Below are positions 1 to 64,000 of a DNA stretch of 64,000 nt, one piece after another. Below the pieces are notes generated by a model that was given only the letters and a program-made list of their open reading frames with translations, searched no databases and was not told the origin of the DNA. How positions within the stretch are numbered: position 1 is the first letter of the stretch; each line of letters opens with the position of its first letter. Origin of the DNA: an uncultured Bacilli bacterium (GTDB lineage: Bacteria > Bacillota_I > Bacilli_A > RF39 > UBA660). The stretch lies in assembly GCA_947632355.1 (NCBI GenBank), contig CANROY010000001.1, positions 2,040-66,039 on the forward strand, given 5' to 3'. A program made the position numbers and the translations under genes.

Positions 1-1
1 T

Positions 2-856
2 AAAATCAAACTAGAAGATGAGGATGGAAACACATACGAATTTGAAATCATTGGTATTTTTAAAGAAAACGAAGAAGAAGCAAGCACAATGTCTATGTTT
101 TCCAATTCTGCCAATACGATTGTAACAAACGCAAATGTTGTTGCAACGGTTACTTCAAGTAACGAAGATTTAAACGCAACTGTTACCCCAACCTTCCTTA
201 TTGATTCTTATGACAGCGTAGAAAAACTACAAAATGAATTTTATGAAAAAGGTTTAGATGAAAACTTTGTACTACAAACCAATGAAGAAGAAGCAACAAG
301 TGGTATTGCTAGTATTGAAAATATTAATTCATTTGCAACGACCTTTTTAGTCATTACTCTTTTGATTGGTGGTATTGTTTTATTGGTTATTAATATGATA
401 AATATTCGTGAAAGAAAATACGAAATTGGTGTTTTAAGAACAATTGGTATTAGTAAACTGAAATTAACAATGCAATTTGTATTAGAACTTGTTCTTGTTT
501 CCATTGTTGCATTAATGCTTGGAGCAGGAATTGGTGCCATCAGTTCGAAAGAAGTAAGTAATTCACTACTTGCAAATGAAATCAATAGTAGTAACGAAAG
601 AACAGAAGAAACTCTTAAAAACTTTGGTGGAGAAAATAAAAATGGTGGAATGCCAAACCTAAATGATAGAGGAGAAATGCGAGGAAAAGGAATGCCTGTT
701 GTAGAAGCATATGATTCAATTGATGCTGTTGTGGATATGAAAGTAATACTTGAATTACTTGGTATTGGATTAACACTTGTATCCGTAAGTTCCATTGCTT
801 CTATGATAAGTATCCAAAGATTTTCACCATTAACCATTTTGAAAGAGAGGTCTTAA
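2..856 (+). CDS. ABC transporter permease, FtsX family (C-terminal part; gene starts upstream of window)
   Basis: Frame 2 is open from window start; C-terminal FtsX-type 4-TM module (LVITLLIGGIVLLVINMINIRERKYEIGVLRTIGISK...); immediately followed by cognate ABC ATPase. Confidence 0.75.
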   Translation, partial: KIKLEDEDGNTYEFEIIGIFKENEEEASTMSMFSNSANTIVTNANVVATVTSSNEDLNATVTPTFLIDSYDSVEKLQNEFYEKGLDENFVLQTNEEEATSGIASIENINSFATTFLVITLLIGGIVLLVINMINIRERKYEIGVLRTIGISKLKLTMQFVLELVLVSIVALMLGAGIGAISSKEVSNSLLANEINSSNERTEETLKNFGGENKNGGMPNLNDRGEMRGKGMPVVEAYDSIDAVVDMKVILELLGIGLTLVSVSSIASMISIQRFSPLTILKERS

Positions 857-858
857 AA

Positions 859-1539
859 ATGAAAGAAAAGAAGAAAGAAAAAGTTTTATTAAGTGTACAA
901 AATGCAAGTTATAGATATAGTGATGCCGAATCAAAAGATGACTATGCATTAAAAAATGTAAGTTTTGATTTTGAAAGTGGAAAACTATATGCTATAAGAG
1001 GTCGAAGTGGTACAGGAAAAACAACTCTTTTATCCCTTATTAGTGGACTTGAGCGATGTACAGAAGGTGAAATTTTATTTGATGGTAAAAGTCTTAAGAA
1101 TATGAATTTAGATAAGTATCGTAATCGTGATATAGGAATTGTTTTTCAAAGTTATAATCTATTACCATTTATGACTGCTGCTGAAAATATCATTCTTTCT
1201 ATGGATGTGAGTGGTTTAAAAATCAAAAACAAAAAACAAAAAGCCATAGAACTTATGGAAAAAGTTGGTTTAAAAGAAACCTATGCCAATCGTAAAGTGT
1301 TAAGATTATCTGGTGGTGAACAACAAAGAGTTGCTATCGCAAGAAGTTTATCTTACAATCCAAAAATGATTATCGCCGATGAACCAACAGGAAATCTAGA
1401 TAAACAAACGGAAACAGAAATTTTAGAAATATTTAAAAAACTAGCCCACGAAGAAAATAAATGTGTTATTATTGTAACGCATTCCCAAAATGTATGTGAT
1501 ACTGTGGATGTCATATATGATTTAAAAAAGGTAGGATGA
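859..1539 (+). CDS. ABC transporter ATP-binding protein (MacB/LolD-like)
   Basis: Walker A GRSGTGKTTLLS, ABC signature LSGGEQQRVAIARSL, Walker B IIADEPTGNLD; RBS GAGAGG 6 nt upstream; TGA stop. Confidence 0.9.
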   Translation: MKEKKKEKVLLSVQNASYRYSDAESKDDYALKNVSFDFESGKLYAIRGRSGTGKTTLLSLISGLERCTEGEILFDGKSLKNMNLDKYRNRDIGIVFQSYNLLPFMTAAENIILSMDVSGLKIKNKKQKAIELMEKVGLKETYANRKVLRLSGGEQQRVAIARSLSYNPKMIIADEPTGNLDKQTETEILEIFKKLAHEENKCVIIVTHSQNVCDTVDVIYDLKKVG

Positions 1540-1542
1540 AAA

Positions 1543-1562
1543 GTTTATAAATCCTGCCTTTT
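1543..1562. repeat. 20-bp direct repeat GTTTATAAATCCTGCCTTTT (copy 1)
   Basis: Near-identical copy at 3044..3064; the two copies bracket the two minus-strand genes 1569..2947. Confidence 0.6.
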
Positions 1563-1568
1563 ACATTT

Positions 1569-2141
1569 TTACAAAATTTTACTTCTTTTATTCAATAAAA
1601 GTTCTCTAATTTCTTTCCAATTATCAACCCTAATTATATTTTGATTATCCAATTCTTCTTTTGTTAAGTCTTTGTTATGCCACGCAGTAAATAATATTTT
1701 AGTTTCTGCTCCCTCAATATTACTTATCTTATCATCTATTTTTATATCGCAATTAATAATAGACTTATCAGCAGTAAATATAAAATTTTTAGGATTAATA
1801 AAGTCTAATTGTTTATAGAGAAAATTGTATTTATTTTTTAGATTGGTACCTGCAAACTCCACTATTTCTCTCCAAATATAATCAGTACATATATAAATAG
1901 TATAATATTTACTCAATTCTTTTAATACATTATAGCAATCTGGCAAAAGTGTTGCATTTGCATACATATCTATATCTTTAAATTTACTAAAAAAATCTTC
2001 TTTCTTATCTCCTAAAATATCTTGAACATAATAATTTTTTATATTTTTATAATCCGGTATGTATCCTAAATAATCTTCTAATATTTTAGAAAAATTTCCA
2101 GAGGTTAATACACTATCCATATCTACCATTATTGATTTCAT
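1569..2141 (-). CDS. 5'(3')-deoxyribonucleotidase, HAD superfamily (NT5C/YorS-like)
   Basis: N-terminal DMDSVL HAD motif I; YTIYICTD; IDDKISNIEGAETKILFTAWHN matches the NT5C family C-terminal motifs. Confidence 0.7.
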   Translation of the reverse strand: MKSIMVDMDSVLTSGNFSKILEDYLGYIPDYKNIKNYYVQDILGDKKEDFFSKFKDIDMYANATLLPDCYNVLKELSKYYTIYICTDYIWREIVEFAGTNLKNKYNFLYKQLDFINPKNFIFTADKSIINCDIKIDDKISNIEGAETKILFTAWHNKDLTKEELDNQNIIRVDNWKEIRELLLNKRSKIL

Positions 2142-2149
2142 TGAATCAC

Positions 2150-2947
2150 CTACATTTTTCTTATTTTGTTTTCTAAAACTTTTGCATTATTATCTAACAA
2201 ACTTTTGCTTTCAAATAATTCTTTGTTAAATAAAAAGGGAGTAAATATTTTATTTTGGTCAAATTGAGGAATATTTGCTAAATCTTCCAACTTAATCCAT
2301 TCTAACGTTCCTTCTTCTGAAATAGTTTTTAAATTACCTTCAAATTCCTCTGCCGTATATACAAATATAATTCCTTCCTCCTTATCTTTCCAATAAGACA
2401 TACCTTGCAATCTAGGATTAAGTAATGTTAAACCCGTTTCTTCATAAAATTCTCTAATAATGCAATCTAAAGGTGATTCACCTTCTTCAAATTTACCACC
2501 AGGAGGAGCATAAACATGCCCCCACTTTTTGGTAAATTTAATCATTAATACTTTGTTATCCTTTTTTAAATAACAGGCAGTTGAATTAAGATGAGCAACT
2601 CTGTGCTTTTTAATAGAAAAAATCACACAACCATTTTCTTCAGATTCTTCTTTAGTATAAAAACCACTATCATAAGTATCTTGAACAATAGCATCAACAC
2701 TTTCATATCTATCTTTAAAATCTTCTTCATAATATTTAGAATAACAATCATACCAATTATCAAAAGTTTCTATTCCTTTAACATCAACAACAAATTCTTC
2801 ATCTAAATTAGGAAGTTTTAAAAATCTAATAGTATCTCCAACTCTTACTAATTTCCTTTTTTCATCATTAACTCTATATTCTCTTTTTTTCTTGCCAGAC
2901 TTTATGTCATTAAAACTAGACTCATAAAGTTTCATTATATGTTCCAT
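2150..2947 (-). CDS. NUDIX hydrolase with N-terminal ASCH-like domain
   Basis: Nudix box GGKFEEGESPLDCIIREFYEETGL (Gx5Ex7REuxEExGu); N-terminal ~110 aa beta-barrel-like ASCH-type region. Confidence 0.75.
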   Translation of the reverse strand: MEHIMKLYESSFNDIKSGKKKREYRVNDEKRKLVRVGDTIRFLKLPNLDEEFVVDVKGIETFDNWYDCYSKYYEEDFKDRYESVDAIVQDTYDSGFYTKEESEENGCVIFSIKKHRVAHLNSTACYLKKDNKVLMIKFTKKWGHVYAPPGGKFEEGESPLDCIIREFYEETGLTLLNPRLQGMSYWKDKEEGIIFVYTAEEFEGNLKTISEEGTLEWIKLEDLANIPQFDQNKIFTPFLFNKELFESKSLLDNNAKVLENKIRKM

Positions 2948-3043
2948 AGAATGCCTCCAACTAATAAAATTATACTATATTTAATCAAAACAACAACACT
3001 AAAATATGTAGTTAATTCTATAATATAAATAAAATCGATAACA

Positions 3044-3064
3044 GTTTTATAAATCCTGCCTTTT
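3044..3064. repeat. Direct repeat GTTTTATAAATCCTGCCTTTT (copy 2)
   Basis: Matches 1543..1562. Confidence 0.6.
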
Positions 3065-3111
3065 TTTTGAATTGCAACAAACTTATGTTATAATTTGTAA
3101 AAAAGTGGTGA

Positions 3112-3777
3112 ATGAATATGACTAAAGATATTAAAGAAACAAAAATTACTGAATTTTTAAATAAATATAGTTCTTTATACCCTGATTATGCAAAAAATGA
3201 ATTTAAAAATATACTGAATGGATATACAATAAACAATGATTTAATAAATCAAATATATTGTTACTTAAATTTAATTGATATAAAAAAATCTGATTATTAT
3301 ATTTTTTATAATTATCTAAAAAAGGATCAGTTTTTAAAGGATAATATGTTAGAAGTAGGATGTGGTGCCATTCCAATATTATCTTACATTATCTCTGAAA
3401 ATAATTATCAAATAACGGCTTTGGATAAAACCGTTGTTATTAAAGATTTTAAATTCCCAATTATTGAGCAAAAAATAGAGAATCATTTTAATTTTTCACA
3501 ATATAATAGTGTTGTTGCTTTTAGACCTTGTATGACAACAGAAATTATAATAAAAGAATGTTTAACAAATAAAATCCCATTTTGCATCTATTTATGTAAT
3601 TGTGCTTTATATCCACAAGAAGACTACCAACTATTTAATGAAAAGGATTGGTCAAATAAAAAATGGATTCAATATTTGGAAGATAGGATTAAGAAATATA
3701 ATATACATAATATGGAAATTAAAATAGACTACCAAACAAATTTATTTGATGAAATGCCAATTATATCCGCAAAATAA
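3112..3777 (+). CDS. Hypothetical protein (possible SAM-MTase-like Rossmann motif LEVGCGA)
   Basis: 221-aa ORF with upstream TTGAAT-16-TATAAT promoter and GTGGTG RBS; weak glycine-rich motif only. Confidence 0.45.
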   Translation: MNMTKDIKETKITEFLNKYSSLYPDYAKNEFKNILNGYTINNDLINQIYCYLNLIDIKKSDYYIFYNYLKKDQFLKDNMLEVGCGAIPILSYIISENNYQITALDKTVVIKDFKFPIIEQKIENHFNFSQYNSVVAFRPCMTTEIIIKECLTNKIPFCIYLCNCALYPQEDYQLFNEKDWSNKKWIQYLEDRIKKYNIHNMEIKIDYQTNLFDEMPIISAK

Positions 3778-3792
3778 ATTGCTATAAAAATT

Positions 3793-3823
3793 TCTTACAC
3801 AAAATAAAAATTTGTGCTACAAT
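3793..3823 (+). promoter_or_regulatory. Promoter TTCTTACAC..TGcTACAAT (extended -10); paralogue of 5336..5368
   Basis: TGnTACAAT extended -10 about 95 nt upstream of the MATE RBS; same TTTCTTACACAAAA..TTTGCTAYAATG architecture repeated at 5336. Confidence 0.55.
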
Positions 3824-3878
3824 GAATAACGTTGAGTAAAAAAAACGAAAGTCAATGAATCAATGAGTAGCAAAAATG

Positions 3879-3917
3879 CGTAAGTCCAGTTGAATAAGGG
3901 CTTACGTATTTTATTTG
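3879..3917 (+). terminator. Leader hairpin plus U-tract (attenuator/terminator) in MATE 5' leader
   Basis: CGTAAGTCC / GGGCTTACG 9-bp stem, 10-nt loop, followed by TATTTTATTTG. Confidence 0.5.
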
Positions 3918-3944
3918 CTTAAAAATAAAGGAGGAATTATATAT

Positions 3945-5330
3945 ATGAAAGAACTTGATTTAGGAAAGGACAAAATTTCAAAACTATTAAAGAAATTTGC
4001 TATTCCCTGTGTCATTAGTATGATTGTTGCAGCACTTTATAACATTGTTGACCAAATCTTTATCGGTTGGAGTGATGCCGGTGCTTTTGGAAATGCCGCT
4101 ACCAATATTGTTTATCCTTTTACCGTGATTGCCCTTGCTTTTGCTCTCCTTATTGGAGATGGTGCTGCTGCTTTATTCAATCTATCTTTAGGTGCTAAGA
4201 ATAACAACCAAGCAAATAAATCTATTGGAAATGGTTTACTACTTTTAGTTGGTATTTCTTTTGTACTCACCATTCTTGGTCTTCTATTTCAAAACCCTAT
4301 CTTAAAAATTTTTGGAGGTAATCCAAACGAAGTTTTATGCTATGAATACGCAAAATCTTACTTACAAATTATTACGTATGGCCTACCGTTTTATATTATC
4401 GGTCAAGGGTTAAATGCATCCATTCGTAGTGATGGTAGTCCCAATTATGCAATGTTTGCTACTATGCTAGGAGCTATTACCAATATCATTTTAGACCCAA
4501 TCTTCATCTTTGTATTTCATATGGGAGTAAAAGGTGCAGCACTTGCAACCATTCTTGGTCAAATTTTAACATTCTTAGTAAGTATTCTCTATATAAGGAA
4601 AGCCAAATACTTTTCTATCAACCAACAAGCCTTAAAACTAGATAAAGAAATTTGTAAAAAAATACTTTCTTTAGGTCTTGCATCCTTGATTACGCAAATT
4701 GCCATTGTGATTATTATTGCTGTTGCGAATAACTTAGTAACACAATATGGCTATACAACTCTATCTTCAACAGGAAATCCTTATGGAGTCGTTATCCCAC
4801 TTGCAGTCATTGGAATTTGTATGAAAATATTTGGTATTGTTGTATCTATTGTCATTGGAGTTTCATTAGGTGGTATGCCAATCATTGGTTTTAATCGTGG
4901 GTCAGGAAATATAGAAAGAGTAAAAGAAACCATCAAATATATCCTTATCATAAATCTTTTGATTGGTTGCATTGCTTTTTTACTCTTTGAATTTTTTCCA
5001 ACGTTCATTATTAATCTATTTGGTAAAGGAAATTCTTTTGAATACTTAGAATACGCCCAATACTGTTTAAAAATTTTCTTAGGAGGAATTATTCTAACTT
5101 GCTTAGTAAAATCTTTATCTATTCTTTTACAATCAATGGGTTCTAGTTTTAAATCCACTCTACTTGCTTTATCAAGAGACGTTCTCTTTTTTGTACCAGC
5201 CATTTTATTACTAGCCAAAATAAGTGAAAGTGTTGTTACAATGTTATGGAGTGCTTTAATTGCCGATATTTTATCTTTCCTTTTAGGAATGATACTTTTA
5301 CTAAGTGAATTTAAAAAAATAGAAAAGTAA
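3945..5330 (+). CDS. MATE family efflux transporter
   Basis: 12-TM protein with MATE N-terminal signature (KLLKKFAIPCVISMIVAALYNIVDQIFIG); AAAGGAGG RBS 8 nt upstream of ATG 3945 (ORF track start 3915 lies inside the RBS). Confidence 0.85.
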   Translation: MKELDLGKDKISKLLKKFAIPCVISMIVAALYNIVDQIFIGWSDAGAFGNAATNIVYPFTVIALAFALLIGDGAAALFNLSLGAKNNNQANKSIGNGLLLLVGISFVLTILGLLFQNPILKIFGGNPNEVLCYEYAKSYLQIITYGLPFYIIGQGLNASIRSDGSPNYAMFATMLGAITNIILDPIFIFVFHMGVKGAALATILGQILTFLVSILYIRKAKYFSINQQALKLDKEICKKILSLGLASLITQIAIVIIIAVANNLVTQYGYTTLSSTGNPYGVVIPLAVIGICMKIFGIVVSIVIGVSLGGMPIIGFNRGSGNIERVKETIKYILIINLLIGCIAFLLFEFFPTFIINLFGKGNSFEYLEYAQYCLKIFLGGIILTCLVKSLSILLQSMGSSFKSTLLALSRDVLFFVPAILLLAKISESVVTMLWSALIADILSFLLGMILLLSEFKKIEK

Positions 5331-5335
5331 AAATT

Positions 5336-5368
5336 TTCTTACACAAAAAGAAAAACTTTGCTATAATG
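5336..5368 (+). promoter_or_regulatory. Promoter TTCTTACAC..TGcTATAAT (extended -10); paralogue of 3793..3823
   Basis: Near-identical architecture to the MATE promoter. Confidence 0.55.
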
Positions 5369-5394
5369 TTTTTGGCAAAGAATAGTAGTAAACG

Positions 5395-5462
5395 ACACAT
5401 GTAGAGCATCCTGCTCGTAAATCTGATTACGGAAACTAAGGATAACTCTATATGTGTTTTTT
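5395..5462 (+). terminator. Leader terminator/attenuator: long-range stem ACACATGTAGAG / CTCTATATGTGT enclosing inner hairpin CGTAA-ATCTGA-TTACG, then U6
   Basis: Complementary arms 5395-5406 / 5446-5457 followed by TTTTTT; inner hairpin plus A-rich tail GAAACTAAGGA resembles a preQ1-I-like layout (weak). Confidence 0.45.
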
Positions 5463-5490
5463 ATTGTCTAAAATAAGGAGGTGAAATGTT

Positions 5491-6033
5491 ATGCCATCCA
5501 ATAAAAAGGAAAGAGCAATTTTTGCTTTTATCACGGTTTTGATTACAGTACACGCTTATGTATTTTATAGTTTGTATGTCATAAATGGTAGTACTTTAAT
5601 GAATGCAACTGGAGAAAGTAGTGTTTTAATTGCCATTAACCATTTAGGTGGTGTGTATATGTTTGGGCGCTATTTACCCATTTGGGCTGTTGTTTTAACA
5701 GAATTTTGTTTTGCTTATTGTATGGAAATGCTAGTTGGTAGTCCTTTTTCCTTTAAAATGGCTTGTAAAAATTTTGATATCAAAAAAACAGACCCTGTTC
5801 AATTTGAAACAGCCGTTATTTGTGCAACGGTTGCAATAATGGTTCCTGTTATGAGTTTAATTGCAGCATTCTTATATTATCCATACTATGCAGGATTTCA
5901 TATTGTAACTTTACTTGCGAATTGGTTGAAATTAATTTGTTTTAATTTTCCTTTTGCTTATTTTTCTCAACTATTTTTTATTCAACCACTCGTAAGAACA
6001 ATCTTTAAATTCTTATTCAAAAAGAATAAGTAA
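5491..6033 (+). CDS. Small polytopic membrane protein (~5 TM), possible ECF-type S component/transporter
   Basis: 180 aa, hydrophobic helices; strong RBS AAGGAGGTG; preceded by structured leader. Confidence 0.6.
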   Translation: MPSNKKERAIFAFITVLITVHAYVFYSLYVINGSTLMNATGESSVLIAINHLGGVYMFGRYLPIWAVVLTEFCFAYCMEMLVGSPFSFKMACKNFDIKKTDPVQFETAVICATVAIMVPVMSLIAAFLYYPYYAGFHIVTLLANWLKLICFNFPFAYFSQLFFIQPLVRTIFKFLFKKNK

Positions 6034-6097
6034 ATTTGTAGCAAATCATTTTGGTTTGCTTTTTTTGATATAATGCTTTTAACAGGAGGTTAGAAAA

Positions 6098-6580
6098 ATG
6101 AATCAAAACAAATTAGAAACCATTTCAAATTTATTTGAAGGTAAAGAAATAAGAAGTATTTGGGATAGCGAAAAAGGAGACTATTACTTTAGTGTGGTAG
6201 ATGTAATATCCGTTTTAACAAATGCCAATATTCCTAGAAATTATTGGAGTGATTTAAAAAGAAAATTAGAAAAGGAAGGAAGTCAACTGCACGAAAATAT
6301 CGTGCAGTTGAAAATGAAAGCACAAGATGGAAAATTAAGAGGAACTGATACTTTAAACACTAAAGGAATATTTAGACTTATAGAATCAGTTCCAAGTCCT
6401 AAAGCAGAACCATTTAAATTATGGCTTGCTAATTTAGGTAGTGAGAGAGTAGATGAAGTCTTTGACCCAGAAATTGCTATTAATAGAGTCATTGACTATT
6501 TTAGAAAACGAGGATATAGCGATAAGTGGATTAAGACACATTTTCTTACCATCCTTCAAAAAGTAAAAGCAAATAGATAG
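6098..6580 (+). CDS. Bro-N domain / DinD-like DNA-damage-inducible protein
   Basis: N-terminal FEGKEIRSIWDSEKGDYYFSVVDVISVL resembles the Bro-N/DinD fold; RBS AGGAGG. Confidence 0.5.
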   Translation: MNQNKLETISNLFEGKEIRSIWDSEKGDYYFSVVDVISVLTNANIPRNYWSDLKRKLEKEGSQLHENIVQLKMKAQDGKLRGTDTLNTKGIFRLIESVPSPKAEPFKLWLANLGSERVDEVFDPEIAINRVIDYFRKRGYSDKWIKTHFLTILQKVKANR

Positions 6581-6680
6581 TAAAGATAGATTTGCAAAGC
6601 AAATGTTAGCATCAGTTGACAAATTTCCAACTCAAACAGGTAGATTGCAACCAAAAGAAACGATATAATTTAGGTGTGAG

Positions 6681-7340
6681 GTGAAAGATTTGAATCATTT
6701 AGGTGAAAGATTATTAGAATTAAGAAAAGAGAAAAAATTATCTCAAGAAGAAGTAGCAGACAAATTAAATGTTACAAGACAAACAATTTCAAAATGGGAA
6801 ACGGACCAAAGCACACCAGACTTTGATAAAATTGTTCCTTTATGTGAATTGTATGGTATTACTCCTAACGAATTATTTATTGAATTAAAAGAAAAGGAAC
6901 CTTCAAAAAAAGTGAAACCTATATTTGATTTTGAAGAAGAAATGAAAAAGAGTAATAAAAAAGCCAAAGGAATTGCCATAAGTATTCTACTTTATTTCAT
7001 ATCAATTGTATGGATTATGATTGCCATTCCTGTTTTAAATATGAATCCTATTGTTGCATCTGCCCTATTCTTGCTTATTTGTGGACTTGCGACCGGTATC
7101 ATTGTTTATGTATGTATTCGTTATAAAAAAATAAAAAATGACGAAGAAGAAACAGAAACAGAAAAATTAATCAATCAAATCTCGAATGTAGTTGCGATTA
7201 TCGTTTTAATTTTTTATTTAGTTATTAGTTTTAAAACAATGGCTTGGAATTTAACGTGGATTATATGGGTCATCTATGGATTATTTGAAGAAATCTTAAA
7301 ATTAATATTTATGCTTAGAGGTACGAAAGATGAAAAATAA
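6681..7340 (+). CDS. XRE-family HTH transcriptional regulator with C-terminal transmembrane segments
   Basis: LSQEEVADKLNVTRQTISKWE HTH; 3 C-terminal TM helices; GTG start after AGGTGTGAGG. Confidence 0.8.
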   Translation: MKDLNHLGERLLELRKEKKLSQEEVADKLNVTRQTISKWETDQSTPDFDKIVPLCELYGITPNELFIELKEKEPSKKVKPIFDFEEEMKKSNKKAKGIAISILLYFISIVWIMIAIPVLNMNPIVASALFLLICGLATGIIVYVCIRYKKIKNDEEETETEKLINQISNVVAIIVLIFYLVISFKTMAWNLTWIIWVIYGLFEEILKLIFMLRGTKDEK

Positions 7341-8217
7341 AAAATGGATTCTAACTTTAATTATTGTACTATCCATTCTTATGATTGGACTAACCGTATT
7401 TTATATTGGACTTATCCAAAACGGCTTTTCTTTGAAAGGATTGAAACTTGGATTACAAAATAGTGAAGAATTAATAGTAGATACGACCTATGAAGAAAAC
7501 TTTAAAAAGATTACTATTGATGCAACAACAAGTAATATTTTTATAAATCATTCCAATACAAATCAGATTACAACTAAAATTTATGGTGAAAAAGAAGATA
7601 CAAACGTTGATACAACCCTTGATACTTTAACGATTAAAACAAATGAAAAAAATTGTATAGGATTTTGTTTCAACCAAAAAGCCACCAAAATAGAAATAGA
7701 ACTACCAGAAGACTTTGATGGAACCATTACCATTCAAAATAAATATGGCAATATTTCTATCGATACATTTTTAAATGCTACAATGGATATAAAAGAAGAT
7801 TGTGGAGACGTAAAAATACTTGCAGGAAAAAGTATTAAAGTTGATAATAAATATGGAGATATAGAAATTAAAAATGCAAATGATGCAACCATTAATGAGG
7901 ATTGTGGAGACGTTACGATTTCTACTATCCAGGATGTAATAGTACAAAATAGTTATGGAGATATAGAAATTGAAACAGTAACGAATTCTCTTCATCTTGA
8001 AAACGATTGTGGTGATATTCAATTAAATAACATCAACTTAAAGAAGGATTCTTATATTAAAGATGATTATGGAGATATAGAGATAGGTTTAACAAACGAA
8101 CTATTTATTGATGCAAAAACAGATTTAGGAAAAGTAAGCATAAATAAGAATACGAACGAAGCCGATGTTACTTTAAAAATTCAAAATAATTGTGGAGATA
8201 TTGAAGTTGAGAACTAG
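7330..8217 (+). CDS. DUF4097-like putative adhesin/beta-helix repeat protein (YvlB-like), N-terminal TM
   Basis: Repeated DCGDV/YGDIEI modules; 11-nt overlap with the upstream XRE regulator (coupled operon). Confidence 0.7.
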   Translation: MKNKKWILTLIIVLSILMIGLTVFYIGLIQNGFSLKGLKLGLQNSEELIVDTTYEENFKKITIDATTSNIFINHSNTNQITTKIYGEKEDTNVDTTLDTLTIKTNEKNCIGFCFNQKATKIEIELPEDFDGTITIQNKYGNISIDTFLNATMDIKEDCGDVKILAGKSIKVDNKYGDIEIKNANDATINEDCGDVTISTIQDVIVQNSYGDIEIETVTNSLHLENDCGDIQLNNINLKKDSYIKDDYGDIEIGLTNELFIDAKTDLGKVSINKNTNEADVTLKIQNNCGDIEVEN

Positions 8218-8220
8218 CAA

Positions 8221-8247
8221 ATTCTACTTGGGATTTGCTTTTTTTAT
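8221..8247 (+). terminator. Rho-independent terminator
   Basis: GCAAAT-loop-ATTTGC followed by T7. Confidence 0.7.
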
Positions 8248-8406
8248 GTTATACTATTTACAGCATACTTATTAGACTCTCTTTTTGTCCTGTTCATTTT
8301 ATTTACTTATGGAATATAGAAAAATAATCGAAAAAAACAAAAGTAAACCTTTGGTATGTTTAAAAATTTATTAAAAATAGTATAGTTCTTCTTGAAAGGA
8401 GAAAAA

Positions 8407-9119
8407 ATGATGAATCAAGAACAAATTGGAAAATTTATTGCCCAACAAAGAAAAGTAAAAGAATTAACGCAAGAAGAACTAGCAGAAAAATAGGAATTAC
8501 CAAAAATGCTGTAAGTAAGTGGGAAAGAGGTTTATGCTTAATGGATATGTCCTTATTAAAACCACTTAGTGAACTTTTAGGTGTAACTATAAATGAACTA
8601 CTTGCTGGTGAAAAGATAGAAGAAAAAGATATTGAAAAAAAGAGCGAAGAAAATATAATAGATACAATTAATTATTCAAATAAAAAAGTATCTGAAAAAA
8701 ACAAATTAATTGCTAAAATTTTATTGTTCTTTGGATTAGGTTTAATATTCAGTGCTTTTTCCGTATTCCCTAGTGAAAGCAGTTGGGGTTCTATTTATTC
8801 TGTTATCGGTATAGTTATTTCTTTACTTGGTTTTACCATTCTAAATAAAGGAAAGACATTTAGAAAAAGATTACTACTAAATATAGGATATACGATTTTC
8901 ATTATCGCCCTATTACTTGTGTTAGATTATAGCAATGTAAAACTAAATCAACAAGCACCAAGATTTAGAATCAAAACAACTACAACAGGAAATGTTATCT
9001 ACTATGATACTCTTTTCTATGATGTATATAGATGTAACTTTGATACAGAAAACGAGTATTGGGTAATTGAAAAGAATAGCAAAAAATCCATTAGCGATTT
9101 AATAAACTATTGTAAATAA
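8407..9119 (+). pseudogene. XRE-family membrane-anchored regulator disrupted by a -1 frameshift in an A5 tract (8486-8490)
   Basis: N-terminal HTH fragment MMNQEQIGKFIAQQRKVKELTQEELAEK stops at 8491. One extra A would give in-frame AEKIGITKNAVSKWERGLCLMDMSLLKPL..., continuing into ORF 8541..9119 (HTH helix 3 plus TM tail). Confidence 0.65.
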
Positions 9120-9210
9120 GTAGATTTTAGAACGAGCAAACAACCACGTTTGCTTTTTCTGTGTTATACTATAGTTAATTAAAACGAATTTAACAGAAAG
9201 GACTAAAGTT

Positions 9211-10092
9211 ATGGAACTAATTCAAGTTGGAGAAAAAACATATTACATTAAAAATCCTACCAATATCGGAATTTATCAAGTAGATGAAAAAAACGTTTAT
9301 CTTATTGATTCCGGTAATGATAAAGATGCCGGAAAGAAAATTCTAAAAATACTAGAAGAAAAAAATTGGCAAGTAAAAGGAATTATTAACACCCATTCTA
9401 ATGCTGACCATATTGGAGGAAATAAAGTGATTCAAGATAGAACCAATTGCGCTATTCTTGCTTATAACATAGAAAAATGTTTTACGGAATATCCTATTTT
9501 AGAGTCATCCTTCTTATATGGTGGATATCCTTTTAAAGAACTGCAAAACAAATTTTTACTTGCTAAAGAATCGACTGTATTACCAATAGAAAATCATTTA
9601 CCTGATGGTCTAGACTATTTTGTATTAAAAGGACATTTCTTTGCTATGATTGGTATTAAAACAAGTGATAATGTTTACTTCTTAGGAGATGCTTTATTTA
9701 GTGAAGAAACGATTAACAAATACCATCTTTTCTTTCTTTATGATGTCCGTGAATACTTAAATACTCTTGATTTTTTATCTACTTTAAATGGTACTTTGTA
9801 TATTCCTTCTCACGTTGAAGCAATCAATGACCTAAGCAATTTGATTACTTTAAATAGAAAGAAAATAAAAGAAGTTTTAGATAAAATTCAAGACATTTGC
9901 CAAGAAGAAATAACGTTTGAAGAATTAGTCCAAAAACTATTTAACGCCTATCATTTAGAAATGAATTTAAATCAATATTTCTTAATTGGAAGTACTATAA
10001 AATCTTATTTATCCTATTTAAAAGATGAAGAGAAAGTAGAATACATATTCAAAGGAAATAAGATGTATTGGAAGCAAAAAGCAAGCAATTAA
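9211..10092 (+). CDS. MBL-fold metallo-hydrolase
   Basis: THSNADHIGG (HxHxDH) metallo-beta-lactamase motif. Confidence 0.8.
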   Translation: MELIQVGEKTYYIKNPTNIGIYQVDEKNVYLIDSGNDKDAGKKILKILEEKNWQVKGIINTHSNADHIGGNKVIQDRTNCAILAYNIEKCFTEYPILESSFLYGGYPFKELQNKFLLAKESTVLPIENHLPDGLDYFVLKGHFFAMIGIKTSDNVYFLGDALFSEETINKYHLFFLYDVREYLNTLDFLSTLNGTLYIPSHVEAINDLSNLITLNRKKIKEVLDKIQDICQEEITFEELVQKLFNAYHLEMNLNQYFLIGSTIKSYLSYLKDEEKVEYIFKGNKMYWKQKASN

Positions 10093-10116
10093 AAAGCCCT
10101 TTTGGACTTTTTTGCT

Positions 10117-11625
10117 TTAAAATAAAGGTGCAAATAATCGTAAAATGGCTTGCCACAAAGATTTAAGAAATCCTGATTTTACATCCTTATCTTGTAATTC
10201 TTGACATTCTTTAAAGGTTGTTTCAAAATCTTTATAAATCTCTTTTATCGCATTGACTTCTTCCATATAAATACCATTTTCAAAATGTAAGTATAAACTA
10301 CGATAATCCATATTAATGGTTCCAACAACGGCTCTTATATCATCCGAAACAAATACTTTGGAATGCACAAATCCTTTACGAAACTTAAATATCTTTACAC
10401 CGTTATCATGTAGTACTTTAAAGAAAGAGACAGTTTGCGTATAAACAATTTTCTTATCAGGAATTCCCGGCACTAAAATGCGTACATCCACTCCCCTTTT
10501 TGCAGCACGGCATAAAGCGTTTACCATATCCGTATCTATAATTAAATAAGGTGTCATAATATACAAATACTTTTTCGCACTATTAATCATATTGATATAG
10601 ACATCTTCTCCAATTAAATCTTTATGTAGTGGAGCAACCCCATAAGGAATGACATACCCATTTTCTTCTCTTTTAGCAAATGTGTATTTAAACTTGGTAA
10701 TGTCTTTATCTTCATTGCGATTGGCATTCCATAGTGTTAAAAACATCACCGTTAAATTCCAAATGGCATCTCCAACAATTTTTATACCATTGTCTTTCCA
10801 TACACCATATTTACTATTAATATTGATATACTCATCACTTAAATTTACACCACCTGAAAAAGCAACTGCACCATCAATAATCGTCATCTTGCGATGGTCT
10901 CGATTGTTCATAAATATTCCTTTAAAAGGACTTAACTTATTAAATGGTATACATTTAATATTAAACTTGGCTAGTTCTTTTGAATAATCTGGTTTTAGCA
11001 TAGCAATACTACCCATATCATCATATAAAATACGGACCTCTACACCTTCCCCTGCCTTTTCCTTTAAAATATCCAAAATCCCATTCCACATAACCCCTTC
11101 ATTAATAATGAAGTATTCCATAAAAATAAACTTCTTGGCTTTCTTTAGTTCCTTTAATAATTCTGGATAAAACAATTCTCCATAAGGATAATACGTAATG
11201 TCATTATTTTTACTCACAACAAAATTGGTTCGATTGAGTAAATAAGAAATGTTATCCAATCCCCTATCCTCTACTTCTTTTTTTATCTTTTCGTCTTGTA
11301 CAAAATCTGAACTGTATTTTTTTTCATAAGCAAAAATATTTCTTAACAATTTGTTTTTAGAATAATTTCTTCCCAATGTAATTAATAAAATCGTCCCAAA
11401 AATAGGAAAGATTAAAATAAGAATAATCCAAGGTAAATCATTGGATAGTCTTGTACTTTCTTTTAAAATCCCCAGTACAATTAAGATACTTGCTAAACTA
11501 TAAAAAAGTGTAATGAGTCCTAAATACTTATAAAAAAATAAACGAATTAAAATAGAAAATCCAAATTGTAAAAGGACTCCAAGTACAACAATAGCTCCTC
11601 TTTTTACTGCATTTAACATAGCCAT
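10117..11625 (-). CDS. cls: Cardiolipin synthase
   Basis: Two PLD HKD motifs (HRKMTIIDG; HSKVFVSDD); N-terminal 2 TM helices. Confidence 0.9.
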   Translation of the reverse strand: MAMLNAVKRGAIVVLGVLLQFGFSILIRLFFYKYLGLITLFYSLASILIVLGILKESTRLSNDLPWIILILIFPIFGTILLITLGRNYSKNKLLRNIFAYEKKYSSDFVQDEKIKKEVEDRGLDNISYLLNRTNFVVSKNNDITYYPYGELFYPELLKELKKAKKFIFMEYFIINEGVMWNGILDILKEKAGEGVEVRILYDDMGSIAMLKPDYSKELAKFNIKCIPFNKLSPFKGIFMNNRDHRKMTIIDGAVAFSGGVNLSDEYININSKYGVWKDNGIKIVGDAIWNLTVMFLTLWNANRNEDKDITKFKYTFAKREENGYVIPYGVAPLHKDLIGEDVYINMINSAKKYLYIMTPYLIIDTDMVNALCRAAKRGVDVRILVPGIPDKKIVYTQTVSFFKVLHDNGVKIFKFRKGFVHSKVFVSDDIRAVVGTINMDYRSLYLHFENGIYMEEVNAIKEIYKDFETTFKECQELQDKDVKSGFLKSLWQAILRLFAPLF

Positions 11626-11684
11626 ACTTCCTTTTCTCTTTTTATTATAGCAAAAAGTTTTTGAAACGAAAAATAAATTATACT

Positions 11685-11718
11685 AAAAAATGATTTCACT
11701 GAATAAGCAAAATTATTT
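11685..11718. repeat. ~34-bp element AAAAATGATTYCACTGAWAAGCAAAATYATTT (copy 1) at the 3' end of the ABC exporter gene
   Basis: Near-identical copy at 15354..15388 at the 3' end of the collagen-like gene; the two copies flank the ABC exporter pair; imperfectly palindromic. Confidence 0.6.
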
Positions 11719-13437
11719 AGTCATAAATAACTTAAAATATTTTCCTTTTAATTTCAATAGTTCATTATGAGTTCCCATTTCTACAATATGTTTGTCTTCA
11801 ATGAATATTATTAAATCTGCTTCCTTAATAGTATTTAATCTATGGGCAATAATAAATGCAAACTTTCCTTTAAGTAGTGATTTATTTGCTTCAATGATAT
11901 TTTGTTCAAACTTAAAATCAAGATTAGAAGTTACTTCATCTAATATCACAATATCACCATTTTTAAGTATTGCTCTTGCATAACTTAATAATTGTTTCTC
12001 CCCAAAAGACAATAAATCTGTTTTTGCATTTATAATTGTGTCATATCCGTTTGGCAAAGAGGATATTTTCTTATCTAATCCTAATTGATTACAAACATTT
12101 TTTATTTCCGCAAATTGAATTTTATCCAATCCATAAGAAAGATTTTCCTTTATAGACATATTTAATATAACGGGTTCTTGAAAAACATAGGATATATTTT
12201 TTCTAAGTTGATTTAGTTTATAATTTTTATAATCTATACTATTAATTAAAATTTCACCATCTAATAATTCATAAAATCTAGGAATCAAATTCACAAATGT
12301 AGTTTTACCAGAACCACTTTTTCCTACTATAGCAATAGTCATAGGCTTATCAATGTTTAAATTAATATTTTCAAGAATTATATTTTCATTATCATAACTC
12401 ATTTTAACATTTTTAAATTCCAAACTTTGCACTTCATTTAAATTTTTAGTACCCATATCGTTTTCTTTTGACAAATTAGTAATTTTAAATATTCTTAAAA
12501 AAGCATTATACTTGTTAAGTATGCCATGCGTATGACTTAATAAATTTTGCATATGGTCATTTATATCATTTATATAATCAATTAATAGCATTATGGTTGA
12601 TGCAACACCAACACCCATTATTATTTCATTACCACCTATAATTAAGGTGATAATTATTGCAAAAAAAGTTAATAAAGTAAAAAATGATGTATGCAAAGCT
12701 AAAATTTTATTTGTTTTTAAATATTTTGATTTACTTTTCTCTAGTAGATTTTTTATTTCATCCATATTTATTTCTTCAAGCCTTAATGTCTTAGTAGTTG
12801 AATAACTTTCAATATATTCATTTATTTTTCCTTGTAAATCAAGTATAGTTTTTAATATTTGTTGATAGTTTTTCATATTTGCATTATAAAATGGCCAAAG
12901 AATTACATAAGAAATTATGAATATTCCAATTATAATTAAAGATATTTTAAAATTAATAAACATCATTATTATAGAAATCACTAGTATACTTCTTAATCTT
13001 ACTGCAAATATGCCAGTAAAATTCCAAATAAATAGTTGACTAGCATTAAAACTTTGGTTTGTAGTTAGTTCTAACAAATTTCCTGTTTGAATTTTATCAA
13101 GTTCACTTACATTAGTATATTGTAAAGCACTAAATATTTTACTTTTAATTTGCTTATCGTTATCATAGTAACAAATTTTTCTTTTTGTTTCTGTATAATA
13201 ATCAAATGCAAATCGAATTACTATAATGATTAGTAATATTCCTGATAAAACACACACCATTTTCAAATTTTGGTTTGGCATATAGTTATCTACTACCAAT
13301 GATAATATTACTTGATAAAATAATAAATATGGTAGTGAACTAACAAATAAAATACTAGCGATTTTGATAGTTTTTCTTTGATTGGTAGTAAAATGAAACA
13401 TTTCTTTTAAAGATTTCTTATTAAGCATAATCATCAC
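11713..13437 (-). CDS. ABC transporter ATP-binding/permease fusion protein (type I exporter half)
   Basis: 6-TM N-terminal domain plus NBD (GKSGSGKTT; LSFGEKQLLSYARAIL; ILDEVTSNLD). Confidence 0.85.
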   Translation of the reverse strand: MMIMLNKKSLKEMFHFTTNQRKTIKIASILFVSSLPYLLFYQVILSLVVDNYMPNQNLKMVCVLSGILLIIIVIRFAFDYYTETKRKICYYDNDKQIKSKIFSALQYTNVSELDKIQTGNLLELTTNQSFNASQLFIWNFTGIFAVRLRSILVISIIMMFINFKISLIIIGIFIISYVILWPFYNANMKNYQQILKTILDLQGKINEYIESYSTTKTLRLEEINMDEIKNLLEKSKSKYLKTNKILALHTSFFTLLTFFAIIITLIIGGNEIIMGVGVASTIMLLIDYINDINDHMQNLLSHTHGILNKYNAFLRIFKITNLSKENDMGTKNLNEVQSLEFKNVKMSYDNENIILENINLNIDKPMTIAIVGKSGSGKTTFVNLIPRFYELLDGEILINSIDYKNYKLNQLRKNISYVFQEPVILNMSIKENLSYGLDKIQFAEIKNVCNQLGLDKKISSLPNGYDTIINAKTDLLSFGEKQLLSYARAILKNGDIVILDEVTSNLDFKFEQNIIEANKSLLKGKFAFIIAHRLNTIKEADLIIFIEDKHIVEMGTHNELLKLKGKYFKLFMTK

Positions 13438-15193
13438 CTATATTATTTAAACTTAAATCATATAATTTTTTATAATTTTCAATATTTAATAATTCTTTAT
13501 GTGTTGAAAAATAGGCAGTTTTATTATCTAAAAATAATATTTTTTTAAATTGTGGTGCTAAGCTAACATTATGAGTAATAAAAATTTTTGTATTTTTGCT
13601 ATTCATATTACTTAATAAATTATCAAGAATTATTTTCTTATTCATTTTATCAATAGCACTAAATGAATCATCAAATATCATGATTGGTTTTTCCTTAGTA
13701 AATGCTCTTACTAAAACTAATCTTTGCCTTTGACCTTTAGATAAAGTTAAACCATTTTTTCCTAACATACTTTCATATTTTTTGTAAAATTTTTCTACAT
13801 CATCGTGAAAAGCAAATTCTTTAGATAAAGCTACCATTTCTTCATCCGACATATAAGGCATTAAAATTTTTATGTTTTCTGCAATGGTTTTAGAAAACAA
13901 ATAGGAATCCTGCAACAATAAACAAATAGTATCTCTAACATTTTGCTTATTCAAATCCCTAACTTCATAACCACCAATAGTAATGCTTCCTTCATACTCA
14001 TAAAAACCAACGAGAGTTTTTACTAAAATTGATTTCCCACTTCCTGTTGCACCTACAACTAAGACATTATCATTTGGATTGATACTAAAATTTAAATTAG
14101 TAAGTAATTTTTCGCCATTAACAAAAATAGTTGCATTTTTAAATACTATCTTTGAGTTCGTTATTTTTAAATTATTATCTTTGTCTTCTAAAGTTAAATT
14201 TAATAATTCATTTAAACGAATATAAGAAATGGCAAAAGAATTTATACATTCAAACATTTCACCAAACGATTGAAAACCTCTTCCTATTTTATTTGAGTAA
14301 CTAATCGTAACATAAATGCTACCTACAGATATAATACCTTTTATATATAAAAAGGTCCCTAAAATAAATATAAAAGGATTTTGAACTTTATTAATATTAG
14401 TTACAGTCATATTATAAACTGCATCAGTAACAACTTTTTTCTTATTAGCAATAAAATTATTTTGATTCACTTGTTCGAATCTTTCTATTTCTTTTTCTTG
14501 AAGATTATTAACTTTGATAAATTTAAAATTCGAATAATTATCATCAATTTTATCATATAATTTTCTTCTTGCTTCAATTCGTTCCTTAACAATTGGTCTA
14601 GATTTTCTAAATAACCAAATAGATAATAAAATCATAATAGAAGCAGAAATTAAAATGATACACGATAAACTAATATCTAATTTAGATAATTGTGCAATAG
14701 CAAATATTAGGATTAAAATTATATCTAAAAGATATGTTAATTGTTTATCAATAAAAGTAACTATACCATTAACATCATCCGCTATATTTTGTATTAAATC
14801 TGCTAATGATTTTTTATAAAACTCTTGATAAGTTAAATTCTGTATATGATAAAATAATTTTTGTTTTATATTGAATTGAAATTCCTGAATTATTTTATTT
14901 TTTAACATAGTTCTATAATAAGTTATAAATATAAGAAGTAATTCTATTAATAGAAGCAATAAACACATTGTAGGTATAAATGACAATTTGCCATTAAATA
15001 GATTTAAAAAGATTTCAATTACATTATTATGAACTTTTTCTTTTAACAAAATATCTAGAAAATATTGAATTATTACAGGTATAAATGTTGTTAAATATGC
15101 AATTAGCATACTAAAAACTATATATAAAATAATTCTAAATTTTGTATTTTTAAAACTTTTAATAATCAAATTAAACGACTTCACTATTATCAC
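13421..15193 (-). CDS. ABC transporter ATP-binding/permease fusion protein (type I exporter half; heterodimer partner)
   Basis: TMD plus NBD (GATGSGKSIL; LSKGQRQRLVLVRAF); 17-nt overlap with the downstream partner. Confidence 0.85.
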   Translation of the reverse strand: MIIVKSFNLIIKSFKNTKFRIILYIVFSMLIAYLTTFIPVIIQYFLDILLKEKVHNNVIEIFLNLFNGKLSFIPTMCLLLLLIELLLIFITYYRTMLKNKIIQEFQFNIKQKLFYHIQNLTYQEFYKKSLADLIQNIADDVNGIVTFIDKQLTYLLDIILILIFAIAQLSKLDISLSCIILISASIMILLSIWLFRKSRPIVKERIEARRKLYDKIDDNYSNFKFIKVNNLQEKEIERFEQVNQNNFIANKKKVVTDAVYNMTVTNINKVQNPFIFILGTFLYIKGIISVGSIYVTISYSNKIGRGFQSFGEMFECINSFAISYIRLNELLNLTLEDKDNNLKITNSKIVFKNATIFVNGEKLLTNLNFSINPNDNVLVVGATGSGKSILVKTLVGFYEYEGSITIGGYEVRDLNKQNVRDTICLLLQDSYLFSKTIAENIKILMPYMSDEEMVALSKEFAFHDDVEKFYKKYESMLGKNGLTLSKGQRQRLVLVRAFTKEKPIMIFDDSFSAIDKMNKKIILDNLLSNMNSKNTKIFITHNVSLAPQFKKILFLDNKTAYFSTHKELLNIENYKKLYDLSLNNIGDDYA

Positions 15194-15353
15194 TTCCTAA
15201 ATAGATATCAAATATATATAATACATTATACCAAAATTTTTTTATTTTCTAATAGATTCTTACTATAAAATCGTAACTTCATTTAATCGTTTTTTATATT
15301 TTAGTCAAGAAATTATAGAATAATTTATTTGATTATTAATACTATTTTATATA

Positions 15354-15388
15354 AAAATGATTCCACTGATAAGCAAAATCATTTTATT
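15354..15388. repeat. ~34-bp element (copy 2) at the 3' end of the collagen-like gene
   Basis: See 11685..11718. Confidence 0.6.
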
Positions 15389-16413
15389 TTTTGAATAAAA
15401 ATCGTGACGGCTTGACTTGCAAAAGAAGATTCCGTATTTAATTCATCAATGCTTGGACTTGTTACAATAATCGGATACTTTCCGGTATTTATAATTTCAA
15501 ACCATTCATTTGGTGTAGTTAAATTCACGTATCCTGTTGCAACAAGTAGAGTTGGTGTATTGGGATTTCCAATAACGGAATTGCCAACATAAATTGTTGG
15601 TTCTTCTACAATTCCTACTTTTTTAAGACCAACTGAAATAACATTATAACCAGGTTGGGCACTCACATTTACCGTTGTTTTCGCTTGTACTAAAATATCA
15701 ATACGATAAATCCCAGGATTATAAAAAGTTAAGGTACTATTACGGTCGCTAAAGTAGTAATTGTTATCGGTATCTAATGTTTCTATCGCAATAGGAATGG
15801 AATAACCAGGCTTTACTTCTGTTCCATTTGGTTCAACATCTTCACTTGTGGTAATAAACATAGCAGATGGGATAGAAAGAGGTCCCGGAATTCCTTGTAC
15901 TCCCTGTTCTCCTTTTGGTCCTTGTGCTCCTGTTTTTCCGGTGGGTCCGGTAGGTCCTTGTTTTCCTTCAGGACCCGTTGGTCCAATACTTCCTTGTGGT
16001 CCACGAATCAAACCAACATTTTGCCAAGTTCCTGTCTCCTCCGACCAAACATATAAATATTCTCCAACCAAATAAGAATTTCCTTCTTCTCCTTTGGGAT
16101 GATTTTTTTCAAGTTCTGAAAAAGTATCAAAGTAGCCTAGAATCGTAACACTAGTTCCATCTTTTCCACAAGGTCCCGTTGGACCCATACTACCTGTTGC
16201 TCCAGATTCTCCTTGAGGTCCCTGAGGTCCCATTTTTCCTTCCGGTCCGGTTGGACCCATACTACCTTCTTCTCCTCTTGGTCCTTGTGGTCCTTGTGGA
16301 CCCATAGGTCCCGTTGGCCCTGTAATCGAACGAATACTTGTATAAACAAGAGGTGTTTTTTGTCTTTCCCTCACCTCTTCTACTTTTCTTAAGGCTTTTT
16401 CATAAGGATTCAT
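15379..16413 (-). CDS. Collagen-like triple-helix repeat surface protein with C-terminal globular domain (BclA-like architecture)
   Basis: Two Gly-X-Y blocks ([19 protein letters not shown]...; [28 protein letters not shown]...) separated by a ~45-aa spacer; ~170-aa non-collagen C-terminal domain; RBS GAGGAGG. Confidence 0.85.
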
Positions 16414-16533
16414 TAAAAGTTACCTCCTCTAGTGTATTGTATGTAAAAAACTTTTTATCGTAAATAACATATGTTTAGAAAAGAAGCATAAACTAAATTA
16501 GTCAATACTTTTTTTCAAAACAAGGAAGAAAAT

Positions 16534-16562
16534 TTGACAAATTCGTGTAAACCTGCTATAAT
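16534..16562 (+). promoter_or_regulatory. Consensus sigma-A promoter TTGACA-17-TATAAT
   Basis: Perfect -35 TTGACA (16534-16539), 17-bp spacer, perfect -10 TATAAT (16557-16562). Confidence 0.8.
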
Positions 16563-16568
16563 GTAGGC

Positions 16569-17057
16569 ATGTGGTGCATTATTCTAGTCACCAAAATAAT
16601 ATGAAGATAGGGCTAAAAATCTATCAATTGTGCGAAGGCACTTTATATATTCTGCTTTCTTCGCCCAGAGGAGGGTGGATATATAATTTAAGATTTAAGG
16701 AAAGTTATAATGGCATATAACCAACCTCCTTTTATCGATGCAAAGAAACGATTAAAGCACATGTCGTGCGTGGTAATGTGGGATATCTTTTGAAAACATT
16801 ACTGCAAAAGCGAATAAGTATTAGAATGGGTGTTTGGGAAAACCTCTAGAGTGTCAACATCACAAAGATTAAGGTACGGACTAAGTGGCAATCGAGTAAT
16901 TAAAATGGTGACATTTAATTATTTTCCATAATGAGAAATCACCTTAGGGTAACCGAAGGCGAGAAAATAGAGAAATTCAACTCGACCTAAGCCGTAAAAT
17001 TAATTTGTGAGAAACCACTTTTAAGTTGTATAGAAAAGTTCTTCGGAACTTTTTTTC
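16569..17057 (+). ncRNA. Candidate ~490-nt structured non-coding RNA (or long cis-leader) of unknown class
   Basis: Consensus promoter upstream; no ORF over 30 codons on either strand; locally GC-enriched (~38% vs ~20% for neighbouring intergenic DNA); ends in a clean UUCG-tetraloop terminator (17034..17057) 19 nt before the next gene. Confidence 0.5.
17034..17057 (+). terminator. Rho-independent terminator AAAAGTTC-TTCG-GAACTTTT followed by T-run
   Basis: 8-bp stem, UUCG loop, T7 tail. Confidence 0.8.
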
Positions 17058-17075
17058 TAATAAAGCGAGGTTACT

Positions 17076-17588
17076 ATGAAAAACAAATGGATTCTACAAG
17101 TCTTTCTTATTTCTTTTGTATTAGCAATGGTTTTTAGTGGATTATCCTCTTCTCTTTCTGATTTAAATATAATTCTATTAATTCTAGTTTTAGTTTTCGT
17201 TATTTCAATTGGAATTGTATTTGATATGATTGGGGTTGCCACACTAACAGCCAAAGAAGCACCTTTTCACGCTAGGAATTCTAAAAAAATAAAGGAAGCC
17301 TCTGCTTGTCTTTATCTAATTAAGAATAGTACGAAAGTTTCTAGTATATGTAATGACATAGTGGGAGATATTTGTGGTATCATTAGTGGTAGTTTAGGTG
17401 CTACCCTAACCCTATACTTAACTATGAAAACGAATATTCCAATTTTAATAGCAACGATTCTTGTGACTTCACTAATTTCTTCTTTAACTGTTGGAGGAAA
17501 AGCCTACTTCAAAACCATTGCCATGAAACAAAGTGATGCCATAGTGTTAATGGCTGGTAAAGTTGTCCATTTATTTAAAAGGAAATAA
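17076..17588 (+). CDS. Hypothetical integral membrane protein (4-5 TM)
   Basis: 170-aa hydrophobic ORF, RBS GAGGT; no family recognised. Confidence 0.6.
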   Translation: MKNKWILQVFLISFVLAMVFSGLSSSLSDLNIILLILVLVFVISIGIVFDMIGVATLTAKEAPFHARNSKKIKEASACLYLIKNSTKVSSICNDIVGDICGIISGSLGATLTLYLTMKTNIPILIATILVTSLISSLTVGGKAYFKTIAMKQSDAIVLMAGKVVHLFKRK

Positions 17589-17726
17589 GTTCAAAATACA
17601 TATTCAATATAAAAGCAATACATAATATTTTACAAGTATTGTTTTTTTATTATTGATTGGTTTTATATTTTCAAAATAAAATCTTTATGTTACAATAAAC
17701 GTAAGAAAATAGAAGTGGAGTAAAAT

Positions 17727-18911
17727 ATGAAAAAAAGAAAGATTAGAACGATATGGATTGTAGCATTCCTTGTTCTATTATTAGGAACATTATCTGTTTA
17801 TTTTGTGGAAAGTTTTCGTACGACAGAACCACAAAATCCAACCCCTACCCCTACGGAACCTACACCTGTAGAAGATCCAAGAAAGGAATATGATGTTTCC
17901 TTGGTAATGGTTGGAGATGCTTTATATCACTCAGGTGTGTACAAGGATGGTTTACAAAGTGATGGTACCTACAACTTTGATAGTCAACTAGCAGATGTTA
18001 CCCCTATTATTAAAAACTATGATTTAGCCTACTACAATCAAGAAACCATTCTTGGTGGAACAGAACTTGGTTTATCCAACTATCCAAGATTTAATTCTCC
18101 TCAAGAAGTTGGAGATGCGTTTTTAAAAACGGGATTTAATTTAGTAAGTCTTGCTACCAATCATACAATGGATAGAGGAGAAACCGCCATTTTAAATTCT
18201 GTAAGTTATTGGAGAGAAAAAGAAAATGTTATGACCGCCGGAAGTTATGATTCTTTTGAAGACCGTGCAAGAAGTCATATCGGAGAAAAAAATGGAATTA
18301 CCTATGCATTTTTATCTTATACGTATGGTACCAATGGTATACCTGTACCAAATGGAAAAGAATATTTAGTAAACTTATTTGATAAAGAAACCGTTCAAAA
18401 AGATATTGAAGAAGTAAGAGATAAAGTAGATATCGTAATGGTCGCTATGCACTGGGGAGTTGAATATACCCATACACCAACGAAAGAGCAAAGAGACCAA
18501 GCTCAATTTCTTGCTGATTTAGGTGTAGATATTATTATTGGTTCTCATCCACATGTTATTGAACCTATTGAACATATTGGTAAAACAGTTGTTATTTACT
18601 CTTTAGGAAACTTTATTTCTGGACAAGATGGTTTAATGAAACGTATTGGCCTACTTGCTTCCTTAGATATTCATAAAGTCGTAGAAAACGATACAACAAC
18701 CATTAGTATTGACAATGTAAGAGGAGATTTACTTTACACATATCATAATGGTGGATATCGTAAATTTAGAGTTATTCCTTTCTATAAATTAACGAATGAT
18801 TTACTTCCAAACTACAAAAGCATTCAAGAAGAATATGAAGCCATTCTAAATAAAAATGATGACACAATAAAAGTGGGTACAAGAACTCTTGAAGAAGAAG
18901 CAAGCGTATAA
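17727..18911 (+). CDS. CapA-family protein (poly-gamma-glutamate biosynthesis/metallophosphatase-like), membrane-anchored
   Basis: N-terminal TM; MVGDALYHSGVY and GSHPHVIEPIEH motifs of the PGA_cap/MPP family. Confidence 0.8.
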   Translation: MKKRKIRTIWIVAFLVLLLGTLSVYFVESFRTTEPQNPTPTPTEPTPVEDPRKEYDVSLVMVGDALYHSGVYKDGLQSDGTYNFDSQLADVTPIIKNYDLAYYNQETILGGTELGLSNYPRFNSPQEVGDAFLKTGFNLVSLATNHTMDRGETAILNSVSYWREKENVMTAGSYDSFEDRARSHIGEKNGITYAFLSYTYGTNGIPVPNGKEYLVNLFDKETVQKDIEEVRDKVDIVMVAMHWGVEYTHTPTKEQRDQAQFLADLGVDIIIGSHPHVIEPIEHIGKTVVIYSLGNFISGQDGLMKRIGLLASLDIHKVVENDTTTISIDNVRGDLLYTYHNGGYRKFRVIPFYKLTNDLLPNYKSIQEEYEAILNKNDDTIKVGTRTLEEEASV

Positions 18912-18914
18912 AAA

Positions 18915-18941
18915 GTACATTTGGTGATGTACTTTTTTATT
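18915..18941. terminator. Bidirectional terminator between convergent genes
   Basis: AAAAGTACAT-TTGGTG-ATGTACTTTTTT. Confidence 0.75.
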
Positions 18942-18942
18942 G

Positions 18943-19518
18943 TTATAAATTTTGTTCTTTTATCTTATCAATTAACTTCAAAATAGAAGGCTTAATACTT
19001 GTAACAAAATTCTCTTTATCAGCATCCTTAAAAGATATCCATTTTATTCCTTTACTTTCATTTTCTCGATAAATTAATGGTAAATTTTCATCTGCTTCCA
19101 TTAAATAGATAAAATCAAAATGAATATGTGCTGGAACAAACTTTCTTCTTTTGATATGAGAAACTACAGGACCCGAATGAATACCAAAAAAGTTTGTATC
19201 TACTACTTTAGGTTCTATACCCGTTTCCTCTTTTGCTTCTCTTAATGCTACTTTAAGTAAATCACTTTCTCCATCTGCGTGTCCTCCTGGATAAGTCCAA
19301 CCATCTTGAATAATATGATAAACACCTAAAAACTTAGTTCTTTCTTTATTCACTATAAAAGCAGAACTTGTAAAATGGCCAAATAGATTTTCTCTTGTTA
19401 AAGTATTTTGGAATGTAGATATAAACTCTAAAAAATAGTTTTTATCCACTATTTCTTGTTCATTAAAAGGTTTATAATTTTCCAATTGTTCTTTTATATT
19501 CATAGAAAATATCACCAA
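18943..19518 (-). CDS. NUDIX hydrolase
   Basis: Nudix box GGHADGESDLLKVALREAKEETGIE. Confidence 0.8.
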   Translation of the reverse strand: MVIFSMNIKEQLENYKPFNEQEIVDKNYFLEFISTFQNTLTRENLFGHFTSSAFIVNKERTKFLGVYHIIQDGWTYPGGHADGESDLLKVALREAKEETGIEPKVVDTNFFGIHSGPVVSHIKRRKFVPAHIHFDFIYLMEADENLPLIYRENESKGIKWISFKDADKENFVTSIKPSILKLIDKIKEQNL

Positions 19519-19644
19519 CTAATCCTTTAAACTATCTAAAAATAGTATAACATAATTTAAGTGTAATTTTAAAAAATATTACTGTACTATTAACAACTTT
19601 ATATTATTGTAAAAAAATGATATAGTTTATAAAGGGGGAAAAAC

Positions 19645-19932
19645 ATGGCAAGTTCAACTAGTACTATAAATGTACAAGTAGATACAAAAACGAAAAAGGA
19701 AGCATCTAAAATCTTAAAAGATTTAGGTTTAAATATGAGTACTTTTATTAATATGGCATTAATACAAGTCGTAAAAAGAAATGACATTCCTTTTGAAGTA
19801 GAAAATCCAAAACCTAGTAAAGAACTTTTGGAGGCACTAAAAGAAGGTGAAGATATTCTAAATGGAAAAATTAAAACCAAAAAATATCATAGTGCTAAAG
19901 AGTTATTTGAAGATTTAGAAGATGAATCTTAA
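19645..19932 (+). CDS. RelB/DinJ-family antitoxin (orphan, no adjacent toxin)
   Basis: Paralogue of dinJ at 29516..29836 (STNTIISVQIDKKDKEQATKIL vs STSTINVQVDTKTKKEASKIL); RBS AAGGGGG. Confidence 0.65.
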   Translation: MASSTSTINVQVDTKTKKEASKILKDLGLNMSTFINMALIQVVKRNDIPFEVENPKPSKELLEALKEGEDILNGKIKTKKYHSAKELFEDLEDES

Positions 19933-20025
19933 CGTAAAAAATAAGACAATCCATTTCTTTAAATCTTGCTACTATAACATAATTTATACAACTTAAGTAT
20001 ACAATAATAGTAGAAAGGATTTATT

Positions 20026-20478
20026 ATGAAACAATGGATTAAAAATTTATTTTACTTATTTTTTCCTCTACTCATTGGAGGGATTGTTGGTTTTCTTATA
20101 AAAGACGCCATTGACTATACGTCTTTAGTAAGACCACCTCTTGCTCCACCAAAATTATTATTTCCAATTGCTTGGACCATCATTTATTTATTAATGGGTA
20201 TTTCCTACTATCTATTTAAAAAAGAGGATAGTGATGAAGTAACGAGTGTCATTTATTACTTACAACTATTTGTAAATGCCTTATGGAGCATTATCTTCTT
20301 CTTACTAAAATGGCGTTTTGTTGCAATTGTATGGATTCTACTTCTTGATTTACTAGTAATCTTACTCATCTACTTATTCAATCAAAGAAAAAAGATAAGT
20401 GCCCTTTTAAATATCCCTTATCTTTTATGGATACTCTTTGCAACTTATCTAACGATTGGTATTTTTATCTTAAACTAA
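20026..20478 (+). CDS. tspO: TspO/MBR family tryptophan-rich sensory protein
   Basis: 5-TM 150-aa protein with PPLAPP..FPIAWTIIYLLMG motif. Confidence 0.8.
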   Translation: MKQWIKNLFYLFFPLLIGGIVGFLIKDAIDYTSLVRPPLAPPKLLFPIAWTIIYLLMGISYYLFKKEDSDEVTSVIYYLQLFVNALWSIIFFLLKWRFVAIVWILLLDLLVILLIYLFNQRKKISALLNIPYLLWILFATYLTIGIFILN

Positions 20479-21086
20479 ACTTCTTTATGAAGTTTTTTTA
20501 ATGCTTTACTATAGAAAAATAAAATAATGATAGAACATAAGAATCCTGTAAAAACATCACTAAAATAATGAACACCTACATAAATTCTACTAAAACCAAC
20601 AAGTAATATTAAAAGACTTAAAAGCGTAATACCCATAACTTTCCAAGACTTTTGTACCTTACTTTTATAAAGCATATAAATTAAGAAGCCATAAAACGTC
20701 ATTGTCGCCATTGCGTGTCCACTTGGAAAACTATACGATTTTTCATATGCTAAATTAAGAATAGTCATCAAAGCAGGTCTTGGTCTTCTAAAGATAACCT
20801 TTAAAACATTATTTATAATCGTCGAAAGAATAATGGCACCATATAAATCAAGTAATTGTTTTTTATTCTTGTAAAATATAAGAAACAAAACACAAAGTCC
20901 TACAATCACCGCCGTGCTACCAAATCTCGTAATCACTAATAAAATACTCGTTAGCCAATTCGTACGAAGGATATGGTCATATATAAAGGTATCAATGACA
21001 TCATAACGATTGGTTGCTACCAAAAACATATTCATAAGGACAAGCAAAATAGGCACAATAATCCAATAGTCTCTTTTAGCATTCAT
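20475..21086 (-). CDS. PAP2-family phosphatase (phosphatidic acid/undecaprenyl-PP phosphatase-like)
   Basis: KVIFRRPRP, PSGHAMATM, SRIYVGVHYFSDV PAP2 motifs. Confidence 0.85.
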   Translation of the reverse strand: MNAKRDYWIIVPILLVLMNMFLVATNRYDVIDTFIYDHILRTNWLTSILLVITRFGSTAVIVGLCVLFLIFYKNKKQLLDLYGAIILSTIINNVLKVIFRRPRPALMTILNLAYEKSYSFPSGHAMATMTFYGFLIYMLYKSKVQKSWKVMGITLLSLLILLVGFSRIYVGVHYFSDVFTGFLCSIIILFFYSKALKKLHKEV

Positions 21087-22928
21087 CTAAATTTCCTCCT
21101 CGTTTATAAAAAAGATTTCATACCATTTCAAAAAGGAATAAATGGTCCATACTTTTTTATACGTATCTTTCTTTTTCTTCTTATGCAAATCAAGTAATTT
21201 TATGATATAGCTTTGGTTAAAAAACTTCCCTGCATAATCCGTTAAGAACGTATTCTTAACCTCATTATACACATCTTCTTCTCTTAACCACTCACGTAAA
21301 GGAACTGGAAATCCTAGTTTTTTCTTTTTATAGGATTCGTTTGGAATTTCTTTTTGGGCAGCACTTCTTAGTGCCACTTTCGTATTCTCTTTAGTTACCT
21401 TATCTTCTTCTGTTAATCGACTCGCAACACGAAAAACTTCTTTATCAATAAAAGGAACTCTTCCTTCAATGGAATTCGCCATGGTCATACGGTCCGCTTT
21501 TTGTAAAATATCTTTGATTAACCAAAAATGAATATCTATGGCTTGTTTTTTGGTGATATTGTCCTTATTTTGCACTGTTTTAAATACCGGTGCTGTCAAA
21601 GTTTTATTCTCAATCGTATCCTGAATTTTTAAAACTTTTTTACGTTCTTGTTCACTAAAGACTTTATTAACACCAATGTAATCGTTTTCTAATTTCATAC
21701 CACGTCTTACCACAAAATTTCGTCCACTAAACTCGGGTAGTAATTTAAAAACTAATGCCGCTAGATGGCGTAAAGGATAAGGAATTTTGTTGTACCACTT
21801 TAAATCCACTTCTTCTCGGTAATTGTTATACCCTCCAAAAAATTCATCTGCTCCTTCTCCTGATAAAACAACTTTAACATCTTCACTTGCTAACTTAGCA
21901 ACAAAATAAAGCATGATACTTGCGGGGTCGCTAGAAGGCTCATCCATATAATAAAGAATTTTGGGTATAATTTCCAAATACTCTTCCTTGGTTATTTTCT
22001 TACTTGTATTATGAATATTTAACTTCTCTGCTAAATCACGAGCGTACTCAATTTCATTGTATTTTGGATTGTCATAACCAACGGTATAGGTTTTATCAGG
22101 TCTTGCCAAACTGACAATATAGGATGAATCAATACCACTTGATAGGAAGGAACCAACTTCTACATCACTTAACATATGGTAATCCACGGATTCTTTCATG
22201 GTTTCATTAATTTCCTCTACTACTTTATTAAAATCTCGTTTCTCCGGATTAAACTCAATTTCATAGTACTTTTCCATTTTTATTTTTCCATCTTGATACA
22301 CCAAATAACTACCCGGTTCTAAACGATAAACACCTTTAAAGAATGTCTCATTTGTAGGGGTAAAACTAAAAGACAAATAAGGGCCTAGAATCTCCTCATT
22401 GAGTTCTTTTTTAAAATCAGGGTGCTCTAAAAAAGACTTAATTTCACTAGCAAAGAGAAACGTACTATCCGTTTGATAGTAGTAAAAAGGTTTTATACCA
22501 AAATTATCTCTTGCACAAAATAATGTATTTGTTTTACTATCCCAAATCGCAAAAGCAAACATTCCACGTAATTTTTTGGGTAGTTCAACTCCCCACTCTT
22601 CATATCCGTGTAGTAACACTTCTGTATCACTATTGGTCTTAAACGTATGATGATGCTTTAACTCTTCTTTTAACTCAATATAGTTATAAATTTCACCATT
22701 GAAAACGATAACCAAATCTCCAGTTTCGTTATACATGGGTTGAGAACCTAAAGATAAATCAATAATTGATAATCTTCTATGTCCTAAAGCCACTTCATCC
22801 GTAACATAATACCCTTCTCCATCTGGTCCACGGTGTTTGATACGGTCGGCCATTTTCTTAATAAGAACTTCTTTTTCTTGTTTAGTTTTCTTATCTATAA
22901 ATCCAACAATTCCACACATCTTATTCAC
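21087..22928 (-). CDS. asnB: Asparagine synthase (glutamine-hydrolysing)
   Basis: N-terminal MCGIVGF Ntn-amidotransferase nucleophile; SGGIDSS PP-loop. Confidence 0.9.
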   Translation of the reverse strand: MNKMCGIVGFIDKKTKQEKEVLIKKMADRIKHRGPDGEGYYVTDEVALGHRRLSIIDLSLGSQPMYNETGDLVIVFNGEIYNYIELKEELKHHHTFKTNSDTEVLLHGYEEWGVELPKKLRGMFAFAIWDSKTNTLFCARDNFGIKPFYYYQTDSTFLFASEIKSFLEHPDFKKELNEEILGPYLSFSFTPTNETFFKGVYRLEPGSYLVYQDGKIKMEKYYEIEFNPEKRDFNKVVEEINETMKESVDYHMLSDVEVGSFLSSGIDSSYIVSLARPDKTYTVGYDNPKYNEIEYARDLAEKLNIHNTSKKITKEEYLEIIPKILYYMDEPSSDPASIMLYFVAKLASEDVKVVLSGEGADEFFGGYNNYREEVDLKWYNKIPYPLRHLAALVFKLLPEFSGRNFVVRRGMKLENDYIGVNKVFSEQERKKVLKIQDTIENKTLTAPVFKTVQNKDNITKKQAIDIHFWLIKDILQKADRMTMANSIEGRVPFIDKEVFRVASRLTEEDKVTKENTKVALRSAAQKEIPNESYKKKKLGFPVPLREWLREEDVYNEVKNTFLTDYAGKFFNQSYIIKLLDLHKKKKKDTYKKVWTIYSFLKWYEIFFINEEEI

Positions 22929-24840
22929 CCTCTTCTAAATTAAGACGACTATAAATATCTTTTTCTAACAACAACTTACTAATCGTAAAACTATTGGCAA
23001 TCCTTGTATTCATACTTGCAATATACGCATCATCCGCATCTCCTACAAAGCCTTTATTACTAAAGTAAGTCCCTTTATCACTTCTCCAACTACGACTGGC
23101 AAAGATAGCAAGACCTTCTGCATCACTAAAGATATCGTTTCCAATGAGCATTCTAGAATCATACTCAATTCCAAATAAATTTAAAATCGTTGGTAAAACA
23201 TCAATTTGACTTGCAACTTTATCCACTTCTACGTGTTTGTTATTCGTATTCCAAATAATTAAATTACTATGATTGACTTCCACCATTTCATCTCTTTTGT
23301 AAGTAGAGATTTCATTGACTTCCTCTTCCGTAAACACATAAGGATAGTGGTCTCCCGTTAATACAAGAACAGTATCTCCTAAAATACCTGCGTTTTCTAA
23401 ATCCGCAATTAATGTTTCTAGAGCATATTCAAGTTCCATTTGTGCAGCAAGATATGCTTTTACGGTATCACTATACGGTAGGTCCTTTACAACATCCTTA
23501 TTCTTAATCGCCATTCGATTACCACCAGTGAAATTATAAGGAGCGTGTCCACTCACCGTAATATAATACGTTACAAATGGAGCATTTCCTTTATAGGTAT
23601 CAAAGGTAGCATTAATCATTTCTACATCACTTGGAAGCCAACTACAATTGATTTTCTTCTCCATACCATTTTGGCAACCCATAAAATTATTGAAACCAAG
23701 CGTTGGCATGGTAATATGTCTACTGTAATACTTATAAAACCAATTGTGATAACTAAATGTATTATAACCAAGTCTACCAAAACTATTACCAATAGCATAG
23801 TAAATATTTGGGTGTTGGTTTCGCCATAGACTTAAGATTTCTTGTGTAGGAACTAAACTTGTCATCGCTTGGAATTCTCCTCCAGTGGTACTTAAAAATT
23901 CTGGAGAATAGTAATTATTAAATTGAAAACCTTCATGAATTAATTTGTATAAAGTTGGTGTTCTTGCTTCATCTACAGCAATCGAATTAAACCCTTCTGC
24001 TAAGATAAAAATTAAATTCTTACCCTTATACATTCCGGTATATTGGTTTTTATTTGTTGGGGCTTTATTTTTTAAATACTCATAAACACTTTTTACTTCT
24101 TCATCTTTTTCGTTGGCAATCAATGTATCAAAATCAATATCCAATTTGTTATACTCTACGGTTTCTTCTTTTGTATCGACTTTGTTTTCACTCACAATCT
24201 TTTCTTCAAAACCAAATAGACTTCTTTTTAAACCTAATCTTTGGGTTGTAAACATACCTAAAATTTCTGCAGAAGTTGTAATAGAATCCAAATTATAATA
24301 TAAGTTATAAGGAGAATACAAAGAAGTTTTATCTAGATTTAAAGAGAATAATGCACCCATATAAAGAAGAACACTTGCCAAAAATAGAACAACTTTTCTA
24401 CTTATCTTTTTCTTTTCATACAAAATATTCTTTCGATAAAGTAAGAACAAAACAAAAGGTAGTAAAAATAAAAGAATCGGAATAAGGTCAGTATTGACTA
24501 AATGAAGTCCTATTTCATAAAAACTTAAAGCATTACTTACTAGTTCTAAATCTCGTATAGAAAAAGGAACGGAAAATAAAGAACAATATAAAAAGTTATA
24601 CAAATAAAATGCCGTTGTTAAAACAAACAAAAACAAAGTAATTCTTCTATTTACTTTTTCGCTTCCTAAAGAACTTAAAAAAGAAAATAAAAAAGAAAGA
24701 CTTGCACTAAACAAAAGAACTACTAAAAATTCTTTGCTTGGTAATTTATTAAACATTAATAGTTTATTAATGAGTTCTAAATACGTAATTAGTAAAAAAT
24801 AAAGTAAAAATGTAGAGCACTTTTTTTTCATATCTTTCAC
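22921..24840 (-). CDS. LTA synthase family protein (polytopic N-terminus plus extracellular sulfatase domain)
   Basis: 5 N-terminal TM helices; C-terminal alkaline-phosphatase-like sulfatase domain typical of LtaS. Confidence 0.8.
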   Translation of the reverse strand: MKDMKKKCSTFLLYFLLITYLELINKLLMFNKLPSKEFLVVLLFSASLSFLFSFLSSLGSEKVNRRITLFLFVLTTAFYLYNFLYCSLFSVPFSIRDLELVSNALSFYEIGLHLVNTDLIPILLFLLPFVLFLLYRKNILYEKKKISRKVVLFLASVLLYMGALFSLNLDKTSLYSPYNLYYNLDSITTSAEILGMFTTQRLGLKRSLFGFEEKIVSENKVDTKEETVEYNKLDIDFDTLIANEKDEEVKSVYEYLKNKAPTNKNQYTGMYKGKNLIFILAEGFNSIAVDEARTPTLYKLIHEGFQFNNYYSPEFLSTTGGEFQAMTSLVPTQEILSLWRNQHPNIYYAIGNSFGRLGYNTFSYHNWFYKYYSRHITMPTLGFNNFMGCQNGMEKKINCSWLPSDVEMINATFDTYKGNAPFVTYYITVSGHAPYNFTGGNRMAIKNKDVVKDLPYSDTVKAYLAAQMELEYALETLIADLENAGILGDTVLVLTGDHYPYVFTEEEVNEISTYKRDEMVEVNHSNLIIWNTNNKHVEVDKVASQIDVLPTILNLFGIEYDSRMLIGNDIFSDAEGLAIFASRSWRSDKGTYFSNKGFVGDADDAYIASMNTRIANSFTISKLLLEKDIYSRLNLEEGE

Positions 24841-24877
24841 CTTTTTTATTATAACACAAATTACTTAGTAAAAACAT

Positions 24878-24935
24878 CTTTTGTCTAGTTTTGTCGAAAG
24901 CCTTGTAAAATAAAAAATAAGCTTTATAATAACGT
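24878..24935 (+). promoter_or_regulatory. Repeated promoter module TTTTGTCTAGTTGTGTCGAAACGCTTGAAA..TATAATAAC (copy 1, degenerate)
   Basis: Three copies (24878, 25081, 41582); TTGAAA-17-TATAAT with a conserved upstream box. Confidence 0.5.
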
Positions 24936-25080
24936 CTCGTGTTACCGAAAAAATCAATCAAAATTTCTTTTAATTCACATAAAACATCCTTTTTTATTTA
25001 TTCCTATTTTTATATATGGTAACACAAAAAAACTTTGTAATTTTCCTATTTGCAAAGTTTTTTATTTTATTTGAAAAAAA

Positions 25081-25140
25081 CTTTTGTCTAGTTGTGTCGA
25101 AACGCTTGAAATATATATTTTTATCTATATAATAACTTCC
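25081..25140 (+). promoter_or_regulatory. Repeated promoter module (copy 2) upstream of the first Rpn paralogue
   Basis: TTGTGTCGAAACGCTTGAAATATATATTTTTATCTATATAATAAC. Confidence 0.6.
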
Positions 25141-25246
25141 CGTTACCGTGAAAGGGTGGCGCTACTACAATTTTTATCTTTTATAATTTGGGGGTTTTGG
25201 TTGTTTATTATTCTTCCAAATCTATAAATAGAAAGGATTGATAGTT

Positions 25247-25333
25247 ATGACGAAGAATGAATCACATCATTTACTTGTTGTTCTACTCGTTGTTATAGTT
25301 ATGCTTTTCGTAATTATTTTACGATTAACATAA
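25247..25333 (+). CDS. Candidate 28-aa hydrophobic peptide ([28 protein letters not shown]), type-I-toxin-like or leader peptide
   Basis: RBS GAAAGGA 8 nt upstream; single TM helix; followed by two perfect hairpins (25341-25377, 25378-25403); present only in copy 2 of the Rpn upstream module. Confidence 0.3.
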   Translation: MTKNESHHLLVVLLVVIVMLFVIILRLT

Positions 25334-25418
25334 AAAAGCGCCATATCATAAGAGAAATTCTTATGATATAACGCCAAAAACCTTTAAGGCGTTACTTTAT
25401 TTCGGTAACACTTATATT

Positions 25419-26297
25419 TTGATTATAATAAATATTTTATCTTTTAGCAAGGGGGAATGTATATTGAAAACGAAAGAAATAAGATATTTAAAAGATGAGT
25501 ATGCAAAAAAACTATTAAAGGAAGAAGATTGTAAGGAATATGTTGCTAGTATTATTGCTTCTGTCTTAGATTTACCAAAAGACTATGTAGTAAATAACCT
25601 AAAACTATTGAATAATGAAATTAATATCAATGAACATGTAAAGAACCAAGAAGCCGATGCTGTTTTTGATTTAGATGAACATATCGTAAATATTGAGATT
25701 AATTATAACAATAGTATAGAGTTGCAAACTAAAAATACTGGCTATATTGCACAACTCTATCTAACTCAAATTAAACCTGGAGAAAACTATCCCAAAATTA
25801 AACCGATTGTCCAAATAAACCTGAACAACTATGATGTATTTAATAAAAATGAATTTATCTATCATAGTGTTGTAATGGAAACAAAACATCACATCATTCG
25901 TAACAAAGATATTGAAATCTTTGATATAAATATAGATTTATTAAATGAAATCGATTATAATGAAATTGAGAAATTAAATGAAAGGGATTTAAGATGGCTT
26001 TTATACATCTTTGTATGTGGAGATAAAAGGCTACGAGAAGAGGTTTATGGGGAGAGTGAAATGATGAAGAAGGTAAATGACAAAATAGATAACTATCAAG
26101 CATTTCTAAATCAATGGTTATACTATGACAAAGAATATCTTGATAATTGTGGTTTTGAAGAGTTAGGTAGACAAAAAGCAAAAAAAGAAACAGCAAAGAA
26201 ACTCTTACAAATGAAACTAGGAACTGCCGAACAAATAGCAGAAGCAACAGGTTTAACACTAGATGAAATAGAAGATTTAAAAAAGGAAAAAGATTAA
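25419..26297 (+). CDS. Rpn-family recombination-promoting nuclease/putative transposase (PD-(D/E)XK, YhgA-like); start probably TTG at 25464
   Basis: Paralogue of 41704..42534 (identical C-terminal TAKKLLQMKLGT.EQIAEATGLTLDEIEDLKKEKD); RBS AAGGGGGA before TTG 25464. Confidence 0.75.
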   Translation: MIIINILSFSKGECILKTKEIRYLKDEYAKKLLKEEDCKEYVASIIASVLDLPKDYVVNNLKLLNNEININEHVKNQEADAVFDLDEHIVNIEINYNNSIELQTKNTGYIAQLYLTQIKPGENYPKIKPIVQINLNNYDVFNKNEFIYHSVVMETKHHIIRNKDIEIFDINIDLLNEIDYNEIEKLNERDLRWLLYIFVCGDKRLREEVYGESEMMKKVNDKIDNYQAFLNQWLYYDKEYLDNCGFEELGRQKAKKETAKKLLQMKLGTAEQIAEATGLTLDEIEDLKKEKD

Positions 26298-26305
26298 CGT
26301 TAAAG

Positions 26306-26338
26306 CAAAAAGTTTGCAATCGATTGCAAACTTTTTAT
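26306..26338. terminator. Bidirectional terminator (perfect palindrome AAAAGTTTGCAATCGATTGCAAACTTTTT)
   Basis: Between convergent Rpn and tex genes. Confidence 0.8.
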
Positions 26339-26360
26339 ATTTTTACATAAAATTAGCAGT

Positions 26361-28472
26361 TTATATCAAACTTAAATTCACTTTCTCTTTTTCCTTATCG
26401 ATAGATTCCACCGTACAAGTAACAATATCTCCGATATGTACCACATCCAAAGGATTTTTAACAAAATCTTTACTCAACTTAGAAATATGAATTAATCCAT
26501 CATTATGAAGTCCAATATCCACAAATGCCCCAAAAGACACCACATTACGAATTGTCCCCGTAAGTTCCATTCCTACTTTCAAATCATCAATCGTTAACAC
26601 ATCACTTTTTAAAAGTACATCCTCTAAACTATCCCTTGGGTCAAGTCCCGGTGTAAGTAGTTCTTTTAGTATATCTTCTACGGTATAAATATCGGCATTT
26701 AATTTCTTACTTAAACTTTTTGCATCCGCACTTTCCACTACACTCTTAAAGTGCTCATCCTTCTTATTTAAATCCAAATCTAAAGAATCTAGTATCTTCA
26801 TCGTAAGAGCATAACTCTCTGGATGGATTTTTGTTTTATCAAGTGGATTATCCCCATCATTAATTCTTAAAAAACCAATCGCTTGCTCATAGATTTTATC
26901 GGAAATCCCAGTAAGTTTTTTAATTTCTTCCCTATTTTTAAAAGAATGCTCTTTCTTAAACTTTATAATACTCTCAATACATTTTTTATTTAATCCAGAA
27001 ATATACTTTAAAATACTTTCACTTGCTGTATTAATATTCACACCCACTTCATTTACAATTTTCGATACAGTAAAATCTAAGGCTTCTGCTAAATCCGTTT
27101 GATTAACATCGTGTTGGTATTCTCCAACCCCAATACTTTTCGGGTCAATTTTTACAAGTTCTGATAAAGGGTCTTGTATTCTTCTACCAATCGAAATCGC
27201 ACTTCTTTTTTCAACCGTTAAATCTGGAAATTCACTAATCGCTAACTTACTTGCCGAATACACACTTGCACCTGCTTCACTCACTAAATTGTATTGAACC
27301 TCTAAACCTTTAATGGCTTCTGCTACAAAAAATTCACTTTCACGAGAAGCCGTTCCATTTCCAATCGCAATAATATTGGCATTATACTTTGTAATTAACT
27401 CTCTAAGCGTTTTTGTTGCCTCTACAACCTTTTTATGAGGTTCGTGAGGATAAATCGTTGCAATCTCTAAAACTTCTCCATATGGGTTTAAAACAGCCAG
27501 TTTACAGCCGGTACGAAAAGCAGGGTCAAAACCAATTACTGTTTTATTCTTAATTGGTTTCGTCATCAATAATTTCTCTAAATTCTCCTTAAACGTTTTA
27601 ATTGCTTCATGACTAGCACTCTCAAACAACTCTGCTCTTATTTCTCTTTCGACACTTGGTAAAATTAATCTTTTTAAAGCATCTTTAATAGCATCTAGAA
27701 CAATAGGAACCACAAACGAATCCTTATTCTTAATCACTCTTTCTTTATATAACTCTAAAATCTTATCTTCATCATACGTAAGACTTACTGATAAAATACC
27801 CTCTTTTTCTCCACGATTCATAGCAAGAACACGATAATGTTTTACATACTTAATACGTTCACTAAAATCATAATACATTTCATAAACTTTTTTTACGTCT
27901 TCACTATTCTTTTTCTTCTTACTTGTAATAAAACCCGTATTAAATATCAATTGTCTTACTCTACTTCTTAAACTAGCATTATCACTAATCCATTCACTAA
28001 TAATATAGGAAGCATTTACAACAGCTTTATCTATATCCATTCCAAAACCACTTGCTAAAGACTCTATACTTCCATTCGTTGGAAAAGCCATGATTTTCTT
28101 TGCTAATGGTTCTAAACCTAACTTAATCGCTTCTGTTGCTTTTGTTTTCTTTTTCTCTTTAAATGGTCTATATAAATCTTCTACTTCTACTAACTTTTCA
28201 CAAGCCTTAATCTTTGCTTCTAATTCATCAGTTAATAAATCTTTTTCTTTTATAAGTCGTAGAACATCTTCTTTTCTTTTTTCTAAATTACATAAATATT
28301 TATAACTTTGTTCTATTTCACCAATTTGTTCTTCATTTAAAGCCCCTGTTACTTCTTTTCTATATCTAGCAATAAAGGGTATTGTACAATCTTCACTCAA
28401 TAACTTTAAAACCGCTTGTACTTGTTCTTTTTTTATATTTAGATCATTTGCTAATTTATTTACTATGTCCAT
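26361..28472 (-). CDS. tex: Transcription accessory protein Tex (YqgF/HhH/S1 domains)
   Basis: N-terminal LNIKKEQVQAVLKLLSEDCTIPFIARYRKE Tex signature; C-terminal S1 domain. Confidence 0.9.
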   Translation of the reverse strand: MDIVNKLANDLNIKKEQVQAVLKLLSEDCTIPFIARYRKEVTGALNEEQIGEIEQSYKYLCNLEKRKEDVLRLIKEKDLLTDELEAKIKACEKLVEVEDLYRPFKEKKKTKATEAIKLGLEPLAKKIMAFPTNGSIESLASGFGMDIDKAVVNASYIISEWISDNASLRSRVRQLIFNTGFITSKKKKNSEDVKKVYEMYYDFSERIKYVKHYRVLAMNRGEKEGILSVSLTYDEDKILELYKERVIKNKDSFVVPIVLDAIKDALKRLILPSVEREIRAELFESASHEAIKTFKENLEKLLMTKPIKNKTVIGFDPAFRTGCKLAVLNPYGEVLEIATIYPHEPHKKVVEATKTLRELITKYNANIIAIGNGTASRESEFFVAEAIKGLEVQYNLVSEAGASVYSASKLAISEFPDLTVEKRSAISIGRRIQDPLSELVKIDPKSIGVGEYQHDVNQTDLAEALDFTVSKIVNEVGVNINTASESILKYISGLNKKCIESIIKFKKEHSFKNREEIKKLTGISDKIYEQAIGFLRINDGDNPLDKTKIHPESYALTMKILDSLDLDLNKKDEHFKSVVESADAKSLSKKLNADIYTVEDILKELLTPGLDPRDSLEDVLLKSDVLTIDDLKVGMELTGTIRNVVSFGAFVDIGLHNDGLIHISKLSKDFVKNPLDVVHIGDIVTCTVESIDKEKEKVNLSLI

Positions 28473-28517
28473 CTATATTCCTCCAAAAAAATAAGATATA
28501 GAGTTTTCTATATCTTA

Positions 28518-29057
28518 CTAAAGTCCTCTAATAAATATTTGACCACTTATTGCTTTTCCCATATCACCACTTTGGTCTTCACTTGTATTTTGATATGTAA
28601 TCGTTAATTTATAATTCTTTGTTTCACCATTTTTTACGGTAACTGAATTTTTACTTAAATCAGCACTAGCCTGAGTACCACTTGGAAACTGTCCATCACC
28701 AATTTGTTGATTTTCCTCAGTTAATACGTAAGTAATATCTTCTGGATGAGTAAAGTCATTTTTTAAATTCAATACCGCAATATAAAAACTCAAATCAGGT
28801 CCATTATTCGTAATTGAAAATGTTTTTTCAAATGTATCTCCAGGTATCATTGTTACAGTAAGAGCACCATCATCTTTTAATGTTGTTTCTACTTTTGCTG
28901 TTACGTTATTGACTTCAACGGTATCACCTTCAGTGTTTGTTTTTGCAGTATAAAAAGCATAACTTGCTGCAGATATTGCTGCTATAAATACTATCACTGC
29001 TACTATTGATATAATAAGAGTTTTTTTATTGTCTGACATATAATCACCCATTCTCAT
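28518..29057 (-). CDS. TasA/camelysin-family secreted protein with SipW-cognate-type signal peptide
   Basis: Signal ...AAISAASYAFYTAKTN; IPGDTFEKTFSITNNGPDLSFYIAV matches the TasA KPGDKLTKDFQFENNGSL region; C-terminal DQSGDMGKAIS motif shared with 32601..33485. Confidence 0.65.
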   Translation of the reverse strand: MRMGDYMSDNKKTLIISIVAVIVFIAAISAASYAFYTAKTNTEGDTVEVNNVTAKVETTLKDDGALTVTMIPGDTFEKTFSITNNGPDLSFYIAVLNLKNDFTHPEDITYVLTEENQQIGDGQFPSGTQASADLSKNSVTVKNGETKNYKLTITYQNTSEDQSGDMGKAISGQIFIRGL

Positions 29058-29208
29058 AACTTTATTATCTATTATTCTCGTTTTTTTGTCAATTATTATT
29101 CCCTTTTGTTGACATTATAGTATTAAACTCCGTTGTATTCTTTGATATTACAATTGTCAAGTTTTAAAAATATAATTACACATGCTACAAATATATAAAG
29201 ATTACTTA

Positions 29209-29541
29209 TTAATTTTGTTTATGTAATATTTCACTATGACTACCTGTATTAATTAATAAGAGTATTATTTCATCATCTAAATACTTGTATATTAGTAACC
29301 AATCAGGTTCTATATGGCAATCTCGACAATCTTTAAATCGTTTATCATTATATAAAGAATGGTCTTTGTATTTTGCATCAAGCAATTCTTTATTCGCTAA
29401 TTTTTCAATAACTAGTTTTAATTTATTTATATCTTTCCCCTGTTTCAATATTTTTTTATAATTCTTTTTAAAATCATTTGAATACTTAATTTTATATTTT
29501 GTTTTTAAATCAAAATTAGTCTTCACTATCCAAAGCCTCAA
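29209..29541 (-). CDS. yafQ: Type II toxin YafQ/RelE family (start possibly GTG ~29526)
   Basis: KIKYSNDFKKNYKKILKQGKDINKL..YKDHSL...CRDCHIEPDWLLIYK matches YafQ motifs. Confidence 0.8.
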   Translation of the reverse strand: MRLWIVKTNFDLKTKYKIKYSNDFKKNYKKILKQGKDINKLKLVIEKLANKELLDAKYKDHSLYNDKRFKDCRDCHIEPDWLLIYKYLDDEIILLLINTGSHSEILHKQN

Positions 29542-29836
29542 ATAATTCTTTTATAGTATTATAGCTTTCATATTTTTCAGGGTGTTTTTCCATATTTTTA
29601 AGTTCTTTTGCCATAGCATCTAGTTCTTTTTTTGAAAAATATTTAGAAATATTATTTTCTTCTGGTGAAAGTGCAATTTCAAATGGAATACGCTTTTTCA
29701 TAATAACTTGTTTGATTGTCATATTTATTAATCCACTTAAAGAAACACCCAACTTTTGTAAGATTTTTGTGGCTTGTTCTTTATCTTTTTTATCAATTTG
29801 AACACTAATTATAGTATTAGTACTTGCCATAAACAT
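29516..29836 (-). CDS. dinJ: Type II antitoxin DinJ/RelB family
   Basis: Upstream of and overlapping the yafQ-like toxin; DinJ-like N-terminus TNTIISVQIDKKDKEQATKILQKLGVSLS. Confidence 0.8.
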   Translation of the reverse strand: MFMASTNTIISVQIDKKDKEQATKILQKLGVSLSGLINMTIKQVIMKKRIPFEIALSPEENNISKYFSKKELDAMAKELKNMEKHPEKYESYNTIKELFEALDSED

Positions 29837-30134
29837 ACTTCCTTTCTATATAATAATATCATTAATTCATATACTTTTCAATAATTTTTATATAATATTT
29901 ATATTAATATATGATAATTTATTGCAAATAATACAAAAAATAATGAAATATATAGAAATATATTTAATAAAATATCTAGTAAAATAAAAAATTTATCTTT
30001 ACCTATATAAAGAAATGAATAAAAACATAAATGGTAATGGTTAAAATGCTAATGGCAAACTTTTTTTATTAAAAATAGCATAAAAAAATAAATAGAGTAA
30101 AATCTATTCATCTTGGATTTTAAATATTTTAGTC

Positions 30135-30945
30135 TTAATCTGCAGCAAGAGTAGTATAACCTGAACCTGCAGCAACATCTAATTTAACAGATATATCCTT
30201 ACCACTATCTTTAGATGTTTGATCAGTTTGTGCATTTGGATATTTTACTACTAAATAATATACTTTTGAACTTTCTCCATCTTTAGTATTTAAAGTTCTT
30301 CCACCTAAATTATTTTGTTTAATTTTTGTTTTGGCCTCTTTCAAAGGATCACTAGTTAAAGTACCCTCTTCTTCACTGTACTTAATGCTATTATCAGTAC
30401 TTTGAGTATTTTTGTCAATTTTTTGGCTTTCTTGTCCATTTTTCAAATCTCCATAAGCTATCAATTCACCATTAGCACCTTGAACAGCACTTCATATAGA
30501 TTCTGCATCACAACATTCTCCCGTATTATAAATATCACTAGTATTTCCTTGATCTGCATACCAATAATATATATTTGGTCCAACCGTTTGTTCTTTTAAT
30601 GAACAAGTTGTTATTTTATCAAATCCACCAGCATCTGTTGCAACAGATAAATCACCAATCTTAGATTTTATCATCCATAATTCCCACTCTAAATCAGTAT
30701 TTGTTAAATTGGTATAAGTGATTTTTAAATTAAAAGTTCCTTTATAATCATTTGCATCAGTACGTTCTTGTTTCGAAATTGTAGCTGTTGCTTCATAGAT
30801 TCCTAATCCTCCGGGATAATCTAACATATTTAATACTTCACCTGTACTAGTAAAGTTTAAATTTGCTCCATTCATTTTTTGAGTAGTTGTATTAGCTGAA
30901 CTACTTGCTCCCTCAGTTTGAGTTGATGCTACAAAGTATGCGAAA
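30135..30945 (-). pseudogene. 5'-truncated, promoterless, nonsense-containing mosaic duplicate of the TasA-like gene 32601..33485
   Basis: 30563-30945 is ~99% identical to 33027-33410 but the match stops exactly at the FAYF signal-peptide motif (no signal, start or promoter). In-frame TGA at 30489-30491 (AESI*SAVQG). The 3' half (30135-30560) is only ~70% identical, giving a diverged C-terminal domain. Confidence 0.7.
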
Positions 30946-31058
30946 TTTATAATATTTATTTTGGAAAATAAATTTAAAAAATTTATATTTTATTTTCCTA
31001 CAGGAAAATATATTGACTTTTTTGCAGCTTTATTTTATTATGTAAATGGTGATATTAT

Positions 31059-32258
31059 ATGCTTAAAAGAGAAAATTATCTAGAAAAAATAAGAGAATTT
31101 TATTCATCTGACATTATTAAAGTCATAATTGGTATGAGAAGATGTGGTAAATCCGTATTATTAAAACAAATAATTGAAGAAATAAAAGACAGTGGAATTA
31201 ACAATCAACATATTATATACATAAATTTTGAAGATGTTTCTTATTCTTCAATTCAAGATTATAAAAATTTAAACAATTTTATAAAAGATAAAATAGTAGA
31301 TAACAAAAAATATTACTTGTTTTTTGATGAAATTCAATTTGTAAATGAATGGGAAAAAGCAATTAACTCTTTTAAAGCTACTTTAAACGTTTCTATTTTT
31401 ATAACGGGTTCCAACTCAAAACTATTATCGAGTGAACTTGCAACCCTTCTCTCCGGCAGATATGTAAGTTTTAAAATTAATCCCTTTTCATTCAAAGAAA
31501 TAGTTAAATTAAAAAATTTAACAGATCCAAAAGAAATAGAAGATGCTTTTAATGACTACTTAATGTGGGGTGGTATGCCTCAAAGATTTGAATATCAATC
31601 AGAAGAAGCGAGAAATAATTACTTGATGGATGTTTTCAATTCAATTATATTAAAGGATATAATAAAAAGAAATAATATCTCAAATGTTACATTATTTGAA
31701 AGAGTAATGGAATATTTAGTTACCAATCCATCTCAAACATTTTCTCCTAAAAACATGTTAAATGAGTTTGAAAAGGAAAAAATACCTATATCAACAAAAA
31801 CAGTATATGAATGTTTAGACTATGCATTATCAGCGATGCTATTTTCAAAAGTATCTTTATATGATATAAGAGGGAAAAAGATACTTTCTAGAAAAGACAA
31901 GTATTATTTAACGGATTTAGGATTAGGCCAAATTCTAAATACAAACAAAAAAACTCAATATGGAGCTTATTTAGAGAATATTGTCTATAATGAATTAATT
32001 GTAAGAGGTTATAATGTAAGTATCGGTAATAATAATGGAAAAGAAATTGATTTTGTAGCTACAAAGCATAATCAAAAAGAATATTATCAAGTAACATTTA
32101 CTTTAGCTGAAAAAACCTGTGAAGAAAGAGAATTTGGAGCTTATGAATCTATTAAAGATAACTATCTTAAGTACGTAATTTCAACTGATAAACTTGATTA
32201 TTCTCAAAATGGAATTATTCATAAAAATATAATTGATTGGTTATTAGAAGAAGACTAG
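31059..32258 (+). CDS. AAA+ ATPase with C-terminal DUF4143 domain
   Basis: Walker A GMRRCGKS, Walker B LFFDEIQ; typical ~400-aa ATPase (DUF4143) architecture. Confidence 0.75.
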   Translation: MLKRENYLEKIREFYSSDIIKVIIGMRRCGKSVLLKQIIEEIKDSGINNQHIIYINFEDVSYSSIQDYKNLNNFIKDKIVDNKKYYLFFDEIQFVNEWEKAINSFKATLNVSIFITGSNSKLLSSELATLLSGRYVSFKINPFSFKEIVKLKNLTDPKEIEDAFNDYLMWGGMPQRFEYQSEEARNNYLMDVFNSIILKDIIKRNNISNVTLFERVMEYLVTNPSQTFSPKNMLNEFEKEKIPISTKTVYECLDYALSAMLFSKVSLYDIRGKKILSRKDKYYLTDLGLGQILNTNKKTQYGAYLENIVYNELIVRGYNVSIGNNNGKEIDFVATKHNQKEYYQVTFTLAEKTCEEREFGAYESIKDNYLKYVISTDKLDYSQNGIIHKNIIDWLLEED

Positions 32259-32600
32259 AAATAGTTTTCTTTTTAATTAATATCTTTAATTGCCATTTAA
32301 ATAACAATATAGTGCATTTTTAAATTAAAATGTATTAATGTACCCAAATGAAGCTAAGCATGTTCAAAATTGATAAAAATGGGTAATAAAAGAAAATAGA
32401 AAATAATCTTTTTTATAAAAAAGTGAATAAAAACGCGAAAGGCAATCATCAAAAGATCTAATGATGATTGCCATTTTTCATTATATATATTAATTTTTTT
32501 AAAAATAAAATCAAAACTTATGCATTCTTATTTCTTCATTAAAAAAACTATTGGTTTCTTCCAATAGTTCTCTTCGATTTTAACTTTGTTTTGATTCTTA

Positions 32601-33485
32601 TTAATCTTCAGGTGTATATAATACTGAATTTCCTTCTCCATCAATTTCAAGTTTAACACTAATTGCTTTTCCAGCATCGGTAGATTGGTCATCTTTATTA
32701 TTTGGATATTTTACTACTAAGTAGTATACTTTAGAATCTTCACCTGTAGTAGTATTTAAAGTTCTTCCACCTAATTGATTACTAGTAATTCCCTCTTTTT
32801 CTGACTTTATAGGGTCACTACTATCACTAAGAGTTTCTCCAAACTTAATTCCTGATTCATCTCCATTAGTAGAACTACTAGTAATAGCTTTATCTGTTTG
32901 TCCATGTTTTAAATCTCCATAGGCAATTAATGAACCACTAGCATCTTTAACAGCATTTCTGATTGCTTCCGCATCACAACGTTCTCCTGCATTATAATTA
33001 TCATTTGGATCGCTAGCATCTGCATACCAATAATATGTATTTGGTCCAACAGTTTGTTCTTTTAATGAACAAGTTGTTATTTTATCAAATCCACCAACAT
33101 CTGTTGCAACAGATAAATCACCAATCTTAGATTTTATCATCCATAATTCCCACTCTAAATCAGTATTTGTTAAATTGGTATAAGTGATTTTTAAATTAAA
33201 AGTTCCTTTATAATCATTTGCATCAGTACGTTCTTGTTTCGAAATTGTAGCTGTTGCTTCATAGATTCCTAATCCTCCGGGATAATCTAACATATTTAAT
33301 ACTTCACCTGTACTAGTAAAGTTTAAATTTGCTCCATTCATTTTTTGAGTAGTTGTATTAGCTGAACTACCTGCTCCCTCAGTTTGAGTTGATGCTACAA
33401 AGTATGCAAAGGTTGCTCCTACAACTGATACTAATAAAGTAGCGATTGCTATTACTGTTAGTAATATTGTGTTTCTTTTTTCCAT
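32601..33485 (-). CDS. TasA/camelysin-like secreted protein with SipW-cognate class signal peptide (VVGATFAYF)
   Basis: N-terminal TM plus GATFAYF motif characteristic of SipW-processed proteins; paralogous to 28518..29057 and to the pseudogene copy 30135..30945. Confidence 0.65.
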   Translation of the reverse strand: MEKRNTILLTVIAIATLLVSVVGATFAYFVASTQTEGAGSSANTTTQKMNGANLNFTSTGEVLNMLDYPGGLGIYEATATISKQERTDANDYKGTFNLKITYTNLTNTDLEWELWMIKSKIGDLSVATDVGGFDKITTCSLKEQTVGPNTYYWYADASDPNDNYNAGERCDAEAIRNAVKDASGSLIAYGDLKHGQTDKAITSSSTNGDESGIKFGETLSDSSDPIKSEKEGITSNQLGGRTLNTTTGEDSKVYYLVVKYPNNKDDQSTDAGKAISVKLEIDGEGNSVLYTPED

Positions 33486-33697
33486 AATATTTTATATCCT
33501 CCTTACAATAAAAATCTTATCAAATTAAATGGTTTTATGCAATACCTTTTTTGAATATTTTATGAATTTTATGCTTTTTTACATATTTTTGGTTCTTTTT
33601 CACTCTATACTTTTAAAATTGTGGATGAGTTCTAATTACACATATATTATTTCAATTTGAAGTTTCATTTTAAGGAGCTTCAAAATTTTATTATCAC

Positions 33698-33725
33698 TTT
33701 TTTGGTTCCAATTTTGAACCAAAAA
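33698..33725. repeat. Palindromic element, family B (TTTTTGGTTC-CAATTTT-GAACCAAAAA)
   Basis: Perfect 10-bp arms; member of the 33.7-35.1 kb palindrome array. Confidence 0.7.
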
Positions 33726-33738
33726 TCAATATACTATT

Positions 33739-34614
33739 TTATGACTTTTTACTTTCTATTTTTTCTAACAATGACTCTTTTACAATTTCATCTTCTAATA
33801 AATTGATAGAAAATGTTTTTTCTCCAATATGATTTAAAGAAGTTCCACAATGGTAGATAATTTCTTTATCTAATATAAAATAACGGTCATGGAATGTATT
33901 ATCATAAATTACTTTTAGATTATGATATTGTCGATTATACTTTTCTATATCAAGTTCGTGTAATAAACTGCTTTCTTTTACAATTAACGTTACTTCTATA
34001 TTTAATTCTTTTATATAATCTAATATAGTTTTATCGGCGTAACCATCTATGATTACAAGTTCTTTTTTAGCACTTTTAAAGATATCAACTACTTTTGAAT
34101 AAGCATCATAGATTTGACCATTAAAATAAATTTCATTCGTTTTTTTCTTTTCTTCAAATTTGGAAAATGACTCTTCTAATAAATTTATCCTTTTATTATC
34201 TTCTATGACTAAATTATTAATATATTTTTGTTCTATTAAATTTGTACTTATATATTTTTTCATTGCTACAAAGGCATCCATAATTCTGATACTGACTTCG
34301 GTTGCAATTTTTGATTTTAATATTGTAGCAAGCATAGCAACGCCTTGTTCAGTAAAAACTCTACTATTATATCTTCTACCACCATATTGTTTTAAACTTG
34401 AGGTCGCAATTTACGACCTCAAGTTTTCTTCTTCTATATTATTTAAAATCCAAGAAAATCTTTCAGGAAATTTCTCAATATTTCTATATACTGCTTCATT
34501 AATTCTCTTGGTTTCAACTTGATAAAGCCTTGCTAAATCACTATCGAGCATTACTTGCTTTCCCCTTATTTCATAAATTAAATTTTCTACTTTTTCTTTT
34601 GTTATTTCGTTCAT
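33739..34614 (-). pseudogene. ORF6N-domain (KilA-N-like antirepressor family) gene inactivated by a CAA-to-TAA nonsense mutation at 34411-34413
   Basis: N-terminal IYEIRGKQVMLDSDLARLYQVETKRINEAVYRNIEKFPERF (ORF6N). Same frame continues past the stop (NLRS*IATSSLKQYGGRRYNSRVFTEQGVAMLATIL...) into ORF 33739..34335. Confidence 0.7.
34394..34426. repeat. Palindromic element, family A, inside the ORF6N gene (CTTGAGGTCG-caattta-CGACCTCAAG); encodes NLRS*IATSS
   Basis: 10-bp perfect arms. The C-to-T change that creates the stop is also the only mismatch to a full 13+1+13 palindrome. Confidence 0.75.
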
Positions 34615-34634
34615 AACTACTTATCTCTTTCTAT

Positions 34635-34656
34635 TTTTTGGTCCCAAACTGGAACC
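34635..34656. repeat. Palindromic element, family B, degenerate (TTGGTCCCAAACTGGAACC)
   Basis: One arm mismatch relative to 34822..34851. Confidence 0.5.
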
Positions 34657-34698
34657 TTAGAATTAGATATAATAACTTTCTAATTCCATCAATTGTTT

Positions 34699-34731
34699 CA
34701 ACTTGAAGTCACAAATTGGGACTTCAAGTTT
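34699..34731. repeat. Palindromic element, family A (CTTGAAGTC-acaaattgg-GACTTCAAG)
   Basis: Minus-strand frame reads NLKSQFVTSS followed by a stop. Confidence 0.75.
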
Positions 34732-34760
34732 ACTTATTGCAAATTATATAACGTTACTTA

Positions 34761-34790
34761 CACTTAAGGTCGAAAATTTTGGTCTTAAAG
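34761..34790. repeat. Degenerate A-like element (CTTAAGGTCGAAAATTTTGGTCTTAAAG)
   Basis: Partial arm similarity to family A. Confidence 0.4.
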
Positions 34791-34821
34791 AATTCCATTC
34801 ATAATCTCTACCCACTTTTCT

Positions 34822-34851
34822 ATTTTTTTGGTCCCAGTTTGGGACCAAAAC
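34822..34851. repeat. Palindromic element, family B (TTTTGGTCCCA-gtt-TGGGACCAAAA)
   Basis: Perfect 11-bp arms with T/A-run flanks. Confidence 0.75.
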
Positions 34852-34880
34852 TTATTAGTTTTTAATTTCATCAAACATTT

Positions 34881-34914
34881 CATCTTGAAGTCGCAATTTG
34901 CGACTTCAAGTTTT
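34881..34914. repeat. Palindromic element, family A (CTTGAAGTCGCAA-t-TTGCGACTTCAAG)
   Basis: Perfect 13-bp arms; minus-strand frame reads NLKSQIATSR*. Confidence 0.8.
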
Positions 34915-34928
34915 ATTTTTCTATCTTC

Positions 34929-34959
34929 TTTTTTTTGGTCACAAATTGTGACCAAAAAA
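34929..34959. repeat. Palindromic element, family B (TTTTTTGGTCACAA-a-TTGTGACCAAAAAA)
   Basis: Perfect 14-bp arms; core GTCACAAATTGTGAC. Confidence 0.8.
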
Positions 34960-34974
34960 CAACTATTAGTCTAT

Positions 34975-35001
34975 TTCAAGGTTTCATTTTGAAACCTTGA
35001 A
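34975..35001. repeat. Palindromic element, hybrid/C type (TTCAAGGTTTCA-ttt-TGAAACCTTGAA)
   Basis: Perfect 12-bp arms. Confidence 0.7.
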
Positions 35002-35043
35002 ACTTTGCATTCTTTTTTATAAAGTGAGATGCAAATTTAACAC

Positions 35044-35077
35044 TAACTTGAAGTTCCAATTTGGAACTTCAAGTTTA
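35044..35077. repeat. Palindromic element, family A (CTTGAAGTTCCAA-t-TTGGAACTTCAAG)
   Basis: Perfect 13-bp arms; minus-strand frame reads NLKFQIGTSS*. Confidence 0.8.
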
Positions 35078-35184
35078 CTCTTTGCAATTTCTAAAACATA
35101 ATAATACTTCCTTTCTTAAAGTTGCTATAATAACAAAAAAAGTTTAAATTTTTTGTCGATTTAAGGACATAAAAAAAAGAAGAA

Positions 35185-35853
35185 TTAATCTTCTCTTCGA
35201 CCAAAAATAAGAATTAAACGTATGAGTTCTAAAGCACTTGCTAATACCCCTGCTACATAAGTTCCTGCTGCTGCTTTTAACATAGAAGAAACACCTTCTT
35301 GTTCATCAGTATTTGCTAACTTTAAGGTATCAATTTCTTTTTTAGCACGACGACTGGCATCAATCTCTACAGGAAGGGTTACAAGTTGAAAAATAAGTCC
35401 TGTTCCAACAAGAGTAATGCCAAGCCATATCATTTCAAAAGATTCAGCAAGTAATCCAATAAAAAGAACTAAATAAGAAAAAGTGGTAGCAAAGTGAACA
35501 ACAGGATAAAGGAAACTTCGAAGTCTCATATACGTATAGCCTTCTTTATCTTGTATAGCGTGTCCACATTCGTGAGCAGCAACTGCTAAAGAAGCAATAC
35601 TACTACCGTGGAATACTTCTTTTGATAAACGAACAACTTTTCTTTTTGGGTCATAATGGTCCGTTAAGTTTCCATTTACTTCTACAATATAAATATCTTT
35701 TAAATCATTTTGATCAAGTATTTTTCTTGCTACTTCAAAACCAGTTATTTTTCCTTCATTTTCTATAGTTCGATATTTACTATAACTACTATTCACTATG
35801 AAACTTGCAATAGCAGGAATAATAAGCATTAGTATTAATATAAGTAAATCCAT
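35185..35853 (-). CDS. Zinc metallopeptidase (membrane-associated neutral Zn-protease family, HExxH)
   Basis: AHECGHAIQ HExxH motif; N- and C-terminal TM helices. Confidence 0.75.
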   Translation of the reverse strand: MDLLILILMLIIPAIASFIVNSSYSKYRTIENEGKITGFEVARKILDQNDLKDIYIVEVNGNLTDHYDPKRKVVRLSKEVFHGSSIASLAVAAHECGHAIQDKEGYTYMRLRSFLYPVVHFATTFSYLVLFIGLLAESFEMIWLGITLVGTGLIFQLVTLPVEIDASRRAKKEIDTLKLANTDEQEGVSSMLKAAAGTYVAGVLASALELIRLILIFGRRED

Positions 35854-35862
35854 TTTTTTCTC

Positions 35863-37248
35863 CTATCTAAGGGTATAGGTTGTTCCTTCTCTTGTATCTT
35901 TTAATAGAATACCCATTTCTTCTAATTCATTACGAATAGCATCTGCACGATTGTAATCTTTATTTTCTTTGGCTATTTTTCTTTCTTCTATTTTTTGTTC
36001 AATCCATTCTTTATCTAACTTTTCATTTTCTTCTTTTAGTAAGTCTAAAGAAAATACTTTATCCCAAGAAGTAATTAAAGCTCGTTTGGTTGCATCTGTT
36101 ATATCGCTTTTTAATAAATCATAAAGTAAGGTAAGAGCATTGGAAGTATTTAAATCATCTCCAATACATTCTTTGAATTTTAGATCGTATTCTTGATATT
36201 TAGAAGCATCGACTTCTCCAGTAGATTGTAAAGATTTAATTTTACTTTTTAGTTTTTGATAAGCGTTAGTTGCATTATCTAAAGATTCATAAGTAAAGAC
36301 TAGAACTTTACGATAGGAAGTATTTAAACACATAAAACGATATGCAAGAGGATTATATCCTTTTTCTTGTAATAAAGAAAGGGTTAAGAAGTCTCCTTTT
36401 GATTTACTCATTTTACCACTCGCATCATTTAAATGTTCTCCGTGAATCCAATAATTACACCATTTATGTCCTAAGTAGGCTTCACTTTGGGCAATTTCGT
36501 TCGTATGATGCGGAAATATGTTATCAACACCACCACAATGGATATCTAGGTATTCTCCTAAAAACTTCATACTAATACCAGAACATTCAATATGCCATCC
36601 AGGATACCCTACACCCCAAGGAGAATCCCATTTTAATTCTTGACTATCAAATTTTGACTTTGTAAACCATAAAGCAAAATCGGCTTGATTTTTTTTGGCA
36701 CGATCTTCTTCTACGCCTTCACGGGCTCCTACCACCATATCATCTATTTTATGGTTGGTAAGTTTATAGTAATCCTCTAACTTGGAAGTATCAAAATAAA
36801 CATTACCACCACTTTGATAGGCATAACCAGTATCAATTAATTTGGTAATAATTTTAATGTATTCTAGGATATTATCGGTTGCTTTGGATACAGTATCTGG
36901 CCATTTAATATTTAAAGAAGCAAAATCTTTTTTGAACGCTTCAGTATAAAACTCAGCAATTTCTAATACAGACTTCTTTTCTCTTTTGGCACCACTAAGC
37001 ATCTTATCTTCTCCGGTATCGGAATCACTTGCTAAATGTCCAACATCCGTGATATTCATAACTCTTTTGACAGGGTAACCTAAATAGTTTAAAGACTTTT
37101 CTAAAATATCTTCAAAAATATAAGTCCTTAGATTCCCAATATGAGCATAGTGATAAACCGTTGGTCCACACGTATACATTTTAATGCACGTTTTATCATT
37201 GGGAATAAATTCCTCTACTTCTTTTGTTAATGTATTAAATAGTTTCAT
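35863..37248 (-). CDS. cysS: Cysteine--tRNA ligase
   Basis: HIGH (HYAHIGNLRTY) and KMSKS (KMSKSKGD) motifs intact; Cys-binding ...CGPTVY... Confidence 0.95.
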   Translation of the reverse strand: MKLFNTLTKEVEEFIPNDKTCIKMYTCGPTVYHYAHIGNLRTYIFEDILEKSLNYLGYPVKRVMNITDVGHLASDSDTGEDKMLSGAKREKKSVLEIAEFYTEAFKKDFASLNIKWPDTVSKATDNILEYIKIITKLIDTGYAYQSGGNVYFDTSKLEDYYKLTNHKIDDMVVGAREGVEEDRAKKNQADFALWFTKSKFDSQELKWDSPWGVGYPGWHIECSGISMKFLGEYLDIHCGGVDNIFPHHTNEIAQSEAYLGHKWCNYWIHGEHLNDASGKMSKSKGDFLTLSLLQEKGYNPLAYRFMCLNTSYRKVLVFTYESLDNATNAYQKLKSKIKSLQSTGEVDASKYQEYDLKFKECIGDDLNTSNALTLLYDLLKSDITDATKRALITSWDKVFSLDLLKEENEKLDKEWIEQKIEERKIAKENKDYNRADAIRNELEEMGILLKDTREGTTYTLR

Positions 37249-37259
37249 AAATAAACCTC

Positions 37260-38666
37260 CTAAATAATTTCTTCCATACGATTTAAGATTTTTTCTTTTC
37301 CTAGTAAATAGATTAAATCATAAAAAGGAATACCTTCTTTTGTTCCTGTTAAAGAAACCCGTATAGGCATATAAAAGAAAACATCTTCTACCTGACATTG
37401 TTCTTTTAAATTTTCTAAGTTTTCTTTTAAACTTTCTTTGGTCCAAGTAGTACAGCTTTTAATGGTTTCTTTAAATTTTAAAAGGGTATTTGGTATACTT
37501 TTTTCTCCTTTTAAATACGTAACAGCTTCTTCATTTAATTCTATTAAATCAGTAAATATTTGATGCGTTAAGAAACCAATTTCAGAAGCAAAAGAGATTT
37601 TTGTTTTATAAGCAAGTAGTAAAGTACGAACCCATTCTTTACTATATTTTGTTAAATCATAGCATCGTTCTAAATAAGGACGCACATAGTTGATATAGGT
37701 TTCTTCATCCATTTTTTTAATGTACGCACGATTAAACCATTTTAGTTTTTGCATATCAAAATGTGCCGGTCTTTTGACAATATTTTTATAATCAAAAACA
37801 CGTATTAATTCTTCCATAGAGAAAAGTTCTTGTTTGGTTTTTGGATTCCATCCTAGAAGTACTACATAGTTTAAAATAGCATTTGGTAAAAAACCTTGAT
37901 ACAGTAAATCATTTAGTGTATCTTTTTTTTCGCTTAAACCAAGAATATTGGGTAAATGTAAAAACTTTGGTATGGGAAAACCTAAACTCGTATACAAATG
38001 GATATATTTTGATGTACTAGATAACGTATGAATAGGACGCATGACAATATCAATTTGCATGAGTGCATCATCTAGAGCACTAGCAAACATATAAGTAGGG
38101 GTTCCATCACTTTTGATTAAGATATAGTCATCTAAAGAAGTATTGGGTATAGAAATATCTCCATAGACTAAATCATTAAAAGTAGTTGGAATTTCATCTT
38201 CTGGCATAGCAGCACGTATGACATATTTTTCTCCTAAACCAATTTTTCTTAAGGCTTCATCTTTTGGAAAATTTCTATGGGTTTTATCATATTGATAGTT
38301 TTCTTTCTTTTCAGTAGCTTCTAAACGTTTACGATTTAATTCTTCTTTTGTACAAAAACAATAGTAAGCATTATTTTTTTTCACTAATTTTTCGGCATAG
38401 GATTTATAAATTTCTAAACGTTCACTTTGAATATAAGAAGTAGAACTTTCCTTTTTAGGACCTTCATCATAATTTATAGAAAAGATTGGAAGAAGTGCAT
38501 GAAAGTTTTCTTCGTTTTTTAAGTCATAGTTTTCTTGATTCGCATCCTCAATACTGACAACAAAAGTACCACCTTCGTGTTTGGCAATTAAATAAGAATA
38601 CAAGCAATCTCTTAACTCCACTAAATCAAAAGGTTTAGAGGGATTATAAGCAAATCTTGTTCTCAT
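37260..38666 (-). CDS. Glutamyl-tRNA synthetase-like protein with degenerate class-I catalytic motifs (probable pseudo-enzyme or unusual GluRS)
   Basis: Full-length GluRS architecture with conserved synteny immediately upstream of cysS; DGTPTY.FA.A.DD, GFLPNAILNYVVLLGWNP and FDMQKLKWFN regions match. HIGH is replaced by FDLVELR, RGEDH by RPIHT, and the KLSKR region is shortened to LSEKK. Confidence 0.6.
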   Translation of the reverse strand: MRTRFAYNPSKPFDLVELRDCLYSYLIAKHEGGTFVVSIEDANQENYDLKNEENFHALLPIFSINYDEGPKKESSTSYIQSERLEIYKSYAEKLVKKNNAYYCFCTKEELNRKRLEATEKKENYQYDKTHRNFPKDEALRKIGLGEKYVIRAAMPEDEIPTTFNDLVYGDISIPNTSLDDYILIKSDGTPTYMFASALDDALMQIDIVMRPIHTLSSTSKYIHLYTSLGFPIPKFLHLPNILGLSEKKDTLNDLLYQGFLPNAILNYVVLLGWNPKTKQELFSMEELIRVFDYKNIVKRPAHFDMQKLKWFNRAYIKKMDEETYINYVRPYLERCYDLTKYSKEWVRTLLLAYKTKISFASEIGFLTHQIFTDLIELNEEAVTYLKGEKSIPNTLLKFKETIKSCTTWTKESLKENLENLKEQCQVEDVFFYMPIRVSLTGTKEGIPFYDLIYLLGKEKILNRMEEII

Positions 38667-38747
38667 AACATTCTTCCTTTCTAAAGACTTTTTTCTATTT
38701 AGTAGTATAACACAATTAAAGAAAAGAAAAAATAGTCTAGAAACAGT

Positions 38748-38795
38748 TCTTATGTAAAACGATTTGCATTTTTATTTAAAATGGTTTATAATCAA
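38748..38795 (+). promoter_or_regulatory. Plus-strand promoter TTGCAT-17-TATAAT driving a short transcript that ends at hairpin 38855-38885
   Basis: Followed by ACACCACTCT-GTAAA-GAGATGGTGT plus T5 (bidirectional hairpin), giving a candidate ~90-nt sRNA/antisense within the gltX-like leader region. Confidence 0.35.
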
Positions 38796-39282
38796 TTAAA
38801 GCGAGCCACTAAGTATAGTGCTTGCCATTGTGTAGCAAACACCACTCTGTAAAGAGATGGTGTTTTTATTATCCTTTCAAATACCAACCAGGTTCCCCTG
38901 AAGAGTCGTTTTGCTTTATCTAATCTTTTCGATTAGGCGGATAATTATCCATAACAAGATAACTATCAAATAGTCTTTCTTGTCCATTTGGACCACCTCG
39001 ATTTCTTTTAAAATTTTGGTGGCAAACCCATTACTTTTGCGGCTCGCAGGAACACTTTAGCAAAGAAAAAAAGAAAATGCAAATCACCAATTTTGCGATT
39101 TCTAGCAACTTTTGCTCAAATTCTCATGAGAAAAAGGCAAATTGTTGCGACAATTTACCTTTTTTGAGCCAATTTCGTTAAAATTGGTATTTTTTAAAAA
39201 ATTTTCAAGAAAAAAATAGTCTAGAAAGCGTTCTAAACTATTTTTTGTAAACTATTTATGCTTTGACCATAAATAAGAAATT

Positions 39283-39325
39283 TGTAATAATGTAACAATT
39301 GCAATTTCGTTATTACATTCTTATC
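39283..39325 (-). terminator. Probable terminator after clpC (TGTAATAA...TTATTACA hairpin plus U-rich tail)
   Basis: Imperfect extended hairpin immediately 3' of the clpC stop. Confidence 0.4.
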
Positions 39326-39334
39326 TTAGCAAAC

Positions 39335-41488
39335 TTATAAAGGAATTTCAATATCTATTTCACTATTATATTTCGAAATTAATTTTTTTAAGTTTCGCAA
39401 ACCATATTTTTCACATTCTGCTTGTTTTTCGAGCGTTTCAAACGTAACACTTTTATTGGTTAAGTTTTTCTTTGTATATTCTTTTAATACTTCTTCTTTT
39501 AACGGTGAAAAAGTGATAATGTCACTAAATCTTCCTAAAAATTCTTTACTAAACGTTTCGTTTAACGTTTGGTTTTTATTTTGGACAAAACCAACACTTT
39601 CATGGTCAACAACATTACTCGTCATAAAAATACTCGTATGTGTAAAATCAATTTTTTCTCCTTTAGAACACGTTACAAACCCTTCATCTAAAATTTGCAA
39701 AAATAAATTTAAAACTCTAGGATGAGCTTTTTCTATTTCATCTACTAAAATGATAGAGTAAGGGTGTTCTAAAACACTACGAAAAATATATTGGTCTTCA
39801 TACCCTACATACCCTGCACTAACCCCAATAAGGCGATTCACAGAAGTTTCTAAATTGTATTCACTCATATCTAAACGAATAAAGTTGGCTTTTAAACTTT
39901 TAGAAACCCATTTTACACTTTCCGTTTTTCCAACACCGGAAGGACCATTTAGTAATAAAGATAACGTTTTATCTTCATTCTGAAGTTTCCACCACATATT
40001 TTGAATTATTTTTTCTAAGGCTTCTTCTTGACCAAAAATATGTTCTTCTAAATTCTTTTTAATTTTGTGAATCGTTTCCTTTTTATTTTCTAATAGTGGA
40101 ATATGTAACTTCTTTTCCATTGCTTCTAAAATATCTTTTTTGGTAATAGAAGTTTTTGTTTTCTTTGTCATATTCTCTATTTTTTTATAGAGTTTTGTTT
40201 CTTGTTCTTTGTATTCCATTGCTAAATCAAAGTTGTGTTTTGCTACCGCTTTTTCTTTTTTCTTTTTTAAAGTTTCTAACTCTTGATTGATTTTTTCTAA
40301 CCCTACATATTCTACATTTTTTACTTTTACACGAGCACAAATTAAATCTAATAAATCAATGGTTTTATCCGGATTACTTTTATTTTTTATATATTTGTCT
40401 ACTAATTCTACTAAATCACAAATACATTCCTTACTAATCGTAATATGATGATGTTCTTCATATTCTTTTTTAATACCAAGTAAGATATCTTTTGTTTTTT
40501 CTGCATCCGGTTCTTCAACTTCAATTAAGTAAAATCTTCTTTCTAGTGCCTTATCTTTATAAATAGTTTTATAATACTCTTCTGTTGTGGTTGCTCCGAT
40601 ACATTTAATATCTCCTCTAGCTAAATAAGGTTTTAAAATATCAGCAGCGTTTATTGCTCCTTCTGCACCACCAGCATTAATCATAGAATGAATTTCATCA
40701 ATAAATAGAATAATATTTTTATTTTCAATGACTTCTTTTATAATTTTTGTTAAACGTTCTTCAAACTCTCCACGATACTTCGTACCTGAAACTAAAGAAC
40801 CCATCTCTAACATAACAATCGTTTTATCTTTAAGTTCATTGGGAACTAAACCTTTATTAATTCTTCTTGCTAATTCTTCTACAATTGCTGTTTTTCCAAC
40901 ACCTGCTTTTCCGATAAGTAAAGGATTACTTTTTTTCTTACGTAATAAAGATTCAATCACAGATGAGATTTCTTCTTCTCTTCCAATTGTTTTTTCGGTA
41001 TTAGATACTGTTTTATTTAAGTTATTTCCTATTTCAAATAACGTTAATTTTTCTTTTCCATTTCCTACTAGATTATATTTCAGTTCATCATAAATGCTAT
41101 CGATATCAATATCTAAACTAAGCATGATACGAATAGCAATTCCTTCTCCTTCTTCTAATAGAGCAAGAAATAAATGTCTTTCTGTTACTTTTCCTCCATT
41201 ATTTTCTTTAGCATCTTCTAAAGACGCAGCAATAATTCTTTTTAAAAGAGGTGTATAAAGAACAAAATCAGTTTCTTTGTTTGATTTTCCTACAATATTT
41301 ACAAGTTCTGTTTCAAAGGTACTATAGTTTAATCCATAGGATTTTAAAACACGTGTAACTTCATTATCTTCACTTAATATAGCGAGTAATAAGTGTTCAC
41401 TTCCTACATAGGGATGTCTTAAATCTTTACGAATTTTTTCTGCCTTTTTAAATACTTGGGCAATTTCTATTCCATAATTATCAAACAT
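39335..41488 (-). CDS. clpC: ATP-dependent Clp protease ATP-binding subunit, ClpC/ClpE-like (two AAA+ modules, Clp-N repeats, short M-domain)
   Basis: Clp_N repeat; Walker A GKAGVGKT and GPSGVGKT; Walker B ILFIDEIH / ILVDEIEKAH. Confidence 0.85.
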   Translation of the reverse strand: MFDNYGIEIAQVFKKAEKIRKDLRHPYVGSEHLLLAILSEDNEVTRVLKSYGLNYSTFETELVNIVGKSNKETDFVLYTPLLKRIIAASLEDAKENNGGKVTERHLFLALLEEGEGIAIRIMLSLDIDIDSIYDELKYNLVGNGKEKLTLFEIGNNLNKTVSNTEKTIGREEEISSVIESLLRKKKSNPLLIGKAGVGKTAIVEELARRINKGLVPNELKDKTIVMLEMGSLVSGTKYRGEFEERLTKIIKEVIENKNIILFIDEIHSMINAGGAEGAINAADILKPYLARGDIKCIGATTTEEYYKTIYKDKALERRFYLIEVEEPDAEKTKDILLGIKKEYEEHHHITISKECICDLVELVDKYIKNKSNPDKTIDLLDLICARVKVKNVEYVGLEKINQELETLKKKKEKAVAKHNFDLAMEYKEQETKLYKKIENMTKKTKTSITKKDILEAMEKKLHIPLLENKKETIHKIKKNLEEHIFGQEEALEKIIQNMWWKLQNEDKTLSLLLNGPSGVGKTESVKWVSKSLKANFIRLDMSEYNLETSVNRLIGVSAGYVGYEDQYIFRSVLEHPYSIILVDEIEKAHPRVLNLFLQILDEGFVTCSKGEKIDFTHTSIFMTSNVVDHESVGFVQNKNQTLNETFSKEFLGRFSDIITFSPLKEEVLKEYTKKNLTNKSVTFETLEKQAECEKYGLRNLKKLISKYNSEIDIEIPL

Positions 41489-41581
41489 AATTTCCTCCTA
41501 AAATATTCTATGTTCATCATGTTGGAATTAGGTTTGTTTTATACAAATTTTCATAGCATAATTTGTCGTAAATTGATAAGT

Positions 41582-41642
41582 TTGTTCTAGTTGTGTCGAA
41601 ACGCTTGAAAATAGATTTTTTTACTCTATAATAACCAACCAT
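41582..41642 (+). promoter_or_regulatory. Repeated promoter module (copy 3) upstream of the second Rpn paralogue
   Basis: TTGTGTCGAAACGCTTGAAAATAGATTTTTTTACTCTATAATAAC; TTGAAA-17-TATAAT. Confidence 0.6.
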
Positions 41643-41703
41643 ATTCATTCGAAAACCATTCCTAGGGGGTTTTGGTTGAATAAAATTGAAAGGAAATTAA
41701 GTT

Positions 41704-42534
41704 ATGATTACAGAACAAAAAGTATTATTAAAAGATGAATTTGCTAAAAAAATATTTCGTAGTGAGGATTGTAAGGAATATGTTGCTAGTGTTATTGCAG
41801 TACTCTTGCATCTAAAAAAAGAAGATGTCATGAACAATTTAACCCTTATTAATCCAGAAGTAAATGTAAATAAAAATGTAAAAAATCAGGAAGTTGATGT
41901 TATTTACGATACAAAAGAAAACTATGTCAATATCGAAATCAATTATCGAAATAGTCAAGATTTACGAATCAAAAATAATGCCTATATCGCGCAACTTTAT
42001 TTAAAACAAATAAAGCCAAAAGAAAAATACCAAATCAAACCTATTGTCCAAATCAATATTAATAACTATGACTATTATAAAAAGAAAAAATTTATCTATC
42101 ATAGTGTTGTAATGGAAGAAGAATATCATATAGCAAGAGATAAAAATATTGAAATCTTTGATATAAATGTAGATTTATTAACGGAAATCGATTATAATGA
42201 GATTGAAAAGTTAAATGAAAGGGATTTAAAGTGGCTTTTGTATATCTTCGTATGTGGAGATAAAAGGCGACGTAAAGAGGTTTATGGTGAAAGCGAAATG
42301 ATGAAGAAAGTGAATCAAAAGGTTGAGAGTTATGATGATCCATTAGATGCCTATTTATTTTATGATAAAAAGGCAATGGATGAAGCAGGAATAAAGCAAA
42401 TGATTGTTGATGATACTCATAAAGAAACAGCAAAGAAACTCTTACAAATGAAACTAGGAACTGATGAACAAATAGCAGAAGCAACAGGTTTAACACTAGA
42501 TGAAATAGAAGATTTAAAAAAGGAAAAAGATTAA
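41704..42534 (+). CDS. Rpn-family recombination-promoting nuclease/putative transposase (paralogue 2)
   Basis: ~60% identical to 25419..26297 with an identical C-terminal 35 aa. Confidence 0.8.
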   Translation: MITEQKVLLKDEFAKKIFRSEDCKEYVASVIAVLLHLKKEDVMNNLTLINPEVNVNKNVKNQEVDVIYDTKENYVNIEINYRNSQDLRIKNNAYIAQLYLKQIKPKEKYQIKPIVQININNYDYYKKKKFIYHSVVMEEEYHIARDKNIEIFDINVDLLTEIDYNEIEKLNERDLKWLLYIFVCGDKRRRKEVYGESEMMKKVNQKVESYDDPLDAYLFYDKKAMDEAGIKQMIVDDTHKETAKKLLQMKLGTDEQIAEATGLTLDEIEDLKKEKD

Positions 42535-42580
42535 TTTTCTTTCCTTAAAAATGTAACAAAAAGCGATATTCTAAAAAGAA

Positions 42581-43771
42581 CTAACCTTCTAAGTTAGTTT
42601 TTTTCTTTAATAGTTGTCTAGCAAATATATAATGGAATACACCTAATAGTAAAGCAGGTAGAATAAAAATTCTTAAGTTCATATGGAATACTACACCACA
42701 TATAAAAGTTCCTATCGCTTTACCAAGTAAACTACTACAATAACGCAAAGTTGTTAAAAATAGAGCATATTCTTCTTTTATATGATTGATAAAATATCCA
42801 GAGAATAAAAACCCATAAGGTTGATCAAATACTAATAAATACATAAGAGTAAACAAAAATAAAATTTCATTTTTCGTAATAAACACTAGAAAATAGAAAA
42901 GAATACGTACACCAAATTTGACAAATAAATTATGATTATCATTCTTAAAATTAAAATGATTTACAATAAGAATAGATAATAAACTAGAACATATACCTAA
43001 ACCTAAAATGAAAAAGCTTGCGTAATTTGAATCAAAACCCATATTATTCGTTAACAAAAGCATAGGCATACCTAAAACAGAGCCCCATATAATTTCTGCT
43101 AATCCATTAACAAATAAAAACTGATAGAGTACTTTATTTTTATTAAAATACTTCAATGTTTTTTTGATATCAAAAGAATTCTTTTTCTTACTTTCAACCG
43201 AAATAGGGAGTAAGATAAAGAAAGATAAAAAATTAAAAATAATAGAAAGCAATAAACAGATATTATAATCAATGACTGTATGAAATATTGTTTTACCTAA
43301 AAAAATAGCAACGAATAAAAAACCAAGTTTACTAAATAAAGATTCGATCATATCTTTTTTCGTATATAAAACATCACTTTTTTCTAAACTCATAAGAAGT
43401 GGATAAACACTAGCCAAGATTAGTTGACTAAAAGCAATATCAAAAAACATAAAAAACTTGATAAAAAAGAAATTCCCAGTTCCATTTAAATAAATAAGTA
43501 AAGTCCCCGTCATCATATTTAAAACTAGAGAAACACATATTCCCCATTTTAATTTTGAAGCACTCATCTTAATCGTAAAATAAAACAAAACCAAGACAGT
43601 TACAATATAAGAAATACTGATAATATGACTAATAGAAGTTGTAGACAAACCATTTGTGCTCATCCATAGTTCGCGGTAATTATCAAAAACTCCTACAGAT
43701 AGGCCAAATAAAGCTAGAAAGAAAAGAATCCAAAAACTTTTATTTTCCTTTTTGTTTTTCATATGTTCCAC
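42581..43771 (-). CDS. MFS-type transporter (12 predicted TM)
   Basis: 396-aa polytopic membrane protein with two 6-TM halves. Confidence 0.6.
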   Translation of the reverse strand: MEHMKNKKENKSFWILFFLALFGLSVGVFDNYRELWMSTNGLSTTSISHIISISYIVTVLVLFYFTIKMSASKLKWGICVSLVLNMMTGTLLIYLNGTGNFFFIKFFMFFDIAFSQLILASVYPLLMSLEKSDVLYTKKDMIESLFSKLGFLFVAIFLGKTIFHTVIDYNICLLLSIIFNFLSFFILLPISVESKKKNSFDIKKTLKYFNKNKVLYQFLFVNGLAEIIWGSVLGMPMLLLTNNMGFDSNYASFFILGLGICSSLLSILIVNHFNFKNDNHNLFVKFGVRILFYFLVFITKNEILFLFTLMYLLVFDQPYGFLFSGYFINHIKEEYALFLTTLRYCSSLLGKAIGTFICGVVFHMNLRIFILPALLLGVFHYIFARQLLKKKTNLEG

Positions 43772-43793
43772 CTTACTAGTAGTATAACATAGA

Positions 43794-44555
43794 TTATTTT
43801 AAATTGGGACTTTTTCTTTTTTGAATTTGATACGTAATGGCCATTGATAATTTCCAAGGAGCAAAACGATTTAAGAATAAACCAAGTTTGACACTTAATC
43901 CTGGTACAATGATAAGTTTCTTTTTAAACATTTTATCTATACCATACTTAGCCACTTTTTCGCTAGGCATTTCTTTAAGATTAAAGATTCCTTTTGCCAC
44001 TTTATTAAATTCCGTAGCAACAGGCCCTGGACACAAAGCACTAATATGAACATTACTTTTTTGATGTCTTAATTCTTCATAGATAGCCATTGTAAGTTTG
44101 GTAATATAATTCTTACTGGCATAATACGTATTTAAACGAGGTCCTGCTAAAAAACCTGCACTAGAGCAAACGTTTAATATATAACCAGAATCTCTTTTCA
44201 TAAAATCAATTAAAAATAGTTTTGTTAATATGTGGTAAGCTTTTATATTTAAATCGATCATTTCAAGTTCACGATTTAAATCCGTTTTATTAAACATTCC
44301 AAATAAACCGAAACCAGCATCATTGATAAGAATATCAATATTTTCTTTTTGTACTTGTTTATGTAAATTAAATACATTTTCTTCTTTTAATAAATCCATA
44401 ACAATAATTTGAACAGATACATTCACGTTCTTTTTTATTTCTTCTAATCTTTCTTTTCTTCTAGCAACAAGTATTAAATCGTAACCTAAATCCGCTAAGT
44501 AATACGCCATATCTCTACCAATACCACTACTTGCTCCTGTAATCAATGCTTTCAT
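43794..44555 (-). CDS. SDR-family NAD(P)-dependent oxidoreductase
   Basis: TGASSGIGR cofactor motif; YxxxK active site (YASKNY...K). Confidence 0.9.
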   Translation of the reverse strand: MKALITGASSGIGRDMAYYLADLGYDLILVARRKERLEEIKKNVNVSVQIIVMDLLKEENVFNLHKQVQKENIDILINDAGFGLFGMFNKTDLNRELEMIDLNIKAYHILTKLFLIDFMKRDSGYILNVCSSAGFLAGPRLNTYYASKNYITKLTMAIYEELRHQKSNVHISALCPGPVATEFNKVAKGIFNLKEMPSEKVAKYGIDKMFKKKLIIVPGLSVKLGLFLNRFAPWKLSMAITYQIQKRKSPNLK

Positions 44556-44647
44556 AATTCACCTAACCTTGCAAAATATTTATTTATAATTTATATTTAT
44601 TATAGCATAAAGAAGCAAAATTATGCTTTTTAAAGAAAGGACAATCT

Positions 44648-45667
44648 ATGAAAAAAATCTTTAAAAAAATTATTTTGATTATTTGCATCCTACTTTTCTT
44701 AGTACTTTTATTAAAATTTTTTCTATGGATATTAAAAATTGAAATAAATAAAAGCCCAAATCATTATACAGTTGAACAAATAAACCCAAAAACTTATTCA
44801 AAATATAATGACTTTTTTAATACGGCTACTTACCTAGCACCTATTCCTGGATTAAAGGAAGGAGCAGTTCCTCAAAGTATATGTTATATAAACAGTAAAA
44901 ATCTTTTTATCATTGCAGAATATCATATTGGAAAAGCCCCTAGTGTTTTACAAATAGTAGATGAAAATGGAACATATATAAAAAGCATTATCTTAAAAGA
45001 TACCCAAGGCAAAAATCTAAATGCCCACGTTGGGGGAATTGCAACAGATGAAAATACTCTTTGGGTTAGTGATGAATATAAACTATATTGGTATTCGTTA
45101 GATGATATACTATCATTATCCTCAATGGAAAGTATTTCTGCTACTGAGTACAAAGAATTAAATTTAAAAGCCGATTTTATTACTTACAACAATCAAGTGT
45201 TATGGATTGGTGAATATGAATATAAACCCTTTTATAACTCTTCTAAATTCAGTAAAAGTATAAACACCAATGCATTACTAATCGGATATAACGCAAATGA
45301 TTTTTCTCCAGAATTTGCATTCTCCTTACCTAAAAAAGTACAAGGAATTGTTTGGAACAACGACAATTTAATTGTAAGTGATTCTTTTTGGTTCTTAGAA
45401 GATTCTCATATAAAGGAATACGAAAAGGTTTTAGAAACAAAAATAGAAAAAAATATTTTTATAGATGGTAAAGAAATTCCTTTAAGAAAACTTGAAGATA
45501 GCCGCATCATTTATGAAAGGATAGCACCTCCAATGTTAGAAGGAATTGAATTGGTTAACAATAAAATCTATATGGTATTTGAAAGTGGAGCCAACAATTA
45601 CAAGTATTATACACATTATAAAGTAAATGGACTGTATACTTTATCTTTAAATCAAGAAAATATATAG
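44648..45667 (+). CDS. Hypothetical secreted/membrane-anchored protein (beta-propeller-like?)
   Basis: N-terminal TM/signal; no recognised catalytic motif. Confidence 0.5.
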   Translation: MKKIFKKIILIICILLFLVLLLKFFLWILKIEINKSPNHYTVEQINPKTYSKYNDFFNTATYLAPIPGLKEGAVPQSICYINSKNLFIIAEYHIGKAPSVLQIVDENGTYIKSIILKDTQGKNLNAHVGGIATDENTLWVSDEYKLYWYSLDDILSLSSMESISATEYKELNLKADFITYNNQVLWIGEYEYKPFYNSSKFSKSINTNALLIGYNANDFSPEFAFSLPKKVQGIVWNNDNLIVSDSFWFLEDSHIKEYEKVLETKIEKNIFIDGKEIPLRKLEDSRIIYERIAPPMLEGIELVNNKIYMVFESGANNYKYYTHYKVNGLYTLSLNQENI

Positions 45668-45721
45668 AATGTTGTATTTATTTAATATATTATAAATATA
45701 TTTTCAATAAAATAAATTAAT

Positions 45722-45752
45722 AAAGACCATAAAAAAATTAGTTTATTCACTA
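45722..45752 (-). terminator. Terminator downstream of rplQ
   Basis: AATTAGTTTAGTGAATAAACTAATT hairpin followed by T7 on the minus strand. Confidence 0.75.
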
Positions 45753-46091
45753 AACTAATTCTAATCTTACTTGTAAAGCATCGTCGCCGATTCTTTCTTT
45801 TAATTTAATAATTCTTGTATATCCACCATTACGGTTTTCATAACGTTTTGCAAGTTCATTAAATACTTTGTCAACACAATCTTTATTGTTATAAACAAAA
45901 GCAAGGGCTTTTCTACGAGAAACTAAAGTTCCACGTTTTCCATAAGTAATCATTTTATCAACAAATTTTCTTACTTCTTTGGCTTTTGCTTCTGTTGTTA
46001 CAACGCCTTCGTTCATAATAACATCAACAGTTAATCCTGCAAATACACTATGTCTTTGTCTTGTCTCTCTTCCAATTTTTCTATACGCCAT
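45750..46091 (-). CDS. rplQ: 50S ribosomal protein L17
   Basis: Sequence and size match; position after rpoA. Confidence 0.95.
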   Translation of the reverse strand: MAYRKIGRETRQRHSVFAGLTVDVIMNEGVVTTEAKAKEVRKFVDKMITYGKRGTLVSRRKALAFVYNNKDCVDKVFNELAKRYENRNGGYTRIIKLKERIGDDALQVRLELV

Positions 46092-46102
46092 AATAATCCT
46101 CC

Positions 46103-47047
46103 TTAATCGCGGAATTTAAGTCCCATTTCAGCAACTTTGTCTAAAACTTCTTTTAAAGACTTTTTACCTAAGTTACGAATCTTGGTAACTTCCACTTCTC
46201 TTTTAGAAATTAAATCTTGAACGGTATGAATACCAGCTCTTTTTAAACAGTTATATGCTCTAACTGAGAATTCGATTTCTTCAATTGGTGTTTCTAATGT
46301 TTTTGTAATCGTATCCACTTTCTTTTCAGCCATTAATCCAGAAACATCACTAATAGCATTTAAATCTGTAATGATATTAAAATGTTCAATTAAGATTTTA
46401 GCAGATAAAGCCATACATTCTTCTGGAGTAATACTTCCGTTTGTATTAATACGCATAATTAATTTATCGTAGTTTTCATTGTGTCCAACACGAGCACCTT
46501 CAACTTCATAAGATACTTTTTCAACTGGTGAATATAAAGAGTCGATTGCAATTACACCAACTTTTTTATTATCAAGTAGTGTTTGATTTTCTTTTGAATC
46601 AACATAACCTTTACCATTTGATACGGTCATTTCCATATCAATTTTTCCACCTTCAACTAAGTTACAAATAACTAAGTCTTTATTAATTACTTCTAAATCT
46701 GAATCTACTTCAATGTCTCCAGCTAAAACTGGTCCTGGAGTTGATTTAGATAAATGAATTACTTTATCTTCTTCAGTATGATTTTTTAAAACAACACTTT
46801 TAAGGGCTAAAATGATGCTTGTAACATCTTCATAAACACCTTCAATTTTTTGAAATTCGTGTAAAACACCGTCTATTTTTACACTTGTAATGGCACAACC
46901 TGGTAAGCTTGATAACATAACTCTTCTAAGAGCATTACCAATTGTTGTTCCAAATCCTCTCTCTAATGGTTCTAGTACGAATTCTCCATAATGTGCATCT
47001 TCAACATATTCTGTGATTTTGTACTCTGGTTTTTCGAATTTAATCAT
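46103..47047 (-). CDS. rpoA: DNA-directed RNA polymerase subunit alpha
   Basis: NTD/CTD architecture; synteny S11-rpoA-L17. Confidence 0.95.
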   Translation of the reverse strand: MIKFEKPEYKITEYVEDAHYGEFVLEPLERGFGTTIGNALRRVMLSSLPGCAITSVKIDGVLHEFQKIEGVYEDVTSIILALKSVVLKNHTEEDKVIHLSKSTPGPVLAGDIEVDSDLEVINKDLVICNLVEGGKIDMEMTVSNGKGYVDSKENQTLLDNKKVGVIAIDSLYSPVEKVSYEVEGARVGHNENYDKLIMRINTNGSITPEECMALSAKILIEHFNIITDLNAISDVSGLMAEKKVDTITKTLETPIEEIEFSVRAYNCLKRAGIHTVQDLISKREVEVTKIRNLGKKSLKEVLDKVAEMGLKFRD

Positions 47048-47074
47048 TTCTATATCCCTTTCCTTTCTCCCTCA

Positions 47075-47461
47075 TTAATTTCTAGGACGTTTTGGTGGAC
47101 GACAACCATTGTGTGGTACTGGAGTAATATCATCAATACTTACAACTTCTAAACCTGCTGCTTGTAAAGAACGAATAGCTGTATCTTTACCGGTTCCAAG
47201 TCCTTTAACTTTAACATCAACCTTCATAACTCCTGCATTATCGTGTGCACTCTTAGCGGCTGCTTCTGCTGCCATTCCTGCTGCATATGGAGTTTTCTTT
47301 TTACTTCCTTTATAACCAATGGTTCCACTTGATGCCCAACTAATAACATTTCCATCTTTTTCTGTAATGGTTACGATGGTGTTATTGTATGTACATTCAA
47401 TATGAGCAACGGCTTCAGGAATATTTTTCTTAACTTTTCTTTTTCTTCTGTTATATGCCAT
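47075..47461 (-). CDS. rpsK: 30S ribosomal protein S11
   Basis: Sequence and synteny. Confidence 0.95.
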
Positions 47462-47471
47462 GATTTACCTC

Positions 47472-47846
47472 CTATTTACCTACTTTTTTCTTATTTGCTA
47501 CTACTTTACCTTTACCTTTACGAGTACGAGCATTTCTACTTGTTCTTTGTCCTCTTACTGGTAATCCTTTTTTATGTCTGATACCTTGGTAGCAATTAAT
47601 TTCCATTTTATTTTTGATAGACATTTGGACATCACGACGAAGATCTCCTTCAACATCGTATTTGTCAATTTCTTTTCTTAATGCTGTAACTTCTGCATCC
47701 GTTAAGTCTTTAATTTTCTTTTCTGGATCAACACTTGCATCTACACAAATGGTTTTTGCTAAACTTCTACCAATTCCATAAATTGCTGTTAATCCAATAC
47801 AAACGTGTTTTTCGTTTGGTAATTCAATATTTTTAATTCTTGCCAT
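47472..47846 (-). CDS. rpsM: 30S ribosomal protein S13
   Basis: Sequence and synteny. Confidence 0.95.
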
Positions 47847-47858
47847 ATAATCCTCCTA

Positions 47859-47972
47859 TTACCCTTGTACTTGTTTGTGTTTTGGGTTTTCACAAATAAT
47901 CATTACTTTTCCATTTCTTTTAATTTTTTTGCATTTTCTGCAGATTGGTTTTACTGATGGTCTTTTTTTCAT
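47859..47972 (-). CDS. rpmJ: 50S ribosomal protein L36 (not in ORF track; 37 aa)
   Basis: Minus-strand [40 protein letters not shown] with CxxC..C..H zinc ribbon; RBS GGAGG. Confidence 0.9.
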
Positions 47973-47986
47973 TTTTTATACCTCCA

Positions 47987-48256
47987 TTATCTTTTATTCC
48001 ATGTTATACGCCCACGTGTTAAGTCATAAGGAGAAAGTTCAATTGTTACTGTATCACCTGGTAGAATACGTATCATATTAACGCGCATTTTACCAGAAAC
48101 GTAGGCTTCTACAGTATGTCCGTTTGGTAGTTCTACTATGTAGTCTCCGCCTTTTACAACATCCACTACTTTTCCTTCTACTTCAATTTTATCTTCTCTA
48201 GGTTGTGAATGATTTTCTAGTTTTTCGTGATTTGTTTTCATATTTTTTTTCGCCAT
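47987..48256 (-). CDS. infA: Translation initiation factor IF-1 (with ~17-aa N-terminal extension)
   Basis: Core KIEVEGKVV...[27 protein letters not shown]; RBS AGGAG 9 nt before ATG 48256. Confidence 0.9.
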
Positions 48257-48260
48257 ATTT

Positions 48261-49010
48261 TTATTCTCCTGTTAATATTTCATAACCATCCTCTGTTACA
48301 AGAACGGTATGTTCAAAATGTGCAGAGGGATATCCATCCTCTGTTACAATTACCCAGTCATCTTTATCCGTAAGACAAACGTCTTTACTTCCTAAGTTGA
48401 GCATAGGTTCAATTGCAAGTGTCATTCCCGTTTTTAAAGTAACGCCCGTGTGTTCTTCCCCAAAGTTTGGAACGTCTGGGTCTTCGTGCATATTAGTACC
48501 TATTCCGTGTCCTACCAAATCTTCCACAACACTTAATCCGTGTTCATGGGCATATACTTCTATGGCATGACTTACGTCTCCTATTTTAGCACCACTTTTT
48601 ACTTTACTCAAGCCTATTTTTAAGGCTTCTTCGGTATTTTTTACTAAATCTTCCACTTCTTTGGTTGCACTTCCTATAATATAGGTTCTTGCGGCATCCG
48701 ATTCATAACCTTTATACCTTACCGTAAAGTCGATAGAAACAACATCGCCATTTTTTAATTTTCTTGCATCCGGTATACCGTGGACAACTTCATCATTAAG
48801 GGAAATACAAATACTTTTGGGATACCCTTCATACCCTAAGCAAGAAGGAAATCCTCCCCTTTTAATAATGAAGTCGTGTGCTATTCTATCAAGTTCGTTT
48901 AAACGAACTCCCGGTTTCAAATGTTTTTTAATTTCTTCGTGTGCTAAATAATTAATATGTCCGGCTTCTCTCATAATTTCGATTTCTCGATCGCTTTTGA
49001 TACTAATCAT
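48261..49010 (-). CDS. map: Methionine aminopeptidase type I
   Basis: Sequence and synteny. Confidence 0.95.
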
Positions 49011-49653
49011 TTAAACACCTTTTTACGTTTTCAAGTATTTCTTCTTCTGTTACATTTGCGTTTACTTTCTTTAATTTACCTTTTGCTTCATAGTACGCAA
49101 TTAGTGGTTCGGTTTCACTTCTATAAACCTCATAACGATTTTTAAAAGTCTCTTCCGTATCATCTTCTCTTTGAATTAAATCTCCACCACATTGGTCGCA
49201 TACGTTTTCGACTTTTGGTTTAAATCCATCAAAGTAAACATTATAAGTCGCTTTACAAGATGTACAAACTCTTCTTCCTGTTGCTCTTTTTAGTAAAAGA
49301 GAAGAATCGATTTCTAATTGAATGACCACATAATCATCAATTCCTATTTCTTGAAATAAATCCGTTAAGTAATCGGCTTGGACAATGGTTCTTGGAAATC
49401 CATCTAAGATAAAAGATTGATTCTTTATCTTTAGAAGTTCTTCTTTAAACAAAGGTAGGATAATATCATCACCAATAAATTTTCCTTCCTTCATCAAGCC
49501 ACTTACAAAATGTCCTCTTTCACTATCCTCTTTTGCAACATTACGTAGTATATCTCCCGTAGAAATATGTTGATAACCCATATTCTCTACTAAATAACTA
49601 CTAATTGTACCCTTGCCAGCAGCAGGGGGAGCAATTAAGATGAGGTTCTTCAT
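49003..49653 (-). CDS. adk: Adenylate kinase (zinc-lid CxxC..CxxC)
   Basis: P-loop GAPPAAGKGT; Cys4 lid. Confidence 0.95.
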   Translation of the reverse strand: MKNLILIAPPAAGKGTISSYLVENMGYQHISTGDILRNVAKEDSERGHFVSGLMKEGKFIGDDIILPLFKEELLKIKNQSFILDGFPRTIVQADYLTDLFQEIGIDDYVVIQLEIDSSLLLKRATGRRVCTSCKATYNVYFDGFKPKVENVCDQCGGDLIQREDDTEETFKNRYEVYRSETEPLIAYYEAKGKLKKVNANVTEEEILENVKRCLND

Positions 49654-50912
49654 CTTACACGTCTCCTTTTTTTATAACTTCTTGAAACAAGTCCACTTTC
49701 AATTTGTTTATAGGTTTCAATTGCAACACCAACAACGATTAATATTCCGGTTCCTCCAATGGATACACTAGAAGGTAGACTAGAAATATTTCCGATTAAG
49801 ATTGGTAATGCAGATAAAATAACTAGGAATACAGAACCAACAATTGTTAATTTACCAAGAGATGTTGAAATATATTTCGTTGTATCTGCACCAGGTCTAA
49901 CACCTGGAATATATCCTCCACGTTTATTTAAGTCTTTACTCATTTCTTCTGGATTCATCATCATAAATGTATAAACATAACCAAAGAACATAATAAGTGC
50001 TATATAAAGAATAAATCCTGTCGGAGTCGTATAAACAATATATTTGTTTATAAAATCAATGGCTCCTTGATTCTTAATTAATCCTGCTATCGTTGATGGT
50101 ATGGTAAGAACAATCGATGCAAAGATAACAGGGATTACACCAGCACTATTAATCTTGATTGGTAAGAATGATGATTGTGTTCCATAAGCACTTGTTGTAT
50201 GATTTGCATATTGGATTGGAATTCTTCTTTCTGCTAAAGTAATCCATATAATTCCTACTAATACAAATAAGTAAACAATTAAGAATAGAACAAATAATCC
50301 AATTCCTACCGCTAAGTTATAAGTTCCTGCAGTAATAAAGGCATTGAAAGCACCAATAAAGATACTTGGCATACTTTCAATAATACCTGCCATAATGAGT
50401 AAGGATGAACCGTTACCAATACCTTTTTGAGTAATTTGGTCTCCTAACCATAATAGGAAAGAAGTACCTGCCGTCATAACAAGTGAAGTCTTAAGCATAA
50501 CCATAACATCTTTGGTATTTAGATAAAATATGGATATAACATAGGCTTGCACAAATGCAAATATGACCGCTAGATAACGATTGATTTTATTAATTTTTTG
50601 TCTTCCTACATAACCTTGTTCTTTTAACTCTTTAAAGTAAGGAATAATATCCATTTGTAAGAGTTGTGTAATAATGGATGCCGTAATATAAGGACTTACT
50701 CCTAAAGCAAATATAGAAAAACTTTTTAATCCTCCACCACTCATTAGGTTGAAGATTTCTAAGAAACCTAATTCTTCATAAAGAACACTTGCCCAAGGAA
50801 TGGTAATACCAGTTCCTAAACAAAATATTCCTAAAGCAAAAAGGGTGAAGTAAATTCTTTTTCTTAAATCTTTATTTTCTTTCGCAAAAAGTTTCGCGAT
50901 ATTTTTAAACAT
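49650..50912 (-). CDS. secY: Preprotein translocase subunit SecY
   Basis: 10-TM SecY signature; synteny. Confidence 0.95.
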   Translation of the reverse strand: MFKNIAKLFAKENKDLRKRIYFTLFALGIFCLGTGITIPWASVLYEELGFLEIFNLMSGGGLKSFSIFALGVSPYITASIITQLLQMDIIPYFKELKEQGYVGRQKINKINRYLAVIFAFVQAYVISIFYLNTKDVMVMLKTSLVMTAGTSFLLWLGDQITQKGIGNGSSLLIMAGIIESMPSIFIGAFNAFITAGTYNLAVGIGLFVLFLIVYLFVLVGIIWITLAERRIPIQYANHTTSAYGTQSSFLPIKINSAGVIPVIFASIVLTIPSTIAGLIKNQGAIDFINKYIVYTTPTGFILYIALIMFFGYVYTFMMMNPEEMSKDLNKRGGYIPGVRPGADTTKYISTSLGKLTIVGSVFLVILSALPILIGNISSLPSSVSIGGTGILIVVGVAIETYKQIESGLVSRSYKKRRRVR

Positions 50913-51356
50913 CTAAATCACCTCAGTTTTGCCACCAGCAGTTTCAATTGCACTAACAGCTTTACTAGAGAAACGATTTGCTTTTACCGTTAATTTTTTC
51001 TCTAACTTACCATTTGCTAGTACTTTGATACCACTTAATTGTTTTTTTATAATTCCTCTTTCTTTTAAAATTTCAGGTGTTACGACATCACCATCATTAA
51101 AGAAGGTATTTAAATCACTTAAATTAATTGTCGCAAACTTAGTTTCAAATCTTGTATTGTTGAATCCTCTTTTTGGTAATCTTCTATATAAAGGAGATTG
51201 ACCACCTTGGAACCAAGCAGAAATAGAAACACCACTTCTTGCTTTTTGTCCCTTTTGTCCATGAGTAGATGTTTTACCCATACCAGAACCTGGTCCACGT
51301 CCAACAATTTTTTTAGATTTTGTTTCTTTTGTTTTTGGTAAATTTTCTAATTTCAT
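50913..51356 (-). CDS. rplO: 50S ribosomal protein L15
   Basis: Sequence and synteny; directly abuts rpsE (no L30 gene). Confidence 0.95.
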   Translation of the reverse strand: MKLENLPKTKETKSKKIVGRGPGSGMGKTSTHGQKGQKARSGVSISAWFQGGQSPLYRRLPKRGFNNTRFETKFATINLSDLNTFFNDGDVVTPEILKERGIIKKQLSGIKVLANGKLEKKLTVKANRFSSKAVSAIETAGGKTEVI

Positions 51357-51357
51357 A

Positions 51358-51906
51358 TTATAACTCCTCTACTTTCTTTCCACGAAGAGCAGCAATTTTG
51401 GCAGGAGTTCTTTCACTTTTTAAAGCTTCAAGTGTTGCTTTTGCTACGTTAATTTTTGTATTTGAACCAAGAGATTTAGAGATAACATCTTTTACTCCAG
51501 CAAGTTCAAGTACACTACGAGCAGCACCACCAGCAATAACTCCGGTACCTTTTGTTGCAGGTTTAATTAAAACACATGCTCTACCAACTTTACCTGTTGC
51601 TTCATGAGGAATTGTTCTACCATCCATAATGGCTACTTTCATGACATTTTTATTGGCCATCATACTGGCTTTGGCAATAGCAGCAGGAACTTCATTGGCT
51701 TTTCCTGTACCAATACCAACTAGACCTTTTCTATTTCCAACAACAACGGTTGCAGAAAATCTAAAATGTCTACCACCTTTGGTAACTTTTGTAACACGTC
51801 CAATAGAGATAACTTTTTCTTCTAATAATTTTTTTCTATCATTATTATGGTCTCTATTTACACGTTTTTCTTGTACTTTTTTTGTTTCTTTTTCTTTTTC
51901 TTCCAT
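51358..51906 (-). CDS. rpsE: 30S ribosomal protein S5
   Basis: Sequence and synteny. Confidence 0.95.
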
Positions 51907-51915
51907 GATGACCTC

Positions 51916-52272
51916 CTAAAACTCAAGTCCGTTTTCACGAGCAGCTTCTGCTAAAGCTTTAACTCGTCCATGATAAAGGTTACCACCTCTATCAAAAACA
52001 ACTTGGCTTATTTTTGCTTTTTTACATTTTTCTGCAATATCTTTTCCAACCATAACGGCTGCTTCCATATTGCCACCATTTTTTAGTTTTAATGCAAGTG
52101 ATGAAGATGATGCTAAGGTTGTACCTGTTGTATCATCAATAACTTGAGCATAAATTCCATTGTTTGAGCGAAATACATTTAGTCTTGGTTTATTACTCGT
52201 TCCACTTAATGTTTGTCTTATACGATTATGTCTTCTTTTACGAACATCGTTTTTTGATTCTTTCTTTATCAT
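51916..52272 (-). CDS. rplR: 50S ribosomal protein L18
   Basis: Sequence and synteny. Confidence 0.95.
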
Positions 52273-52284
52273 ACTATCCCTCCA

Positions 52285-52821
52285 TTAAGCCGCTTTCTTA
52301 CCTTCTTTACGACGTACATATTCATCTTTGTAACGAATACCTTTTCCTTTATAAGGTTCTGGTTTTCTTACTTTACGAACATTCGCCGCAAATTCAGATA
52401 CTTTTTGTTTATCAATACCACTTAAAGTGATTTCTGTATTACTTACAAGTTCTGCTTTAATTCCTTCTGGAACAATAATTTCAACAGGATGTGAGTAACC
52501 AGCATTTATAACAATTTTATTTCCTTGAACATTAAATCTATATCCAACACCAACAGCCTCTAAGCCTTTAGAAAATCCTTCGCTTACACCAATTAACATA
52601 TTATGTATTAGAGAATTTGTTGTTCCTTGCATTACATTCGCACGAGGAGTCTCATTTGCTACATTTGTTTTAACAGAAGTATCACTGACTTCTACATTTA
52701 CTAAGTTTGAAATTGTAAGTGAAAGTTCTCCTTTAGGACCTTTAACAGTTAGCATATTATCGTTTAATGTTACAGTTACACCCGTAGGTATTTGTAACTC
52801 TCTATTTCCAATTCTACTCAT
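52285..52821 (-). CDS. rplF: 50S ribosomal protein L6
   Basis: Sequence and synteny. Confidence 0.95.
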   Translation of the reverse strand: MSRIGNRELQIPTGVTVTLNDNMLTVKGPKGELSLTISNLVNVEVSDTSVKTNVANETPRANVMQGTTNSLIHNMLIGVSEGFSKGLEAVGVGYRFNVQGNKIVINAGYSHPVEIIVPEGIKAELVSNTEITLSGIDKQKVSEFAANVRKVRKPEPYKGKGIRYKDEYVRRKEGKKAA

Positions 52822-52832
52822 AGGTTATTTCC

Positions 52833-53228
52833 TTACCAAATATAGGCAAGTACTTCGCCTCCTAATCTTTTACTTCTTGCTTCTTTGTCTGTCATAAGTC
52901 CTTGACTTGTAGAAATGATTGCGATTCCAAGTCCATTTAGTACGTGAGGAATTTCATCGGCTTTGGCATAAACACGAAGTCCAGATTTACTAATTCTTTT
53001 AAGACCAGTAATAACTCTTTCTTTTCTTTCTCCGTATTTTAAAGTTAAAGTTAACGTATCACCATTTGTACTCTTTTCATAAGTATAATCAGCAATATAA
53101 CCTTCATTTTTAAGAATTTCTGCAATTCCTAAAGTCATCTTTGTACCAATAACGGTAACTGTATCATATTTTAATTGATTTGCATTACGTATTCTTGTAA
53201 GCATATCTGCGATTTTATCTTGTACCAT
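52833..53228 (-). CDS. rpsH: 30S ribosomal protein S8
   Basis: Sequence and synteny. Confidence 0.95.
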
Positions 53229-53245
53229 CTAAAATTCCTCCTTTC

Positions 53246-53431
53246 CTACCAACTTGATTTCTTTACGCCAGGTATTTGGCCTTTGTTTGCTAATTCTCTA
53301 AAACAAATACGACAGATTTTATATTTACGTAAGACTCCATGAGGACGTCCACATCTTTCACATCTTGTGTAAGCACGTACTTTAAATTTTGGTGCTCTTT
53401 GTTGTTTTACTTTTAAACTTGTTTTTGCCAT
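53246..53431 (-). CDS. rpsZ: 30S ribosomal protein S14 type Z (zinc-binding)
   Basis: 61 aa with [14 protein letters not shown]. Confidence 0.95.
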
Positions 53432-53442
53432 ACATTCACTCC

Positions 53443-53982
53443 TTAGTTTCTAAAAGGCATACCGAAAGCTCTTAATAAACTTTCTGCTTCCTTATTTGTT
53501 TTTGCTGTTGTTACGAATACAATATCCATTCCTCTAATTTTTAAAACGTTATCGTATTCAATTTCAGGAAATATTAATTGTTCTTTAATTCCAAGTGTAT
53601 AGTTTCCATATCCATCAAAAGCATGATTAGAAATTCCACGGAAATCTCTTACACGAGGTAGAGCCACTTTAATAAGTTTCTCCATAAAATCATACATATT
53701 TTCATTACGTAGAGTTACTTTTGCTCCAATGGTTTGTCCTTCTCTTAACTTAAATCCAGCAATTGATTTTCTGGCTTTCGTTACAACAGGACTTTGACCC
53801 GTAATTAATTTTAAATCATTAACAGCTGCTTCAATGAATTTATCATCTCTTGCACCTTCACCAACACCCATGTTGATTACAATTTTTTCTAATTTAGGAA
53901 CTTGCATTACTGTTTTGTAATTAAATTCTTTCATTAGGGAAGGAATAATTTCTTTGTTATATAATTCTTTTAAAGTACTCAT
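53443..53982 (-). CDS. rplE: 50S ribosomal protein L5
   Basis: Sequence and synteny. Confidence 0.95.
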
Positions 53983-53992
53983 ATATTCTCAC

Positions 53993-54262
53993 CTATTCCT
54001 CTTTCTTTGCTTCTTTTTTTGCTTTAGAAGCCTTTGCCTTTTCTTCTATTTTCTTAACATTGGATACGTGGATTGGACTTGGCATTTCAATAATGCCACC
54101 TTTATCGTTATTATTTGTAGGTTTTTGATGTTTTTTTACAATGTTGATTCCTTCAACAACAACTTTGTCTTGTTTTTTTAATGTTACAATAACTTTACCG
54201 GTTTTTCCTTTATCTTTACCCGCTAAGATTTTAACATTGTCTCCAACTTTTATCTTCATCAC
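53993..54262 (-). CDS. rplX: 50S ribosomal protein L24
   Basis: KOW motif; synteny. Confidence 0.95.
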
Positions 54263-54269
54263 GAACCTC

Positions 54270-54638
54270 CTATAAAACCTCTGGTGCTAAAGAAACGATT
54301 TTCGCAAAATCTTTTTCTCTTAATTCTCTAGCAACAGGTCCTAATACTCTTGTTCCTACTGGTGTTTTATCATCTTTAATAATAACGCAAGCATTATCAT
54401 CAAATTTAATGTAAGAACCATCTTTTCTTTTAACACCTTGAACACTTCTAACGATTACGGCTTTTACAACTTTTCCTTTTTTAAGTCCTGAGTTTGGAAT
54501 GGCTTTTTTAACTGTTCCAACTACGATATCTCCAATATTTCCAAATTTCTTTTTAGAGCCACCTAGTACACGAATAACTAAGAGTTCTCTTGCACCTGTA
54601 TTATCGGCAACTTTTAATCTTGATTCTTGTTGTACCAT
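54270..54638 (-). CDS. rplN: 50S ribosomal protein L14
   Basis: Sequence and synteny. Confidence 0.95.
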
Positions 54639-54649
54639 ACGACTACCTC

Positions 54650-54904
54650 CTAAAGGATTACAGCATCAACTAGAATATCTACAAGTTCATATCTTTTGGT
54701 TTTTGATAATGGTCTTGTACTTCTAATTCTTACTGTATCTCCCACTTTTGCTTTATTTTCTTCATCATGGGCTGCATATTTTTTACTTGATTTAACTCTT
54801 TTTCCATATAATGGATGAGGTTTATAGGTTTCTACTAATACCGTTATGGTTTTATTATTCTTAGCAGAAACAACTTTTCCAACGAATTCTTGTCTTTTTT
54901 CCAT
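54650..54904 (-). CDS. rpsQ: 30S ribosomal protein S17
   Basis: Sequence and synteny. Confidence 0.95.
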
Positions 54905-55110
54905 TATTCGTTACCTCCCTTAGTATTTTCTCTTTCTTTTAAAACCGTTAGCATTCTAGCAACATCTTTTTTAAGTTCTCTTAGTTTAGATGGTTTATCA
55001 AGGGAAGCCGTTGCATTTTTAATTCTAAGATTTAAAAGTTCTTTTTTTGTTTCTTTTACTTTTGCAAGTATTTCTTCATCTTTTAATTTTCTTATTTCGC
55101 TAACTTTCAC
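54904..55110 (-). CDS. rpmC: 50S ribosomal protein L29
   Basis: Sequence and synteny. Confidence 0.95.
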
Positions 55111-55525
55111 TTAATTCACCCTCTTTTCTAACAAATTTTGTTTTTAAAGGTAATTTATGAGAAGCAAGTCTTAGGGCTTCACGAGCAATTTCTTCAGAAA
55201 CACCACTAATTTCAAACATAATTTTACCTTCTTTTACAACAGCAACGTATTCATCAACGTTACCTTTACCTTTACCTTGACGAGTTTCTAATGGTTTTTT
55301 CGTTATGGCTAAGTGTGGGAATATGTTAATGTAAACTTTTCCACCACGTTTCATATAACGAGTCATTGCTATACGAGCGGCTTCGATTTGACGAGCACTA
55401 ACCCAATTTCCTTCTTTTGCCATAAGGCCATATTCTCCAAAATGAAGAGTGGTATTTCCTTTTGCATGTCCATCATATGTTAATCTATGTGGTTTTCTAA
55501 ATTTAGTTCTTTTTGGCATTAACAT
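55100..55525 (-). CDS. rplP: 50S ribosomal protein L16 (start taken at [11 protein letters not shown]; ORF track extends to 55567)
   Basis: Canonical L16 N-terminus MLMPKR; upstream 14 codons overlap the rpsC 3' end. Confidence 0.9.
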
Positions 55526-56180
55526 TGTCTTCACTCTCCTTTTTTGCTTTGGTAGGAAGAATTTCACCTTTGTAGATCCAAACTTTTACACCAATTTTTC
55601 CATAAGTTGTATCGGCTTCACTATGAGCATAATCAATATCAGCTCTAAGTGTATGTAGAGGAACGGTTCCTTCTACATAGAACTCACTTCTTGCCATTTC
55701 TGCTCCGGCAAGTCTTCCTGAAACCATGGTTTTAATTCCTTTGGCTCCGGCTTTCATTGTATTTCTTAAGGCTCTTTTTTGAGCACTTCTAAATGGAGCA
55801 CGGTTTGCGATTTGGGCTGCTATATTATCAGCAACTAATTTCGCATTTAAATCTGGATTTTTAACTTCTACTATAGAAAGATAAACATCTTCTCCAACTG
55901 CTTTTGATAATTTCTTACGTAACACATCAATATCTTCTCCACCACGGCCGATAATAACACCAGGTTTTGCCGTATGAATGGTTACTTCACATTTATCTTT
56001 TTTTCTTTCAATTACAACGGAAGCAATAGCAGCATCTTTTAGGTTTTTGCGAATATATTCACGAATTTTAATATCTTTATTTAAGGTATCACCAAATTCG
56101 CTTTTTTTGCTATACCATTTAGATTCCCAATCTTTATTGACACCAAGTCTATATCCTATTGGATTTACCTTTTGTCCCAT
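55503..56180 (-). CDS. rpsC: 30S ribosomal protein S3
   Basis: KH domain; synteny. Confidence 0.95.
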
Positions 56181-56531
56181 CTAATTTGCCTCCTTTACTT
56201 TACCATCACTTACTTTAACGGTAATATGACTGGTTCTTTTATCTCTTCTATCTACATTACCACGACTTGCATATTTAATTCTTTTGTAAGTAGGTCCTGG
56301 ATTGATGTAGCATTCACTTACGAATAAATCACTTTCATTTGCTCCTTCATTGTTTACTGCATTCGCAATAGCACTTTTTAGAACTTTTTTAATTAAGCGA
56401 CTTGCTTTGGTATTCGTAGTTTCTAATATTCCTTCAGCAGTAGCAACATCTTTTCCTCTAATAAGGTCAAGAGTCATTCTTGCTTTTCTTGGTGCTATCA
56501 TAGCACTTTTATGTATTGCATAACTTTCCAT
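56181..56531 (-). CDS. rplV: 50S ribosomal protein L22
   Basis: Sequence and synteny. Confidence 0.95.
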   Translation of the reverse strand: MESYAIHKSAMIAPRKARMTLDLIRGKDVATAEGILETTNTKASRLIKKVLKSAIANAVNNEGANESDLFVSECYINPGPTYKRIKYASRGNVDRRDKRTSHITVKVSDGKVKEAN

Positions 56532-56542
56532 CTATGAACCTC

Positions 56543-56806
56543 CTACTTTTGTCCTGCGTGTCCGCCAAATTTACGAGTCATAGCGAACTCTCCTAATTTA
56601 TGTCCAACCATTTCTTCTGTAACATATACAGGAATAAATTCTTTTCCATTATGAACAGCGAATGTATGTCCTACGAAATCAGGAAATATTGTAGAACGAC
56701 GAGAATATGTTTTGATAACTTCTTTTTTATTTGCCTTATTTAATTCTTGTACTTTACTAAGTAATCTATCGAATACATAAGGGCCTTTTTTTAAACTTCT
56801 AGCCAT
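56543..56806 (-). CDS. rpsS: 30S ribosomal protein S19
   Basis: Sequence and synteny. Confidence 0.95.
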
Positions 56807-56818
56807 CAGTTATCCCTC

Positions 56819-57649
56819 CTACTTTTTCTTTCTACTAACAATAAGTTTGTTAGATGCTTTTTTATTTTTTCTAGTTTTATATCCAAGTGCAGGTTTACCC
56901 CAAGGAGTAACTGGTGTTTTACGTCCAACTGGAGCACGTCCTTCACCACCACCATGAGGGTGATCGTTAGGGTTCATAACACTACCACGGTTGGTAGGTT
57001 TAATTCCCATATGTCTTGTTCTTCCTGCTTTACCAATACTCACTAGTTCGTAATCTTCATTTCCAACAACACCAATAGTTGCACGACAAGTTCCTAAAAT
57101 CTTTCTTGTTTCACCAGATTGAAGTCTTACTAATACGTATTTTCCTTCACGACCTAATATTTGAGCAGAAGATCCAGCACTACGACATAACTCTGCACCT
57201 TTACCAGGTTTTAATTCAATACAATGAATTACTGTACCAACAGGAATATTTTCTAAAGGTAGAGCATTACCAACTTTGATATCAGCAGATGCACCACTTT
57301 CAATAATTGTTCCTACTTTTAAATCTTTTGGAGCAATGATATATCTTTTTTCTCCATCTTTATAAGAGATTAAAGCAATGTTCGCACTACGATTTGGATC
57401 GTATTCAATCGTTTCAACACGTCCAGTAACGCCATCTTTATTTCTTTTGAAATCGATTAAACGATATCTTTGTTTTGCTCCTCCACCAATATGGCGAACA
57501 GTTAATTTTCCTTGATTGTTACGTCCTCCGGTTTTACTCTTTTTGGTTGTTAATGTTTTAAGAGGTTTACTTGCAGTGATTTCTTCATTTACAAGTGTAG
57601 TCATTCCCCTACGACCATTTGTCGTTGGTTTATAATTTTTAATTGCCAT
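56819..57649 (-). CDS. rplB: 50S ribosomal protein L2
   Basis: Sequence and synteny. Confidence 0.95.
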
Positions 57650-57664
57650 AAACGTCTACCTCCC

Positions 57665-57934
57665 TTACATATCAATCGTTTCGCCATTCATAAGCGTTAC
57701 GATTGCCTTCTTATAAACTTTAGTTTTACCCGTATATCTTCCGACTCTTCTATCTTTTGGTTTTGTAAGTAATGTATTGATTTTTACAACGTGTACTCCA
57801 AAAGCTTCTTCAATTGTCTTTTTGATTTGGGTTTTTGTTGCCTTTTTATCTACTTTAAAAGTATAGACACCCTTTTGGGCATTAGCTGCACTTTTTTCAG
57901 TTATTACTGGTGCAATAATAATATCGGGATTCAT
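57665..57934 (-). CDS. rplW: 50S ribosomal protein L23
   Basis: Sequence and synteny. Confidence 0.95.
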   Translation of the reverse strand: MNPDIIIAPVITEKSAANAQKGVYTFKVDKKATKTQIKKTIEEAFGVHVVKINTLLTKPKDRRVGRYTGKTKVYKKAIVTLMNGETIDM

Positions 57935-58557
57935 TATTTTAATACCTCCTCAATATAATTAATTGCTTCTTCATCACATACAAGATAATCTGCATTGATG
58001 ATATCATAACAATTAATTTCATCAGCAAGGATATGATACGTATAACCTAAGTTTCTACTTGCCATAAATAAATCGGCATTGTCATCTTTGGTTACAAATA
58101 ATACTTTTCCTGCTAATTTTAATGTTTCTAATAAATCTTTTACTTCTTTTGTTTTTAATGAACCTAATTTAATGTCATCAAGAACAATTAATTCTTTATT
58201 AGAAAATTTGTAAGTTAAAGCACTTTTTAGAGCAAGTACTCTTTCTTTCTTATTAATTTTAAATGTGTAATCTCTTGGCGTTACTCCTAGAGCAATTCCT
58301 CCACCTCTCCATAGTGGTGAACGATTAGATCCAGCTCTTGCACGACCTGTACCTTTTTGTTTGTAAGGTTTTCTACCTCCACCTGATACTTCACTTCTTG
58401 TTTTTGTTTTGGCTGTTCCTTGACGAGCACTATCAAGTTGTAAACGTATCATTTTCTTTAAACAATCATCATTAGTTTCAATTTTCCAAATAGAATCACT
58501 TAGAGTGATATCTTTAAGTTTTTCACCTTTAGTGTTTTTAAGTTCAACTTTTGCCAT
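57934..58557 (-). CDS. rplD: 50S ribosomal protein L4
   Basis: Sequence and synteny. Confidence 0.95.
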   Translation of the reverse strand: MAKVELKNTKGEKLKDITLSDSIWKIETNDDCLKKMIRLQLDSARQGTAKTKTRSEVSGGGRKPYKQKGTGRARAGSNRSPLWRGGGIALGVTPRDYTFKINKKERVLALKSALTYKFSNKELIVLDDIKLGSLKTKEVKDLLETLKLAGKVLFVTKDDNADLFMASRNLGYTYHILADEINCYDIINADYLVCDEEAINYIEEVLK

Positions 58558-58579
58558 TTCTTATCCCTCCAATAGTGTC

Positions 58580-59443
58580 CTAATTCTCTTCTACTACTTC
58601 TTCAGTAGTCTCATCCGTTTGTTCTTCAGTAGTTTCTTCTGCTACTTCTTCTGTTTCTACAACTTCTTCTGTACTTTCTGTAGTTGTCTCTTCTGTAGTT
58701 TCAGTTTCCGTTGTTGCTTCATTTTCCGCTGTTACTTCTTCTGCTTGCTCTTTTACTTCTTCCACTTCATCTACAACTGTTTCTTCTACATAAGAAAGTA
58801 TTTCGAAATCATTTTTCTTCTTGTTATTCTTAATAGCAGATTTAATTAAAACTAATGAATTTTTAGGTCCAGGAATATTTCCACTAACCAAAATATAATT
58901 TTCATTCTCATTTACTTCAACAATTTGTAAATTTTGAATGGTAATGGTTTCATTTCCCATATGTCCTGGTAAGTTTTTACCCTTTAATACTCTTTTTGGT
59001 AACATGGTACCTAATGAACCAGGTCCTCTATGATAATGAGATCCATGTCCCATAGGTCCACGGTTTTGATTGTGTCTTTTAATAGCACCTGCAAAACCTT
59101 TACCTTTTGAAGTACCCGTAACATCAACGATTTCTCCTACTTCAAAAATACTTGCGCCGATTTGTTGTCCAATGGTATATTCACCATCTACATTTCTTAA
59201 TTCTTTTAAGAAGCGCTTAGGGGTTGTATTTGCTTTTTTAGCATGGCCAATCTCTTGACGAGTGGCATTTTTTTCTTTTTTGTCTACTACGCCTAATTGA
59301 ATTGCATTATAGCCATCACTTTCAACAGTTTTTACTTGCATAACTACGTTTGGAGTTACTTCAACAACTGTTACAGGAATTAATTGTCCATCTTTAGTGA
59401 AAACTTGTGTCATTCCAATTTTGCGTCCTAAGATTCCTTTCAT
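58580..59443 (-). CDS. rplC: 50S ribosomal protein L3 with ~75-aa acidic E/T-rich C-terminal extension
   Basis: Canonical L3 core (~210 aa) followed by [67 protein letters not shown]. Confidence 0.9.
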
Positions 59444-59464
59444 ACTTTTATTTCCTTCCTATTT

Positions 59465-59773
59465 TTATAATTTTATATCAATGTCTACGCCACTAGGTAT
59501 GTCTAAGTGTGTTAAGGCATCAATGATTTCTTTACTTGGTTCTAAGATATCAATAAGTCTTTTATGTGTACGACTTTCAAATTGTTCTCTTGAATCTTTG
59601 TATTTGTGAACTGCTCTTAATACTGTAACTTTTTCAACCTCAGTAGGAAGAGGAATTGGTCCACTTACTTTACCTCCAAGTCTTTTTACTGTTTCTACGA
59701 TCTTTAGAGCAGATAAATCTAAAATTTTATTATCATAAGCTCTTAAGTTGATACGTACTTTACTTTTTGACAT
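59465..59773 (-). CDS. rpsJ: 30S ribosomal protein S10
   Basis: Sequence; first gene of the S10 operon. Confidence 0.95.
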
Positions 59774-59906
59774 TTATGATGTCCTCCTTTCGCCTATATC
59801 TTGTATAGACTTGCTCCGTACAAATTCCCTGAATTTTAGATTTTGTTTTAACAACTCAACCTAGTGTATCAGCAACCTCGCACATCTAAGCCGTCATACA
59901 TTTTTC

Positions 59907-59935
59907 ATTATAGCAATATATTATATGAAAATCAA
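59907..59935 (-). promoter_or_regulatory. S10-operon promoter TTGATT-17-TATAAT (minus strand)
   Basis: Good -35/-10 hexamers with 17-bp spacing about 150 nt upstream of rpsJ. Confidence 0.6.
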
Positions 59936-59984
59936 GCCCAAATTTTCCAAAATTTTTACTTTTAAATTAGAATAAAAAAGAATA

Positions 59985-60341
59985 TCAATCTTGATACCCT
60001 TTGGTTTTATAATTTGCACATTTGATATACCCTTTATAATCATATACAGTACCTTTTTTGAGAACAGTAGCATATCCTTCACAAACTTCATCATTCACTT
60101 CTAAAGAATCTAAATACCCATTGTCAATTAAAGTAGATGCCTTTGTTTTTACTATTTCATTTTGTTCAGGATACAAAAATTTTTCATCCACATAGCGATC
60201 TTCCGCTACTACCAATTTACTTTCTAACTCTTTATAAACTTGTGTTTTCTTTTTATACAACAATCCAAAAATAGTTAAAAGTATAAATAAACCAACCACA
60301 AGCAGTCCCCAAATGACATACATTCTCTTCATTTTATTCAT
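59985..60341 (-). CDS. Small membrane-anchored Cys-containing protein (paralogue 3 of cassette); start ambiguous (60341/60347)
   Basis: N-terminal TM; C-terminal module VCEGYATVLKKGTVYDYKGYIKCANYKT shared with 60334..60783. Confidence 0.6.
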   Translation of the reverse strand: MNKMKRMYVIWGLLVVGLFILLTIFGLLYKKKTQVYKELESKLVVAEDRYVDEKFLYPEQNEIVKTKASTLIDNGYLDSLEVNDEVCEGYATVLKKGTVYDYKGYIKCANYKTKGYQD

Positions 60342-60783
60342 TTTCACCTATTCTCCAATTTTGAAATTCATTTGTTTTATAATTCGTACATTTTATATAG
60401 GCTTCTATTTCATAATCTTGATTTTCTTTTTTATAAACTAAAGCATAACCATCGCAAGAATCTTTATCACTTGTTATTAAATCACTATCTTCTAACAAAT
60501 GAGTATAAATTAAATTACTTGTTGGAATGGTTACAGTACCACTAATGCGATCATCATAATATTTTTGCATATAGGTAAGAGTTGCTTCACGTATTTTATT
60601 TTCAATAGAGGTATATGTAATATTTTCTTTTATACTTTCATTATTTGTTTGTGTAGAAGGTTTTATTGTATTTTCCCTTTTAAATTGAAAAGCATAAAAA
60701 ACAACAAAGAAAAGTGCGATTATTAAAATTGCACTAAAGATAATCATTTCACTTAAGCCCCAACCATTATTATTTAATTTCAT
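60334..60783 (-). CDS. Small membrane-anchored Cys-containing protein with prepilin-like N-terminus (MKLNNNG/WGLSE..., E at +5)
   Basis: RBS GGTGA; class-III-signal-like N-terminus; C-terminal SCDGYALVYKKENQDYEIEAYIKCTNYKT module with a Cys pair. Confidence 0.6.
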   Translation of the reverse strand: MKLNNNGWGLSEMIIFSAILIIALFFVVFYAFQFKRENTIKPSTQTNNESIKENITYTSIENKIREATLTYMQKYYDDRISGTVTIPTSNLIYTHLLEDSDLITSDKDSCDGYALVYKKENQDYEIEAYIKCTNYKTNEFQNWRIGENE

Positions 60784-60836
60784 TTAAATCACCACTAGTA
60801 CTTTATTATATACTATGATTTTAGAAGAAGCAAATA

Positions 60837-61100
60837 TTAATCACATTGTCTTTCTTGAATAAAGAATGGACCAAATTCCGTTGCTTTTAAGCATTCACGA
60901 TTATAAGTGATTGTTTTATAGCCAAAGCCATTACAAATAGTATTAGAGCCATCTGCATAATCTTTAACTTGTTCTGATAAACAATAAAGAGGTTTATCAC
61001 CATTTTTAACTCTAAAATAATCTACAAATACCATTATAATCCATAATAAAATTAATAATAAAACCACAACTTTTAAAATCGTTATTATAACTTTCTTCAT
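60837..61100 (-). CDS. Small membrane-anchored 4-Cys protein (paralogue 1 of cassette); start ATG 61100 (track's GTG 61109 lies in the RBS)
   Basis: RBS AGGTGA 6 nt before ATG; N-terminal TM; CLSEQ...ICNGFGYKTITYNRECLKA...QCD. Confidence 0.6.
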   Translation of the reverse strand: MKKVIITILKVVVLLLILLWIIMVFVDYFRVKNGDKPLYCLSEQVKDYADGSNTICNGFGYKTITYNRECLKATEFGPFFIQERQCD

Positions 61101-61117
61101 ATTCTTCACCTATTGTA

Positions 61118-61146
61118 ATTATATAAAATTAATCTTCTAAATTCAA
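61118..61146 (-). promoter_or_regulatory. Promoter TTGAAT-17-TATAAT for the small-protein cassette (minus strand)
   Basis: Consensus-like hexamers; TSS predicted ~10 nt before the start codon (very short leader). Confidence 0.55.
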
Positions 61147-61162
61147 TACAGAATTTTAAAGC

Positions 61163-61192
61163 CAAAAAAAAGAGTAGTTTTTCTACCCTCTT
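61163..61192 (-). terminator. Terminator downstream of rplL
   Basis: AGAGGGTAG..CTACTCT imperfect hairpin followed by T8 on the minus strand. Confidence 0.5.
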
Positions 61193-61194
61193 TG

Positions 61195-61566
61195 TTAAGC
61201 AAGTTCGATTTCTGCTCCAGCTTCTTCAAGTTGTGCTTTAATTTGATCTGCTTCATCAGCAGGAATGTTTTCTTTAACGTTTCCACCGTTATCAGCTAAA
61301 GCTTTAGCTTCAACAAGTCCAAGTCCAGTAATATCTTTTAATAATTTAATAACTTGGATTTTGTTTCCACCAGCACTCTTTAATACAACAGTTTTTGTAC
61401 TAGAACCAGCGTCTTCAACTGCTCCAGCAGCAGGTGCAGCAGCAACTGCTACAGCCGTAGGATCAATTCCTAATTCCTCTTTCATTCCATCAACTAGTTC
61501 TTTTACTTCAAGAATAGTCATTTCTTTTAAAGCACTTATAAATTCATCTTTTGTTAATTTTGCCAT
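61195..61566 (-). CDS. rplL: 50S ribosomal protein L7/L12
   Basis: Sequence and synteny. Confidence 0.95.
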   Translation of the reverse strand: MAKLTKDEFISALKEMTILEVKELVDGMKEELGIDPTAVAVAAAPAAGAVEDAGSSTKTVVLKSAGGNKIQVIKLLKDITGLGLVEAKALADNGGNVKENIPADEADQIKAQLEEAGAEIELA

Positions 61567-61581
61567 TTTTCTTTCCTCCTA

Positions 61582-62079
61582 TTAATTATTTTTTTCTAAT
61601 TGTTCAGCATATAGGTTTAAACCAATTGCTAAATCTCTAACATATTGCATCATACCACCAGCAAGCATCGTAAGTAATCCGTCTCTTGATGGGATATTTG
61701 CATATTCACGAATCGTATTAATATCAGCAACATCACCACTAATAATACCAACTCGTATATCAAGTAACTCATTTTCTTTTGCAAAATCTGAGATAACCTT
61801 GATTGGTTCTAGTAAGTCTTTACCAAATAGTATGGCATTTGGACCTTCTAGAAATCCTTCTAAATTAAGATTTAAATCATCTAATGCTCTTTTAAGCAAA
61901 GTATTTTTATACACTTTAACTTCTGCATTAGCATCTCTTAATTTATTTCTTAAACTACTTAAATCAGAAACTGTTAAACCTTGATATTGGAATAAAATAA
62001 CAGATTCACTATTTTTAATTTTATCCGTAATTTCAGCAACAATTTCTTTTTTTTCATTAAGAACTTTTTGACTTGCCAT
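61582..62079 (-). CDS. rplJ: 50S ribosomal protein L10
   Basis: Sequence and synteny. Confidence 0.95.
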   Translation of the reverse strand: MASQKVLNEKKEIVAEITDKIKNSESVILFQYQGLTVSDLSSLRNKLRDANAEVKVYKNTLLKRALDDLNLNLEGFLEGPNAILFGKDLLEPIKVISDFAKENELLDIRVGIISGDVADINTIREYANIPSRDGLLTMLAGGMMQYVRDLAIGLNLYAEQLEKNN

Positions 62080-62239
62080 ATTTCCTCCTTTTATATTTTT
62101 GAAATAGAAAAGCTCTTTTATGGGAAAAAGAGCTTATAAACATAAGTTACTTACTTTTCCCTCGGTAGGATTATTAAGATTACTCCCCTACTGTCTTTGG
62201 TAATCGGCTTTTCTATTACGTATTATATTAAATAATCCC
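62080..62239 (-). promoter_or_regulatory. rplJ 5' leader (expected L10(L12)4 autoregulatory leader region)
   Basis: 160-nt GC-enriched untranslated region between rplA and rplJ, as in other Firmicutes; structure not verified. Confidence 0.4.
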
Positions 62240-62938
62240 TTAAATGTCAAAAGAATTTTGATCTAATTTAATTCCAGGACCCATTGTAGAAGCAATCGTA
62301 ATAGAATTAATAAATTTTCCTTTAACACTTGCAGGTTTTAATTTAGAGATTGTATTAATAATATATTCTAAATTTTCTTTTAATTTTGCATCGTCAAAAG
62401 ATACTTTTCCAACAACGCTATGAATGTTTCCAAATGTATCTGTTTTATAACTAACCATACCTTTTTTAACATCTTCTACAGCACTCGCAACGTTTGTTGT
62501 TACTGTATTTGTTTTAGGGTTTGGCATTAAACCTTTTGGACCTAAAATCATACCAATTTTACCAAGTTCAGGCATCATATCAGGAGTCGCAATAATGACA
62601 TCAAAATCAAACCAATTTTCTTTTTGGATTTTTTCAATCATATCTTTTTCTCCAACATAATCAGCTCCAGCACTCTTAGCAGCTTCTGCTTGAGCACCTT
62701 TAGCAATAACTAATATTTTTTTAGATTTTCCTGTTCCATTTGGAAGTACAAAAGAACCTCTTAATTGTTGGTCAGCTTTTTTAGGATCAACATTTAGTTT
62801 AATAGCAATATCAACAGTACTATCAAATTTTGTTGTTGAAGTTTCTTTTACTAATTTTACTGCCTCTTCAATAGAATAAGCTTTATTCTTTTCTATTTTC
62901 TTAGAAGCTTCCACATATTTTTTTCCAAACTTCTTCAT
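62240..62938 (-). CDS. rplA: 50S ribosomal protein L1
   Basis: Sequence and synteny. Confidence 0.95.
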
Positions 62939-62993
62939 AATTCTCCTCCTAACTGTGGTTTATTAGCGGACTTTTTTTATTTTAAATTGTCTA

Positions 62994-63599
62994 TTATTCT
63001 TCTGTTGCAGTTTCTTCTGCAGCTTCTTCAGTAGCAGTAGGAACTTCTACATTTCCACTAGCAAGTTCTTTTGCTTCTTCTTCCATTTCTGCTAGTTCTT
63101 CATCACGTTTCGCCATTTCTGCTTCATGTTCTTGTGCTTCTTTTGCTTGTTCAGCAAGTTCAGCATCATTTAAACCTTTAACAGCAATACCCATATTTCT
63201 AGCAGTACCAGCAATAATGTTCATAGCAGCATCTACATCATAAGCATTTAAATCAGGTAATTTAGTTTCAGCGATTGCTTTTAAATCATCCTTTGAAATT
63301 GTAGCAACAATTTCATTGGCACCTTTTTTACTACCTTTTTGTATCTTGGCTGCTTTTTTAAGTAAGAATCCTGCAGGTGGAGTTTTTATAACGAAATCAA
63401 AACTTCTATCTTCATAAACAGATATTTCAACCGGTAAAACATCTCCCATTTTGTCTCTTGTTTGTTCATTAAAACGAGTACAAAAATCTTGAATGTTGAT
63501 ACCAACTGGACCTAAACATGTTCCAACGGGTGGAGCAGGTGTAGCCTTTCCAGCTTCGATTTGTAATTTTACTCTCTTTACGATTTCTTTTGCCACGAA
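62994..63599 (-). CDS. rplK: 50S ribosomal protein L11 with ~55-aa acidic C-terminal extension; GTG start 63599
   Basis: RBS AGGAGGTG then GTG ([12 protein letters not shown]...); canonical L11 core then [58 protein letters not shown]. Confidence 0.9.
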
Positions 63600-63703
63600 A
63601 AACACCTCCTATAAAAATATTTCTCGTTAGTGGTATAGGGCAAATCCGCTCTTCCCTCCCACAAACTATGCAATACAACATAATATATGCAATTGCACTT
63701 AAG

Positions 63704-63732
63704 ATAATAGCAAAATAGAAAGGAAAAGTCAA
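63704..63732 (-). promoter_or_regulatory. rplK-rplA promoter TTGACT-17-TATTAT (minus strand)
   Basis: Located ~100 nt upstream of the rplK start; leader contains a GGGAGGGAAGAGCGGAUUUGCCC segment (possible L1-binding mimic). Confidence 0.55.
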
Positions 63733-64000
63733 TCTATTTCTAGCGTTTCTCCTACTTTCTTATAACTGAGTTCTTTCGAATGAGTTTCAAGAAAATTTAT
63801 ATTTCTTAAATTTTTTTATTGTGGTGTTAAGACAATACGGAAACTGCTGTATAATTTTGCTTCACCCCCGCCACGACTGAAGGCGAAGACACCGGTGTGC
63901 GTTCCTTCATTGTAGTTGCCACCACGAATGAACCAAGGCCAGACAGAGATCACAAAAAGCCCCCAGTCATCAAAATAAGAACTAACATAATGACTATCTT

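What the first reader, a model, noticed from the sequence alone, without database searches (positions are those of the whole stretch)
33655..35080. Array of at least ten ~30-bp palindromic elements sharing the core GTCnCAAnTTGnGAC; one copy sits inside, and encodes the conserved motif of, a decayed ORF6N antirepressor-like gene
**What the sequence shows**
- Two families of near-perfect palindromes alternate at 48-85-bp spacing in a non-coding stretch.
- Family A is AACTTGAAGTCGCAA-t-TTGCGACTTCAAGTT. Family B is TTTTTTGGTCACAA-a-TTGTGACCAAAAAA.
- Both share the core GTC-N-CAA-NTT-G-N-GAC and differ only in flank type.
- One family-A copy lies inside the ORF6N pseudogene. There it encodes, in frame, NLRS*IATSS, which (as far as I recall) is that protein family's most conserved motif, NLRSQ(I/F)(A/V)TSS.
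- The extragenic family-A copies also read NLKSQFVTSS*, NLKSQIATSR* and NLKFQIGTSS* in one frame, each bounded by stops.

**Interpretation**
- A 27-31-nt perfect palindrome that coincides with a conserved peptide motif and is also copied about ten times outside genes is not expected by chance.
- Possibility 1: a MITE/REP-like (BIME-style alternating) mobile palindrome family that originated from the ORF6N gene.
- Possibility 2: operator or recombination sites recognised by the KilA-N/ORF6N DNA-binding protein itself.
- Possibility 3: an insulator array of bidirectional hairpin terminators, since the family-B copies are flanked by T/A runs.
Basis: partly seen in the sequence, partly recalled or inferred. 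Interest (0 to 1): 0.85.

Follow-up and report, generated by a model that had tools for sequence, protein, structure and literature searches.

The report
Self-encoded hairpin palindromes of ORF6N genes
The palindromes are real: they are extra copies of a DNA hairpin that nearly every ORF6N gene, in all bacterial phyla sampled, carries inside its own coding sequence and keeps base-paired even at the cost of amino-acid changes, a feature for which I found no earlier description and whose function is still inferred.

Summary
Window 33656-35075 holds 11 palindromes of 23-33 nt. One lies inside an ORF6N gene that is broken by a single TAA.

The main finding is wider than the window. The palindrome belongs to the ORF6N family as a whole:
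- **Unbiased sample.** In 105 distinct ORF6N genes chosen without reference to the motif, the best 31-nt palindrome has 12.9 of 15 pairs. Synonymous recoding gives 8.05.
- **Codon choice.** Motif codons are fixed: Leu TTG 52/57, Phe/Ile ending in T 57/57.
- **Compensatory changes.** 11 of 14 stem pairs show changes on both sides, many of which change amino acids.
- **Extra copies.** They sit just upstream of ORF6N start codons and just after stop codons, in several phyla.

In this window the array is a patchwork of decayed pieces of a small mobile ORF6N-PLD cassette (candidate phage-defence family PDC-S05). It sits between the cassette's conserved leader and the gene. Only the hairpins have stayed intact.

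Best explanation, which is inferred: the hairpins are cis-acting sites bound by the dimeric, MerR-like ORF6N protein itself.

The terminator idea is rejected. The REP/MITE idea is weak. "Only decayed fragments" is half right.

I found no Rfam family and no paper describing this.

The parts
35045..35075 (.). Family-A palindrome AACTTGAAGTTCCAATTTGGAACTTCAAGTT. It is the most distal copy of the array, 15+1+15 nt and perfect.
   Evidence: I17, 100% complementary; 12/12 pairs. Reads NLKFQIGTSS* on the minus strand.
34974..35002 (.). A' palindrome TTTCAAGGTTTCATTTTGAAACCTTGAAA. The outer stem is flipped relative to family A (TTCAAGG/CCTTGAA).
   Evidence: 12/12 pairs. The same stem type forms the in-gene copy of relative L288.
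34931..34959 (.). Family-B palindrome TTTTTTGGTCACAAATTGTGACCAAAAAA, perfect.
   Evidence: I23, 100%; 12/12 pairs. T-run 5' and A-run 3' on both strands.
34884..34912 (.). Family-A palindrome CTTGAAGTCGCAATTTGCGACTTCAAGTT.
   Evidence: 12/12 pairs. Together with its flanks it is 83% identical over 54 nt to the in-gene copy region 34444-34391.
34824..34850 (.). Family-B palindrome TTTTTTGGTCCCAGTTTGGGACCAAAA. In gene orientation it is followed by a decayed copy of the ribosome-binding site, start codon and first codons of the gene.
   Evidence: 11/12 pairs; 34846-34792 matches 34656-34604 at 75%.
34764..34790 (.). Degenerate A' palindrome (CTTAAGGTCGAAAATTTTGGTCTTAAAG). Its GTCGAAAA apex resembles that of relative L281.
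   Evidence: It falls below the 9/12 threshold used. The comparison is with GTCGAAAATTTCGAC in L281.
34700..34730 (.). Family-A palindrome AACTTGAAGTCACAAATTGGGACTTCAAGTT, with one mismatch.
   Evidence: 11/12 pairs. With its flanks it is 74% identical over 85 nt to the in-gene copy region 34446-34365, including the ...LKQYGGRRY coding flank.
34634..34656 (.). Proximal family-B palindrome, imperfect, centred about 31 nt upstream of the ORF6N start codon and immediately before the ribosome-binding site.
   Evidence: Relatives carry a palindrome at the same position, -35 from the ATG in L281 and L288. Across phyla, 15 loci have centres 23-37 nt before the ATG.
34394..34426 (.). In-gene palindrome AAACTTGAGGTCGCAATTTACGACCTCAAGTTT. 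It encodes NLRS*IATSS. The nonsense change also breaks one stem pair.
   Evidence: (I19). It is the family-wide element.
33739..34614 (-). ORF6N-coiled-coil-PLD-like gene (PDC-S05 family) with one in-frame TAA at 34413-34411.
   Evidence: Pfam ORF6N E = 2.4e-19. Intact 292-aa homologues. PADLOC PDC-S05 E = 1.1e-89 for P0001. Fold evidence.
33698..33725 (.). Family-B palindrome TTTTTTGGTTCCAATTTTGAACCAAAAA. Its 3' edge lies 14 nt downstream of the stop codon (centre about 27 nt).
   Evidence: 11/12 pairs. A post-stop copy recurs in L281 (+14), L283 (+19) and Legionella plasmid L291 (+18).
33656..33684 (.). Weak A'-like palindrome (TTTGAAGTTTCATTTTAAGGAGCTTCAAA) at the 3' edge of the cassette.
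   Evidence: (9/12 pairs). The pair 33742-33630 (B plus A') is duplicated in the upstream array at 34974-34860 at 65% over 120 nt.
35089..35163 (-). Conserved cassette leader. It holds promoter-like elements (TCGACA ... TGTTATTAT), a Shine-Dalgarno sequence and the mini-ORF ATG TTT TAG (35099-35091).
   Evidence: 88% identical to L281 4797-4869. 91% identical to L288, and recognisable in L283 and L287. In L287 the same Shine-Dalgarno sequence and ATG start the ORF6N gene directly.

Best explanation
**Shown**
- The elements are copies of a roughly 27-31-nt hairpin-forming palindrome: a 3-nt apex inside a conserved CA-NNN-TG, and a stem of about 12 bp.
- The palindrome is an intrinsic nucleic-acid feature of ORF6N genes.
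- It lies in the coding sequence for the variable loop between the two halves of the ORF6N domain.
- It is kept base-paired by compensatory substitutions, including substitutions that change amino acids.
- Extra copies lie outside the gene at recurrent positions: just before the start codon, often as short arrays, and just after the stop codon.
- In this window an ORF6N-PLD cassette of about 1.5 kb sits between a peptidase gene and a pilin-like gene. The cassette is mobile among chromosomal sites in relatives.
- Its 8-copy upstream array lies between the cassette's conserved leader and the gene. The array is a patchwork of decayed duplicates of cassette pieces in which only the hairpins have stayed intact.

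**Inferred**
- The hairpins are the cis-acting sites of the ORF6N protein itself, a dimeric MerR/RacA-like winged-helix protein.
- The protein recognises the conserved apex in the context of a stem, either as extruded DNA or as a symmetric duplex.
- It uses the sites in and around its own gene to control its own expression, or to assemble a complex on its own locus.
- The in-gene copy keeps the site and the protein inseparable when the cassette moves.

The confidence given (0.45) is for the whole statement including the inferred reader and role. For the 'shown' part alone I would put it at about 0.9.
For: **Family-wide and unbiased**
- 105 distinct ORF6N linkers were taken from viral and metagenome contigs. 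They were selected with peptide patterns outside the motif.
- The best palindrome averages 12.9 of 15 pairs against 8.05 after synonymous recoding. 81% exceed the maximum of 200 nulls.

**Codon choice at the motif**
- Leu TTG 52/57, against 19% elsewhere in the same genes.
- Gln CAA 52/57, against 50% elsewhere.
- Phe/Ile third base T 57/57, against 45% elsewhere.
- The same holds in genes with G+C of at least 0.55.

**Covariation**
- 88.8% of cells are paired against 74.1% in shuffles. 173 cells change on both sides against 55. 11 of 14 pairs have changes on both sides; 0 of 500 shuffles reach the observed values.
- The third base of the Ser codon pairs with the second base of the Val/Ala/Gly codon in 83 of 84 sequences, using three pair types.
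- Three genes read the palindrome in another frame or as a different peptide.

**Within one locus**
- Copies differ at inner stem positions yet each stays complementary (window, L081, L288).

**Position of extragenic copies**
- 15 of 17 extragenic copies in the unbiased loci are upstream, and 12 of them lie 30-143 nt before the domain start.
- In 15 loci across phyla the centre is 23-37 nt before the ATG.
- Post-stop copies occur in L281, L283, the Legionella plasmid and the window.

**DNA rather than sense RNA**
- G-T pairs are not enriched over A-C: 19 against 43 in-gene, 19 against 24 extragenic.

**The protein**
- The palindrome-coded peptide falls in the least confident loop of the model (pLDDT about 44).

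**Cassette mobility and leader**
-.

**Patchwork nature of the array**
-.
Against: - No binding data exist. The identity of the factor that reads the hairpin is inferred only from co-location and from the protein's fold.
- A homodimer on duplex DNA does not explain why positions that tolerate any base pair are nevertheless kept complementary in every copy of one locus. This points to intrastrand pairing, which is unusual for MerR-like proteins.
- Extragenic copies are only slightly more similar to the in-gene copy of their own locus than to those of other loci (8.08 against 8.74 differences of 24). Lineage-specific recognition is therefore weakly supported.
- Only about 11% of unbiased loci have a strong extragenic copy. 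The in-gene copy must therefore have a role of its own.
- In this lineage the array lies downstream of the conserved promoter-like leader, so it is probably transcribed. An RNA-level role is not excluded.
- The gene in this window is inactivated, so any protein-dependent role here would need a paralogue elsewhere in the genome.
Confidence: 0.45

Rival explanations
1. RNA-level element. The hairpins act in the transcript: as 5'-UTR and 3'-end stabilisers or processing sites, or as an RNA ligand or antidote array for the downstream protein. The layout would resemble a type III toxin-antitoxin locus (promoter, repeats, gene).
For: - In this lineage the array lies between a conserved promoter-like leader and the gene's ribosome-binding site, so it should be part of a 5' UTR of about 480 nt.
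- One copy sits just before the Shine-Dalgarno sequence and one just after the stop codon.
- The gene family is a candidate defence gene.
Against: - Sense-strand G-U pairs are not enriched over A-C: 19 against 43 in-gene and 19 against 24 extragenic. G-U pairs are rare.
- No U-tail follows any copy in the sense direction.
- In L120 the palindrome starts 3 nt after a canonical -10 box, so the transcript would probably lack part of the 5' arm. In L081 the array lies upstream of the best promoter.
- The copies are neither tandem, equal in length nor near-identical, unlike type III antitoxin repeats.
Confidence: 0.2
2. REP/BIME- or MITE-like selfish palindromes that arose from the ORF6N motif and spread on their own, or recombination joints used when cassettes insert next to each other.
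For: - Two types alternate in an intergenic array.
- 28 solo copies lie in fragments (up to 8 kb fetched) with no detectable ORF6N gene, some as clusters such as L007 and L031.
- The cassette sits at different chromosomal sites in close relatives.
- The array is built from duplicated cassette pieces whose junctions fall at palindromes.
- Extra in-frame copies occur inside ORF6N linkers.
Against: - No copy lies elsewhere in the 64-kb window.
- Most extragenic copies lie within about 150 nt of an ORF6N gene, at fixed positions.
- No transposase or recombinase is seen in the cassettes.
- No target-site duplications or terminal inverted repeats were identified.
- A selfish origin does not explain the near-universal retention of the in-gene copy.
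Confidence: 0.15
3. Nothing functional outside the gene. The extragenic copies are only decaying fragments of duplicated ORF6N genes, and palindromic symmetry is kept by a passive process such as repair within transient hairpins.
For: The flanks of the extragenic copies are homologous to gene and cassette pieces at 65-83% identity.
Against: - The palindromes have diverged in sequence about as much as their flanks (about 78% against 74% in one aligned unit). Yet each keeps 11-12 of 12 pairs through changes on both sides.
- The same positions relative to start and stop codons recur in unrelated phyla.
- Low-G+C palindromes persist in genomes of 59-67% G+C.
Confidence: 0.07
4. An insulator array of bidirectional intrinsic terminators.
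For: The consensus scan terminator-like sites against 0.4 expected. All are on the + strand, which is antisense to the ORF6N gene.
Against: - Family B has the T-run before the stem and the A-run after it on both strands, so the runs pair with each other.
- No site is called on the gene's sense strand.
- The T-rich tails of family A are ordinary for a genome of 29.5% G+C.
- In-gene copies in other phyla have no T-run.
Confidence: 0.04

Closest known systems
parS inside spo0J/parB (ParB-parS), recalled from memory
   Same: A short palindromic site lies in or next to the gene of the DNA-binding protein presumed to read it. It is conserved across phyla, with further copies nearby.
   Different: - The parS symmetry is read on duplex DNA, and parS is not reported to covary as a stem.
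- parS does not encode the protein's most conserved motif.
- ORF6N is not a ParB fold.
- Binding is not shown here.
pSK1 Par and RacA (MerR-like winged helix plus coiled coil, binding arrays of repeats)
   Different: - There is no sequence homology.
- Their sites are not hairpin-covarying palindromes and are not inside the coding sequence.
- The function here is probably not plasmid partition.
Lambda O protein and ori-lambda iterons (also phiX174 gene A, pT181 repC, terminase pac sites), recalled from memory
   Same: Cis-acting, dyad-symmetric sites lie in the coding sequence of the protein that uses them. In lambda they lie in an inter-domain linker, and their number varies.
   Different: - Those are replication or packaging initiators.
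- No replication function or AT-rich unwinding region is evident here.
- Those sites are lineage-specific rather than conserved across phyla.
REP/BIME elements and their RAYT transposases
   Same: Imperfect palindromes of about 30 nt form alternating intergenic arrays that flank a gene encoding a nucleic-acid-binding protein.
   Different: - REPs are dispersed in hundreds of copies and are extragenic by definition.
- RAYT is an HUH Y1 transposase.
- Here the copies cluster at ORF6N genes, and the founding copy is coding.
Rickettsia palindromic elements and the coding palindromes of hairworm mitochondria (PMC6649704)
   Same: Palindromic DNA is embedded in frame in protein-coding genes, in permissive parts of the protein.
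   Different: - Those are insertions into many unrelated genes within one lineage.
- Here a single palindrome is tied to one protein family across phyla.
Type III toxin-antitoxin loci (ToxIN)
   Same: The layout is promoter, then repeats, then a gene, in a defence context.
   Different: - ToxI repeats are near-identical tandem direct repeats of 34-36 nt, processed by an endoribonuclease toxin.
- None of these features was met here.

Membership tests
ORF6N domain family (Pfam PF10543) | Match to the Pfam profile above its gathering score | tested here: met
   The N-terminal fragment scores 69.9 bits (cut-off 27.8), E = 2.4e-19. All 120 listed homologues carry PF10543.
PDC-S05 (PADLOC candidate single-gene defence family) | Match to the PADLOC profile over the full length | tested here: met
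   P0001 (93% identical to the window protein) matches PDLC04869 at E = 1.1e-89 over residues 6-290. Defence activity was reported for one representative with a RhuM domain, not for this protein.
PLD/HKD nuclease superfamily (C-terminal domain) | PLD fold and the HxKx4D...GSxN motif | tested here: inconclusive
REP/BIME elements | Many dispersed extragenic copies across the genome | tested here: not met
   No copy lies outside 33656-35075 in the 64-kb window. The whole genome was not available.
REP/BIME elements | Associated RAYT (HUH Y1 transposase) flanked by the repeats | tested here: not met
   The flanked gene is ORF6N-PLD, not a Y1 transposase. No transposase appears among the called genes of the related cassettes. 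The rest of the window was not scanned for RAYT.
Intrinsic (Rho-independent) terminators | G+C-rich stem followed by a U-run on the transcribed strand | tested here: not met
   Family B has the T-run 5' and the A-run 3' on both strands. No terminator-like site is called on the gene's sense strand. The 6 calls are all antisense.
Integron attC sites | 57-141 nt imperfect hairpin with RYYYAAC / GTTRRRY cores and extrahelical bases, next to an integron integrase | tested here: not met
   The elements are 23-33 nt and near-perfect. The flanks outside AAC...GTT are not complementary. No integrase appears among the neighbouring genes.
Type III toxin-antitoxin repeat arrays | Near-identical tandem direct repeats of fixed period upstream of an endoribonuclease toxin | tested here: not met
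   Spacing is irregular (43-72 nt), the copies are divergent and each is a palindrome. The protein is a winged helix plus a PLD fold.
Any described RNA family (Rfam 15) | Covariance-model match at the gathering score | tested here: not met
   No match at the gathering score in the window or in 12 related loci. At E up to 10, only chance-level hits to unrelated families.
Palindromic operator of a homodimeric regulator | Specific binding of the regulator to the duplex site near its promoter | not testable with these tools
   The position near start codons and promoters and the dimeric DNA-binding fold are compatible. Compensated variation at non-specific stem positions within one locus is not expected for a plain duplex operator.

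The most novel reading that the evidence does not exclude
ORF6N proteins and their hairpin form a self-contained protein-ligand pair. Every gene encodes, in the loop of its own DNA-binding domain, the DNA or RNA stem-loop that the protein binds. In the defence cassettes, the flanking hairpin array would act as a cis antidote or sensor that holds the PLD-like effector in check until infection disturbs it. In the strongest form of this reading, the wing-tip residues (Val/Ala/Gly and others) that are dictated by the stem sequence are the same residues that read the stem.
Probability: 0.15. Interest if true: 0.9.

Novelty: new variant of a known kind. Interest (0 to 1): 0.78.

Why it matters
- ORF6N is a very large family. 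The family is found in phages, plasmids, defence islands and most phyla.
- Its "most conserved protein motif" turns out to be conserved largely because of the DNA that encodes it. That changes how the family's alignments, domain boundaries and evolutionary rates should be read.
- It gives a concrete and cheap experimental handle on a family whose function is unknown: a 31-nt element, with natural compensatory variants. One branch of the family was recently reported to protect against phages.
- It is also a clean natural case of overlapping constraints, with a coding sequence and a nucleic-acid structure co-evolving. Such cases are rare in bacteria outside Rickettsia-type insertions.

Tried and rejected
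- **Chance.** Rejected by shuffles.
- **Amino-acid conservation alone.** Rejected by synonymous recoding and codon counts.
- **Sense-strand RNA hairpin.** Not supported by the G-U against A-C counts, but not excluded.
- **Bidirectional terminators.** Rejected from the polarity of the runs.
- **Known RNA families.** None found.
- **Literature.** No paper holds the core sequences. The 11 papers that mention ORF6N do not appear to deal with the palindrome, judged from titles and abstracts only. A search on KilA-N, palindrome and hairpin returned only analogies.
- **Solved structures by sequence.** None.
- **Source genome and strain polymorphism.**
  - An exact-protein look-up of the neighbouring peptidase found nothing, and the look-up of P0002 also found nothing.
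Genome-wide copy counts in the source organism could therefore not be made, and the organism is known only as a low-G+C bacterium carrying OLE RNA.
- **Lineage-specific matching of upstream and in-gene copies.** Only a weak signal.
- **Within-locus permutation test.** Partly circular, because the copies were selected for being palindromic. I rely instead on copies defined by their conserved outer arms and apex (L081, L288).
- **Promoter in the leader.** The consensus scan did not call it. The promoter reading rests on conservation in five relatives and on L287. The spacing between the -35-like and -10-like boxes is 21 nt, which is long.
Full report
**1. The observation**

Window 33656-35075 holds eleven palindromes of 23-33 nt.
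- Family A has the form AACTTGAAGTC-N-CAA-N-TTG-N-GACTTCAAGTT. Copies lie at 35045-35075, 34884-34912 and 34700-34730. A fourth lies inside a gene at 34394-34426.
- Variants with a flipped outer stem (TTCAAGG...CCTTGAA) lie at 34974-35002. A degenerate copy lies at 34764-34790 and a weak one at 33656-33684.
- Family B has the form T-run, GGTC-N-CAA-N-TTG-N-GACC, A-run. Copies lie at 34931-34959, 34824-34850, 34634-34656 and 33698-33725.

This is more than chance.
- The shared core with up to two mismatches occurs seven times in the 64-kb window, all in this locus. The expectation is 1.4, and none of 100 shuffles reached seven.
- Eight of the ten strong palindromes of the whole window are here.
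- Across 1.4 Mb of window plus fetched loci there are 335 strong palindromes, against 7 in shuffled sequence.

The gene on the minus strand (34614-33739) is an ORF6N gene (Pfam E = 2.4e-19).
- It has one in-frame TAA at 34413-34411 and reads NLRS*IATSS.
- The gene is otherwise intact. The reconstructed protein is 93% identical to a 292-residue homologue, and the gene DNA is 91% identical to that homologue's gene.

**2. The palindrome belongs to the gene family, at the DNA level**

- The loci come from Bacteroidota, Acidobacteriota, Planctomycetota, Verrucomicrobiota, Nitrospirota, Chloroflexota, Actinomycetes, Proteobacteria, candidate phyla and an archaeon. Their G+C ranges from 0.23 to 0.70.
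- Of 127 matches, about 90 lie in frame in ORF6N reading frames.
- Those proteins share two conserved halves...RFPEDFMFQL and GGRRYLPYAFTEQGVAMLS.... A linker of 15-52 residues joins them and holds one to three copies of L[KR]SQ[FI][AV]TS, some degenerate.

That scan selected for the pattern, so I drew an unbiased sample.
- I built an alignment with the motif cut out (A1). It was used to fetch loci from viral and metagenome contigs.
- The tool used peptide patterns outside the motif: PxVFTEQG, TKRLNEQVxR and VFTEQGVxML.
- In the 105 distinct linkers obtained, the best 31-nt palindrome has on average 12.9 of 15 complementary pairs.
- The same peptides recoded with each gene's own codon usage give 8.05.
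- 81% of genes exceed the best of 200 recodings, and 102 of 105 have at least 11 pairs.

Codon choice at the motif is fixed.
- Leu is TTG in 52 of 57 genes and never CTN. Elsewhere in the same genes TTG is 19% of Leu codons.
- Gln is CAA in 52 of 57, against 50% elsewhere.
- The Phe/Ile codon ends in T in 57 of 57, against 45% elsewhere.
- The same holds in genes with G+C of at least 0.55.

**3. Pairing is what is conserved**

On the 87 distinct 31-mers (A3), the 14-pair stem behaves as follows.
- It is paired in 88.8% of cells, against 74.1% in column shuffles and 18-43% when the partner column is slid.
- 173 cells carry changes on both sides, against 55 in shuffles.
- 11 of 14 pairs have such double changes. 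None of 500 shuffles reaches the observed values.

Individual pairs and variants.
- The pair four bases from the centre joins the synonymous third base of the Ser codon to the second base of the next-but-two codon. TCA goes with GTG (Val), TCG with GCG (Ala), and a C-ending codon with GGN (Gly). It is Watson-Crick in 83 of 84 sequences, using three pair types.
- Many double changes alter amino acids on both arms:
  - NWRSQIVTSN = AATTGG...CCAATT
  - LRCQIGTS = TTGAGGTGCCAAATTGGCACCTCAA
  - LKSQIVISS, where AAA pairs with ATT
  - LTSQFAMS
  - LRSQIVTLK, where TTA pairs with TTA
- Three genes keep the palindrome but read it in another frame or as another peptide: GLITNCDKF, EVVAKCDNLP and SNSSQFVMSS.
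- A relative 77-78% identical to this window's protein (P0009, L288) has the flipped-stem version, SRFQFGTLN.
- The pair next to the centre is complementary in only 63% of sequences. The element is therefore a stem of about 12 bp closed by A-T and C-G, with a 3-nt apex that is A or T at its centre in 82 of 84. That central base is what makes the residue Ile or Phe.

**4. DNA or RNA**

- Non-Watson-Crick cells show no excess of G-T over A-C in the sense orientation. The counts are 28 against 46 overall. Oriented by gene, they are 19 against 43 in-gene and 19 against 24 extragenic.
- G-U is rare as an intermediate between G-C and A-U.
- This is not the signature of a sense-strand RNA helix. It fits selection on DNA, which is strand-symmetric. 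Related sequences inflate some of the counts, so this is only moderate evidence.

**5. Extragenic copies have recurrent positions**

- In the unbiased loci, 15 of 137 have a strong extragenic copy. 15 of the 17 copies are upstream, and 12 lie 30-143 nt before the start of the domain.
- Anchored on start codons, 15 loci from several phyla have the centre 23-37 nt before the ATG, directly ahead of the ribosome-binding site.
  - In L120 the palindrome begins 3 nt after a canonical TTGACT-17-TACAAT promoter.
  - In L223, L248 and L254 it begins about 13-15 nt after a -10-like box.
  - In L081 a four-copy array lies upstream of the best promoter.
- Arrays like the one in this window recur: L081 has four upstream copies plus one in-gene, L288 four plus one, L281 three plus one plus one post-stop, and L060 two plus one.
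- A copy 14-19 nt after the stop codon occurs in L281 and L283, and on a conjugative plasmid of Legionella pneumophila. There it has the same TTAAGG/CCTTAA stem as the in-gene copy.
- Within one locus, the copies differ at inner stem positions while each stays complementary. In L081 the inner stems are GTTTCAA/TTGAAAC, GTCACAA/TTGTGAC and GTTCCAA/ATGGAAC, between identical outer arms. L288 and the window behave the same way.
- A position that accepts any base pair but must stay complementary is what an intrastrand stem predicts. A plain duplex operator does not predict it.
- Extragenic copies are only slightly closer to the in-gene copy of their own locus than to those of other loci: 8.08 against 8.74 differences of 24, permutation p = 0.007.
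- 28 solo copies lie in fragments (up to 8 kb fetched) with no detectable ORF6N gene, including in genomes of 59-67% G+C.

**6. What the locus in this window is**

The closest relatives of the gene lie in different chromosomal neighbourhoods.
- L281: between an amidoligase gene and murG.
- L283: between a short-chain dehydrogenase gene and an AAA_21-RloB gene pair.
- L287 and L288: other contexts again.
- The gene therefore travels as a small cassette.

All five cassettes share a leader.
- The leader holds TCGACA or TTGACA, then TGnTA(T/G)TAT, then a Shine-Dalgarno sequence and an ATG.
- In L287 that ATG is the start codon of the ORF6N gene, and there is no array.
- In the window, L281 and L288 the ATG is followed by TTT and a stop codon (TAG or TAA). 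The hairpin array comes next, then a second ribosome-binding site and the real start codon. In L283 the ATG opens a short reading frame that runs through its single upstream palindrome.
- The array holds three copies in L281, four in L288 and eight in the window.

The window's array is a patchwork of decayed copies of three pieces of the cassette.
- The in-gene palindrome with its coding flanks: 34931-34878 and 34751-34668 match 34446-34365 at 83% and 74%.
- The proximal palindrome with the ribosome-binding site and first codons: 34846-34792 matches 34656-34604 at 75%.
- The 3' pair of palindromes: 34974-34860 matches 33742-33630 at 65%.

But the palindromes have drifted in sequence about as much as their flanks while keeping 11-12 of 12 pairs. 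Something maintains the pairing.

**7. The protein**

A model of the intact homologue (mean pLDDT 73) shows the following.
- A helix of 54 residues, most simply a dimerisation coiled coil.
- The overall layout resembles TrmB/TrmBL2.
- The palindrome-coded residues (66-75) fall at the end of a helix and in the least confident loop of the model (72-80, pLDDT about 44). This loop is inserted between the two strands of the wing.
- That is the same place where the family shows length variation and extra motif copies. This fits a permissive loop that hosts a DNA element.

The family matches the PADLOC candidate defence family PDC-S05 (E = 1.1e-89). The neighbouring AAA_14/DUF4143 gene matches PDC-S01. 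One PDC-S05 representative, a RhuM-domain protein, was reported to lower plating of T7, T5 and T4 in E. coli (bioRxiv 10.1101/2024.09.26.614923).

**8. Mechanism**

Shown:
- a hairpin-forming palindrome present across the whole family;
- maintenance of its complementarity by compensated changes;
- satellite copies at fixed positions around the gene;
- a mobile cassette.

Inferred:
It would recognise the conserved apex (TC-N-CAA-W-TTG-N-GA) on a stem.
- The sites before the start codon, inside the gene and after the stop codon would let the protein control or coat its own locus.
- Placing one site inside the gene keeps site and protein linked during transfer.

The closest precedents, recalled from memory and not tested here, are:
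- parS inside spo0J;
- the ori-lambda iterons in the linker of the O gene;
- the internal operators of lac and gal;
- the centromere repeats upstream of pSK1 par.

Rivals:
- an RNA-level role (the array is probably transcribed in this lineage);
- a REP/MITE-like or recombination role (solo copies, patchwork array, mobile cassette);
- passive decay.

The terminator idea fails because family B has its T-run 5' and its A-run 3' on both strands, and no copy has a U-tail in the sense direction.

**9. Novelty**

- No Rfam family matches in the window or in twelve related loci.
- No paper in the library holds the core sequences.
- The eleven papers that mention ORF6N do not appear to deal with the palindrome, judged from titles and abstracts only.
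- As far as these searches reach, a coding palindrome that covaries across a whole protein family in most phyla, with satellites at its own gene's borders, has not been described.
- Its kind (a cis site inside the gene of a DNA-binding protein; a coding palindrome) has precedents. I therefore rate it a new variant of a known kind, with a substantial unknown in the mechanism.

**10. Limits**

- The source organism could not be identified. It is a low-G+C genome (29.5%) that carries an OLE RNA.
- Genome-wide copy number and strain polymorphism in the source genome could not be measured.
- All functional statements are inferences.
- The in-locus permutation test is partly circular.
- The promoter in the leader rests on conservation, not on a consensus hit.

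Noticed in passing
window 16555-17034 (+): A full-length OLE (ornate large extremophilic) RNA: Rfam RF01071, 233.5 bits, E = 1.2e-64. From my own knowledge, this RNA is known from anaerobic or extremophilic Firmicutes, which gives a clue to the source organism.
   Followed up: no
window 31059-32258 (+): An AAA_14 + DUF4143 ATPase gene that matches the PADLOC candidate defence family PDC-S01 over its full length (E = 1.1e-148). It lies 1.5 kb from the ORF6N (PDC-S05) cassette, so the region looks like a small defence islet.
   Followed up: partly
window 30432-30945 and 32898-33410: A 515-nt duplication at 94% identity. A truncated copy (30135-30875, split reading frames) and a full copy (32601-33485, 294 aa, no Pfam hit, N-terminal hydrophobic pilin-like signal) of the same gene flank the PDC-S01 gene. 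This suggests that the PDC-S01 gene was inserted or acquired between duplicated copies.
   Followed up: partly
window 35099-35091 (-); L281 4860-4868; L288 about 440-448: A conserved Shine-Dalgarno sequence followed by a two-codon mini-ORF (ATG TTT TAG/TAA) in the cassette leader. In relative L287 the same ATG is the start codon of the ORF6N gene itself. The mini-ORF is therefore probably the stranded original start codon, left behind when the hairpin array was inserted.
   Followed up: partly
window 35171-35198 (-): A hairpin plus T8 run (GAAGAGAAGATTAATTCTTCTTTTTTTT) that overlaps the 3' end of the zinc-peptidase gene, immediately before the left edge of the cassette. In L281 the cassette likewise begins at the stop codon of the upstream gene.
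   Followed up: no
proteins P0007 (422 aa) and P0010 (413 aa): Relatives with two ORF6N domains in tandem ahead of the same coiled-coil and PLD-like module. Both domains of P0007 carry the motif peptide (LRSQIVTLK and NLRSKFSTSS). The first domain of P0010 lacks a recognisable one. The DNA of these genes was not examined.
   Followed up: no
L007 922-3505; L031 5095-5235; L030 2796-2823: Clusters of ORF6N-type palindromes in fragments with no ORF6N domain hit, including five copies in 3.6 kb of a Vicinamibacteria contig with 63% G+C. The fifth copy sits at the very start of an ORF6N gene that runs off the contig end.
   Followed up: partly
L271 1025-2181; L252 991-2181: Two adjacent ORF6N genes per locus with different in-gene stems. 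In L271 the copy upstream of gene 1 resembles the in-gene palindrome of gene 2 rather than that of gene 1, which hints at cross-talk between paralogues.
   Followed up: no
window 62097-62218 (-): Ribosomal protein L10 leader (Rfam RF00557, 78.3 bits), upstream of a ribosomal-protein gene cluster.
   Followed up: no

What the first reader, a model, noticed from the sequence alone, without database searches (positions are those of the whole stretch)
59985..61146. Three-gene cassette of paralogous small Cys-containing membrane-anchored proteins inserted between rplL and the S10 operon
- In place of rpoBC, which is absent from this window, the L7/L12 gene is followed by its own terminator and then a consensus promoter (TTGAAT-17-TATAAT) with an ~10-nt leader.
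- Three small ORFs (87, 149 and ~118 aa) follow; genes 2 and 3 overlap.
- All three have one N-terminal TM helix and an extracytoplasmic C-terminal module with a conserved Cys pair. The C-terminal modules are:
  - protein 2: SCDGYALVYKKENQDYEIEAYIKCTNYKT;
  - protein 3: VCEGYATVLKKGTVYDYKGYIKCANYKT;
  - protein 1: ICNGFGYKTITYNRECLKA.
- The middle protein has a prepilin-like N-terminus, MKLNNNG|WGLSEMIIFSAILIIAL: Gly at -1, Glu at +5, and a 20-aa hydrophobic stretch.
- A C-terminal disulfide loop is typical of type IV pilins and pseudopilins.
- The family is uncharacterised, and its placement inside the most highly expressed operon block is unusual.
Basis: partly seen in the sequence, partly recalled or inferred. 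Interest (0 to 1): 0.55.

Follow-up and report, generated by a model that had tools for sequence, protein, structure and literature searches.

The report
Divergent pilin-like gene cassette beside rplL
Between the L7/L12 gene and the S10 ribosomal operon sits a small, self-contained three-gene unit whose middle and last genes encode an unannotated, very divergent family of type IV pilin-like membrane proteins that is conserved at this ribosomal-gene junction across a whole lineage of uncultured gut Bacilli.

Summary
The described sequence features are real: an rplL terminator, a consensus promoter, three small minus-strand genes (A 87 aa, B 149 aa, C 118 aa) with B and C overlapping, and no rpoBC in the window.

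Only B and C are paralogues (BLASTP E = 4e-10). A is an unrelated small membrane protein with one transmembrane helix.

B belongs to a large unannotated family (884 clusters at 50% identity). Its N-terminus is strongly conserved: MKLNN[KRHN]G|WGL-x-(E)-M. Three lines link B to type IV pilins:
- A profile-profile comparison with genuine N_methyl pilins of the same lineage gives 88% probability, E = 3e-6.
- A few members hit ComGE/ComGF models below threshold.

Pfam N_methyl and Foldseek find nothing.

The [A]-B-C unit usually lies between rplL and rpsL, the slot normally occupied by rpoBC. In some clades B is reduced to a 38-60 aa peptide with no head domain. These keep the leader and GWG but never Glu/Asp at +5.

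No pilus machinery lies nearby, and I could not search the rest of the genome.

Best reading: a new, divergent pilin-like module, probably processed by a prepilin peptidase. Whether it forms a filament is open.

The parts
61167..61193 (-). Intrinsic-terminator-like hairpin plus T-run directly after the rplL stop codon (61195). It closes the L10 leader-rplJ-rplL unit.
   Evidence: 11-pair stem with 3 G-C pairs, followed by TTTGGCTTT. In related loci rplL is also usually followed by a hairpin plus T-run.
61118..61146 (-). Sigma-70-type promoter of the cassette: -35 TTGAAT (61146-61141), 17-nt spacer, -10 TATAAT (61123-61118).
   Evidence: (10 of 12 matches) and sequence. In this AT-rich stretch the number of such matches equals the shuffle expectation (11 found, 12.3 expected), so position is the main argument. 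A similar promoter was found in 12 of the 35 distinct rplL-to-cassette spacers examined.
60837..61100 (-). Gene A: an 87-aa protein with one transmembrane helix. Its family motif is D-Y-F-R-x5-P-x2-C ... C-x-G-x-G-Y-K. The SD AGGTGA lies at 61111-61106.
60334..60783 (-). Gene B: a 149-aa prepilin-like protein.
- Leader: MKLNNNG, residues 1-7.
- Putative cleavage site: after Gly7.
- Mature N-terminus: WGLSE(+5)M.
- Hydrophobic helix to about residue 38, then a disordered linker (39-56).
- Helix 57-75, then a small beta domain.
- Cys110 and Cys132 lie at the two ends of the 109-132 beta hairpin.
59985..60341 (-). Gene C: a 118-aa paralogue of B. It has an uncleavable-looking signal anchor (…MYVIWGLLVV…, with no Gly at -1 and no Glu at +5) and the same C-x-G-Y … C-x-x-Y-x-T ectodomain. 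Its start overlaps the end of B by 8 nt, which suggests translational coupling.
   Evidence: E = 4e-10 against B; hit by the B-family HMM at 2e-19; Cys pair kept in C-type sequences.
59977..60002 (-). Weak terminator-like hairpin overlapping the stop codon of C, running into a U-rich tract.
   Evidence: -9.2 kcal/mol, z = -2.8, 4 of 200 shuffles fold as well. It was not called by the consensus scan, which requires 3 G-C pairs.
59790..59896 (-). Context: an S10-Clostridia-type ribosomal leader upstream of rpsJ, with promoter-like sites at 59949-59907. It marks the start of a separate S10 transcription unit downstream of the cassette.
   Evidence: 27.1 bits, below the gathering score of 35.1, E = 0.014. 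(promoter-like sites). (the spacer folds at z = -2.75).

Best explanation
**What it is.** The cassette is its own transcription unit and encodes a small membrane-anchored module built around a very divergent type IV pilin-like pair.

**The three proteins**
- B is a member of the type IV pilin superfamily. It is inserted with its N-terminus in the cytoplasm and its C-terminal domain outside.
- I infer that a ComC/PilD-type prepilin peptidase, encoded elsewhere, cleaves its short conserved leader (MKLNN+G) after the invariant Gly. The mature protein would then start W-G-L-x-E-M.
- C is B's paralogue. It keeps the same small ectodomain with its conserved Cys pair on an ordinary uncleaved anchor. 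It is probably made in step with B through the overlapping start and stop.
- A is an unrelated small accessory protein with a single membrane helix.

**How it most likely works.** B, together with C and where present A, acts like a minor or tip pseudopilin set (GspI- or ComGG-like). This would be a small complex at the membrane surface, or at the base or tip of a Com-like type IV filament, rather than a major filament subunit.

**Shown:** gene structure, paralogy, family size, motif conservation, homology to pilins, synteny.

**Inferred:** topology, cleavage, disulfide formation, complex formation, any filament.
For: **Link to pilins**
- N-terminal statistics over 137 family representatives: Gly-1 100%, Trp+1 93% (otherwise Phe), Leu+3 64%, Glu+5 45% with Asp 9%, Met+6 73%, leader 5-8 aa. 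This fits the published class III signal peptide definition (PMC7212644).
- hhalign of 129 B sequences against 13 genuine N_methyl pilins from the same lineage gives 88% probability, E = 3.1e-6. It spans 87 columns: leader, transmembrane helix, the following helix and the first strand. Each half alone still scores weakly.
- The best PDB sequence hit is Geobacter pilin domain 1. NNKGWGLKEMLI aligns to NKKGFTLIELLI, E = 0.029.
- NCBIfam ComGE, ComGF, ComGD and ComGC models hit 10, 6, 3 and 3 of 129 members, all below threshold.

**Evidence that a peptidase may exist in the lineage**
- A canonical prepilin (KKGFTLIEL…, PF07963) is encoded on the same contigs as a B-C pair (L066, L088). Its cleavage motif is invariant across homologues. 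This suggests a peptidase in at least that clade.
- 88.7% of sequenced Bacilli carry a Com system (PMC7212644).
- Variable Glu5 is normal for tip or minor pilins. ComGG lacks it and escapes InterPro and PilFind.

**Evidence that it is a functional unit**
- The A-B-C order recurs at 27-50% identity in different genomic contexts.
- The family has 884 clusters at E <= 1e-3.
Against: - In the model the transmembrane helix is separated from the head by a low-confidence linker of roughly 18 aa. Classical pilins have one continuous ~50-residue alpha1 helix.
- The leader residues Asn-3 and Asn-4 are about 80% conserved, which is unusually high for a pilin leader.
- Glu5 is absent in more than half of the family.
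- Clades where B is a 38-60 aa peptide with no head keep MKLNN+GWG but have Glu/Asp at +5 in 0 of 19 cases, against 27 of 44 full-length B. Selection therefore acts on the leader and transmembrane segment independently of features that build filaments.
- No assembly ATPase, platform protein or prepilin peptidase was found in the 64 kb window. A regex scan for the PilB Walker A motif and the A24 peptidase GxGD-K motif found none in about 0.9 Mb of related loci.
- The placement next to housekeeping genes with a consensus promoter is unlike competence-regulated comG operons.
Confidence: 0.45

Rival explanations
1. A pilin fold put to a new use. B and C descend from pilins but no longer enter a filament. 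They form a static complex of single-pass membrane proteins (with A) that has a housekeeping role in the envelope or cell surface and is expressed constitutively beside the ribosomal operons. The leader and GWG motif are kept for processing, or for a contact within the membrane, and not for polymerisation.
For: - Forms of B with no head domain retain the leader, GWG and the transmembrane segment but never Glu/Asp+5.
- The ectodomain can be lost entirely while C remains.
- A flexible linker of variable length, often rich in N, S and T, separates the transmembrane helix from the head.
- The unit has its own consensus promoter and sits among housekeeping genes.
- No pilus machinery lies nearby.
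Against: - An invariant Gly-1 and a conserved short leader are most simply explained by peptidase recognition, which in known systems primes assembly.
- Glu5 is still present in 61% of full-length B in the loci.
- No positive evidence points to any particular housekeeping role.
Confidence: 0.3
2. A decaying remnant of a comG-type operon. The genes are leftovers of pilin genes that once lay next to rpoBC and no longer have a function.
For: - Weak hits to ComGE/GF/GD/GC.
- Loss of A, of C, or of B's head in various clades.
- In L082 a mini-B follows rpoC directly.
- From memory only, not verified here: in streptococci the comG/comY operon lies just downstream of rpoBC.
Against: - The reading frames are intact, with motifs conserved at the protein level, across 884 clusters down to about 25% identity.
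- Synonymous codons vary at the conserved Leu and Gly positions. This count is biased by the search pattern used.
- The Cys pair is conserved in both paralogues.
- This pattern is purifying selection, not decay.
Confidence: 0.05
3. Not related to pilins. The proteins are generic small single-pass membrane proteins, and the N-terminal resemblance to prepilins is convergent or due to chance.
For: - Curated pilin HMMs and Foldseek give no hit.
- Trp at +1 and Gly at +2 are atypical.
- Profile hits to transmembrane segments are prone to compositional bias. PsbH and PsaK appear in the same result lists.
Against: - The hhalign match continues collinearly beyond the transmembrane segment into the ectodomain. 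The ectodomain alone gives P = 6.7e-4.
- The motif positions (-1 Gly, +1 aromatic, +3 Leu, +5 Glu, +6 Met) coincide with those of class III signals.
Confidence: 0.12
4. A strain-specific insertion of hypothetical or mobile genes, or a phage or defence cargo.
For: - Own promoter and terminator.
- No functional annotation.
Against: - Conserved across many divergent genomes at the same junction.
- No PHROGs or PADLOC hits.
- No mobility genes next to it.
Confidence: 0.02

Closest known systems
Com pilus minor pilins of Bacilli (ComGD/GE/GF/GG, especially ComGG)
   Same: - Small (about 100-150 aa) monoderm pilin-like proteins with a short leader and an N-terminal hydrophobic helix.
- ComGG also lacks Glu5 and escapes InterPro and PilFind (PMC7212644).
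- A few B members give sub-threshold hits to ComGE/GF/GD/GC models.
   Different: - Not in a comGA-G operon, and no ATPase or platform gene nearby.
- The leader ends in Gly and is followed by W-G-L, not F/T-L.
- Scores are below the curated cut-offs.
- The location beside ribosomal genes with a consensus promoter is not a competence regulon setting.
GspI/EpsI/XcpV minor pseudopilins of type II secretion
   Same: - They share the architecture of a small helix plus a three-stranded sheet.
- They act in a heteromeric tip complex with partner pseudopilins, as B-C(-A) might.
   Different: - T2SS belongs to diderm bacteria.
- B has a flexible linker between the transmembrane helix and the head.
Geobacter PilA-N / PilA-C split pilin
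   Same: - It gives the best PDB sequence hit to the B profile (9egp_A).
- Some clades carry a 38-60 aa B that is only leader plus transmembrane helix, followed by a separate gene (C) that encodes the head-like domain. This is reminiscent of a short pilin plus a partner gene. The Geobacter parallel is from general knowledge.
   Different: - C has its own membrane anchor.
- B forms without a head lack Glu5.
- No evidence of filament formation.
- The taxa are unrelated.
Canonical N_methyl prepilin of the same lineage (orphan gene between secG and rnr; L066 18952-19401, P0197-P0210)
   Same: - Homologous to B by profile-profile comparison (88% probability).
- Similar size, Cys-containing head, and an I-T-L-x-x-L-I-x-x-G-hydrophobic strand.
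- It too is scattered among housekeeping genes with no machinery nearby.
   Different: - It has the textbook KKG|FTLIEL motif and is recognised by PF07963.
- B has NN+G|WGL-x-E/x-M and is not recognised.

Membership tests
Type IV pilins (class III signal peptide; IPR012902 / PF07963 N_methyl / TIGR02532) | [quoted passage not shown] | tested here: met
   The window's B has leader MKLNNNG. Gly-1 is present in all 137 representatives carrying the motif, and the leader is mostly 5-8 aa. Definition from PMC7212644.
Type IV pilins (class III signal peptide; IPR012902 / PF07963 N_methyl / TIGR02532) | About 21 mostly hydrophobic residues after the cleavage site, with Glu at +5 | tested here: inconclusive
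   The window's B has WGLSE(+5)MIIFSAILIIALFFVVFY, so it meets the feature. Across the family Glu+5 is 45% and Asp 9%. It is 0 of 19 in B forms that lack the head domain.
Type IV pilins (class III signal peptide; IPR012902 / PF07963 N_methyl / TIGR02532) | Recognition by the curated family models | tested here: not met
   No PF07963 or TIGR02532 hit for the window's B even at E <= 1. Neither model is among the 25 most frequently matched families listed for the 129 relatives. Pfam Class_IIIsignal hits 4 of 129 at E >= 0.17.
Type IV pilins (class III signal peptide; IPR012902 / PF07963 N_methyl / TIGR02532) | Detectable homology to genuine pilins | tested here: met
   hhalign of A2 against A6 gives 88% probability, E = 3.1e-6, over 87 columns. 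The split halves give P = 3e-4 and 6.7e-4. The best PDB sequence hit is a pilin at E = 0.029.
Type IV pilins (class III signal peptide; IPR012902 / PF07963 N_methyl / TIGR02532) | Lollipop fold: an extended alpha1 helix of about 50 residues packed on an antiparallel beta-sheet | tested here: inconclusive
   [not shown]
Type IV pilins (class III signal peptide; IPR012902 / PF07963 N_methyl / TIGR02532) | Processing by an A24 prepilin peptidase encoded in the genome | not testable with these tools
   None found in the 64 kb window or in about 0.9 Mb of related loci by motif scan. The rest of the genome could not be reached. Indirect support: a canonical prepilin with an invariant cleavage motif lies on the same contigs as B-C in one clade.
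Type IV pilins (class III signal peptide; IPR012902 / PF07963 N_methyl / TIGR02532) | Genomic association with an assembly ATPase and a platform protein | tested here: not met
   Neighbours are ribosomal-protein genes in nearly all loci. No PilB/ComGA Walker motif was found in the held loci. Presence elsewhere in the genome is not testable.
Com pilus minor pilins (NCBIfam ComGD, ComGE, ComGF) | Score above the curated cut-off of the equivalog models, and location in a comG operon | tested here: not met
   None of these models hits the window's B. Only 10, 6 and 3 of 129 relatives hit ComGE, ComGF and ComGD, with a best E of 1.7e-5. The gene is never in a comG operon.
   B and C are related: E = 4e-10. 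A shows nothing against B or C: E of 9 or more, hhalign probability 3%.

The most novel reading that the evidence does not exclude
The conserved element may not be a pilus subunit at all. It may be the leader-GWG-transmembrane segment of B, which survives as a 38-60 aa peptide with no head domain in several clades. That would make the family a new class of prepilin-peptidase-type substrates, or small membrane peptides derived from pilins. It would have a constitutive, non-filament role in the envelope of these uncultured gut Bacilli. It would also be genetically fixed to the rplL/rpoC-rpsL junction, where it has outlasted rpoBC itself.
Probability: 0.25. Interest if true: 0.7.

Novelty: new variant of a known kind. 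Interest (0 to 1): 0.5.

Why it matters
- **A blind spot in pilin detection.** Type IV pilin-like proteins are found mainly through the N_methyl signature. This family is widespread in uncultured gut Bacilli (884 clusters at 50% identity) and is invisible to that signature. Pilin inventories, and by extension estimates of competence or adhesion potential, are therefore probably understated for these organisms.
- **A processing signal uncoupled from filament features.** The motif G|WGL-x-E/x-M and the variants of B without a head domain appear to separate the processing signal from the residues that build filaments.
- **An unusual genome arrangement.** A membrane-protein cassette sits in the slot between rplL and rpsL that normally holds rpoBC. 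This is a useful synteny marker for the lineage. It also raises the question of why these genes stay linked to the translation-gene cluster.

Tried and rejected
- **Family libraries.** Pfam and NCBIfam on the three proteins gave only transmembrane noise. PHROGs and PADLOC gave nothing, so phage or defence cargo is rejected.
- **Fold searches.**
  - Foldseek of the B model against the PDB gave no hit with E < 0.5.
  - The afdb50 library was unavailable.
- **Machinery in the window.** A Pfam scan of the larger ORFs between 1 and 46 kb found no pilB, pilC, pilD or com genes. Five large ORFs in that stretch were left out of the scan. Regex scans for the PilB Walker A motif and the A24 GxGD-K motif across 0.9 Mb of held loci found none. 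These loci all cover the same genomic neighbourhood, so this is weak evidence.
- **Reaching the rest of the genome.** Look-ups of rplA and the ABC-transporter ATPase returned only short metagenome contigs. The neighbours of its homologues showed no machinery.
- **Literature.** Searches on RF39 with pili or competence, and on comG adjacent to rpoC, were uninformative. The streptococcal "comG downstream of rpoBC" parallel therefore rests on memory only.
- **Alignment too diverse.** A related-loci scan with the full 129-sequence alignment failed for lack of a conserved stretch. It worked with a 16-sequence subset.
- **Leader-peptide idea.** I considered that B's N-terminus acts as a translational arrest or leader peptide for rpsL. 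I rejected this because the conservation lies at the N-terminus, not the C-terminus, of the mini-ORFs, and full-length forms carry a folded ectodomain.
Full report
**Observation**

The region reads on the minus strand. Going downstream, the order is rplK, rplA, an L10 leader (Rfam RF00557, 78 bits, 62097-62218), rplJ, then rplL (61195-61566).

After rplL come these elements:
- A terminator-like hairpin with a T-run at 61193-61167.
- A TTGAAT-17-TATAAT promoter at 61146-61118.
- An AGGTGA Shine-Dalgarno, then the ATG of gene A at 61100.

The three genes are:

| Gene | Coordinates | Length |
|---|---|---|
| A | 60837-61100 | 87 aa |
| B | 60334-60783 | 149 aa |
| C | 59985-60341 | 118 aa |

- Public gene calls on near-identical contigs give the same lengths.
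- B and C overlap by 8 nt.
- A weak hairpin with a U-tract overlaps C's stop codon.
- A sub-threshold S10-Clostridia leader (27.1 bits) and promoter-like sites precede rpsJ.

The cassette is therefore its own unit, sitting between two ribosomal-protein units that each have their own regulation. It is not inside either one. No rpoB or rpoC is present in the window: the largest ORF is 717 aa, and tblastn with an RpoC fragment is negative.

**Relationships among the three proteins**

- B and C are paralogues: BLASTP E = 4e-10, collinear over the transmembrane helix, the following helix and the C-x-G-Y … C-x-x-Y-x-T domain.
- A is not related to either. BLASTP is non-significant, and hhalign of the two families gives 3% probability.
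- A's family motif is D-Y-F-R-x5-P-x2-C … C-x-G-x-G-Y-K. Only the first Cys pair is general; the second is specific to the window's clade.

**What B is**

No curated model hits it, and public records call relatives "hypothetical protein". An exhaustive HMM search finds 884 cluster representatives at E <= 1e-3.

The N-termini of these relatives are strikingly uniform:
- Consensus: M-K-L-N-N-[KRHN]-G | W-G-L-x-E-M-[IL].
- Gly-1 is invariant.
- Trp+1 is 93%, otherwise Phe.
- Glu+5 is 45% and Asp 9%.
- Met+6 is 73%.
- Leaders are 5-8 aa long.

This matches the published definition of a class III signal peptide. The same paper notes that the minor pilin ComGG lacks Glu5 and escapes InterPro and PilFind (PMC7212644).

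Independent support for a pilin relationship:
- The best PDB sequence hit of the family profile is a pilin N-terminus (Geopilin, E = 0.029).
- ComGE, ComGF, ComGD and ComGC models give sub-threshold hits to a minority of members.
- The B profile also picked up a textbook prepilin (MNNKKGFTLIEL…, PF07963) on a contig that carries its own B-C pair (L066).
- hhalign between the two families gives 88% probability, E = 3.1e-6, over 87 collinear columns that extend into the ectodomain. Both halves contribute.
- The AF2 model of B (pLDDT 76) has a transmembrane helix, a disordered linker, a second helix and a small sheet. Cys110 and Cys132 lie at the two ends of the 109-132 beta hairpin.

I conclude that B, and by paralogy C, belong to the type IV pilin superfamily as a divergent family not described before. 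C has an ordinary anchor without Gly-1 or Glu+5.

**Genomic context across relatives**

MAGs labelled uncultured Bacilli or "Tenericutes" and Candidatus Ventrenecus, plus 70 metagenome contigs, carry the unit.

Among 52 loci with distinct B sequences:
- rplL lies just upstream in 34.
- rpsL lies just downstream in 29.
- Neither is adjacent in only 3.

The modal order is rplK-rplA-rplJ-rplL-[A]-B-C-rpsL-rpsG-fusA-tuf, which is the slot that normally holds rpoBC. In one contig, rpoC is still there and a mini-B follows it (L082). So the family's home is the junction between rpoC/rplL and rpsL.

The window is a rearranged variant. The str operon (rpsL-rpsG-fusA-tuf) is elsewhere and the S10 operon follows directly. 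Where the cluster is broken, A-B-C stays together (L004, L005, L007). rplL is generally followed by a terminator-like hairpin, and often by a promoter.

The makeup of the unit varies between loci:
- A is present in about a third of loci.
- C is absent in some.
- In 15 loci B is cut down to a 39-66 aa peptide consisting of leader plus transmembrane helix.

A separate scan shows these forms (38-60 aa) keep MKLNN+GWG strictly but have no Glu or Asp at +5 (0 of 19, against 27 of 44 full-length). The sample was gathered with B's N-terminal motif, so the apparent universality of B is partly a result of how the loci were collected.

**Machinery**

- A Pfam scan of the larger ORFs in the rest of the window shows no PilB/ComGA, PilC/ComGB, PilD/ComC or other com genes.
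- Motif scans of about 0.9 Mb of related loci find none either. These loci all cover the same neighbourhood.
- The canonical prepilin of the lineage is itself an orphan gene between secG and rnr.
- Its cleavage motif is invariant across homologues, and 88.7% of sequenced Bacilli carry a Com system. Both make a prepilin peptidase plausible. I could not search the rest of these genomes.

**Mechanism**

Best-supported reading (confidence about 0.45):
- B is a prepilin-like protein cleaved after Gly7.
- With its uncleaved paralogue C, and with A where present, it forms a minor- or tip-pseudopilin-like complex at the membrane surface or on a Com-like filament.

Main rival (about 0.3):
- The pilin fold has been put to a new use. 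It forms a static membrane module that is expressed constitutively.
- The forms of B with no head and no Glu5, the flexible linker and the housekeeping setting all favour this.

Rejected or unlikely:
- A decaying comG remnant is unlikely given the purifying selection.
- A strain-specific insertion is refuted by the synteny.

**Novelty and score**

This is a new, unannotated variant within a known superfamily. It has an unusual signal motif and an unusual, deeply conserved chromosomal position. It is moderately interesting (0.5). It would be more so if the leader-GWG-transmembrane peptide proves to have a function that does not involve a filament.

Noticed in passing
window 62994-63605 (-) and 58580-59443 (-): Ribosomal proteins L11 (200-203 aa) and L3 (287 aa) carry long, very acidic C-terminal extensions of roughly 60 and 75 aa, rich in E, A and T. 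The same L11 tail occurs in L004, and L11 is 196 aa in L010 and L013. This looks like a trait of the lineage.
   Followed up: partly
window 62097-62218 (-) and 59790-59896 (-): An L10 leader (RF00557, 78 bits) lies upstream of rplJ. An S10-Clostridia-type leader lies upstream of rpsJ but scores below threshold (27.1 bits against a gathering score of 35.1).
   Followed up: yes
window 32601-33485 (-), 28518-29057 (-), 30135-30875 (-); L005 6987-8225, L006 6288-8273, L007 3158-4639: - Secreted or surface proteins here have N-terminal anchors that resemble, from memory, SipW/TasA-type signals (…GATFAYF…, …SYAFYTAKT…, …LYK[ST][FY]ALY…). No family model was run to test this.
- The two ORFs at 30135-30875 repeat parts of 32601-33485, so they look like a fragmented paralogue.
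- Large proteins with the same kind of signal sit just upstream of the cassette in several relatives.
   Followed up: no
L066 18952-19401; L086 10001-10423; L088 10001-10411: A textbook N_methyl prepilin (KKGFTLIELIATI…, about 140 aa, Cys-rich head) is encoded as an orphan gene between secG and rnr. It lies on the same contigs as a B-C pair, with no pilus machinery within 10 kb.
   Followed up: partly
L082 331-1397: In this contig the 3' end of rpoC is followed directly by a 49-aa mini-B, then mscL on the opposite strand, then rpsL. This shows the family also exists where rpoBC keeps its usual place.
   Followed up: partly
window 25419-26297 (+) and 41704-42534 (+): Two paralogous genes of the PD-(D/E)XK transposase (PDDEXK_2) family. 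Only the first scored in Pfam. The second was recognised by its near-identical N- and C-terminal sequence.
   Followed up: no
window 15379-16413 (-): A protein with collagen triple-helix repeats (G-P-x tracts), 344 aa.
   Followed up: no
window 29209-29836 (-) and 19645-19932 (+): A RelB/YafQ toxin-antitoxin pair, and a second, lone RelB-family antitoxin gene.
   Followed up: no
L090 123-932: In a near-identical metagenome contig the gene upstream of rplK is an unannotated 269-aa ORF. In more distant relatives (L010, L013) secE-nusG occupies that position.
   Followed up: no
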